Shown here: positions 1 through 60,000 of the stretch, in pieces | Layout of the letters: every line of letters begins with the position of its first letter | Position numbering within the stretch: the first letter of the stretch is position 1 | Assembly: GCF_037042905.1 (NCBI RefSeq) | Contig: NC_087245.1 | Coordinates: forward strand, 19,780,001-19,840,000 | Direction: 5' to 3' | DNA length: 60,000 bases | DNA from: Lytechinus pictus | Taxonomy: Eukaryota | Position numbers and translations under genes: made by a program | The notes under the pieces: generated by a model | The model's input: the letters and a program-made list of their open reading frames with translations, nothing else | The model's database searches: none | What the model was told of the DNA's origin: nothing

Positions 1-1046
1 ACTACACAGTCTATGGCCACTCTAGGCGACACCCCAATACTTACCCGTGCTAATAAACTGGGACTCCACTCACGCGCGTTTGGGCCTCCCTAGCTTAGAA
101 CTAAGCACTAATATCACCTTAAAAACTAAATCTACAAGGTATGTATAATCTATTTACAAATTTAATAATGTTTAATCGGTACTCACCGGTTCTTTTGTTG
201 CATTTTCAGACCATTTCTCACAATTCTTCGTAAATATTTGCGGCAAATTTTGTCGCCATAGACAGCTTAGCATCCATCTTTATTGATAAATGGAGCGCCC
301 TTTACGATAGTTGTTAATGCCGCGGAGAAATCGTTAGGCATTTTGGCCTGTGTTCAAGGCGTTCTTTCTGTTTTATTTTTTATATTGAAGATTGTGCATT
401 TGTTGAATAGCGCCGTCTACGTCAGGTATGAGATCGAGTGTATAAATACAGTATCGCCCAAAATAAAGTTGACACCCTTAACGCACGTAACGCCGCACCG
501 GCCCGTATTGCGTTTATTTTTTCATTAACGTTCACGCGCGTTATTGCCAGCGCGGAAGGATATCAAAAAAAAAGGAGGGGAGCTCGTAGACGTACGTCTC
601 ATTATTGCGATAATCGAACGCGATATTAACGCAATAAACATGAAGATTGTCATAATGAGATGAATCGGCGCGCCGATGTTTTGCTAAAACCTAAATATCT
701 TGAAAATTAATACCACCCTCATGGGGATCGAAATACAGAAAATCCAAGGGTATCGATTTGGGTTGATTAACGGTGCGCTAGTCGAACACACTCGAGCCGT
801 TTCGGAGGAGGTGACTGTGTTTGGCCATACCTCGGAGATGCCGGCGCAATTGTCTCGTGCCGTCATGAGAAAGCTCGATCTGTTCTGATTTGGAGTTCAG
901 TTGTTTTCCCCACGATTCATTAATATACTCGCTTTAACTTGTGTCACTTTCAAAGAATTCACAATTGTCTTATCTTGTTTCATTTTATTTAAATGCGTGT
1001 AGTTTGTGCAAGCGAGACCAACCCAAGGATACAAGCAGGTGCGGCT

Positions 1047-1183
1047 CCTACCTCAAGTGATCGTGCAGGCTCCACTCCATTTCAGTACCGCTACATCGCT
1101 CCACCTACCCGAATAGTCGAGTAGTGTAGCGATATCTAGTGAATTGGAGTAGTGGAGCCTGCATGAACATCATTTGAGGTAGG
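1047..1183. mobile_element. Small palindromic MITE-like element
   Basis: CCTACCTCAA..GCAGGCTCCACT is inverted to AGTGGAGCCTGC..TTGAGGTAGG. Confidence 0.5.
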
Positions 1184-1185
1184 AT

Positions 1186-1521
1186 CACTAGCGTACCCAC
1201 GGGGGGGGGAGAGCAGTCTGCCCCCCCCCCCCTGACGAGTCACAACTAATGCAAAAAACGTAAACATGCCCCCCCCTGACGAGCTTGAAAAAACTTTTTT
1301 GCCCCCCCCCCCGACGAGCTTGAAGACTTTTTTTTATTTTTTCCGTAATGAAATCTTTTATATGTGATTGAATACCTTTTTTTTTTTGCTTAATTGTCTA
1401 ATTTTTTTTTTCGGAACAAAATCTTTTTAAATGTGATTGAAGACCTTTTTTTGCTTGTCAAATTTATTGGCGGACGATTTTGCCCCCCCCCCCCCCGTGG
1501 AAAATCCTAGGTACGCCACTG
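1186..1521 (+). mobile_element. hAT-type MITE with 8-bp TSD
   Basis: Ends CACTAGCGTACC / GGTACGCCACTG, TSD GGTAGGAT at 1178-1185 and 1522-1529, internal CCCCCTGACGAG repeats. Confidence 0.85.
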
Positions 1522-2059
1522 GGTAGGATCCAGGATTTTTAAGGGGGGGGGGGGCACATTTCCCCGAAAAAAAAGTTTCAACCTAAAGTAATGACATTTC
1601 GTCCAAGAGCAAAAAAATAAAAATAAAAATAAAATAAAGGTTTTCAACCCCGAATAATTAAATTTAGTCTATGAAAAGTTTTGACAAGCAGAAATTAATA
1701 AAAAAAATAAAGCACTTTCAAAAGAGGCCACACTTTTGTTTTCACTGCATTTTTACTTTGCAAATTTTAATTGTGCTAAGTGGGGGGAGGGCCGTCTGTG
1801 CCCACCCTCCCCCCTGGATCTGCCAGTGGATACAAGATAATATATACGCGGGTGTTGTACCCTTGTGTTGTGATGTAATGTTATGATGTTATGTGATGTT
1901 AAGAGAGATTGGCAGAGCGAGAGGGAGACTTGCATAAAAAAATCAGATATTTTTTCACATAGAGTAATAGCCTTGAGTAAAAAATAAGAATAAGAAGAGA
2001 GGAAGTAGAAGCCAATGAATGATCATATTGAGGAAGGAGGAGAATATATAAAGAAAACA

Positions 2060-2287
2060 CATTTCCTTCAGCAAGAAATTTATCCACATTGTGCTGCACT
2101 CGACCCAGGTGAGGTGAATGGGTACCCGGTAGCCGTAGGATTTATTCCTTGAATGCTTTAGCGCCTATATGGCCGCTCAGCTACAGCCGGTGTAATAATA
2201 ATATACCAAGTATATTTCAGCGCCTTGAGCACATAATCAATGTGGATTTGGCGCTTTAGAAATACTCTACATTTATTATTATTATTC
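2060..2287 (+). mobile_element. 5'-truncated SINE
   Basis: Shares TTCCTTCAGCAAGAAATTTA..CACATTGTGCTGCACTC.ACCCAGGTG..ATGGGTACC with the 58912 copy and has an (ATT)n tail. Confidence 0.75.
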
Positions 2288-3239
2288 ATTTACAAGATAA
2301 TTATGGACACGTCTAATGTGTTGACAATTTTGAAATTTGCATAAGTTAATAAAGTAATTCATGTTTAGAAATTATTAATTTTGAAGTAGACGTTCGACAA
2401 GGCGGCATATTATCAACCATGAACTTGTTACATGTAGAGTAAAGCAATTAAAGTAGCTATCACGGCTACATCTTCAACTGTTCAAAGAAACCACCAAAAA
2501 ATAAGCTTTTACCTGCAGTTCAGGGAAATTGATAAATTACCCCCCCCCCCCCCCATATTTGCGGAAGCTGGATCCCGCCCCTGTTCCTGTCAATTTTGGG
2601 GGCGATGATTGCACGCAAAGTGTTTAACACTTGCAGAGCGCGCAAATTTTAAATAATTTTTCTTCCCGCTCGAAGCGCGGATGCGAAATTGTATTATAAA
2701 AATGATAACAATTAAATGCCTACTTTGGTATAATCAGATCTGATAAAAAAAGATTCAACCACATTAAAAACAGAGCGAGTAGAAGACAAGTATGCTATGC
2801 AGCAAGGGAGAAGTAATCCTACCCGCGAATGACATAGATGCTCTGAAATTTCGAAGAAGAGCTCAAAGTGTGAAAGGCAAGTTGTAAGCTAGAAAAAGCA
2901 TTTTCCTATCCCATGCACGCGAAGAACGGAAACCTCTCTGATTTATTTTTTTGGGGAAAATATCAATTTCGCTCAAACGTTAGGCCACTTGTATTGAAAA
3001 AAATAATAATTGGTTAAATTCGAATAGTTTTCACATAGTTTTATTTCTAATAGTCTAGATCTAGCCATCAGGGGCGTATCAGCGTACAGCCAGTGTCGGT
3101 GGTCGGTGGCAAAGGGGGGGGGGGCAAGAGCAAAAAATGTCCCGGTCATATGGTAACACGAACAGGATTTTTTATAATTGTGCCCGGGGCATTTTTAGCT
3201 CAATGCGTGATATTTAAACACAAAAAGACGGGGAACATC

Positions 3240-4615
3240 ATGGTGACTTCTCTTTTATTTCATTTCCTTTTCGCCATTGTCAGAATAATGCTTCTTTTAT
3301 ATTTATTAGAGAGTTCATAACAAAAGGTACATAAAATATATGTTAACTCCTTAGCATCTCAAAACAATTTTGAAACATGTCCTGATCATTCGTTCATTAA
3401 ATCTGAGATGTTTGTGACTTCTACTTTATTTCCTTTTGCCTTTGTCGGAATTTTTCTTTTATATATTTCTTAGAGTTCATAACAAAAGGTATATAAAATA
3501 CATTTTAACTCCTTAGCACCTCAAAACAATTTTGAAACATATCCTGGTCATTCGTTCATTAATCTGAGGTGTTTGTGGATTCTCTTTTATTTCGTTTCCT
3601 ATTTGCCGTTCTCGGTATAGTGCTTCATTTATCTTTCTTACAGAGTTCATATCGAAAGGTATATCAATTATATTTTAACTCCTTAGCATCTCAAAACAAT
3701 TTTGAAACATGTCCTGATCATTCGTTCATTAAATCTGAGATGTTTGTGACTTCTACTTTATTTCCTTTTGCCTTTGTCGGAATTTTTCTTTTATATATTT
3801 CTTAGAGTTCATAACAAAAGGTATATAAAATACATTTTAACTCCTTAGCACCTCAAAACAATTTTGAAACATATCCTGGTCATTCGTTCATTAATCTGAG
3901 GTGTTTGTGGATTCTCTTTTATTTCGTTTCCTATTTGCCGTTCTCGGAATAGTGCTTCATTTATCTTTCTTACAGAGTTCATATCGGAAGGTATTTCAAT
4001 TATATTTTAACTCCTTAGCATCTCAAAACAATTTTGAAACATGTCCTGATCATTCGTTCATTAATCTGAGATGTTTGTGACTTCTATTTTATTTCCTTTT
4101 GCCGTTGTCAGAATAATGTTTCATATATATATATATTTTAGGGGGTGTTGCAAGAAAATATTTGCGATTCAATTGCAAATATTCTGTTGCAATTTCACAA
4201 CTGATTTCTACAACGTTAGCTGTAGCAAATCAGATTAAACTTCTTGTTTCAAGGAGCGGATTAACAATCAATCGCTAATTTGCAATTAATTACAAGACAT
4301 GAATGATTTAGGGACCAAGAATAGACTTACAGTTGATCGCAAGTTTCTTGCAACACCCCAATAGAGAGCTCATAAAGAAATGTATATAAAATATACTTTA
4401 ACTCCTTGCACCTCAAATTAATTTTGAAACATGTTCTGATCATTCGAGATGTGCTATAGGGAGTTACAATATATTTTATATACCTTTCGTTATAAACTCT
4501 CTAAGAAATATAGAAGAAGCATTCATGTTCCGTCAACGGAGAAAAGGAAATAAAATAAGAGAAGTCACAAACATCTCAGATTAATGAACGAATGATTAGG
4601 CATGTTTCAAAATTA
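3240..4615. repeat. Tandem array of 162/170-bp units with a terminal inverted unit
   Basis: AACTCCTTAGCA recurs at 3345, 3507, 3677, 3839 and 4009. A reverse-complement unit lies at about 4459-4615. Confidence 0.9.
4142..4359. mobile_element. MITE (PIF/Harbinger-like) inserted in the tandem array
   Basis: 16-bp TIR GGGGTGTTGCAAGAAA / TTTCTTGCAACACCCC. Confidence 0.75.
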
Positions 4616-7112
4616 ATAGCTCCATGGTTAAAGTTAATGACCCTATATAGCTAAGTACTACAACCCGTTGAACCTGACTGGGATCAATATTCGTCAATTA
4701 CGCCGTCTAGCACGTTTTGAGAACAATGGACGAAGGTGTGAAAATCACAAAGCAGCCAACAATAGGAAGAATCCGTTTCATTTAAAGTTATGCTAAGATC
4801 TCTTGCGTAGCGATTTGAATATGAATTAACCCTGAATTCCTGACTGGTCTTTATGATAAAAACATTACGCCTATTTTGTCTTCAAGACAGTTATGAGGAA
4901 ATAAGATAAATCAATGAAATAATGTGCGTGTTTTTACTTTTTACATATGTGTATCAATCGAACATCTTATTTGCTGTATTGATAAATAGTGCCAAGGTCG
5001 ATGACGTGATTTATTGATATTACACCATCTGAGTTCTCAAATAATGGTACAAGATTTTAGAAAAGAAGTTTTGAGTGTCGTCTCGTTTATATCAAATCTC
5101 AGCAAATATTAAAAAGTTTCTGAAATGTCATTACTTTGAAAGTATGCACTTCATAAAACGTGCACATCAGGGTGGTCTCCCTTAAAAGGAAAACATTTTG
5201 CCCTGTCAGGGTGCAACTCCCCATGTAAGGAGACAAAGGAGCTGCACCCCCTTCCCTATTGTCAGCGGAAAGGAAGAAAGTGATTACTCAGAGAAGTCGG
5301 AGATGGAGGGGAGAAAGAGGAAGGTAAGGATCTGTTAAAGAATATTTAGAAAAAAATGAAGAAACATAAATAGAACGGTGGGGGGGGGGGGCGGAAGGAG
5401 AGGTTGGCCAAATAACCAATTATGAAAACATTCAGGTCACTGTATCAAAAGCAAGTTCAAGTTTATTCAAAATTTTAAAAAGATATATCACATTATAATA
5501 AAACTAGATATAGGCCTACATGCGATGCAAGTGACTACAGTAAAAGTATGATTTTGTTTTAATGAAATGATGTATGTACCCTGCCTTCTCTCTCCTTTTC
5601 TCTCTTTATTTTCCTGATCACTTCAATCTTTCGTAATTAGGATTTATCATTAATCTGTAATTTATTGTAAACACTTTGATGTAAAGGATTGGTATGTGAT
5701 AATTTATTAATAAAACATAAATAAAAAAATTATAGCATAGACAAGTTGGTTAAAGCCCCCCCCCCCCCCCCCCCCCCGTGGTGCAAATCTAGCTGGTCCA
5801 ACAGTTGGGTAATAACAATGTTTATTGGCCTGATCAGACCCCCTCCCCTGGTGGAATATAAAATACGGGAAAAATAACCAGGGGGTATAACCATGTACAT
5901 TATGCAAGCTGAGGCCCCACTTTCCACATTTTCACCATTCGTTGTGCCCAATCTCGGCTCCAACTACTCTCTTCTTTTCTATTCGTTTCAACGTTTCCTC
6001 TGCCTCTCCATCGGGGGGGGGGGGGGTTACTTAGATTTGGACGGGGGTGTGCGGCTGATGTTCAAAACCAATACCCATTGAACGGGTCATTTTTGCTAAA
6101 AGGTACCCACTATTAGGGATTTATTAAAATTTGACCCCCCCCCCCCCCGCAAAAAAAATGGAGAATATGGACCCATGTTTAAGGCCAGTATCTAAAAATT
6201 AGGGCCATGATGTTTAGGGATTTTCCAGCATAAAACCAAACCCCATGTTTAGGGATTTCTTTAAAAAAGCAACCCATCCCAGCTGCACATCCCCGTATGC
6301 ATTATTTCGTGAGTACCCCCCCCCCCCGGGCTGTGAAGGTATTCAAAATTTTCTGAACGCTAAAATATTTGACTTAAGTTATCGGTAATTGCTCGTAATT
6401 AATTTCCTCGTAATTTTTCTGTTATGGCTCGACTGCATTGATTTTTTATTTGCATTTTGCAGATACCATATTAAGAGTCGTGAAATGAAAATTACTACCG
6501 AGCTAGCTAGATCTATCTAAAGTGAATAGTCTTGGAGAAAAGCGACTATCACATAAAGGGCCGCAATCAGTCATGCATTGAAGTTTTATTTATACCGGTA
6601 TTAGAAATATGTATTTGTTTGCGATTTTGGTATATTTCTCCTAGGGCTGGCTTCAAATTGTAAATGTTGTGCGTGTCGTTGAATTGTTGTCATGTTGAAC
6701 ACAACTTCCAAATCTGGACGGCAGCACACGCGTTGAGCCCGTTGACTGTGATGTACCGGGCGCGTACCGGACGCGAAATTATTTTTCCCACCGAGTTCTG
6801 GACCAACATATGAATATTCATGACTTGCGTCTTCGGATTGAGAGTACGCATGCGCGTGGACTTGGCTTCGACCAGTGCCGATCGTAAGCATTCACGTTGC
6901 TCAGAATGAATTAGCATCGTCAAATTACCGGTACCCTTACATAGTTACATAGGTCTTATAGGCTTAGATCTATATATATATATCCAATTCTTAAACACTT
7001 AATAAACTAGCTGCCATTAATGGCAAGACATGTGCTAGGGTAGGGCTAGCTTAGGCTAGCGCATTAACTTTACCTAAAATCTGGACCTGTCTAATTAATG
7101 CCTAGTACTAAT

Positions 7113-8963
7113 CAGTGTTGTAGTGCCTTGATGCTCGGCCTTATTTTTAGGACTCTTGTCAGTTTTCATATTTTTTTCTGCTTACAACCACTTTTATTAA
7201 ACAGTTAATTAATTATTAATTATTAATACTTATTGATAATATTAATAATTATTAATTATTAAATTATTTTTTGTTTATTATTATTTCTTGAAACCATATT
7301 GACACAAAACAAATACGTTGTTTATTTCCTTGAAACTGTAGAGAAATGAGATTCAATGTTGAACGATATATGATTAAAAAGAAGTAAACATTTTTCCCCT
7401 TTGTTTTGTCAATCTGACCCAAAACAAATATAAAGTTTAGAAGAGAGATAGAGAGAAGAAGAAGTCCCATCACCAATAATAAACTTAGACAAGGGGGGAA
7501 AGGGAAAGGAAAAGATGGAGTAAATGTGATATTATTTTTTAAACAATCTATTGCAAAATTAGCTTTAAATTTCTTATAGAAAGAGGGGGACAAATTTTGT
7601 TCACTCGCTCGCTTCAATTGCTTTCTTCTTTTTTTGACAGAAATTTTGCTCTATATATGCCATGCTTGGCCCCTCAAAGACAAAGTTTCTGGCTCATCAT
7701 GCCATTGACATAACCCATTTGGATATGACAAAATTGAAGACTGTGTTCAAGTTTACCAAATCTTTTCAGAATATCATTAAGACTTAAAACATTCTTGTTG
7801 GCCAAAGAAAATAATACAAGGAAAATCCTAATGGAATAGAAATCAACCTTGTTATCGTTCTTTAGAGTTAGCTATGTTTAAAGTTTGAAAATTGTTGTCA
7901 AAATTGCAGTCAGATGACAAAATTTATTCTTGAAAGCACTATTATCTTGATCATGATCATTATTATTTACTGTCATTATCATCATTAGTCATGATTACAA
8001 CACATTACCAATACATAATGCTATTTTTCATAACTGATGTATTCTTTGTTTGAAAATTCTTGATAATGGTAACAATTACAATTGATGACACTGATATTAC
8101 ACTTACTACTGCTGCTGCTAATGTTACTGGTGACTGGTATAATTGACCATTCGTGTCATTAAATATACAAAACAATTGAAAAATTTATAATTACTTATTT
8201 AAAACAAATGAAAGTACAAAATGCCTTGAAAAGGCCTTGAAAATGCCTTAAAAATGCCTTGAAATGTCAAGGCTCAAAATCCTCAAGGCCATTAAGGCCC
8301 TCTCAAGGCCAAGGCTTTGAAAAAAGTAGGCCTTAAAGGAGAATGAAACCCTTGAAACCAGCTGAATCCATATCAAAAATCAAAGAAACATATTGTTGAA
8401 AGTTTGAGGAAGATTGAATGAATAATAAGAAAGTTATGAGCATTTGAATATTGAGATCACTAATGCCATGTAGATCCTCCCATTGGCAATGCGACCAAGA
8501 TCTGTGATCATGATGTCACACACGTACAACTCCCTCGTTGCTTTAGTACTTATTTCACTTATATTCTCACTTTTATAGAATCTATCACAAGGTGAGGTGT
8601 TCTCTTTATGAGAGGACAAGTACAGAGGTTTCACAACATTATATCATTGATGAATCTTTTGTCATATGATTAGAAAGAGCAAAAAGAGATGTTTTGGGGT
8701 ATATTCTCAGTGTCCAAAAGGGGAGAGTTGTTCATCTGTGATATCATAGATCTTGGTTGCGTTGCCAATGGAGGATCTCCATAGCATTAGTGATCTCGAC
8801 ATTCAAATGCTCATAACTCTTCTATTGCTAGTCCTATTTTACTCAAACTTTTGTTGATCTTATTGTTTGATTTTTCTGCTTTCACAAAAGCTAACTTGCT
8901 CCAAGAGTTTCATTCTCCTGGCGCCTTAAGGCCAAGGCCGAGCATCAAGGCACTACAACACTG
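7113..8963. mobile_element. hAT-like non-autonomous element at the centre of the inverted repeat
   Basis: 30-bp ends CAGTGTTGTAGTGCCTTGATGCTCGGCCTT, with many GCCTTGA/CAAGGC subterminal repeats (8221-8332, 8923-8950). Confidence 0.55.
8337..8919. mobile_element. TTAA-type (Kolobok-like) palindromic MITE
   Basis: TTAA|AGGAGAATGAAAC ... GTTTCATTCTCCT, with long internal inverted similarity (about 8432-8508 vs 8743-8817). The right TTAA is not preserved. Confidence 0.65.
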
Positions 8964-10334
8964 ATTACTACTAGGCATTAGACAGGTCCAGATTTGAGGT
9001 AAAGTTAATGCGCTAGCCTAAGCGAGCCCTAGCCTAGCACATGTCTTGCCATTAATGGCAGCTAGTTTGTTAAGTGTTTAAGAATTGGATATATATATGT
9101 ATAGATCTAAGCCTGTAAGGCCTATGTAACTATGTAAGGGTACCGGTAATTTGACGATGCTAATTCTGAGCAACTGAACGTGAATGCTTACGACCGGCAC
9201 TGGTCGAGGCCAAGTCCACGCGCATGCGTACTCTTAATCCGAAGACGCAAGTCATGAATATTCATAATTGGTCCAGAACTCGGTGGGAAAAATAATTTCG
9301 CGTACCGCGAACCGCCTTCTCGACTGGAGTGAAAGGGTCCAGTCACTCGTACAACCAAGGAGATATATATCTCCTTGGTACAACTACAAAGTACAAGAAC
9401 AAGTTCTGCATTTGCCTGATCTTTGGCACAGCCTTTCTATTTCGAGGCCCAGGTTGTGGAGTAGGGATTTTCGTTTATTTGGTTCTCTGGTTATTTTATT
9501 GTTATTCTTTTACGGGCAATTGAACTATTCGGTACTTTCTGGTTAGTAATGCCTTGCCAGGGTTAAACTTGGGGGGTAAATTGCGGGATTTTCTGTCGAT
9601 TTTTATTTATTATTATTTTTTTTTTTTTTGGGGGGGGGGTCGAGTACAAAGTCGGACATCAAATTCTTAGCAAATGTGTGGATGCATACGTTATACCGGA
9701 TGTGGTTTATGAAGATAAATGGGTCAATCGATATCTATTGTTTGGTTAAGAGTAAGGATCAGGAGACAGGACATCAAAGGGCCAGGGTGTACATGCTAGC
9801 TCGGTAGGACAAGTGTGGAAAAGTAGATCAGTCAATTACCTAATTGTGAAAACAAATCCTCTTTTTAAACTTTTTTCAAGCCTAAAATTCAATTTTTCTT
9901 TAACATTTTGAAAAAAGTAGTCCTACCAAAAACCATCATTCTTACAAGTTTTCAAAAATCATGTTTCTTGGGAGAAATCCGATGCAGCGTGTTCCCTTCC
10001 CCTTAAAAATCCATAACTTAGGCAACTTTTAAGAAGTCACCATGTAATCAAATTTTTGCCTCACTGTAATGGCAACCATATGATAAATAGACATAATGAG
10101 ACAAATTTGTCCATTGACATCGTATGCCATTATGTTACCTGGTTATTGTTCATTCGTTCACTGTTTGATGTTCATGGGTGGAATCTCCTGGAAAGTTGCA
10201 GCTCTGTAAAAAGCTTGAAGTAGAAGTTCGCCTTGGTGAGAAACACGCGATGAAACTGTTCGGACCTACCTTTTAATTTTCAAATGGAATCTCAACAAAA
10301 AAATGCATACATGCCCCGGCCCTCCCCACTGCCA

Positions 10335-10775
10335 TATCATCACCATCGCCATAATCATTCATTATAATCATTGTAATCGGCAAAACTAGGATTATTATAA
10401 TTATTCTCGGCACCTTCATCCCTATCATTATCACCGTCAACGTCATAAAACATTAATTAATCATCACCGAGGGGGCCAAAGCAGGGGATATGCCCTATGT
10501 TCATAGGGTACACCAATATTTGTGTCTCCCCCCCCCCCACCGCAAAATATTATCCTCTGATCCGCCGCCCATGATCATCACTACTATTGCTATTCTCGGG
10601 ATTATTTCATCGTTACTACCATCATCATAATCTCAACATAATTATCATCATCACCATTCTTGTCATTGCCATCACGTTAGGATTACAATCACAACCATCA
10701 CCATCATGATCACCGTCATTACCTTTCTTTTCGATATGATCATCACGATCATAATAACCTTCACTGTCATCACGT
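10335..10775 (+). repeat. Degenerate (ATC/ACC)n low-complexity tract
   Basis: Repeated ATC-ATC-ACC-ATT triplets. Confidence 0.7.
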
Positions 10776-10909
10776 AAGTTACTCAGAAAATTGATTTAAA
10801 GACTGCCTAATTCGACGAATTATTCTCTCAATTGTTTCGAACGTAAGCTTAAGTTATACCTCTTAGAGAGGTACAATGCTGCATCGTACTGATGACTGCA
10901 AATAATAAT

Positions 10910-11202
10910 AAATTGGCCGCCAACAAATTTGACAAGCCAAAAAAAAAAAAAAAAAAGTCTTCAATAAAAAAATAAGTTTTCGTACCAGAAGAAAATTGAC
11001 AAGCAAAAAAAAGGTCTTCAAGATCATCAGGGGGGGGGGGGCAATAAAGGTCTTCATGCTCGTCAGGGGGGGGGGGCAAAAAAGGTCTTTTAAGCTCGTC
11101 AGGGGGGGGGGGCAGGTATATGTCTTTTGTATGGGTTGTGGCTCGTCAGGGGAGGGGGCAGAGTGCCCCTCCTGCCCCCCCCCCCCCGTAGGTACGCTAG
11201 TG
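10910..11202 (-). mobile_element. Truncated third copy of the same hAT MITE
   Basis: GGTACGCTAGTG end at 11202 and CTCGTCAGGGGG repeats. The other end is missing. Confidence 0.75.
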
Positions 11203-13885
11203 AATAGTAGTAGTAATAATAATAATGATGCATAAAGCTCTGTGACTCCAAATACGGGCCTTGAGATTTGGTTCAGCCAGCAGAGTCAACGTCAGGCAGA
11301 TCAAGGGGATTTTCAAAGACGTATACTCGGACCCTAGCTAGAGCTGGAAAAAGAAGAACAAAATGGATAATTATTGGTTGGGTCTGAGCATGTAATAGGT
11401 CCATGGTATATATGAGGGACGATTGCGAGTATTAAATCTTTTCATCATTTCAACGTTAACAATTTAAGTGCGGGGCTTTGCTTGGGACAGCTGCACTGGC
11501 AAACAAACTCGTAAATGTAGTCAGCGTCTATGCAACACATTTCATCATTCGCACGCGCGTACGGCGACTGAGACCAGTAACCAAGATTGTTTGCTGGTCT
11601 GGCCAGACATGTGATGCGCGGCCGAGTAGATTCTAGATTCTTATTCTATTAAAGCAGAGCGATTCAACTGATCGCTACATGTGAGTTATTTTCCAAGCCA
11701 ATCAGTTCTCGAAAATGTAATTGAAAGAAACAATCTATGCCCATCTTTGCGAATGATATAGAAAAGGTTCGCTGATTGGAGTCCTATCGCGTTAAATTAT
11801 CGCAGCTCGAGAAAGCAGTTCGCGGCCGTGGCCGTGGGCCGAATCACCGGCAAAAACACGGCGATATCTGCCACAGACTGGCCTAACATTCACGCGCGTT
11901 AATAATGCGATAGTCAGACCCACATCGATTAGCGCGTTTGACGTGCGTTATCTGTCAACTTTATTTTGGGCGATACTGTACACTCTTCCAAAATAATTAT
12001 GATTCCGACCTGGCGCTGTTTAACTTCAATCTCTCACCTAAATTAGCGATGAATGCTAGCATTATAAAATATATATTATTAACGTCTGACGAAAAGAATA
12101 ACCAACCGATCAGCTGACGAGAACGCGAATCACGTGATCTTCATATCAGCTTCGATCGCGAGTCAGAAGAGAAGAGCAGCTGCCCAGAAAATCAGGAAAA
12201 AGCCGTGAAAATGTAAGTTCCCCTTCATTTCTTTCATTTTTTGTTGTTGCTAACGATGCATTTACACTATAAAATTATAATTTAAATAAGAGAAAGGAAT
12301 TATAGCTTATACTTGTGATATAATGTTTAAATATCCTGTTCTCAGAGATTTCTAACCAAAAATACTACTGATGTCGCCTATGAGGTCCATACATGTAATG
12401 TTGGACCTCATTGGTACTAGGAGTGTCTATGGCAGAGAAATGCTGAAAATTGACCTAATTTCATTCTTCTTTTATGCAGCCAATAATTGGATTTTTTTCA
12501 AAAATTTTACATTTCTGTCAGTCTGAAGGTCATTTCTCTTCAAATTCACAAAGAAAATGTGATATTTTCTTGAAATAAGAAAAATAATTTTTTTCTCCAG
12601 ACACCCTACTAATATGGCCTTGGGGACTATATCACGATTATGCCGTTCTATGTATTGCTCTGTGAAATTGAACTGCAGAAGTCCTACGATACGAAATTGT
12701 TTTCGCACGCAGTAATATGCACGTCCGGAATCATGATAGTGTCCACTCACACTAGTACGAGGTTCGTATATATATATACGAACCTCGTACACCGGACCGT
12801 GTTTGACCGTAGATTTCGAAATAGTCGGCAAACATCGCTTCATTGCTGAAGTAATATTTGCCGAAACTCCTTCTCGCTACGTACCGGGGCTCTTTCCGGT
12901 AATTAGCAATACATTAAAAAATTAAAAAGGTAAAAAGGTATAATAATCGGTCAAAAAGAGCAAATTTCGCTTACCTCAGCCTGGAAAGTGTCTTCGCTTG
13001 TCTCTTCTACGGAAATACAAGGAAGCCCGTTGGTGGCGCTAATAAATTTCACAACCTTGATTCAGCTCCTCGGTAATTTCCTAACCGTGTCCAAATTCTT
13101 TGAATGCGCTATTCTTATGATTACTTGACTAATTATGGGCACAAATAAATGCAATACCTTCATAAACATAATTCAAGATTATTATTGGTGATGATAACAC
13201 TTTATTGCAAATAATTTAAAACGATGACTAATAAACAAAAATAGAAAAAAAATCTACGTACCTGGAACGAAACCAGCGGTACAAGCTATAAGAAACGATA
13301 CGGTCTGCCGAAGTCTATACGACGAAAAGATTGGTCACTTTACGGACTTTGCGTAGTGCTTTGCGTGTAAAATAATTTAGGTGCCTAGTCTTGGCCCTTG
13401 TCATGTCTTTGATATGAATATAAATCGCGCGCCCTCTTTAGGCCAAAAATTGATGTTGTCGTTTATCCGCAATCGTACTGCCGCGCGATCGTCAAGAGCA
13501 AGAAAAGACGAGGAACAGAGGGGAATAGAGTACTCAAATAAGTCTCCAAATTGACTTCATACGGATTGGTAAGTGAAATGAAATAATTTTATGGAATATT
13601 GATATATTTAGCAATATCGATTCGGCTATATGCATACAATTAGTTAATCTGGTCTCCAGGAATCTCCAAATTCTGTGGAAGGATCAGCTCATAGAGTGAG
13701 TTGCATGCGACATGCCTTGATTTTACCGTGCACGGCGGCAGCATTGCAACCATGGGTGGATAGTGTCCGGTAATACGTGAATTATGTCTATGCGGGGGGG
13801 CAAGGCAAGGCGAGAGTGCAGAGAACTAACACAATTTACAATAGATGGGAAAGTGCACTGAATTCTGAAATCAGAATGAACTCAC

Positions 13886-14024
13886 CTCCCCCATAATTAA
13901 GCCATCTGTAGTAGGGTCCAAATGGAAACAGCCGCTTGTAGTAGACTGGTAGTAATTCAGGCAGGGTATCTGGAGAATACGTTGATTTTACTGCCGTCTC
14001 GTTGCCTTCCGAAGCTGTAGGCAT
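13886..14024 (-). CDS. PRIM1: DNA primase small subunit, coding exon 1 (46 codons + 1 nt, phase-1 intron)
   Basis: Translates MPTASEGNETAVKSTYSPDTLPELLPVYYKRLFPFGPYYRWLNYGG, matching the PRIM1 N-terminus as I recall it (LPELLKLYYRRLFPYSQYYRWLNYGG). It ends at a GAG|GTGAGT donor (13885-13880, minus). Confidence 0.92.
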
Positions 14025-14084
14025 GTTTAACAGACTTAGTTTGTCTTTTTTATCGCCTAAAATTAAAAATATTTTTTTTCATCG

Positions 14085-14126
14085 GGCGCGGGAAAAACAT
14101 TAAAAGATGTTTCCGTTGATGGCGCT
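14085..14126 (-). promoter_or_regulatory. PRIM1 proximal promoter: E2F site and CAACGG (Myb/MSA-like) motif
   Basis: Minus-strand TTTCCCGC at 14088-14095 lies about 65 bp above the ATG, and AGCGCCATCAACGG is at 14113-14126. E2F control is typical of replication genes. Confidence 0.6.
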
Positions 14127-14206
14127 CTATCAAATCTCTCGGAGCTCGCTCGGAGGTACCACAAGAGTGGAGGTGACAAATGCTGAGTGGTCTATAGCCA
14201 TAGAGC

Positions 14207-14546
14207 CACTAGCGTACCTACGGGGGGGGGGCAGGGGGGCACTCTGCCCGCCCCTGACGAGCCACAACCCATACAAAATACATATCACTGCCCCCCCCTG
14301 ACGAGCTTGAAAGACCTTTTATGCCCCCCCTGACGAGCTTAAAGACCTTTATTGCCCCCCCCCCCTGACGAGCTTGAAGACTTTTTTTTTTTTTTTTTTT
14401 TTTTTTTGCTTGTCAATTTTTTTTTCTGGTACAATAACCTTAATTTTTTATTGAAGACCTTTTTTTTTTTCTTTTTTTTTTTTGCTTGTCAATTTTTTTG
14501 GCGGCCGATTTTGCCCCCCCTGTGGAAAATCCTAGGTACGCCATTG
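14207..14546 (+). mobile_element. hAT-type MITE, same family as 1186-1521
   Basis: Same ends and internal repeats, TSD CATAGAGC at 14199-14206 and 14547-14554. Confidence 0.85.
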
Positions 14547-17500
14547 CATAGAGCTATATAATAGCTCTATGGTCTAACGTTATAGACACATGAAACTTTG
14601 TGGTTCGGTCCCCGGCCACGGCAAAATGCTAACAATATATATATGTGTAAGCCTACAAACAATAAAAAAACGTTTTGGGAATCTCTTTCACTTTGGCCGG
14701 CATTTCCGAATGTGGCCAAAGCCGAGGCGCCAAGTACAAAAAAAAATAGCACATTGTTTAAGGACGTTCCACAGTTAAAGTGACATACTGAAATCCATGT
14801 AATTTTCACCAAACTTTGCACATAGATATTTAAGAACCTGAATAATCGAAATATGCAAGAATTAATATGGGTCCATGTGCTCGATTTTTTGCTCTATAGC
14901 TTCAAACTTCACCAAAATGGATGTTCTTTAAGAATTGCGCATTTAAAATAATTTGCATTTTTAGACCTCACGAGATCACAACAATGAGTTTAAACCTCTA
15001 TTACTCAGTCACAATCCATGGAAATTTCATCAAATTTCGCAAGAGACAGCACTGTCATTTCTTAAAAATGGCGTAACTTTTAATAAAAACCCAATCTCAA
15101 AAATGTGAAATTTCAATAACAAACTAGAAAAGTACAATAAATGCTTCACTTTATTCAAAATCATGTCATTTTCACCAAACTTTGCAAAGTTGTAGAGGAA
15201 GGTATACATGGTATACCTAAGAGGTGCAAACATTAAAAAATAGGGGTTAATGTGCTTGTTTTCAAACTATCAGCACTTTTATTGGAGCAAATTTGCTTTA
15301 TAAAACACCACGAACGCGCCAAATGCTTTTGTATCTATACACAACAAAAAAAGTAAGTCCCCCTTAAATCAAATTGCTGTAACTTTTGAACGGAGTTAAT
15401 TTGAGATATGATATTTCGTAGGTGGTTTTCTACACTCATTAAGCAACTCCTAGGGAAAAATAAGATTGATCGGTTGGGTCATGCATGAGTTATTAAAGAT
15501 TGAATTAAAAATGACCATTTTTGATAGTCACAAGAGTCGTTTTTCAGATTGTGCAAATACAAAGTTGGGCAAAAATTGTTTTTAGGTGAATTTTATGGTG
15601 TTATGCTGTTTTACTATCCATCATTTAGCCACTCCACACACAATTTTGATATCGTATGTTCATGGTTGAGTGAGCAAAATATCGCAGGGGCCGCGAAGCG
15701 GGGTGGGGGCCGGCCCACTTTTTTTTCCAAAAGCATGTACAAAAATGTAAAAATGACCATACGATTGTGATTTTTGCATGGGTCAGCCCCCCCCCCCCAC
15801 CCTACTTTTGGCTCAGCCCCTCCCCCACACTTTGAAAACCGTTCCGCGGCCCCTGTATTGTGACGTATCATCATAGGGGTTTTTGGTAGTATCCTCTACA
15901 ACTTGTTAGGTCATATTAGAATTTGAGAATGTTGGTGGCTCCCCCGATAGTCCCCTCCCCCATTTTTAAATTCTGGATCCACCACTGATTTGTCCATAAA
16001 TTAAACTGATCATGAGAAATTGTTAGGAAAAGAATACATTTATGCAGTATAAAGAGTATTCATTCCTAAGTTTTCGAATGTGCTCGCTCAACCATGAAAA
16101 TGTTAAAGTTCGGAAAGTGTGTGGTGATAGAAATGATGGATGATAAAAACAACAGCAATTAGAGTGACATTTGAAACCGAACTTGCCCCCAATATTCACC
16201 TTATTACCCTTTAAAATGAGTCTGTGACATTGAAAATACCAATTTTCCCACTTTGATGCGTGCTCACTCATCCGTACATAAACAAATCAATTTCATTTTT
16301 GCACAGAATTCTGCCCATAGATTGATAAACATTACTGCCAAATGACAATGCTAAAGACAGCCTTGAAAAAAAGTTCCACCATATTGAATAAGGGGTTACT
16401 TATTCTTAAACATATGCACCCATAATGTACACAAGTCTATGAGAGAGGAAGTCAAAATTTTAACAAATATGAAATAAGGGGTTTGTTTCATGGACGGTTT
16501 TTGATACTTCTGCCAACAGTTATTTCATGAAACTTCGCACATGGCTTCAAAGTAACACTATCCAAAAGGCGCGCACGCCGAAATAACAATTCGATACGGC
16601 ACAAAGTGGGGCCAAGGCCTTGAACTTTCTTCTCATTTGCATAATTTTCGAATATTGTGTGCTCACTGATGCATTTAACATCGGGATTTTCATAAAAATC
16701 AAATCAAATGAACCATGCAAGGAGGTTTGTGACAGATATCCATAGTTACAAATTGCATTTTTTCCAATAACGTAAAAAAGAGCTAATCACATTCCACATG
16801 TTCATTCAAGCGTGAATGTTTAATTAAACGCCTTTGAATCATTGAAGCAAATTAATTGGTCATGAACATAACGAAAAAGTTGATAAAAGATCAGTTTCAG
16901 TTACCAAAATGAAACAGTTCTTGCCTATGATATTTGAAAATCGTATATTTTGTTTTCAATAAATGTTCATTGAACCGTGAAACGATGAATATTGTTGAAA
17001 ATACTCTTCCCAAAAATAACTGTCATCATATTCTATCATTTTTATTGATGAAAATGTGTAAAAATTCCAATTATAGCAAATTTGGACTTGTGTTTATTCA
17101 ACCGTGAAATTTAGCCAAAAAATTGTGTAGGCTTTTAGAAAGTACCTTTTACAAGCCCTCTGACTAATTTTCATGATGAGAATGTGGAATCAGTTCCAAT
17201 AAAATGGAATCAAAGTCATGATTTCTGGCTTGTGACTTTTGAAAAGTGACATTTTTGCCTTCTGACGGTGCTCACTGAAGCATGACGTAAAATACGTCCA
17301 TAACATTTACTCAGAGGGTAGCTTATAAAATTACCTACACGCTCATGTAAAAATATATCAAAAACTCGCAGTGGTTCGGAAATTATTGATGTTTGTTCAA
17401 GGGGGGACTTACTTTTTTTGTTGTGTATATATGAAGAAAAAAGCAAAACCACTCTACCATTTATTCAAACTCGGGGTCATATTCGTCATACTTTCCAGCA

Positions 17501-19218
17501 CTGCAGAGTAAAGTATTTTGAAATTGTATGGGTATTTTAAAAAATGGTCAATGGAATAATTCAAATTTTTAGCCTTACAAAAGAACGCATCGGATTTGCA
17601 GTTATAGAGTGCAGATAATGAGAAAAATCAGCTCATACCTACAGCTAATTTAAATAACTTGTTTCAAAAGTCTGGACAGATGTTTGAAAGGTTTAAACAA
17701 TAGTTGTTAGAGTGATGGGCCTAAACAACATGCTTAACATTTTAAATAGCATTTTTACAAGTACGATGATACACCAACCTGATGGACTGTACTTTAACGG
17801 ATGATGATGATTGCAATATAGTTGGGCTGATGATGTAATTTCCTCGTTTTCCTTTTTTCTTTATATGGTTTTACAGAAAATCATAAATAATCATTTGGTT
17901 TTTTTTTTCACTGTGTGTATTGTCCTCCTTGTAACAAAATAATGTACACCGATGATTGTCTTATACATTAAACCAGTATAATCAATCATTTGTTTTTCAT
18001 TCTGAAAGCCTTATTTCAATAAATATAATTTATAACAATGCAAAATAATAAGTGGGGATGTGGTATTATCATCTTAATCATAGTATATTCATGAAGACAT
18101 GCAAGAGCTGTTTCACCGACATAATGTACAAAATCAAAATTTCATTATTTTGTTTGTTCGATTTTGATGAATTTTCATTGTTTTCTTTGTCTTATTTTAC
18201 TTTCAAATAATATTATTTTCAGGCCTGGAGTATACCTTCAGGGACTAATCAACTTATTTTTTGCTATATTTAAAATCACATTGTCATCGTCACTATCATC
18301 ACTATCATCATTATCGATGAATTTAAATAGGAATGAAAAGGAAAAAAAGAATATGGAATCCCTATTTTGTCTTCTCATCTGATATAGCAACAAGTCAATA
18401 ACTTACAGGTCTTAAAACTATTTTAAGACCACCACCTTATCCTCTCAATATGCATAACCTCCATATATATATATATTAAATCCCAAACATTTTAACAATT
18501 ATACACATAAACTAACAATTAAGTTTTTAATAGTATGCATATTAGCCATAATTATTAAAGGACCTCATGTCATGAAAGCTATGCTACACCCATGCATAGA
18601 ATACAAGTTGTAGATAATTTTTGCGCAGAATCGAATTTCCCAGTTTTCGCGCAGATTGTGCTTTTTTATATTTTTTTTATTATTAAAACGATATGCCGGT
18701 TATGTATTACACGCGGAAACAGATGGATATTCAATATACGGTACTAATAAAAAGTCCAAGAATAAAAACATATTGGTATGAAAAGAATGTTCGTGTGTGT
18801 CAACGTGCGGCCAGGGCCGTAGCTAGAAGCATTTTGTTGGGGGGGGGGGTGTACCAGCTAAATTTGCCAACTAAATTTGGCGTGACAGCGCCAACGTGAG
18901 CACAGGGGGATTCTGATGGGGGATGTGCCCCCCTACAATAATCACATGCCAAAAGATTTAATTTGAATTTTTAGAATTAAATTAGTGGCATTTGGTGAAT
19001 ACTTTAAGGTAAATTATACAAAGATATACAAAGATATTTGCACTGTAAAAATAAACATTTCGAGATCAAAATAGAAAGGCTAGTGTGCCGTAGTTGCTAA
19101 CTTGCAGTATAATAATATACCCTATGCATTAATAATATCAAAATCAAAGATTTGTTAATTTTTAATTGACCTTCTGTGCAAGATGTCTCAACTAAAATTT
19201 CAAGAGTGCTACTGATAA

Positions 19219-20250
19219 CAGTGGCGTACCGTGGGTCGCGGCATTTGGGGGGACCAGCAATTTTTTTGAGTCATTAAGTGGGCGCGCGAAGCGCGCTCAA
19301 TTACCATATACTGACCTCATAGAGACATTTTAAGGACTGTGCAATTAAACGGATATGTATCTTAGTGATCAAATAATGCGAGCGCGAAGCGCGAGCTGAA
19401 AATGATTGATATTCAGTCCTAAAAAGGGACATTATAAGCAAAGTTTTGTAATTATCATGATATGTACCTGTCTCACAAAACAAACAATGCGAGCGCGAAC
19501 CGCGAGCGGAAATTTTTTGTATAACTTGACCCTAAAAAGGGACATTGTAAGGACTATCTTTTGGAATTCATGAAGTGCGTACGTATCTCATCATAGTCAT
19601 CTAATGCAAGCGCCAAGCTCTTGCTGATTTTGTTATAATTACACCTAAGCACATGAAACACTTTTTGTGGTCATTGTAATCATGAACATGATACGTATTT
19701 TAATAATGAAATATTGCGGGCGAGAAGCGCAAGCTGACAATTTTTGAAATTCAGACCTGAAGAGGGGCATTCTATGGATTGTTTGTAGAAATTTACTATT
19801 TCACTAATCAAGTGATGCGAGCGCGAAGCGCGAGCTGAAAATTTGTTATAATCAGATCAGAAAAAGGGACATTTTTAAGGACTGTCTAGGAATTCATGCA
19901 CTACAAAAAACGCCGGTGTTGATTTAACACCAGCCCGGTCATGCCGTAGTCTGCTGGGCAAACCCTTCACTCGAGTTAAGGGTCTGAATGTGCAGCCTAC
20001 TCATGCCTTGTGTACTGAAGGCTCTCTCGCTCAGCAAGTTTTGTATGTGCTAGTCTTTGCGTGGAGGCACACTTATTGATCAAAGTTCCAATCAGGGTCT
20101 GTGCCTGCAGACTAGTCATGCCGGTACCTATATATCGGTCCACATCAGTGCGAACGTAAACACAGACTGGAAATGTTTTATATATTAAGGCCTTAAAAGG
20201 GGGCAATCACTTTAAGTATATAGTCATGAAAAAAGCATATCACTACATAA
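19219..20250 (+). mobile_element. Interspersed DNA-transposon-like repeat with internal GCGCGAAGCGCGAGC units
   Basis: Starts CAGTGGCGTACC (the hAT MITE terminus) and has roughly 120-bp internal repeats. Related sequence lies inverted at about 38200-38940. The right boundary is approximate. Confidence 0.6.
19947..20114. mobile_element. 168-bp MITE with 9-bp TSD
   Basis: TAGTCTGC...GCAGACTA flanked by GTCATGCCG at 19938-19946 and 20115-20123. Confidence 0.8.
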
Positions 20251-23200
20251 AACAATAATAACTTGTGTTTTTGCCAACTGCAAACTTGTAGACAAGTCTA
20301 CAAGGTGTACACTTGTCTTCATGAATTTGCCAACTGCAGAGTTACCAGTTTTTTAAGTCTTAATTGTGTTCTGTTCTTTTCAGTTCTGAAACGGGGCAGT
20401 ACTTGTACATCACTTTGTCTTGCCTCTAATTTTACAAAACTAATGTATTTGTTAAATCGTCAATAATTGTGGTATAATTTGCAAACTCACAAGCTTGTTT
20501 ATATTGGGGGAGGACCGGGGGCTTACTTCGTGCATTATTATAGCTCCATCTGTTTTGTCCTTTGTATTTTGCTGACTAGTAGAGCTCTAAGCCTGGCTAC
20601 ATGGACTTGGATTTGCCAACTGGTTGTCTTTACTCCATAAGTCGTAACCTTCTTCAAAGTTGATACCTCTATTTTTCTTTCCTTTTTTGTCTTTCTTTCT
20701 TTCTCTCTCTCTCTTTTTCTCTTTCTTTCTTTCCCTCTTTCTTTTTCTCCCCTATCCTCCATTTTGCCAACTGGTACATGATTTTGCCGACTGCCATAAA
20801 TGTTGGGGGGGGGGGGTGTCACACCCCCCCCCCATACCCCCCCCCCCCCCCCCCTCTAGCTACGGCCCTGCGTGCGGCCTTGGACCAATTCCCCTTTTTG
20901 TTGGTGAAAGTGGTGAGCAAACTACTTTCTGGGTGATGAGCACTGACACAGATCGTAAGAAAAGTCAAAACCACATTCAGGGAGGGCTTATTTTGAGGGC
21001 CTACAAGCCCTGTCTCGTGTTTTTCAACGTGTTCCAAAACTTCAAATTTTCTTTTCTCATTATTTCGGAGGGGGCGGGTAGCGATTGGAATCTTATTCTG
21101 CTTGTAACACAAAATCATCACCGATTCTCCTGCCCTAATTATTCATTCAATATCTGTGGATTTAAAAGTTACCAAAAGCTCGAGTTCATACATTCCGTCC
21201 TTCTTTATTTCTGACGTCCAAAGAAATTTTTGGAATCTGACTCGGCGTGCTCTCCAAATTAAGCAATACAAATTCACCTCAGAGTATGTTTTGTTTGTTG
21301 GTTCATACATGAAGTCCATGAAGGGTTTTCGTTAGAAAACGAGGTCAACCAACAAAGGAAGAAAGAAATTAGATTTTTCTTTATTTACCGCATCGTCCCA
21401 AAAGGGGCTCTCATTTCAGTCAAATTCCCCCTTTGTATATGTCATGTTTTCCCGCCAATCCACAGTTACTGCGTGGTTATTCGCCTACACGTGAGTGGGT
21501 TCAAATAAATTCGTGCCATGCTTGGTTGTCATGACAACCTGCTAACGTCGGTGATATAACCGTTTCGTTGGAGCGTCCTGAATTCTCATGAACTCGTCGC
21601 TATACTACAGGGTGTCTAGTGAAAAGGCAAACGTAAGGGCTGAGTTGGTATATTCATGGACCATGGTATATTTAATACGAGTTGAATCGGTTATAGGGTT
21701 AATGCAATCAATGCAGGGTTTCTTCAAATGTATAATTTTAACAGTCTATATTTTGTTGTTTGTGTGCTTAGAGACAAAGTGAAAAATAGTATCACCCAGA
21801 AAAGCGCGGAATGAATAAAAAAATAAATAATAATAACCTTAATCCTCATTGGACATACACCTAAAAATATTTTTTTTTCTTGATGTACTCGAAATAAACT
21901 ATCGTGGGCTTGTGTCGTTCTTATATTGATTATTGAATGATCACTGAATATTACCAAAACTATTTTCGAGGAAGGAATATTATATCAATATTAATTTATC
22001 TTATTTTGCTGGAATTTCCCACCGCGAGCTCTGTTTCCACTTAATAATTCACAATGTCTTCAAATTGATGTAAATAATGCATGTTGATCGGAGAGAAAGT
22101 TGTGAAAATCTTGATTTTACCTGTTAACAGAAAATATACCATTCAAAATAATGTGAGAACCATGAACATGATGAGACTTGAAATTATTGGAGAAAAAAAT
22201 ATATGCTTTAAAAAAAAATTCCTGTGTGAAATCATCGTTCCCTCTCGACCTCGAATGTATATCATGTATATTGTCTTGTTATATGACGTAAACAGTGCAT
22301 TCTTATTAATAACGAGTCCAACTTTACTATAACTCTGTTCCGAGTCAAAGTTACTCGTTAGCCGACGATTATTTTGAATACCGGTAATGCTTCTTTCCCA
22401 CTGTCATACGATCCGTTACAAACAGGACGATATGGCTTTCGTAACTGATCATGAAAATTTTGGGACCATTCAAACTTTTTCTGCGATCAATACGATTGTC
22501 ACGACTGATCTGATATGATCTTATACGACCTGATACGATAACTGCGAATACTCCACGAGTAAGACCACAGTTTTAATCGTGGTACGAGTCGTGATAATGG
22601 AAACTAGCTATAATAGGAACTGAACGATTTCCAGCTGATCCACATCATTGGTTGATAGGGGGGGGTGTCACATTCGGCTAGTGGAAAATGTCGGGGTTCT
22701 TTTTTTTTTATTGACAAAATTTGGTGAATTACTTTAATCACATTCATTATGGAGTGAATACCCCCCTTTTTTTTGCTTGTCAATTTTTTACTGAACAAAA
22801 TGCCCACCCCTTTTGGAAAATCTTGGTTCCGACCCAAAACAAGTCAATTCGAAATCTGGGTCTCTTTTAACTCGAAAAAGAGTTAAATCCGAGCAGGCGC
22901 CATTTCGAGTCAAATTTGATGCTAAAGAGACAAGTGTGACAAATAAAATAAACTTCAGTTTTGTTAATGAATGAATCGAAATGGTGTGATATAAAGTAAA
23001 ACATTTGTTTGTTATATAAAGTAATGATTGAATTCTTGTATGATTTTTGTGTTTGAAAATGGTGGGTGATTTCAAGTTCAGTGTTGACCTTTTGGTGCTG
23101 GTGTTAGGTCAATTTTTACACGATTACAACACTAAACATAAAATGAAGATGGTTCTGAAAAGTCAGTCACTAGTTTTTGAGATGTCAATAATGTGATATG

Positions 23201-23675
23201 GATCAGTTTTACAAACTCTGAATAAGTTTTGGAGCTAGGGGAAGCAATCCAAATTTCAACACCAACACCATGGCCAACACCGGACTTGAAATTACCCAAT
23301 GAGCCTCACCACTCGTCAGTCTGGAACATTTCTCGTTACTACGTGACCTGTTTTATGCTGCGATCAGAATTGCACAGCTACGCGGACGCTTTCTGGAACG
23401 TAGAGAATCCATTCTCAAATGCCCTCTATAGTCTCTGTTGTGGGTCGGTGAATCGAAACAGCAGTTGTTGTTGTTTTTTCCGTGACTCTAACAAACGGCA
23501 TAATTTGCTATTTGTCGTCATCTATGAAAAGTCGAACGCAAACTCCTACTCCGAATCACCAACCCTCGACAAATACTTCACTGTGATTTGACTATATAGC
23601 ATTTTCAATGCATTTGCTATACGTTGTATGATTCATTCCGGGTCGCCGAGCAAAAGCTCGCTATTTTCATTTTTA

Positions 23676-23872
23676 CACTCTAAAAAAGTTTACCCAATAT
23701 GGGGTAAAATGGGAACATGCATGTTAGTTGGGTAAAAAGATACCAACTATGTAAACTTTACGAAATGTTGCGTTGAAATGGCCCAATATTGGGTTAAAAA
23801 ATACCCAGCAAACATGGATGTTCCTTTCTACCCAATATTTGGTTAAAAAATTTACTCAGTGTTTTTAGAGTG
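23676..23872. mobile_element. CACTA/EnSpm-like palindromic MITE
   Basis: CACTCTAAAAA / TTTTTAGAGTG ends with internal TACCCAA/TTGGGTA repeats. Confidence 0.7.
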
Positions 23873-25542
23873 TGTGAACAAATCTACTGCGATGGTGCTT
23901 AGATCGCAGTGCTCGACATCTCATTTTTAGGGCACCCTGTGCACACCTATATACATATTTCTAATGTAGCTTTGGCATCATTATAGACGTGCTATATTAA
24001 TCTAAATTTCTAATGATTATTATTTTGGCGACAGTGAAGGTGGAATAAATCATCGTTCATTTTGAAAAATTCACGCCTTCATGATTTTTCTTTCAAACTC
24101 CAGTATAATACATTCAAAATTGGTGAAGGGAGGGGAGTTTTTCCGACACGTGTAATTGCGTCCCGACTTGAATGCGCAGAAAGTGAAAATTGGGCACAAA
24201 GAGAGTCAGAAAGAAATGGAATTAGGACCATATTAATCGAAAAAGGACGAAATGACAGTTATTATTTTTTTTGTATTTCCTGTTGCTATTATGTTTATAA
24301 TGGTTAAATTTCATTTAAATTAAAATAATTATTCATGTTAATATTATTTTGTTTAACATTTTCCTTGCAAATCTGCTGATTCATATTTCGCAATGTTGTG
24401 GCATAAGCAAAAAGACCGAACAATATAGGAAATTTAATTATGGTGAGAGATTTTCTTTAAACAACGATATGTAAATTCAATGTATATGATTTTAATCACG
24501 TGTTTGATGAATATTAAACAAGAAAATAAGACGAAAAGTTGCCCTTTTCACTTCCTTTCTTCTAAAATAATATTGCATATCTAATTTTGGCCTATACATA
24601 TATAGATTAGATGCATGACTGTTATTACTGTTATTGAATCTTATCAATTGGTGTAATGTGGATTTCCCTGAAAGTATATTCCACATTTTTGTCAGTGGAG
24701 ACACATTTTAATAATCAGGAATTAATTTTGGTCAAAGAGTCACAAGTGTTACATGTTGAAAAATACATTCTTAAAATGTTTGGCAAATCAAGTTGGCCAA
24801 TATTGTTTGTTCGTTAAAAAATATAATTATGGGCAATTACAATTTTTAGTGGGCAATTCTGTTTGTGCATATTTGTAAATGTTGTGAAATACTTTGTGGG
24901 GTAATAGAGAAATATATTAAAATTCAAATAAATATCAATGTTTCAAGAAAAGTGAAAGCGTAAAGTATTATTTTTTACAAATATTTTTTTCCATACAGAA
25001 ATGTTTTGAACGGAATGCTCGGCATATTATAATATGTTTTCTAGACATAAGTCTTCTAGTCATATGTTATAGCCCTGGAATAAGGATTACATTAAATTTA
25101 CTAAATAACCATTGCCGAATAAATGCAACATACTCTCAGGTTGAAATCCATTTTATTGTGACTTATGGTATAAAGTATACTCGTGTGATTATCGTAGTTC
25201 AAGTTTCAACTTATACTATATAATCTTAAGTTATGAAGCTATATATGAGATCCTAAGATTTAGTTGGAACTTCAAAGTTTGCCCAGTAGTTGGGTAAAGT
25301 CTAACGGGTTACCAACTGATGGACAATTATATACTGCCCAACCGCATGATATATCGATTACTAAATATTAGTTGGGCAAATTTTAACCAATAGTTGCATG
25401 GACATTATATGATATCCATTGTTGGTAAGAAAAATTTGCCCAACTATTTTACGAAAGTAGGCAAATAAATTTCCTTCGGTTATAATCCTACAGAAAAAAA
25501 CATGATATCCTGGATTATGAAATACTTGCTGCTGCCACTACT

Positions 25543-25880
<338 letters not shown>

Positions 25881-28368
25881 ATGCGGTCTTCCTTTTTAAT
25901 TTCTACATGCACCCGTGCAAGTTGGTGAGGCACAAGCCCTTTGTCTACTTTAATACTCATCAATATTTCCTAGAAAATGGTTATTGTATGATATTTTCAA
26001 TATATAAATCGCGTGGGAGGGCAAAAACAAATACATATATTCATTTAGTTAGTGCTCTGTTGACTTCATTACCAGATTGTTAGTCATCATTTTCATTTTG
26101 ATTTTTTTTTTTAAGTAAGAGGGAGAAAGAGAAAGGAAAGAATGGTAGGGGAAAGTAAGCCAAGGAGAGTCGGACGAACGAAGCCATAAGTTAGTTGGAG
26201 AATTGCCTTGCGAACGAGACCTCATCTTTCAGACGTCGACACGTAAATCCAAGATGACGTATTTCTCGTGTGAGATACAATGTAGTCTTAAAATACAGAC
26301 CAAATATTCGTTATATTCCCATTATCCTCAAGATCACCATGCACCGGCCTGATCAGCCTATTCGTCGACATGGTTTTCGAATTTCAACTGTCAGGGTTCA
26401 TGGGAGTAGAAATATTATGGAAAACCTATTTTTCGATAGGACTAACGTATTATTACGAAAAAAAATAAAGGGACATTCTGTCGTCACATAGGCTAATTAT
26501 CATTGATGATGTAGTGACACATGGTTCAGAACAATGTAAATATAAGGTTTAGTGCTTATTAGGTTAGGAGGTTAGCTTTTATATTTAACTTAACGTGTGG
26601 ATTTTCAATTGGAGTAATTGTCGCGGAACAGATGCCATATGGAACCGGTATTTATACCAGTTCTAAAACGTCCATGTTGGGTGTGTCATCCTGCATTTTT
26701 TTATAAATCTGTTGTGTTTAAATAGAATTCAAACCAAAATTAACTTAGAGTGAAATAGTTTTGGGGTATTTTTCACTTTTAGATTTTACTCATAGTCTGT
26801 TTGTTATTTCCGTTTTAAAATAGCGTTATCTTGGTCTCTATGTTTGAGTGGCTAATCCCTGTTAAGTACTTTCTTTAATCGACGAATCCAAATATGCATA
26901 TTATAAATACGCAAATCAGCTTTTATTAAACTTTTTTTTTAGTGTTTTTTTTTTGTTTAGTTTCAAATGTTATTTTAGTAATACATGACCCTAATCAGCG
27001 AGGGGGGCAAGGTCAATTGCACTATACCATAACTTTTGGAAACCTATCCTTTTTATGCTTCAAATCATTCCTTTCTTTGAACCCGAAAAAATCCATTTTA
27101 CCTGTAAAAACTCGACTGTTTCGCTCCCTCGCTTACCTTTTTTTCATGTACTCTTGCTCCCCCGGAAAAAAATTGCCTATATACCTTTGCATTAATTGTG
27201 TCAAAGTAATGCATGGCTGCAATGAAAGAATCCAGTATCCATAAAGTTATTATATCCTACATGAGTTGCAGCAAATGTCATTGCAACCACCCTCTTAAAT
27301 TAAATAAACTTTAAAGCTATAGTATTTTGTAACTGGTTCGTAGGATTATGACCTCACTGACATGTTGATTCACTGTGTCTGTAGCCAGCATTTATTTTTA
27401 ATTTGTCACATCAAAATTATCACCAAAGAATACCTCAATTCTGTTCATGCAGGGAGTCGGGAATTCTCTCTGATTATCAAAGCGTAATCATATTATTTTA
27501 TCAAATCATTTAGGCGGAGATCCCCTTTCAGGCCATATATCAGTTGTGTCTTTATGACATTTTTTTTCATTTGTGAGGTGTATAGTTGACTCACATGTCA
27601 CCCAAACTATAGGAACAACCATCTTTTGGTATGCAGCCTCGCAATCTTGCATGATTTATGACAGATTTGTATTTTTGTAGAAGTAACATGGATGGATGGT
27701 CATTGCTTAACACTTCATGTACTTGGATACCAATGATGCTTTAGCTTGAAACTATAAACGAGTAACATCCATAACAGTAACACCCGAAACATACTCGTTT
27801 GATTTTCATTATTTTATACTCGGATAATGGTGCATGATTTCTTTAAGATTTTGTTTGTAATAACGTGGGCGGGTGGCTATCGGGTGTCCAGTCATTCTTC
27901 AGCTTGAAAATGCAAGCAATTGGTTAATACCCATAACATTAACATCCGATACACAATCATTTGTATTTTTTTGTTATAATATATTCGAATATATCGAACA
28001 TGTGATGATTTTGTTTGAGCAATTATAACAGGGGCATGCGGCTTATATTTCAAATACAGGAATGCAAGTTATGTATAATTTAAAAAAAATGATACCCCAA
28101 TTTTTACGATATGTTAAAAATGACAAATCATCCACATCACACAAGGCATGTTATATTCCCTTGTTGAAATATCAGACTTCACATTAATCAGTAAAATATT
28201 CTGATGGGGCGATTACTTGGACTGCAATACCAGTTGATATGAAAATGTGCCCAGCTATTTTGCGTCATCCAAACGAAAATATATATATATAAAAACTCAT
28301 GAAGGAATCCTAAAAATATATGTAGTAGGCCTATAGATTTTACACCTGAGAATTACACATAACCCCCC

Positions 28369-28388
28369 CACACACACACACACACATG

Positions 28389-28450
<62 letters not shown>
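28369..28450 (+). repeat. Compound (CA)n-(CT)n-(TA)n microsatellite
   Basis: Directly visible. Confidence 0.95.
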
Positions 28451-28609
28451 TGTGATGAGGCCAACTCAAAAGATGACGCAGGACACCATTTTAGCTTATT
28501 AATCTTTTGAGTTGGCCTCTTCACAATATGTTTCATACTCACACCTCAAGAGCGTTTGATACAAGTAAACTTGTCATCACATTATATATATATAAATATA
28601 TATATCATA

Positions 28610-28764
28610 CAGTGCGTATCAATAAAAAGTTTACACTTTTTATATCGTCATTTGCTTAAAGAGATCTGTACCATTGTTTAAATGTGGAAAAAGCTTCAGA
28701 ATATCATAAATATAATAATCTTACAGGATTATTTCCAAGTGTAAACTTTTTTTTAAACGCACTG
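28610..28764. mobile_element. Tc1/mariner MITE
   Basis: TA|CAGTGCGT..AAAAAGTTTACACTT ... AAGTGTAAACTTTTT..ACGCACTG|TA. Confidence 0.8.
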
Positions 28765-30120
28765 TATCATGGAGCCCAGATTTTACGAAAGGCAAATGGT
28801 CTCTGCGTCTCCCCCATATTTTTGTTTTCATAGTCTTATTCGTTTTTCCTTGTTATTAAAACTTTTAGAGGATCCCCTCATTTCCCTACACGCTTAATAG
28901 TATTTTATACAAGCTTTTGTTATATAATCATGATAAGGTAAAATTGATCTTGTACTCGTACTTTGATTTGTATCTGTTTTTTATTTCTATTTGTCATGGG
29001 AATGAAATAAACTTTTTGAATCTTTTATTTTACTGATTGTATCCGGATTGTATGTATTCATTATAGGCCTAAGATTTAGTTACGTCTTGTCAGTCTACAT
29101 GTAAGAACTTTCTTTAAAAAATATAATGCTGTTGACGTGGAAATAAAAATTTTTTTTATGGAATTATCAATCATCTTTAATCCTATTAATATCTTAACAT
29201 TTGTGATGATTTATTTCCGTTCTTATTACGCCACTGGCTGTTTCGATCACAGGACAAGAGTGTCGCAAGTGGACTTTCCTCCCAATCAAAGTTTGAAACC
29301 ATAGCCTACAACGAACCAGGTATGTCATTTTATATCGCTCCACTCTAAGGGCGGAGAATCTACACGTGATCTCGGGCTCGATTGCGTTTACGCTATACCA
29401 AGTTACATCTCGAGCGCACGTGAGCACTGCCAATCTGGGCGAAGTTTAGTTCGGGTTGCAAACTGTGATACAAAATAATATAGATACAGCAACGTGACAA
29501 TGGACACACGTGTACCTTTACTAATCTCGGACGAAAATAAAACAGTAATTTTATGTAATTCCTTAGGCGATTATGCACAGAGAAATGGAAGGCCAAAAAA
29601 AAAAGAAGAAAAAGTGAAAATGCAGCGCGCTTTTCCGAGACTTGAACCTCAGCTGTAGCTGAGATATTCTGGGTATACCATGCGATCCTTAATCTCGATC
29701 CCCCGCGCAGCTCAATTTCTACAAAATATCATAGGTGACCCGCTTTTGATAAAATAGGTACAAGACATGTTTACGACAAAGTTTGCCCATAGCTCCATGG
29801 TTTGCCAGTTTTTCCCCACTCAACCGGAAGAATTGATGTCAGTACAAAGAAAGGCAGACGATTTTGGTTGGAGTTAAAAATTCGCCTGCTTAATTAACAC
29901 ACCAGTCCCAAAGTTGAGCTCTTATCATGCATCGTAAGGAAACCCCCGCCCCCCGCTCGTTCGATTAACGAAAATGCGAAAACGTTTGCATTTTATCAAA
30001 CTAATGGCTCATAAAAGGAGTCTAAAATAAAACAAAGATTTAAATGGGCATATTCAAAGTTATAGACCAAACAAAAACATGGAACTACTTTTTCCTGGCG
30101 TCTTCGCCCTTGTATTAAAC

Positions 30121-30400
30121 ACAAGAGTGTCGCTGGGGCGAGCACATAATACACCCGCCTGTAACGCGGAAAGTGTAGTTATTATTCAAGAAAAAATGGG
30201 AGGTGGTGACTTGACCTTTGGACCTCAAAATCAATAGGCTAACTGGGATCCGCGGCTGGTATCATACACACCAAATCATATGAGCCTATAGGTTAAGTTA
30301 AACTGAAGTTATCGCGTTTACAAAGATAAGTCAACGGACGGACAGACAGACAGACACCGAGTGTGATACCATAATACATCCCGTAGGACGGGCGTATAAA
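30121..30400 (+). mobile_element. Helentron-associated (DINE-1/HINE-like) non-autonomous element
   Basis: ACAAGAG start, TGACCTTTGGACCTCAAAATCAATAGG core, (GACA)n tract, 3' hairpin CCCGT-AGG-ACGGG followed by TATAAAAA. Confidence 0.65.
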
Positions 30401-31027
30401 AACCTTTATCCTACACATTTTACGTAGACCTTAAAATCTAACAGTGATTGTTTTGTGTTTTCTCTGAATCACTATACAAAGAAGTCCACATCTAACATAG
30501 ATCTCTTTTGCGAATTTAATACCGATTGGCCGATAATTATGACCACCCCGATTCCTCTCACAAAACCAAACACTCTTGTCTTCCTGTTTCTATATTGGGG
30601 ATAACTCCTTTCTACTGCATCAACGCGAAGCTGTTATAACCAACTAAATATGAACAGCAAATTATTTCAAAAGAAATTGAAGTTTATGAATGAATTGGTA
30701 AATAGACCCAAACATGTTATCATATCCGGATATAATTAGCCAATTTCATGTCCATTTGATGGTAAATGTTTATTTATACCATACAACAAAGAACACCTCA
30801 TATGAGAAAACACTGTGCAACTCCTCATTTCCTCTTACACTCTTCTACTCTTTCTCTCTGTCACGCAATTATAAAAACAATAAGACAAATGTCACACATA
30901 GTATTACAGTATTACTATAATTACTTTAATTACAAATAATAAAAAAGGTTTCATTTAATTAATTTATACAGATATATACAATTAAGATTACATAATCAAA
31001 AGTACACATGTATTAAGTCCATTCCGA

Positions 31028-31197
31028 ACTGGTCAAAGCGGAAAGAAATTTACCGGATTTTGATCACTGGTCAAAAGCGGAAAGAAATTTACCAGATTGT
31101 GACCACTGGTCAAAGCGAAAAAAATTTACCAGATTTTGATCACTGGTCAAAGCGGAAAGAAACTTACCGGATTTTGACCACTGGTCAAAGCAGAAAG
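31028..31197 (+). repeat. Minisatellite, about 38-bp unit x 4.5
   Basis: ACTGGTCAAAGCGGAAAGAAATTTACCGGATTTTGATC recurs at 31028, 31066, 31105, 31142 and 31180. Confidence 0.92.
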
Positions 31198-31321
31198 TAA
31201 TTAACATTAATTTTTACGTATAGGTTTTTTATAATTAGTCATAATGGCTTACCGTTAGGCCTACAGACGACAAAAAATACTCTTGTGCCTTTTTTTTGGG
31301 GGGGGGGTTAAAGTGGAGATA

Positions 31322-31392
31322 GTGGCAGAGGTGGGATTTGAACTCACAGCCTTTCAATCATGAGTCTAATGCTCTGACTACTATGACCACAC
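31322..31392 (-). mobile_element. Decayed tRNA-derived SINE head
   Basis: Minus strand reads GTGGTCATAGTAG (A-box-like) ... GAGTTCAAATCCC (B box). Confidence 0.5.
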
Positions 31393-33600
31393 GAGTGACA
31401 CGATCCATCCTGACTAATTTTCCTCTAAAGCCTTTCATGACCTCTCCCATATAGTAACACCTTTTTCCCCCTCAAGTTCTATTTGTAATTTATTAATCAT
31501 GAATAAAAAGGGAGATGTCATAAGGGGGCAGGGGCAATGGTCTACATGATTTTCCAAGTGCATGACCAAAAAATGGAGGGCGAAGAAAGTGGGTATTATA
31601 TAAAAATACATGGTTGGGTCATAAAATGAATACTAGCATATTATTAATCATTTTCGAGGGGGGAACTGACATGACCTTTATGTCATTTTGCCCCACCCCG
31701 TCCAAATAATCTGGCGCCGTGCACGTAAGTTAATCTATATTTTTATGGCAGAAGACAACCCCATTGATCACCTAATTCCACATTTAGAATTGTATATTAT
31801 TATTAAACAAAAACAGATCAATACTATATACTACTACCTACCTCTTCTTTTGATGACATTACACAACCACCAATACTGCAATAACACTTCTATACTACTA
31901 CTGCTATAGGCGTATTCAAATCTCAAATCCTACCCGAGAAATGGTGTCATAGAAGATCATCACATCGAGCAATCTATCTCCGGGGCCTTGGTTGTCATTC
32001 AAGCATCTTAAATTAATCATTTTATATGCAGAAAATGTAATATTCAATATTAAAAAATGCTAATCATATTGAAGATATTAAGAAGGGGAAAATGACTTGA
32101 AATGCTCATAAATACATTCTAGAATCAGCATTTGAAAACTACCCTAATATTCTATTTCAAAAAGTTATATTCGTTTAAAAATGAAGATACTTGGCTTTTT
32201 GACATTAAATTTTCGTTTATAAATATGATTTTTATTAAATACCCCTTCTTTTGAATTAGAGTAATTTTTTTTTAGAGCATAATAAGGCTTGTTTCACGAA
32301 GTCAGACTCCTTTGTGACAAGCCCATGCACCCCACCTCCAAGTAGGCCCCTAGAGGGGCCTAATGTGACGCCTATTTGATTTTTGTTATCATTATTAATT
32401 CAGAATGATATACATATCATTCTGAATTAATAATGATAATAAAAAATCAAATAGGCGTCACATTAAACTTCTATTGACAATTTTATAAGGAAGAAGAAAG
32501 TGATGAATTTCGAAAAATATTGAATACTATCTTTTGAGACCTTGTACATAGAATAACTTCTTCATTATGAAAATATTTCAAGTTTTATACATTGATCATA
32601 GACTACTAGAGGAACTGATGAATGTGATTTCCCATAGTCTATGTGAGTTTTATGAAATAAAATACAAAAGAATTCACAAGTTTTGGATGTCTTCTGTCTT
32701 CATTTATCATGTTTTATCATGCTTATATGCATAGCCCCTGTATTGTGTTGTGTTAAATGAAATCGTGGTGACTAAACGTAGGATACCTCGAAAATTTATG
32801 ATAGGAAAGTGAGCATTAGCTGTCAATGGTTCGTTCCCCCACCCCCTATATCTCTCTTTTCTCTCTCAATTTCATTGGAAAGTCACGTAAATCGAGAATC
32901 ATTCGCACCCAAAACAGTCCAGGTAACGCGTGTAAAACGCGGTTCGTCAAACCATACATAGACAGAAAGGTTAACCAAATCAACATGTAACTGCATTGTG
33001 ATAATTTTTTACGTTGAAAAATATTGAATTTACGAGCAATTAGCATCTCTGAAATGGGAAGAAAATCTGAAAAGAGAACGTTGGAATTTTATTTTCCAGA
33101 GCCATGTGTCAATACGGTCACGTGTCACATGATTCATTGTCAACACTCTCCAGTTTCAATAGGACTTCTTAAGGCCTTATCTATATATATCCTCATTAGT
33201 TGTTTTTTTTTATCTTGCACCGTTACATGCACTCATCTTTCCTCACACACGCTTTGTCATTAAATTCAGTATTTTGCTCAAGGGCATTTGTCCCTTAGTG
33301 GAGAAAACGTAGGTCTTTACTAATGCCTCTGGTCATCCATTCCTAGTGGGTATCGAACCCCGAATCTTGTATTTAAAAATCATTCTATTATCATCCAACC
33401 AACTACAACAGGGGGCGGGTACAACGAAGCAGCAACATTTTGTTCCATCTATATACCCCCCCCCCCTTTTTTTTGGGGGGGGGGGTGCGATAGGTCTATT
33501 TATGGAAAGACCGAACAAGACTATTTATTGTTCATTGTATTGTTTTATTTTATAGAAATCCGTGGGCCGGAAGGAGTGGTTCTACAAAAGAAACTCTACT

Positions 33601-33681
33601 GATGATAATCTAATGCAAAATATTAATTGTGGAGTCCCACAAGGCAGTTTGTTAGGTCCTTTGTGTTTTATAATCTATGTT
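33601..33681 (+). mobile_element. Non-LTR retrotransposon (CR1/L2-like) reverse transcriptase fragment
   Basis: Translates DDNLMQNINCGVPQGSLLGPLCFIIYV, the GVPQGSxLGPLLF motif of LINE RT. Confidence 0.8.
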
Positions 33682-34883
33682 GAGGTAAATTGTGGCAGGA
33701 ATTAATAATCCTTTGAAACGATTTTACTCTGTAAACTGCTTGCCAGGTAAAAAAAAAAACCTGGTTACGATATCGAAGACCGTTAGGTGATAACGTGATA
33801 CACGATTTACAAGAATTTGCAAATCATTATTATTATACAAGCGAATTTATTTCGTTCATATTTTTCAGCAGATCATGAGTCTGAAAATTAATTATAGTAA
33901 TCCGTATATTGAGCATTTAAAAGTTACACATGCAAAATAAGATCTAATACACTGTCTCTGAAGCTCATAAGCTCTTACTTTCCATTAATATTTTGTCGAA
34001 AGTTAATAGTTTATAAATTTTCCCACCTGCAAGTACATTGAATTTATTTGTGTTACCGTTGATAACAAGCTTTCATAGAAACAGCATAAGTACCTGTAGG
34101 ACTATTTCGAGGAACATTGGCATATTCCAGAAATTGAAATAGCATTTTTCCTTCTTTTCTCCACTCGTTTGATTCAACTTTGATAGAATTGAACAATGAG
34201 ATACATGCTTGGGGCAATACCCATCAGGTGGGAAAATTTATGAACTATTAACTTTCGACAAAATATTCTTGGAAATACAAGGAGAAGACCACCTTTCAGC
34301 AATATACCCATGGAAGAATAGAGTAATTTATGTCGATAACTCTGAAATTGGCAATCCTTCCGATTATTTTATTTATTTTATCTATTCAACTTGCAGACTA
34401 CAATCGGGTGAACAGGTTAATACACCTATCCGTGTTTTTTTCTGGGTTTGTTTGTTTAATCGTTTGTTTATTTATTTTCCTATTATTAAAAAACACAATA
34501 CATAAATGTATATAACATAAATAAATAACATAAATGGCATCAATTGAAATAAACAAAATGAATTGCAAATATGTTGAATAGATAAAATAAATAAAATAAT
34601 CGAAAGGATTGCCCATTTCAGAGTTATTGACATAAATTACTCTGTTCTTCCATGGGTATATTGCTGAAAGGGGGTCTTCTCCTTGTATTCAATAATAGGT
34701 GTATTTAGCCTGCCTCAATCAAGAGAATACCCGTTCAATTTCTTCTTGATTGGTCATTTCATGATTGCCCAACAAGACAATCCATTTAATTTCACCTCAC
34801 GACGTTTGAAAACGTTCTGGGATAGTACATTGAACTTATTGATAATGAAAATTATAAAGCCATCGTCTAAGTCTAAGTAAGTG

Positions 34884-35240
34884 GAGGAGCCGTGGTGTAG
34901 TGGTTCTGACTCTCGCCTTGTAAACAGAGGGTCGTGTGTTCGAATCCCACCGCGGTCAGGCGTCCTTTGGCAAGGCGTTAATCCACACTTTGCCACTCTC
35001 GACCCAGGTGCTAAATGGGTACCCGGTAGGATGTGAAAGTCATTGTAGCTTGTCCAGTACTGTGTGCGCCTCACCGGGGACTGACTGGAATACTCCCCAG
35101 GGAGTGGAGGATGTGCACACATTGTGTGCGGGAATGACTGAGTGAATCCGATGACCGGGGTAATAATATATCTGTAAAGCGCTTAGACACGTCGTTCCGA
35201 TGTATTAAGCGCTATATAAAAAACGGATTATTATTATTAT
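34884..35240 (+). mobile_element. Full-length tRNA-derived SINE
   Basis: A box TGGTGTAGTGG (34893-34903), B box GTTCGAATCC (34938-34947), core CTCGACCCAGGTG..AATGGGTACC, 3' TGTAAAGCGCTT..AAGCGCTATATAAA and (ATT)n tail. Confidence 0.88.
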
Positions 35241-36184
35241 AAGTATTCAAAAATAAAACAGAACATTTTTTGCTAAAAATACACAAAGGTTGTCATGACT
35301 AATTTTACCCAATCAATTGCTTTTTATTTCACATACTCCAAAATGAATGCTTATTTACTGATCATCTTAATTACCTGTTTTTCGGCCATGATTTATCTTC
35401 ACGGTTTTCTATAACGATTTCTTTGTTTTCCATGCACTACTTTCGCCTGCGAAACATTGCCCTTCAATAAAACAGTCTCTTTTGAGTGTGGGGGTGTGCG
35501 TGTATGTTTGCCATTGTTGCTTTATTCTATGTTAATGTTCTTTATCACACATAAATCTTCGTATAGGCAAATAATAGCTTCTACTCTTTTTGTATTGGGG
35601 AGGTATTCTTATTGTACAACATTTTGAGTGAATTCCCCCCCCCATAAATATGGGGGCGGTGGAACGTATTTTCGTTTTGGATGCAAAGCTAAAAGGACAC
35701 TTATCTCAAAAGAGGCATTGGATGCATTGGATGCAAACATAATTTTCACAATCATTTTATGTTTCTGCTTGAAGTGGATGTGTGTACATCCTTTTTGAAG
35801 GGCATACGGATTAGGCTCTATCTACTATATTCCACGAGCCGGAGCGTCGCCCCGGTCTGCCCCCCCCCCCCCCCTCCCGAAAAGGCCACTGGAAACACAG
35901 TATGAACAAAGCTTCAATTGCTTTCAACCAACTGAGTCAAGTATCTAATCCAATCCATCCTTTGTCAAACAAAATAAAGATTTGTCGTTTTTATATCAAA
36001 TTAAGTTCCATAAAAACACGTCCAATCATGATTATGTCAACTAAAATTCGATTCCCCAAAATGTAGGTTACTTTATAATCATCTCCTGGCTAAAAACGAA
36101 TTTACCAGTTTGCCACATCACGTCATATGCGCCATCTACGTTTAATCATGAAACAGTACGTAGATTGTATTTTCTGTGGTTTAT

Positions 36185-36560
36185 TTCCAATTGGTCTAAT
36201 GCCAATTCGTCTAATTACCAACTCGTTTACTTTCACTATGATTGTTCTGTCGTCATTGGTCCACTATCCACATGGTCTAATTGTCATTTCGTTTACTCAC
36301 CATTTTGTCTAATAACCAGTTGGTCCAATAGCCATTTAGTCTATAAACCATTTGGTCTAATTAGAAAAGTGTTAATTGGGCGAAATGAATGAAAAGAAAA
36401 TTGGTATTAGACCAACTGGTTATTAAAAGAAATGGTCATAGAAAAACTGGTGATTGGACCAAATGGTTACTGGATCAAATGTTTGTTAGACGAAATGTTG
36501 ATGGACGGAATGGCATTAGACCAAATGAGTGGACGAGTTGGCAATGAATGAATTGGCAAA
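36185..36560. mobile_element. Foldback-like repeat of short TTGGTCTAA units
   Basis: The left half has TTGGTCTAA/CGTCTAA units and the right half has their complements TTAGACCAA/TTAGACG. Confidence 0.6.
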
Positions 36561-37741
36561 TTTAACTTTTCTGTGCACCCCCCTCTCTCTTTTATTTTTT
36601 TTTATTTTTTGTACCTGTAGATTAAAAATGATTTCTTTTTCGTAAAAAAATATATTTTTGTCTAAAAAGGGCTTTTATGTTTTAGAGCTATTCAATGATT
36701 TTCTGTAAAGCATACTTGACATAAAAGTCCCACTAGTCGGGTTGATAAAATACAATTGTTTTCTCTGTTTAGATTTATCTATTTCATGATATTTAGACAG
36801 GATGACTCATCATCACCAACGATAGTAGTCTTTCACGAGAACCTGTTAACAATAAAATAAAAATAATAGTAACACAAAATAAACATAATGTAATAAAGAT
36901 CAAGAAAAGCCTGTGTATTAAAACAAACATTGTGTAGGTAATATAGAGGAGCATCGGTCATCATCCATTGAATATCATGATAATGCATTGATAAATATTA
37001 CATATTAATTCCAACAAGTTTTGCTCGTATTACTCAGTGAATAATAATAAAAAATGAACATTTTTTTTCATTCCTTTTTAGATTAAAGTGCACTTTTTAG
37101 CCACCCACATAAAAATATTATCTGTTGTTTATAACCTTAGTGATATACCTTTTATTTGCCCTCTATTCCGTATCTAGGTGACTGTGCAATATGAATTTTA
37201 ATGTTTCCATCGACTGTTTTTTTTTTGAAATGATTTTAAATCATACAAACTAATCTCCGATTCTTTTATAGCTCAGCCTTTATCCCACGCCTCGAGCATT
37301 TCAATATCAATATCGTCACCAGCAGAGCAGCGTATTGATACCTCTGGCTGTATATTATTTTTAGTTTAATATTTTCAATAGTTCAAAATTTACAATAACG
37401 TCAAAACGATTCGCCCCTACAGATTCATTTTTAACATGAAAAAAGATATTTATATGATAGTTACTCGTATAAAAAATAAATAAATAACAAAAATGTGTTA
37501 TTTCATTATCAAAAGCAGACATGAAAATGAGTGAAGTACCAAAAGGGTCTATACTCAAAAAATATTTGGGACATTCTTGAAGTCTCCTTTGTAATATTCT
37601 CCCGCACTGAAAAAAAATGAAAAGAATGTTACATTGCTATTCATCTGAGTTGAAAGATTGTAAGGATTGAAGTGGAAAGAGAATCTAATCTAAAGAGGGG
37701 GGGGGGGCATTTTGTGGATAATCTGGCATTGTATGACCCCA

Positions 37742-37969
37742 CACTGTTAAAAATAATAAACAACGCTGTTTAATATGTGAATCGCACAGTAGTTGTTGAA
37801 ACATTTTAAACAAGTGTTTAAAATCTTAAACAACCATGCTTGAATTATTGATAATTAAATATTTGAATTTAAACTTTGTTTAAGATTTCAAACACTTGTT
37901 TAAAATGTAAAAAAAACTACTGTGCGATTCACATAGTAAACAGTGTTGTTCAAATTATTTTTAACAGTG
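37742..37969. mobile_element. CACTA/EnSpm-like palindromic MITE
   Basis: CACTGTTAAAAATAAT / ATTATTTTTAACAGTG ends, CA on both flanks, and near-complete self-complementarity. Confidence 0.8.
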
Positions 37970-38199
37970 CAAAAATGAATATGAAATCATTGCGCACAAG
38001 AAGGTGCGTATGGATTTTTTGTTTGCTCACACAGAAAAAAAATCAAAACGATAATTCACAAGGCCGTATGCAGAAGTTTGTTTTTCCTGTGGGAGGAGCA
38101 GGATGCGTAAAATATTTCGAAGAAAAGTGAGGGATCAAAGCGACCAAGCTTGTCAGTGGGGCGCTTTTGCATTTTGGAAAGTGAAATTGATGGATTAGG

Positions 38200-38940
38200 T
38201 GCAAATATTTTAAGCTCGCGCTTCGCGCTCGCTTTATTGATTTTCATGATAAAAAAGGTAATTAGAATGCCCAGATTCTAGGTCGAAATCTGAAGCACGC
38301 GCGCGCATGTTTATTCAGATACGCAGCTCGTTCTTTGATAATCATTATCAAGTTTCAGATATCAAAATGTTCTGCTAGCGCTTTACGCTCGCATTTTTAA
38401 TGTAGGAGGATTTCCAACTACTCATTCATGATTAAAAAAAACATGAACAGAGTGTCCCATTTTTTGTGTGTAAATCTCGAATTTTTCTTGTTCAGTTATA
38501 CACTTATCCTTTTCACGATTACAAAAAGTGCTTAGAATTTCAATTCTTCAGGTAGGAATATCAAAATTTTCAGCTCGCGCTTCGCGCTATCATTATTTGA
38601 TTGTTGAAATATGTAACGTCTTCATGGCTAACTGCAAGCAGCCGTTCACAGATCCTTTTTTTTATCAGATCAAAACGTATATTACAAAAATTTCTGCTCG
38701 CGCTCGCAGTAATTATTTAGTTGGATACACATCTCGTTTAGGATTACAATCATTGCCCAGAATGTTTAAATTTTAGGACAAAATACATGAAATAAAAAAA
38801 TAGCCCGCGCTCGCACTATTTAGATATGGCTTATGAGATGTTGATTTATAAGAATAAAGCTTAGAAGTGACTATTAGGACTACCCCTTCAAAGAAACAAA
38901 TAAAAATCAACTTCGAGCGGCCGATCGGGGAAAATGTGGC
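38200..38940 (-). mobile_element. Inverted relative of the 19219 repeat family
   Basis: Recurrent GCTCGCGCTTCGCGC units. Boundaries are approximate. Confidence 0.55.
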
Positions 38941-39299
38941 TGAAAACAAATTATGAACTTAGTTTTTGTGTAAAGTAATGCCCGCATGATTTCATTCTGC
39001 TGGTTGTATACTGGGCCTTATAATTTATATTAGTACAACGTTAATGGTCGAGGGTCAGACCAACCATGGATTCCTTGGACCTCTCAATCTATGGAGATTT
39101 GCTAGCAGGTCCATGGTCCTACTCCAAAGTCCCAACCCCCTGGTTCCACTAATTCTCTGGTCCTAGGTATGATCATGGAGCTATTACAGATCATGGATCC
39201 TACCATGGACCTATCATGTTTGTGTTACGGGACCTCGTCCATCCCGGACCCCATGACCCCGGTGGATCGAAATTGGGGCACGATTCCAACCGCTGACCC

Positions 39300-40321
39300 C
39301 GGGCGCTGACCGACCTATTATTACGTAACTCATAACAATCAACAAACAATCAGCTCTATGCTCACGGTATCGAAAAACGTGAGTTCCGATGTCATATTTG
39401 ATTGTTCCCCGGGATCATTCCTTGGGGGCTTTTCAAATAATTCTTGTATTTAAATATCTTGGCACAAAAAGTATCATTTGTAATATTTTACAGGTAAGAA
39501 ATCCTAATGAAATATGTTTTCATTAACTTTATATGTCTGTATGTTTCCCCGCAAAAATGCATACAATGAATGCATGTGTAGCGTTCAAAAGCGATGACAA
39601 AATAACCCCCGCTGAAGAATGTATTCTTCCAAGGCACGTGTATCTGACAAATGTGTTGATGGGTTTCGTTCTGTGTGCATGTGTGGAATTAAAGTCTACA
39701 GAGCTCGAAATGCAGTTTATGTATTACCTAAGCGACCTAATTTTAGAGTGAACTCACGTTGGGGTGCAGACGATATCTGAAAGTGGGGATATGGATGCGG
39801 CATAACCAGAAAATAATTAATATTGCGCTATTTCCTTCTCGATGTACTTTCGAGATAGATAACTGCCCTCTTTGCCAGATATCGGGCAAGAAACATCTCG
39901 CATTGTACTATCTTGCAGTAGGATGCAATTGTCTGTGTATAAGAACGATAAATCTACAAGAAAGTCTTGAGAATCTTTCTCGCTCTCGAAGGAATCAGAC
40001 GTGTCTCCGGTCCACGACTAGTCGCTTGCTCGGGAACAAAACTCGGTCACCAGTTCAACTCGTCGGATATCCATCGATATCGAAAAGCTTCGCATCCAGT
40101 GCAGCAGCGCACCTGTCGAACATTAAAATCTTTATTTCAGCGGGGAAAGTCAAACAGGGTCTATCAACGCTATTTTGTATACATTGATGAAGACTGAAGG
40201 AACTGCCAAGTGTCGTCTGCTACATATAATAACTGCCAGGACTTTAACGGCAAAACACTACCAACAGTCGGTGATCCTTGTTTAATTCTGTTGTGTCTGG
40301 TGTTTTTAGAGTTCAAAACTG
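39300..40321 (+). promoter_or_regulatory. Candidate promoter and non-coding first exon of the nuclear receptor
   Basis: CpG-rich, non-repetitive stretch ending in a strong CTG|GTGAGT donor at 40322. Contains D-box ATTACGTAAC (39320-39329) and E-boxes at 39376, 39635 and 39755. The ATG exon begins with an acceptor, so an upstream exon is required. The start boundary is approximate. Confidence 0.5.
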
Positions 40322-43300
40322 GTGAGTTTTCATGGCATCGCAATTGAATTGCATTTCTTTGAATCTAGACTCATTGTCAAGAAGATATACACAATCGGTA
40401 TACAATGTCTGAAACTAAAATTAGACCTAGAATCTATGGTTCTACCTCCCGGCTTCCACTTCGATCCCTGGTAAAGTTTCAAGGCAGAAGTAGATCAAAG
40501 TATGCAAGCTAGGTCAGGAAGCTCCGCCGGGGAAATCTCTATATTCTGTCGAGATCTATTGCCTGACAAACTCACCTGAAATATCTTGCTTAGATCTTGA
40601 TTTGATTTTGCAATTAACACAATACATAAAGTTTTATCGGCAAATAACACAATAATTTTAGCCATATTAACTCGAATTAGATCTAGTAAGAACTTGGGTT
40701 AATCCATGGACCTACAGAGTCGGCACAGAGTAGTACAGGTCCATGGTTAATAATCTAACATTAAAATTTTCAGCGAGGATTCTTAATCTGATTTTGATAT
40801 GTTACTTGTATTGTAGTACTACTAGTAGCTAGGCCTAGGCCCTATATATATCACCAAACTTTGTTTTTGGCCTATTTAACATTTACAGATTCGTTAAACA
40901 GTAGCCCATATCCTTAAAAGCTTAAAGCAGAGCAACGTAACCGTATGTAAGGGTCAAGAATTATTTAGTAAAATCCCGAATAAAATTTAATTGTTAATTA
41001 TTTTTACTGAAGAATTATGGGGCTTAATATATTATTTATTTATTCATAGACTTCTATTCATATTCCACAAATCCTCAAAGTAGCCTACATTTCATAATAA
41101 ATCATTCACAATGATAAGATAGGCCTATATCAATTACCGGTACTGCATATTAAACACTTGCATGGTTGAAACTTACCAATAAAATGAAAAAAAGAGGAGG
41201 GGCGTACTGAAAAGCAAAAGTTTGTAAGATATTATAGGCCTAATTATATTATAAATTGTTATTTAATTGATGTCATTTTTCGTGGCATTGGAAATTGAAC
41301 TTGAAACTTGATTACTTATGTTGATACATGTCATGATTTTATTTGAAAAAAAATAGAGTTTTACTTTTTTTTTTTTAAACGCGCCTTTTCGAGGTGGGAT
41401 GCGCTGATCAATGCTGAGCTTTATGAATTTTTAGTAACATTGGTAATACCACCTGTTACTCTATTTTTAATAATAATTGTTCATAAATCTTCCGATAATG
41501 ACATGATCACTTTTTAACTTATTACCTTGGATTTTGAGGGGTATTTCTCGGGCCTTTGGGATCCACCCACTAACAGATCTTTGGTGAAGGAATTGCGATG
41601 TGCCGGGGCGATGTACTAGTGGATCGCATCGTCTGCGAATGTCCAATCTGCATTGCACTGCGTGTAACGACCATAGACGACCTATTCCGTCTTAAAATCT
41701 AGAGCATGCATGTCGCGTGGCTCGTGCACGTGAGGACGGTTTTAGAAGGTCAACAATAAATACAGTCTCGTATCTCGTAGGCTTTACTCGGCAATTAAGC
41801 TTGCGGATTCCCTAAATCCAAGAGATTTTGTGTAGTATATTACAAAAATTTAATATCATTAGACTATCAAGCTATGATTGTATTTTTACTGTAGTCATTA
41901 TTGTCCCCTGGCATTGTTTATAGCAAAGCAATTTTTTTTTTTTATGTTGATGAGCGAATTTGCCTGATCGATGTAGACTAGTTTGATTTCTTAATTCTCG
42001 GTCACAGCACTGAAATACATTGCACGTTACGTAACATGAACACCTACATGTTGGCTTGTGCATGGCTGACTGCTTCTACTTTTAACATGGAAGTTGGAAC
42101 AGACCAGAGCTGAGGTCGAGGTCAGTCAGTGCTTGCATGCAGTAGTATGTATGGTTTTCGCCTTTATTTTTGAAAAGTCTTAATTATAGGAAACCAAAAC
42201 CAAAGAAGAGAAGCAATATGTTATTGGAAATAGTAAAACAAGAGGAACAATTTTAAACAAGTTTCATCAAAATCGGTTATGAGATAGGCAACTTCATGGA
42301 CGTTTAAAAAGTCTTGTTATATTAACTTGGTTGTCACTTGATTGTATATAATCATGTGATATATTTCATTTTGTTTTTATTATTAATAGAATGATTTTTA
42401 TTCTCTTTCAATTTGTTATTGTAATGTATGGTGACCCCTTATTATTTCTGTGGGGTCTCCGAGCCATCTATGTAACTGTTAATATACCACTAGACCCCTC
42501 TAGTATTTGGTTTTTTTTTCTTTGGGTTTTTTTTTTTTTGGGGGGGGTGTTACTTTGTGAATCTGTTAATCTTGTTTTGTTTATACTTATGGTTGAATAA
42601 ATGACTTCAAATTATTGTCTAGCTGAAAAGAAAGGGGCCTAATCATAAATTTGCACTCAATGGCTGGTGTGCCTGTTGAAACAAGTTTCAATACAATACT
42701 TTATCCGTAATATTTATTTTGTAATTATCTATGTTACTGTTTGAATATTTTTTTTTGTCATTAATTATTACCTTGTAATACATCGCAATTCGGCCTTAGC
42801 CGCGATGATGTCTTGATTTTATTAATAAACCATTTATCTATCTATCATCTTCAAATTTATTTACTATTGAATTGCAATTGATTGCAAATATTTTCTTGAA
42901 GAGAACATATCCCAAAGCATTAGTTGAGCGGGAGTAACTGTTAGAAAGTGATGCAAAGTAGCCCTTAAAAACAAAACATAATTCCCTGAATCCGAGAGGC
43001 AAAGTTAAAGTACATCGTGATCTTGCATTCCTTTTTTAAAACCTGGCTTTCCACTTGATCATTTTCAATATCAGTTTTTATTTCCTCATACAATAGACCC
43101 TATCATTTGGTATTGTGTAGGGCATGACTTCATCTCTCAGACAGCTAGCTCTCCCTGAAAAGCACTGTCATACATGTATTACTAGTAGTTGGAAATTCAG
43201 ACAGCCACCATCATAGAAAATTTAGTTTACTGCTACAGTTGGTGTGTCGCTATGTGAGATAATGTGTTTACATGTAACAGCCCAACTCCTGATGAAATGG

Positions 43301-44289
43301 AGAATATTTATCAATCTCTTTAATGTTGGCCATTCAACTTAAAATTGAACTGGGTGATTGAATTGAAAGAATATTTATAAAGTAAATTTACCTAGAAAGA
43401 AGGATTTTGAAATATATTTTGCTTTTTTATGTATTAAATACAAAACACTTATTAGATTTGGCATATGACATATTCCTTATTCAGTGGTAGGGTGCTAGGC
43501 ATTTTTTTATGAATTTAGGCCTACATATTGATCAGTACAGATAAGATCAGAATTTATTTGATCTTCCTGTAGAAATATAATGGATGTTCATATCCTTTGA
43601 AACACATATAGATAAATGCAATCATGTGGTATAAGGAATAACTGTCAAAACCCTCAAAATGACGTATATATTTCGCAGAAGGGCCTATTGAATTAGATTC
43701 GCTCTGGGTGAAAATAAAATGGTTGTTTGCATGTCTTTATTTGGATGGCCGCCAACCCGATGGTGTAAATAGTGCTTGCCTATATGAGACTCAGACCTTT
43801 GTGGTGTTCCAAGTTCATGGGAAGTTCGTGTGTGCAATTATTGTTGGCCTCTTTTTAGTACAATACACATAGTCTCTTGTATGAGACCCTCTTTACAGGA
43901 TTTAAAAAATAAATTCTGCAAAATTACAAATGTGAATGTACTGTAGTTAATTTGTTATAAATAGGGGTGGCACTATGTTATTTTGATGGGTAGACTGACA
44001 TTTGCTCCTGCGACAATTGCTCCTCCGATTATATCTCTGGCCATACAAGCCAAGCTTAGGTGAAGGTTAGGGTTGTGATAGGGTGTTTGGTTTATAATTG
44101 TGGAAGGATTAGGGTTATGTATGTGTATGTAGGTTTCAAGGTTTGTCTATGTTTGGATCTTTGGCCTGATCAATGGGCACTGCATGGAGCAAATGTCATA
44201 TAGAAAGGAGGCAAATCAACACTTATTTTTCACACAAAAAAAAGATCTACATGTCTTTGTTTTCTCTAAACAATATTTCAATTTTTAAA

Positions 44290-44618
44290 GATTTGACAGA
44301 TAATGACCAACTTGGTTGAACCAAAAAATGTTAAAACAATGAAAATTCCACATGTTAAGGGAGGAGTAAAACTTTGATTCACAAGACAATGAGAAAATTG
44401 AAATGGAATAAAAAAATTGTGAGTAGGTGATGCCATCAGTCTCCTAATTCGCATATAGAACGAGATGTGCTTATAACTGTTTTTGTGAAATTAAGTGAAA
44501 CTTTTAAATGTCATAAGTTTCTTATTTTACATCTGAATGTCATGAAACTTTCAGGGTGTCGTATTTTTCTCTGTTTATATTCAAGTCAATTTTTTGTTGA
44601 GGTGGACTTGTCCTTTAA
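44290..44618. mobile_element. Partial TTAA-type (Kolobok-like) MITE
   Basis: Right end GGTGGACTTGTCCT|TTAA. The left end was not resolved. Confidence 0.45.
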
Positions 44619-45412
44619 GAGATGATAATCATCTAATTCAATAATCTCAAGCCTCTAGCCCACTATGTCTAAACCTCCAGGCAGTGAAATTAATTTGAAA
44701 TAAGATTGGATGCAACATAAACTGTGCAAGTCTGGAAAAGATTAAATGTAGTTCCTGCTTATGGCAACGGGGAAACAATATCAAGAATCGAAGGGGCCAT
44801 GTTTTGCCATATGGAGAAACTAGGGCAGTTCATTTCTGTCTTGCACTTGGACTTGAGTCAAAAGTTGAAGCCTTGCTGTTTTGCGCTTGCTTGCTTGCTC
44901 AGTATTACAACCTTCCATGTTTTATTTTCAAGAGCAGGAAAACCTTGTGTGTTTAGGGGGTAGGGGAAAAATGAACTACACTACCAATATATAAACTGTT
45001 CCCTGGATTAGAATAGATATGAGCCTGTATTATGGTGACCGTTTTTGAAAGTCACTGTTTAACCATGGAGCTATTAACTTTACTATTGATATTGGGCAAC
45101 CAATCCTGTTACTTTTTATTAGTTGAATGCAAATGATTACAGTGTATATAATTAATGGTCATGAATATGGCCTACTTAAGTTACGTAAAATTTGTATTGC
45201 CTATTTGAATCTTACAACACTATCTTGTGTTTGTGGTCATTTTGGTGTATCTTAATTCAGTCTACATGGATTATAATTCCACCATGTTCTCTTTTATATT
45301 TTGATAGGGAGATGAGCCTTTTTGTGAGGACAGTGGTCTTTCTATCTTTACTTTAGCTCTCTCTCTCTCTGTTTGTTCTTTGTTCTCTAAACCTTGCTCT
45401 TGGATATAACAG

Positions 45413-45655
45413 ATTTTTCGTCCCAGATCATGAACTTGCCAACGAGAATGGTGCCATAGTACACCTAGCTGTGCTAAATTGCCAAGAATTGGGTCGGGTT
45501 CAATCTCCAAATGCTAGCCAGGCTGATAAATGGGTCAACAGAGTTGAATTTTGGAGGAGCTGTTTTTGTCGCGGATGCATGCTGTAGCAGCGATCCCCGC
45601 TTGCTCCAAATATCGCTTTCGTGGCTTCAGTGCCCTTAACACACATGCGCAATGG
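45413..45655 (+). other. Candidate internal 5'-UTR exon of the nuclear receptor
   Basis: Long polypyrimidine tract and CAG at 45410-45412, donor GG|GTGAGC at 45656. All three frames contain stops. Confidence 0.4.
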
Positions 45656-47970
45656 GTGAGCCCAATTTAATTTATTTGAGCCTTGCCATTGCCATTTCTC
45701 TGTAACTAGGTCAAGTAACCTGCAATAGCGCAGTACAATGTAGGTCTCCTATTAGCGCTTTTTCAAAGGTCATGCAGACCTGGAATCGAAGGTTTCATTC
45801 GTTTACCTTCTTTTTATGGGGTTAATTATTGTTTCAGCTTCGTTCCGGTATTTTAAGACAGCAGTAAGTACCTGATAAGTGCTGGGTTGTAACTTCAGGG
45901 GTAATGGCTCATTATGGTGAACATAAAATTAAGTATGGTATATGATTCAAATCAAAATAAAGACGGTGAAACATATATAAAATAGTCATCTAGCAAACCT
46001 CTTTTTGTTCTTCAATTTCTTTTTTTTGGTCTATCTTTTTGACAGTGCAGGCTCATGTACAGTATACCCAGTTGTTGTGTGTCCGGACAGGTTGTGTGTC
46101 CGGACGATCAATTTTAGAAAGTAATTTGGAAAAATTTACAAGCGAAGTTTCATCAATTTTTAGTACATAGTGTTAGGAAATATTACAGAGAACAAAATAG
46201 AAGATGATTACAACTATTGAATTCATATTTTTAGTGTAATTAATCCAAAGACAAAAAAGAAGGCTTAAAAAATATAAAGTGTCCGGACACCCGACTCCCC
46301 ATCCTACATGTATAACTGTATACCTTCATAATACTGTCAAAAAAATGAAGAGTTGTATCACTACAAGAAATGCTGAAAATAAGAGATTGTGTGTGATTGG
46401 ATTGAGTTTAGATCTAAGACTAGCTAGCACTAGTGAATCAGGTGTATAGGCCCTACAGATCTTTGTCATTGAATTCGGTTGAAACCATTTTCAAGAGATT
46501 TGTCATCACTCCTTGCTGAACTGCAATCTCTGGGTCCACTTATTGCTCTACTGATTGACATGTAATCTTGACTTTGTTTGGTTGATGGCTATTTCTATTT
46601 TGGCCGAAGGTGGGTCGGGTCAATGCAGTCATACTTCCACAAATAGAGGCCGAGCTTGGAGGCATGTTGATGTCCTTTATTTCTTTACATCACTCCTTGT
46701 CTTTCTCTTCTTCTTTCCTCTTCTCTTCATTTTTCTGTTCTTTCTCTCCCTACCTTTTTGTTATCTTTTTTTTTTGCTTCTTCCTGGTACATGTATGTTT
46801 GCCAAATGAATACACCCGTCCACACGTCTCTTTAATATGAACCAGATATTTGTAGGTACACTGTATGCTTAAATAAGTGTTAATATTGTTTGAAATGAAT
46901 ATTTTTCATTTATATCCTATTTCACTTTTCATAAAAACAAAAAAAAATTTCTTAATATTCTGATTCTTTTTCACTATTTTTCCTCTTTTAATATAGGTCT
47001 TTACGATTATGTATTTCTCATCCCATTTGGCCCTATTTCTCTCTCGAGCCCCCTCTCTGTCTTCATCCACTACTAGTATTTTCTTTCTGTTAATTTCATT
47101 CCTTCTTCCTTCCTTCTGCTTTCTTCGAAAGAAGGTCGGTTCAAGTATACTTGACATTATTCTATGGCATAGGTCACACGTACTTGGCCCTGAAACTCTG
47201 ACGAAAAATGGAACTCGCAAAGTTAGGCAAATATGCAGTAGTCTACACTGCGGGACTTTGTTTCACTATCTCTCTCATCCCACATTCAGTCTTGAATCAC
47301 TGCACGAGCTGATTAATTCCAGGGAGATATGATTATAAATGAGCACTGGAATGAAAGAAGTCCGCATTTTGATAGTTGATTTTGTTTGCCCAAACAGTCC
47401 TGATCCCAATCAATGAATACCAATGAATACAAACTATTTTGGGTGTTTCCTTTGGACTTTGTCTCTTCAGTGAGTATATTTTCACATCTATTTTGCTTTC
47501 TGTTTGAATTATAAATCAATCAAATATTAGAGATTATGAAACATGAAAAGTTCAGTGGGCTGTTGTGTACCAAATAAAGACATTCTTTTTTTCAAAAACC
47601 GCTACATGCGTTTTACCCAAAGTTATTTCTTTCCCCTTCAGAAGGAACTTTGTATTTCAGTTTTGATGGTATGTGGAAATACAATACCACATGTCAGTCA
47701 GTGTTCAATGATTTAAATGAATAGTAAAATGAAAAAGTTACAAAAATGAATTCAATAATCACTTCAATGTATTTACCTAAACCTGAATAGGCAATATTTA
47801 TTTGAGTGATTTATAGTACAGTATGTATCAATAATAGGTTTTTATCAGTGCTCCCAAAGGGGAAACCCCTTGAAAGAAAAAGACCGTGACTTAATCTGCT
47901 GTACACATCAATAGAAGGAGTTGTACTGACATTGTCTCTTTACGCTCTTTCATTAACCTCTGGTACAATA

Positions 47971-48446
47971 GGTGGTTTCAGACCGCCTCGAAGTTCGCCA
48001 GTTCCAGGTATTCTCTGATCGGGAAATTTACCCCGATCAGAAAATACCAGGTATTTTGGCGGTGTGAAAGCAAACTACGCGTAATATCCCCGAAAGAAAA
48101 TACCCGATAAATAGTAGGTACTTGGCGAAATTACGAGAACTTTCGCGGGGATTTTTCCAAGGTCGTGGGTATTTTGGCGGTCTGAAAGCAAATTACGGGA
48201 ACTTTTAGCCCAGCGTGTCGTTGGGTGCGGCGCCGTGCATGGGTTGCTGCTGGGCTAGTGATTTCGAATTTCGCGCCTTGCTGCTTATCAGACCATACTG
48301 CGCATGCTCGTAACTTCAGGAACTTATCCCGAAGGGTATGTTTCAGGGCGGTGTGAATGCAGGAATAATTAATGGGTATTTTTCAGCCTAAAAAAGTTCT
48401 CGTAATTTAACGGGGATTCTTGTGATCGAGGCGGTTTGAAACCACC
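47971..48446. mobile_element. PIF/Harbinger-like MITE, well preserved
   Basis: TIR GGTGGTTTCAGACCGCCTCGA / TCGAGGCGGTTTGAAACCACC (1 mismatch), internal GGCGGTNTGAA repeats, GC-rich relative to its flanks. Confidence 0.8.
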
Positions 48447-48595
48447 TATTGGCCTAATTATCTAAAATATTAATTATTGCATTTATTGTATCATTCTCCC
48501 TGACAAAGTAGGTTATTACAACAGTTCCAGGTGTATTTTCCTTTAAATTGAAATTCAAATGGACTGACTATTCAAAAGAAGACAATTCTATATAA

Positions 48596-49085
48596 AGGAA
48601 TGTTCACTCTGTTGACAAAGAGTTGTAATAATAGAAAAAAAAGGGAGAAACATTGGTGAAGGTTTGAGGGAAATGCATCAAAGATGCATCAAAAGTTACT
48701 AGATTTTTATTTGTGATGTCATATGCAAGCAGCTTCCCTACATGTATGTACAGTGTATGTGTAGTAAAAAAAAATGGAATGTCATTTTCTCAAACAATTG
48801 CAAATGGTTTTAGTGTACCTTCAGTATTATTTCAAACCTGCTCCTGAAAGAAAAAAAGAATAGTCATCATGAACCATCCATGAATTGAAATGTAGGCATT
48901 TCATTTTACATAACATATGGGCTGACTGCTTGTATATGAAGTCACAAATTAAAAAATATTAATATTCTCATAATTTTTTAAATATTCAATGGATTTTCCT
49001 CAAACCACCATTATTACTTATTATTTTTTCTAGTATTTTTACATTACATTTTACAACTTTACTTTTTTCAGGATGAACGTTCCCT
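48596..49085. mobile_element. TTAA-type (Kolobok-like) MITE
   Basis: ATAA|AGGAATGTTCACTCTG ... CAGGATGAACGTTCCCT|TTAA with internal inverted similarity. Confidence 0.6.
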
Positions 49086-49955
49086 TTAAAAGAAATGAAG
49101 AACCCAACCACACAAGTAGCTAAATAGCATCATATAGAACAAAAGTCAGCTCATGGGAAAAGATGTGATTTTGAATTATTAATACAACAAATAATGTTTA
49201 TTCAGAGATGTCAATTATTTCAAAGCAAGCACCCTATGTGCCAGATCCCAATTAATAGGATACTGTTAATTTGTGAATCATGTGTGTGTGCACGTTTATT
49301 TAAGTAACATCGTCGTGACTTAATATAATTTTGTGGTATGACGGAATACATCAATTCTTCCATATTCATTGTCTCTTTGTTTTTTGCTCATCGAATTTGG
49401 GCAGGTGAAGCCTGTGACACCCTATAACCACCGAACTCAAGTTCGTCTCGGTCATTCTAAATACATGCACATTACATAATCCTGCTTGGATATTGTTTTA
49501 ACCTCGAGGTACATGTTAGATAACCCTTCTGTGACGAGTGTTCAACTCTCTTTGTCCACAATCCAGTATTCATATGAGGTAGAGTATTGTGGATGTGATG
49601 AATTAATCCTCATTGATTGAATTAACTATGACGGAGATGAAGAGGGAGGGGGAGGTCAAGCCATTTGATGAAACAGATCAAGTGCTCTTTCTTGTCACCT
49701 GCAGCCATTGTCATTAAAGGATTCAGCTTCAGTTGATCATTATCATCTCTTAATCTGGTGTGAGGGAAAGTGAAATAGTGAGCTTACAGGAACAAAAGCA
49801 TGAGAATAAGAACAATAAAGGGGGTAGCGGTGAAAAAAAAACCCTCGCTGGTCTGAATATGATTTATCCCTCAAATTGCAAAAAAAGTCCCCAGAAAATT
49901 AAGATAATTAAGAAAACATATGTTGAAGGTAATTAGGCATTCAATTAGGCATATA

Positions 49956-50168
49956 CATTGGTGCTCAAAAGTTAGTGAACCCCACTAGAAAACGAGCATA
50001 ATGTGTTCAAGCTCTGCCTTATTTCATATATTTTTAATTGTCAAGTGATAAAATATTACATTAAATAAAATGTGTTTTTCTGGGCTTGTTGAACATTGTA
50101 GTGTTGTCAACATTCGGCATGGAGGAGTGCATTTTGTTGTCAGGTTCACTAAGTTTTGAGCACAACTG
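49956..50168. mobile_element. Tc1/mariner MITE
   Basis: TA|CATTGGTGCTCAAAAGTTAGTGAACC ... GGTTCACTAAGTTTTGAGCACAACTG|TA. Confidence 0.8.
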
Positions 50169-53100
50169 TATACCATATGTAAAATACATTTTAAAACATT
50201 ACAAACAAGTCAACATTGTATCCATAAACATTATTACATCAAATCAAATGACTATAAAAATGTAAGATATTCAAGTACATAAAACAAGTCAAATAATAAG
50301 ATACAGAAATATGACGGTGTAATTATTTCAGTAGAATTTGATGAAACTGGTGATTTAGAGATCCAAGGAACTAAAGCAGACAAAATAATCTTTTAACAGG
50401 ATTTTTTCCTGAGGGGGCTGGGGGAGAACTTATGCTGTGTATACTGTATATTGTACACAATATTCACAAATTTGCTTGAAGACAATAAAAAAAAAATCAA
50501 GTGTTTCTAAGCTTGATATTTCAATGTCTCCCTTTGGGAGGGGGGGGGGTGTTAAAATCTTCTCAGAAAACTTTGCATCATTATTTTAAAAAAAATCTTG
50601 ATTCAATGAGGGTTAGATCAAATATACTTTGCAATGCGTAGGTCCATGAATGCAAGGGTGTGTTCAATGTCGTTTTTCAACTTAAAACGGCAACATGAAT
50701 CATGACTGAAATCTCAATTAGAAAACACCGAACACGAAAACAATCAGCGGTGCACTGTTCAGTGTAAAAAATATAAAGGTTTTAAATGTTGATCATCTTT
50801 AAATTTCCCGCTTCCGTTAGTGCAGCTCTAGTGCGCAGTTTGAACCATCACAAGAAAGGTTAGTTCTGGCACCTGTTTGTGTAGGCTTCCACTGCAAGAG
50901 CAAATTTAAAGACATTTCAAAACTCAATTGCGTTCAATGTCGCATTCGCGATGCTCAAGGTCATCAAATTGGAACTGATCACGTTTACAAACGCATCTTT
51001 TTTTACGTTTAAATTTTCCTCCAAATCGTGATTTGAAAGACTTTTACTTTTTACGACTGGCAATATAGCACATTTGTCTTTGCCTCTCATTATATCCATG
51101 TTTTGTAATCATGATTTATTTTGCCGTTTGAATTTGGAGACCGACAATGAACACACCCCAAGATTGACACAGACACACAACGGGGAGACCCAAGGGGTAA
51201 CATGCCCTAATCACGTGTGTATGAGTATGCAGACACTCATAATTGGGTCAACCAAGAAGGAGGGACGAAAATACATATAACAGGAGCACGAGAATTTATT
51301 TTCAGCATCCTTGTAAACCAGAATGCAACCGTGAAAAGAGAAAATAAATTGACATTTATGGGTTGACTGTGACTCACACCACAGTCCATCATGTAGCCTT
51401 GCATGCTCTCGATCATGTACTAAGTAGGTTTTTGAAGGTATCTTCAATGTGCAAACACATTCTCGTTACCAAGACTATGGCGAGGTCAGTGAAAGTGCAG
51501 AGTTCATTATTGATCCTACTCTCTATCAACATGGAAACATACAGTGTGATACAAGGCTGGAGGGAATCAACAAGGAAACATGACTGCAATAGGTCTGTAT
51601 TCACAATGTATGTTCAGGAAAACAGATTATTAAGACAAAAAAAGAAACGGATAGGGAATGCCACATTCTAGCTAGTTCCCCAACATGCTGTTCGTATTTG
51701 TCATGCATGTGATTAGGGGCCAACTTCCTTCCTCCATTGTAATGATCAGTCAAATTCGATGACAATAATGTTAAATAAAAGTATGGCTACATATAAACAT
51801 ATGCCGGCCTTGGATTTGTTGATTTCACATTGCCAGAGACATTAATAGATCATGAAATACATACATTAACATCATCTATTTCATTCTTAAGAAGAGCCCC
51901 TTCATTGATGTGATACGCACACTAGTGAACATCTTTAATTGAATAAAAACTGATTTTTTTTTTTTATAGAATGATCTGATGCTGTTATTGCTTACTCTGT
52001 AAAATCATGTAGAGCGTAAAAGACCTTACCTTTTCCAAATGATTACCTTGCTACTGTAAATTGTGAGTGGGGTTGCAATTGACGCAGAGAAAAAGAGAGG
52101 GGAAGGATGTAGTGGGGGGGGGGGCTTACAGATGAATGGGGAGAGTACATTCATTGGAAGGTGGAGAGGGGACAAGAATTGCCCTGCTTTGATCTACAGA
52201 TGGCAGCATTACATTCTTTTCTCAATTCATTTTATATCCATGGTTGATCTAATCATTGACCTATTACTAGGTCTTATCTTATCAATATATTACTTAATGC
52301 ACTCTTATTATGGTAGAGTATGGGAACCAAAGACTAGGTTGTGCAATCTTGTATGCCAAAGGAAATGGGTCACACACTTCGAAATGGAAAGGATATCTTG
52401 AAGGTCAAGTTCAAGCCTTTCATTGGTCCTAATAACCTGACCCACTTTAACACAGTCTCCAAACACAGACCCTTATCTTGTGTGTTAAAGGATGAATTGG
52501 AGAGTGTCTGAACTCTGAGATTGTGGAGACTACAGTGGGTCCCCCTAAATGCCTGCATTTATCATCTCTTTTATGGGTCAGATTTAAGATTTTATAATAT
52601 GTTTTAAGAAACTTTTTGCAGTTGATACTATATAGGTGTTTTAATTATAAGGTTCAAAAAGCCTTATTAATTGCACAAATTTGTGCGAGTTGAAATTTAT
52701 GCGTTTGAGCTAGAAATGCATTCATCAAAGGTGTTATAAAACATTTTTACTTCAATCATTCATTTTCAACATGCTTCTGGTTGTTGAGAAAATATACAAG
52801 CCACACCATAGCCATGAGCAAAAAAAAAATTTTTTGATTGATAACAATATATCATTGTAAAATGTTTATTGAATTTTGTCTTTAATAGTTACATGTCCCT
52901 GCTTCTTATAGTATGATGGCCTACTTTGCCTCAATGGCCACTTCTAGTATGCGTAGATATCTTAATCAGAACCAAGCATCTATTTGTAACTTGATAGGAC
53001 CTCTCTTTCTCTGTTACTGCTTAGTTTATTTTTTTAAGTTCTTAATGTGTGTTCTCTTGGACAGTTATGAAATACATGTACATTGTATGTATGACATTGA

Positions 53101-53677
53101 CTGATATAATATGCTGTAATGATTCCTTAAATTGATTGCCGCATATGTCCAAGCAACGTGACTTGATCGAGGGAATACAGCTATTTGTCGGTGAAGACGT
53201 CAGTCATAAGATGAATCTTGTTGTCATGTTAGCTTCTTGAGGAGCGTCATTAAAAAAAAAATGAAAATCTTCAAATCTTTTCTTTGTGGCTCACATTCAG
53301 TCCACGCGAGTATTGGATTTGAAGCCATATAGTTATAAACCAACATTTATTTGTACTTTTTTATTAAAAACATTGAATTGAATTACATTCAAATTGTTTT
53401 TGTCATTGTTCCTCTTTTTATTTTTATTTTTTTTACATTTTGTTTTGCATCCACTCTAGATTTTGGAGGAAAGAATCTGATCTCCCTTTTGTTATCAGTA
53501 TTTCTACTTTCTCTGATATTTTATTTCACAATCCTTTGGGTAATTCTATCCACTTTTTCTTTTTGTTTTACTTTTAGTAAAATGAGAAAGTGGATTATAA
53601 TGAATATTGATTTGTATCAATACAACTTAGTAATGGATTAATTGAATTCTCTCATTGATTGTGTTGTTACAGGTTGA

Positions 53678-53785
53678 ATGATGATGACGTCGATATCAAC
53701 CAGTGGGTATGCAGTCTTATGCCGTGTGTGTGGAGACAAAGCCTCCGGGTTCCACTATGGTGTGCATGCATGTGAAGGCTGCAAG
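53678..53785 (+). CDS. NR1D (Rev-erb/E75)-like nuclear receptor, coding exon 1 (start codon and zinc finger 1)
   Basis: Acceptor AG at 53671-72, then an in-frame TGA and ATG. Encodes [36 protein letters not shown] (P-box CEGCKG). Donor GTAAG at 53786. Confidence 0.95.
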
Positions 53786-54243
53786 GTAAGATGGATTCTA
53801 AAGTATTTCATGGATTTGGGGGAAATGCACAAAAATTGATAGTTTTTGTTTGATTGATTGATCAAATTGAAGTCTTGACTAGGCTGTCAAAAATAAAAAC
53901 ATGCAAGGATGGAGTATGAGATACGATGTAGTAATTTCTCTTGAGCAGGGATATGATAGGGACATTGATTTATATTTGCCCCCCCCCCTTTTCCTACCCT
54001 TGCCACCAACACAATGTAAAATTACAAAGAAAACTATCAGATAATTTTGTTAATACGGTACCTATTAATTATGATGGATAAATTGATTTTGTATCAACTT
54101 TTTCATGTAGCAACATTCCTGCAAATTTCAATTCACAATCAAATATCTTTTTGCGATAGTTGTTTATCTGTCTCATCCATTGATCTGAAATGTGATTGAT
54201 GGGTAATTCACATTTATCTTTGCTGGTTTCTTTGAACTGATAG

Positions 54244-54388
54244 GGTTTCTTTCGAAGAAGTATCCAACACAATGTGAAATATCGGGTGTGTAGTAAGGGA
54301 GACGAGTGCCTGATCATGAGAATTAATAGGAACAGATGTCAGTACTGTCGTCTCAAGAAGTGCCTTGCAGTCGGGATGTCCAAAGATG
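54244..54388 (+). CDS. NR1D-like nuclear receptor, coding exon 2 (zinc finger 2)
   Basis: TAG acceptor. Encodes [48 protein letters not shown]. Phase-1 donor GTAAG at 54389. Confidence 0.95.
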
Positions 54389-54819
54389 GTAAGAAATTAA
54401 AACAAGACTTTACTCCTCAAATGCAACTGGAATAAAAAACAATCAAACACAAAACAAAGTATTAACTCATTGGTTAGACTGTGCCCAGAGGACATGTGCT
54501 GCCACATAGTCATTTGTGCTCAAGAATGATAGTGACATTCATTCACACTAACCCTTTGTCAGCCCCAGAATTCTGTGCACAGCATAAATGAGGGCCAATT
54601 GTAGCAATATTGATGGTGGAGTGAAACAGCCAATCAAATTCAAGTTTTCTTTGGAAGTTGCCATTGATGACTAAGATACAATCAATTCCTAGTCATGTAC
54701 AGTAGTACCAAAAACATTGTCATGTCACCCTCTCTTGCACTCATAATCAACACCAGACAGTTCAGTGTTTATTGATAAAAATCTTCACATTATTTTGCTC
54801 CATTCTTATCATTTTGTAG

Positions 54820-55034
54820 CTGTCCGACTTGGTAGATGCCCCAAGAAGTGCAAACCCCAGGGTTTGTTGATGCCCTCCCCGCCCCGCTCTCCTGCAGGGG
54901 ACGGGGACACCAGTGCCCTGGAGGACTCACAGATGAAGACTGAGCAGCTAATACTCAGCATCCATGAGGCACAGAAGAAGACCTTATGGGATTGGGGCAT
55001 CCTACAGTGTAGGAGTTACAACCTCTTATCGCAG
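54820..55034 (+). CDS. NR1D-like nuclear receptor, coding exon 3 (C-terminal extension and hinge)
   Basis: TTTGTAG acceptor, phase-compatible. Encodes AVRLGRCPKKCKPQG...EQLILSIHEAQKKTLW...LLSQ. Donor CAG|GTGAG at 55035. Confidence 0.92.
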
Positions 55035-55484
55035 GTGAGATGGTCTGCCTGACATAGCACACATACATGTATTCTGGGATTTTAAGAAGACATTTTATTA
55101 TTCTTTGATTCAGCTGGGTTCAGCTTGAGGAGGGGGAGAATTCCTGGGTCAAAAGGCCCCGATCCAAGGAGTCCTTCAGCATTCATGTCTTTGTGATTAC
55201 TGAGGGCAAAAACAATATAACCTTTACCTTAGATATAACCTACTCTTAACCCACTCCCAAGCGCTATCATTGTCTGTGGCCGCAGAACTAAAACAGCATA
55301 GCAGATTATCTTTAATATCTGCTTGAGATGAAACATTGATGATTATTATGTTGTTCTTCTATGGTAAACTTCAGAGGGCTCTGCAGCCTCAAAGATGAAG
55401 GAATTAAAAAAAAAAATAAAAGTAAATGAAAATTCTGTTGGTGGTACTAATATTGTTGACCTATTTCTCCCATGTCCCAATCAG

Positions 55485-55893
55485 GTTTCAGATAACAATA
55501 ACAATAATGGAGACAGCGTAATGGCAACCCGTTCAAAGATCATCAACAACCTCATCACCAACAACTTCACGGCGTCCATCACCCGCATCATCAGCTTTGC
55601 CAAACTAGTTCCGGGTTTCCTAACGTTAGACAAGTCAGACCAGATCACGCTACTCAAGCAGGGCTCGCTGGAAATCCTCCTGGTGCGGCTGGCTCACTAT
55701 CTAAACACTAAAGAAGAGGGCGCCAAACTCATCGAGAGCTGCCAGTCGGCTTGCCAAATGCTGGAGGAGTGCGGCCTGATATCGATCAAGGAGATCATGC
55801 TGGATGTGGTCGACTTTGCAGAGAAATTCAAGGCATTGGGTATCGTGACAAGCGAGGTCGGACTCTTCACTGCAATTATCCTCCTCAGTGCAG
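55485..55893 (+). CDS. NR1D-like nuclear receptor, coding exon 4 (ligand-binding domain H3-H8)
   Basis: CAG acceptor. Contains the LBD signature FAKLVPGFLTLDKSDQITLLKQGSLEILLVR and EVGLFTAIILLSA. Phase-1 donor GTAAA at 55894. Confidence 0.92.
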
Positions 55894-56699
55894 GTAAATG
55901 CTTTTGCTTGTCTTTTTTAAACAGAACTTTAATCTCTTTCCAGAGTTGAGAGTAAGTATAAATGATTTCACTTTGAAGACTAACTAACAAATGAATTAGG
56001 AATTCAATTTAGGTTACAAGTATTGATCCAGTGCATTTCAGTGCAAACTGCAGACTTCTATTGGCGTAACTCCCATTATATTCTAATTGATATTTATAAA
56101 ATTTCAAATTTCAGGTTCAAGAACATTACCCGGTATATTGCTCAAAGAAATTATTAAGATATGATGTTGCAAGAATTCCCTCAAAAGGAATTGAATGAGA
56201 GAGTGTACGTATATTTCTTTGCTTCTGTGTGCATCTGGATACATGTACATAATATATTGGTAAATGAAGAAAAAAAAATGCATTTCCTTATGTTGCATAG
56301 CTGGGCAAACCTCCAACAATTAGGCCTACAGTGTCATTACATTTGTCATTTGTAATATATTGTCAGAGTATTTGTATTTCTGAGGACTTTGGAAAACACA
56401 AAGCAATGGGGTGTTTACTTAATATCGCTATATCAGGCAACCCATGCTCTATTAATCCATTGGTGAAAGAAGTGTGAAGACCTAATTCAACTGATCACTC
56501 TGTCGGGATCAACCCATACCCCACTAGCATGCTATTAATTCCTGGTTAAAGTGCAATACCCCACCTTGCTAGATACATGATAGGCAAGGAAAAAGATTGG
56601 TTGCTAGAATGCGATGACAGATTGGTAAGGTTAAACCCCTTCTTGAAAGTAGGTCGCTCGTAGTGACTTCACAAAGGGCTTTGCAAGTTCACCTCGAAA

Positions 56700-57300
56700 C
56701 TTTTCATTTCCTTTCCTCTTATTTATATCCTCTTATTTCTCTCCTTTTCCACAAATTTTTCTTTCTTTTTCAGCCTTTATTTTCTGCCTCTTTCCTTCAT
56801 CTAATCCATATCTCTTCCTTTTACTTATTCTCTCTTTCCTCTCATCTCTTTCCATCCATGCTTCTTCTTTCCAAGTTTACCCTTCCATATCTTCTAATCC
56901 TAATCCTTCTCTTTTTCTAACATTCCTCTCCTCTTTACCTCTGAATGTTTTTTATTCTGTCTTTCTCTCTTTGTCTTCCACTTCTCTGGATATGTCTTAT
57001 TTTCCCTTTCTCTATCCCTTATTTTCATTCCAGGATATATCTCAATTTATCTCGTATCTATCCTGTTTCTTGACACCTCCCTGTTTTAATTAGCTTTCTC
57101 CTTTCCTTTATATGTCATCTTTGTCTATTTATCTCTCTCTCTCTCTCATAATTATTCACTTCTCCTGTTCTCTTCAGAACATCATTGTCCATATTTAATA
57201 TATTTATTTACCAATTATTTATTATATTCCTATCTCCTTTCATCATTATCTTTTACTCTCTTTTCCTTTTCTATAAACTAAACTTTCATTTGTGTCTATC
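56700..57300 (+). repeat. Pyrimidine-rich low-complexity tract in the last receptor intron
   Basis: Strong C/T skew over about 600 bp. Confidence 0.7.
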
Positions 57301-58911
57301 TACTGCACTACTACACTATATTTCCCTCTCAATCCAAAATTTGACTCCAATATTCTTGAAAAATTATAGTAAAAAGACGTATTCATACCAAGATAATGGA
57401 TTTAAATTGAACCTTTGTGTCTGAAAATTGAGCAAAGAAGCGATGATTCATATTAACCTGTATAGTACATAACAAAACGATTGGATGCTGTAATGCCATG
57501 ATATCAAATCAAAAAGGATTATTAATTCAAGCATAGTTTAGGGATATGCATTGACTGACTGACGCACCATGGTGCACTTGAACTAGAGCTAGAAGTGGGT
57601 CATGAAAACAAAACAGAGAAAAAGGGAACAACACGGTACTGTGGGCTTCGTCGATGATTCAATCACTTCTGCTTCCTTTTATAGTCAATTCTAAGGCCAC
57701 CATAGATCATGAACCCAGGGCAAATGTGTGTCAGTCAGGCCAAATACCACGTCTTGCTGTTCTGATTTTTGCATTATTTAAGGAAAGCAAAAGTTAAAGT
57801 CGTCCCTGCCCCTGCCGCAGCGCTTGCTTCTAAAGGTGACTTGCAAACCAGGGTTCCGTGCATTGTTTGGTGAACGGTTGCCAAGATATGCAGTTTTTCT
57901 GTTAATTTCAGTTCTATTGTATTTCATTTATGCCCCGAGGATGGGGATGTAGGCCTAATGGTGCAGTGACGCATGATATTTCCATAAAAATGGGCAATTG
58001 TTTGCATCATTTACACCGAGAGATGGAAGTTTAACTTCTGCCTCCCCAATTTGAGGATGATATGGGCCAGCAACACACAATTTCCAACTATTTCTTATTG
58101 ATGCTTTATCCAGGAGTACCAAAATGGTATAATTATCTCTCATCGTTTGCATTTAGAGTTGCTAAGACTTCAATGTCTAAATAACCATTAGCACACACAC
58201 ATATATATCCTTGAGAAGGAATTCACAATCATTTTAATTTCATTTTCATACAGTAAAAATCCTATTGCTCAATAGCAATGAGAAAGTAGGAGGAGACTGA
58301 TATATGGCCCTCTGTATTACTGTATTTCCATTTGCCCTCCCTGGTATGCCCATGAACTTCCGCCGAGAAGTATGTCATGACAGGACCTACTTTAGCTATT
58401 AGGGAGAAAACGTCCTGTGGCCTAGCCATGCTGTGGGCGCTCTGTTTATTTGGGTATGGGTGTATGCGTGTGAGTGTGTGGTCTGTGTCGTCTCTTACAC
58501 AGACCACATTATCGATTGTTCACCTTACGGTAGAATGGTTAACCTAGATTCTGTTCTAATTCAGATTCAATGCCTTATAAACCTTGAAATATTCAGAGGG
58601 AGAGACATTGGATGGTATATCTTAGCAAGAAATACAAATAAAAACAACAGAAGCATCATACATTCGAGGAAAATCTAGTTCATATTGTCATGTTTCGAAG
58701 AAGATTTTATTTCAGTGATGAAAAGTGATTAAGAATGAATCAAAGGTTATTTTTGTACATGTAGATAAAAGTTGATCACAAATTTTTTTTTCTTGAAATT
58801 TGTTTGAGATTCTGTTCATTATACATTGAAATTTAAACGTTAGATGGGCTAATTTTTATTCTTCAATTATTTTATTCACTTATTCATCAAATATTCAGTA
58901 ATATAGACAGT

Positions 58912-59200
58912 ATTGTCTAGTGGTTACGATTCTTGTCTTTCAATCTGATGGACGTGGGTTCAAATCCCAGCCATGATATGTTTTCCTTCAGCAAGAAATT
59001 TACCCACATTGTGCTGCACTCAACCCAGGTGACATTAATGGGTACCGGGCAGGAATTTATTCCCTAAAATGCATGTTCACTGTAGATATTTACGGCTGCC
59101 AAGCTAAAGCTTGGGTAATAATATCCAAGTCCTTTCAAAGCACCTATAGATGTTATAATCATAATGTAATATGCACTATACAAGAACTGTGTATCATTAT
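58912..59200 (+). mobile_element. tRNA-derived SINE in the last receptor intron
   Basis: TTGTCTAGTGG A-box-like motif, GGTTCAAATCCC B box, and the core shared with the 2060 and 34884 copies. Confidence 0.75.
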
Positions 59201-59463
59201 TTTTACTCATAAGGCCAAAAAAGAAGCCACAACATGTTAAAGCCCCGTATGTTCTGTACCATTTAAAATCATGAAATGGGAAATTGGCAGGGACTGAATC
59301 AGGCAAAAGCCTGTAGCTTGGCTTCTCTTTTTATTAGACTATTTTGCAATATTTATATACTTGTATGTTTCATTTCAAAGCCACAATAACTAATATCTTT
59401 GTGTGGATTTGGTAATCGATTCAGCTAACAAATTCTCTCATATTTTTCTTTGGCCATTTACAG

Positions 59464-59663
59464 ATCGTCCTGGGCTGAAGTACCCTCATCAGATAGAACC
59501 GCTGCAGCTTCAGGTCATACAGGCCCTGCAGTCACAGGTCATGCACAACCATCCCAATGACCGTTCCGTGTTCCCTCGTCTCGTCACCAGACTATCAGAC
59601 GTCAGACAATTCAGCGTCATCAACTCTGACAAGATGCTCAATATTTTTGATGGGGGAAAATGA
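59464..59663 (+). CDS. NR1D-like nuclear receptor, last coding exon (LBD H9-H11, no H12)
   Basis: TTTACAG acceptor. Encodes DRPGLKYPHQIEPLQLQVIQALQSQVMHNHPNDRSVFPRLVTRLSDVRQFSVINSDKMLNIFDGGK then TGA. All exon phases join to about 358 aa. Confidence 0.93.
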
Positions 59664-60000
59664 GGCACTGCTCCTTAGAACAATCATGTATTAAAGACAG
59701 TTGAAAGGAACTTTGTATTAAGAGATAGATGACTGACGGCTCTGTGCGGACTATAGAGGGCAGTGTTTATTGTGGCCATGTCAATCATAAGGACCATCGA
59801 GAGAATGAAGAGATAGTGTTTGTAGTGACATAGTTACAGACCACCGTCTGAACATGTGTGTCTCGTCCGATGCTAGGAGGGTTTTCTCATCATATCACCA
59901 CTTTGTCCCCCATGACTGCAAAGACTCATAATTTTGACAATTTCTTTCCAAGCTGCGCTATGAATGAATATCAATGAGCAACTGAGGGATGTTTCACAAA

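Follow-up and report, generated by a model that had tools for sequence, protein, structure and literature searches.

The described nuclear receptors closest to the gene analyzed here are Rev-erb alpha and beta (NR1D1/2) with insect E75 (NR1D3), PPAR (NR1C), and a number of mollusc genes that are filed as PPARs in the accessible part of Kaur 2015 (PMC4388693). According to the portion of Pardee 2009 (PMC2652392) available, Cys384 and His568 are the iron ligands of REV-ERB-beta, W402, F405 and F454 contact the heme, and a C384A/H568A double mutant still binds some of it; the residues lining the REV-ERB-beta groove are listed there as well. Apo REV-ERB-alpha bound to the NCoR ID1 peptide is presented in the accessible text of Murray 2022 (PMC9681850), and oyster CgPPAR (CgNR1C) is reported to be without H2, H2' and H12 in that of Vogeler 2017 (PMC5398557).

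We analyzed a stretch of 60,000 nucleotides of the sea urchin Lytechinus pictus (hereafter, the window), where tblastn with 11 relatives found an NR1 gene as the sole receptor gene. Like Rev-erb and E75, which provide its best PDB matches and 72-78% identity in the DBD, the product combines a C4 DBD with the P-box CEGCKG and an NR1 LBD, ends after H11, and carries a corepressor groove; unlike them, it is missing Cys384-Pro385 and His568, has W402, F405 and F454 replaced, and shows GRCPKK in the T-box instead of GR[IV]PK. With PPAR it shares the P-box CEGCKG, DxRQ in H10, and an LBD identity of 23-32%, but the sea urchin protein has no H12/AF-2, its T-box differs, and the DBD identity is lower. 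Its likeness to mollusc PPAR1/CgPPAR lies in the T-box VRLGRCPKK, the motif CL[IV]MRI, a hinge helix, the lack of H12/AF-2 and, in the rows displayed, the lack of the Cys-Pro that precedes H3; the differences are an Asn where those proteins have Tyr or Phe or, in a single Mytilus-type paralog, His, an LBD identity of only 23-27%, and mollusc groove residues that are less Rev-erb-like. The reading we favor, with moderate confidence, is that this gene represents, in the sea urchin, an old bilaterian NR1 group that stands apart from Rev-erb/E75, that it is orthologous to mollusc PPAR1/CgPPAR, and that it encodes a heme-insensitive repressor.

Gene structure and transcript evidence

Five coding exons on the forward strand encode a 358-aa NR1 receptor whose sequence is that of RefSeq XP_054753267.1, named 'NR1D2-like' (Lytechinus pictus; P0001 in our set). 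Exon 1 (53673..53785), whose joint is seen in runs X23, X24 and X20, contains the first zinc finger with the P-box, and exon 2 (54244..54388) the second one with the motif CLIMRI. Exon 3 (54820..55034) encodes the T-box VRLGRCPKKCKP (54822-54857) and the hinge helix QMKTEQLILSIHEAQKK (54930-54980); exon 4 (55485..55893) covers LBD helices 3-8, with the groove residues F184, I192, K196, I210, L213 and K214 and without a pre-H3 Cys-Pro. The last exon (59464..59663) adds helices 9-11 and, with no helix 12, reaches the stop codon TGA at 59661-59663, which is followed by a transcribed 3' UTR (59664..60000, forward strand) that, by read depth and the X20 contig, extends past the window end. An in-frame TGA directly precedes the ATG at 53678, which limits the A/B domain to 14 aa.

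Splicing was checked in four of the 24 RNA-type runs (X20, X21, X23 and X24), in which all four joints, each of them GT-AG, were observed, with strand information in X21 and X23. Support for the last joint, 55893>59464, comes from 51 reads in X21, where depth is about 55-60, from 27 in X23, from 4 in X24 and from one X20 contig, and no rival joint from donor 55893 appears among the joints listed for these four runs; the check for an alternative last exon applies to the window, beyond whose end the 3' UTR continues. No variant at 59622-59624 is present among the variants listed, and in the X20 contig across the last exon the sole differences are those at 59917 and 59968 and a gap at 59879. Assembly error, polymorphism and an alternative last exon are thus ruled out as sources of the C-terminal features described below, in four of 24 runs and by the orthologs. 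An in-frame pair of Cys-Pro codons, TGT-CCC (55473..55478, forward strand), does lie inside the acceptor tract of intron 3, but it is spliced out and absent from the protein; its use is ruled out by the joint 55034>55485, and X21 and X23 have no intronic depth in the bin 55168-55388.

The C-terminal end, the heme site and the corepressor groove

A sequence-only reading of this locus had proposed a Rev-erb-like receptor with no AF-2 helix, with Asn in place of the heme-binding His, and with no Cys-Pro ligand motif ahead of helix 3, and all three features hold in the spliced product. The frame that runs from 59400 on the forward strand ends in SDVRQFSVINSDKMLNIFDGGK with no AF-2 helix, and AAC at 59622..59624, on the same strand, encodes Asn346 at the site of REV-ERB-beta His568 and REV-ERB-alpha His602, in an ungapped match of the last exon to human REV-ERB-beta. 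When the last exon was compared to PDB with phmmer, in fact, the Asn fell over the H of 'lnnmhseell' in REV-ERB-beta (E 2.7e-08), and the C-terminus of turtle NR1D1 (P0292), DLRTLNNMHSEKLLSFRIDAQ, also aligns without gaps with the sea urchin end. The single Cys-Pro of the 358-aa product is the one at C91 in the T-box. An AlphaFold model (mean pLDDT 64.6, mostly 75-95 in the LBD, with the DBD at low confidence) terminates in a single helix, 328-356, and a fold search returned generic nuclear receptor LBDs only.

In an echinoderm alignment, the sequence-only reading would have been contradicted by orthologs with His; Asn was found instead in all 18 echinoderm and hemichordate rows, which come from five echinoderm classes and two hemichordates, count near-copies, and include one row (P0200) called by a local motif. 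The Asn is therefore a fixed trait and not an error. The absence of helix 12 is unsurprising, as Rev-erb lacks it too and the same is published for the oyster relative. The loss of His is also weaker evidence than the sequence-only reading implied, since the double mutant of the heme ligands retains some heme and since NR1 receptors that work without heme, namely LXR, PPAR, ROR and E78, have this His as well. Asn at this site is also found in a protein of the PPAR clade, P0076.

Mapping through an NR1D2-type protein placed the smaller residues N177, I180 and L229 at the heme contacts W402, F405 and F454. Eight of the 11 corepressor groove positions mapped are identical or conservative (F184, I192, K196, I210, L213, K214, M350 and I353), and three differ. 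Past the T-box, alignment A1 has no invariant Cys or Tyr, and the only invariant His residues are H133 and H322, the latter in an NHP motif common to Rev-erb and PPAR.

Relatives sharing the T-box

Among 296 proteins gathered, 61 have the T-box VRLGRCP: 18 ambulacrarian and 43 mollusc or annelid rows. The residue at the heme-His site in these 43 (near-copies included) is Tyr in 30, Phe in eight and His in four, with one row truncated. An AF-2 core motif past the site was found in none of the 60 scorable rows of the clade, and a stricter control motif, which 12/13 PPAR-like, 13/13 ROR and 13/20 E78 rows contain, was found in none of the 61. Three motifs, defined in this analysis and absent as criteria from the published papers, are common to the ambulacrarian and mollusc/annelid rows: the T-box VRLGRCPKK, CL[IV]MRI and the hinge helix. 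CL[IV]MRI occurs in all 18 ambulacrarian rows and in 42 of the 43 mollusc/annelid ones, versus none of 132 Rev-erb/E75 rows. A profile of the hinge was prepared from ambulacrarian rows alone, over columns not used in the tree; with a cut-off of at least 8 bits, it recovered 43/43 mollusc/annelid rows, 0/132 Rev-erb/E75, 0/13 PPAR-like, 0/13 ROR and 2/20 E78. Overall identity tells a different story in the LBD, where the sea urchin protein is 31-36% identical to chordate and protostome Rev-erb/E75 versus 23-27% to the mollusc group; in the DBD, the identity is 72-78% to chordate, protostome and hemichordate Rev-erb/E75 versus 56-62% to PPAR-like rows.

The likely mollusc orthologs include published genes. 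P0211 matches CgPPAR in its length of 499 aa, in the D-box ENPKG, and in the primer-encoded ends MVHG and DDTNC, and the VRLGRCP group also includes Lottia 238472 and a Biomphalaria protein of 391 aa. Lottia 238472 is PPAR2 in Table 1 of PMC4388693, and the 365-aa protein is PPAR1 in S3 Table of PMC5398557; judging from these parts of the two papers, the PPAR1 and PPAR2 labels of Lottia 238472 (365 aa) appear to have been swapped between them. A Mytilus-type paralog (P0067, P0197, P0198 and P0199) has His at the site, within STMHSEK, and its sister copy has Tyr; this His could represent either ancestral retention or a reversal.

Separate Rev-erb-like genes

Proteins that group with Rev-erb/E75 were found separately in the starfish Acanthaster (P0074), the crinoid Antedon (P0075), the brittle star Amphiura (P0083), the sea cucumber Holothuria (P0157) and the acorn worm Glandiceps (P0022). 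Their existence makes it unlikely that the sea urchin gene is a Rev-erb that lost its His, and the gene is probably not Rev-erb itself. In four of six pairs (Glandiceps, Antedon, Amphiura and Owenia, not Acanthaster or Lottia) the longest contigs for the two genes are equal in length, which indirectly suggests an old linkage of the two on one chromosome. Human PPARG and NR1D2 are linked too, and for this reason the linkage is compatible with a PPAR origin as well.

The Rev-erb-like proteins vary in their own heme ligands. Glandiceps P0022 retains the Cys-Pro, the Trp and the His; the four echinoderm proteins sampled, none of which is from a sea urchin, all lack a Cys-Pro between the T-box and the LBD, and two of them, those of Amphiura and Holothuria, have Tyr for His. 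Tyr or Phe is seen at the site also in the tunicate-type Rev-erb rows P0066 (named Phallusia REV-ERB), P0086 and P0125. Over 132 Rev-erb/E75 rows, the residue is His in 121, Tyr in four and Phe in one, and six rows gave no call.

Phylogenetic placement

The main tree was built from 57 chosen rows over 261 columns of the DBD and LBD; its PPAR, E78, ROR and RAR labels were assigned here from motifs, most such rows carrying no database name. A DBD+LBD phylogeny of this kind had been suggested to place the gene, and it did so in part: the ambulacrarian and mollusc/annelid halves are joined (97/94), but the position of the joint clade beside Rev-erb/E75 is weak (86/52). In trees without the T-box columns or from the LBD alone, the halves split, with the long mollusc branch going to PPAR (86/74 and 89/66) and the ambulacrarians near or among Rev-erb (80/88 without the T-box).

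Membership in a clade already described, which the sequence-only reading had also raised, holds in that the likely mollusc orthologs have been described, although a published statement on the His was not found. For NR1CDEF, the primer-encoded peptides of CgNR1CDEF, the sole comparison material, match no protein of the clade. The CgNR1CDEF-alpha primer translation does share a 5-residue peptide with Ptychodera P0051/P0195, a hint that the latter may be a deuterostome ortholog of NR1CDEF-alpha.

Discussion

Two other histories and one other mechanism have to be weighed against membership in an old group shared with molluscs. The gene could be a truncated paralog of the PPAR lineage, whose product might bind RXR and block PPAR/RXR sites, or sense lipid without an AF-2. 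An AU test does not reject the clade joined to PPAR (p 0.23), H10 carries DxRQ as in PPAR, PPAR-clade P0076 has the same Asn, and the mollusc genes are grouped with PPAR in the parts of PMC5398557 and PMC4388693 available. However, the DBD is closer to Rev-erb/E75 (72-78% vs 56-62% for PPAR-like rows), the concatenated tree sets the clade with Rev-erb, albeit weakly (86/52), the sea urchin protein has no H12, and both S. purpuratus PPAR accessions given in the accessible part of Kaur 2015 (PMC4388693) differ from XP_785820; we consider such an origin unlikely. Rather improbable, in our opinion, is a Rev-erb duplication confined to ambulacrarians and followed by the loss of heme binding, with a likeness to mollusc PPAR1 that would be convergent or ancestral, a scenario in which the mechanism would be the same and only the history different. 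The tree without the T-box does place the ambulacrarian group among Rev-erb/E75 (80/88), AU tests reject neither its union with ambulacrarian Rev-erb (p 0.198) nor that with Rev-erb without the molluscs (p 0.19), the best PDB matches are REV-ERB, and the same-size longest contigs in Glandiceps, Antedon and Amphiura suggest a chromosome shared with the Rev-erb-like gene. Against it stand three independent motifs, which 42-43 of the 43 mollusc/annelid rows have and none of the 132 Rev-erb/E75 rows has, and the equal contig match in the annelid Owenia, which points to a duplication that predates ambulacrarians.

The remaining alternative concerns mechanism, and proposes that heme or another small ligand is still bound through other residues, so that repression would be ligand-tuned and not constitutive. 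The strict fixation of Asn in about five classes and the hemichordates suggests a role, possibly as a polar ligand contact, the smaller N177, I180 and L229 could leave a cavity, and some heme is retained by the REV-ERB-beta double mutant in the part of PMC2652392 available. On the other hand, alignment A1 offers no invariant Cys or Tyr past the T-box and no invariant His besides H133 and H322. Asn is not known as a usual heme-iron ligand, and we give this alternative little chance.

The sequence-only reading had left a choice between a heme-independent constitutive repressor and an NR1D-related paralog with a different ligand. The former is plausible on the residues described; the paralog option gains support from the Asn in 18 of 18 rows and from the separate Rev-erb-like genes. 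As far as sequence can tell, the function is most likely that of an orphan repressor that has a corepressor groove and no Rev-erb-type heme site. As the Cys/His pair that fixes the heme iron is missing, the repressor would be insensitive to heme and gas, and the missing AF-2, together with the very short A/B domain, leads us to prefer constitutive repression with no heme bound in the Rev-erb manner. The P-box CEGCKG and the T-box would direct such a receptor to half sites of the AGGTCA type, and its open H3-H4-H5/H11 surface would hold NCoR/SMRT-type corepressors in the manner of apo Rev-erb-alpha. Lacking an AF-2, and with hardly any space for an AF-1, it would not be expected to recruit coactivators, and repression, unresponsive to heme and gas, would be set by the receptor's own expression level. 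More tentatively, and with odds that we put below even, the data could be extended to a so far unrecognized bilaterian NR1 group that is the chromosomally linked sister of Rev-erb/E75, present in ambulacrarians, molluscs and annelids, not seen in chordates and ecdysozoans, and entered under the name 'Rev-erb' for echinoderms and 'PPAR' for molluscs, together with an echinoderm-wide loss of Cys/His heme-gas sensing in both genes, retained by hemichordates. If the sister-group reading were true, 'PPAR' would be the wrong name for the oyster receptor.

Part of this is already known, in that the gene has an annotation and its likely orthologs in molluscs appear in earlier papers. Within the accessible content of the open-access literature (including PMC7827873, PMC4070562, PMC11093393, PMC8363021, PMC9939569, PMC5041327, PMC13666137 and PMC9559826) we found nothing on Asn at this site, which alignments in the supplements of Vogeler 2017 may display, and no report of heme-ligand loss in an echinoderm Rev-erb. 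Nor did the open-access literature contain a link between the echinoderm and mollusc genes, while Howard-Ashby 2006, Capitao 2020, Watanabe 2024 and Ura 2025 may name or place the gene. These distinctions matter because database names make the gene resemble an echinoderm clock gene Rev-erb, and the likely mollusc ortholog serves as 'PPAR' in work on endocrine disruption by organotins; if both are members of a single separate group without AF-2, what has been published under those names on expression and toxicology needs to be read again. A natural, putative repressor of Rev-erb type without heme ligands, alongside Cys-less echinoderm Rev-erbs, would also provide a direct test of the need for heme sensing in repression and in the clock role.

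Other features of the window

Intron 4 contains, at 58925-59200, a high-copy transcribed repeat with read depth in the thousands, the loose ends of which resemble the head of a tRNA-derived SINE; ARAGORN found no tRNA in it. An ORF of 53 codons lies at 39619-39780, and its first part matches the N-terminal extension in P0014, an old S. purpuratus gene model (68% over 41 aa); given the stop before the receptor ATG, this is probably sequence from upstream or from the 5' UTR that has been conserved. A long TAC/TAT trinucleotide microsatellite at 25500-25900 gives rise to spurious poly-Tyr and poly-Leu ORFs.
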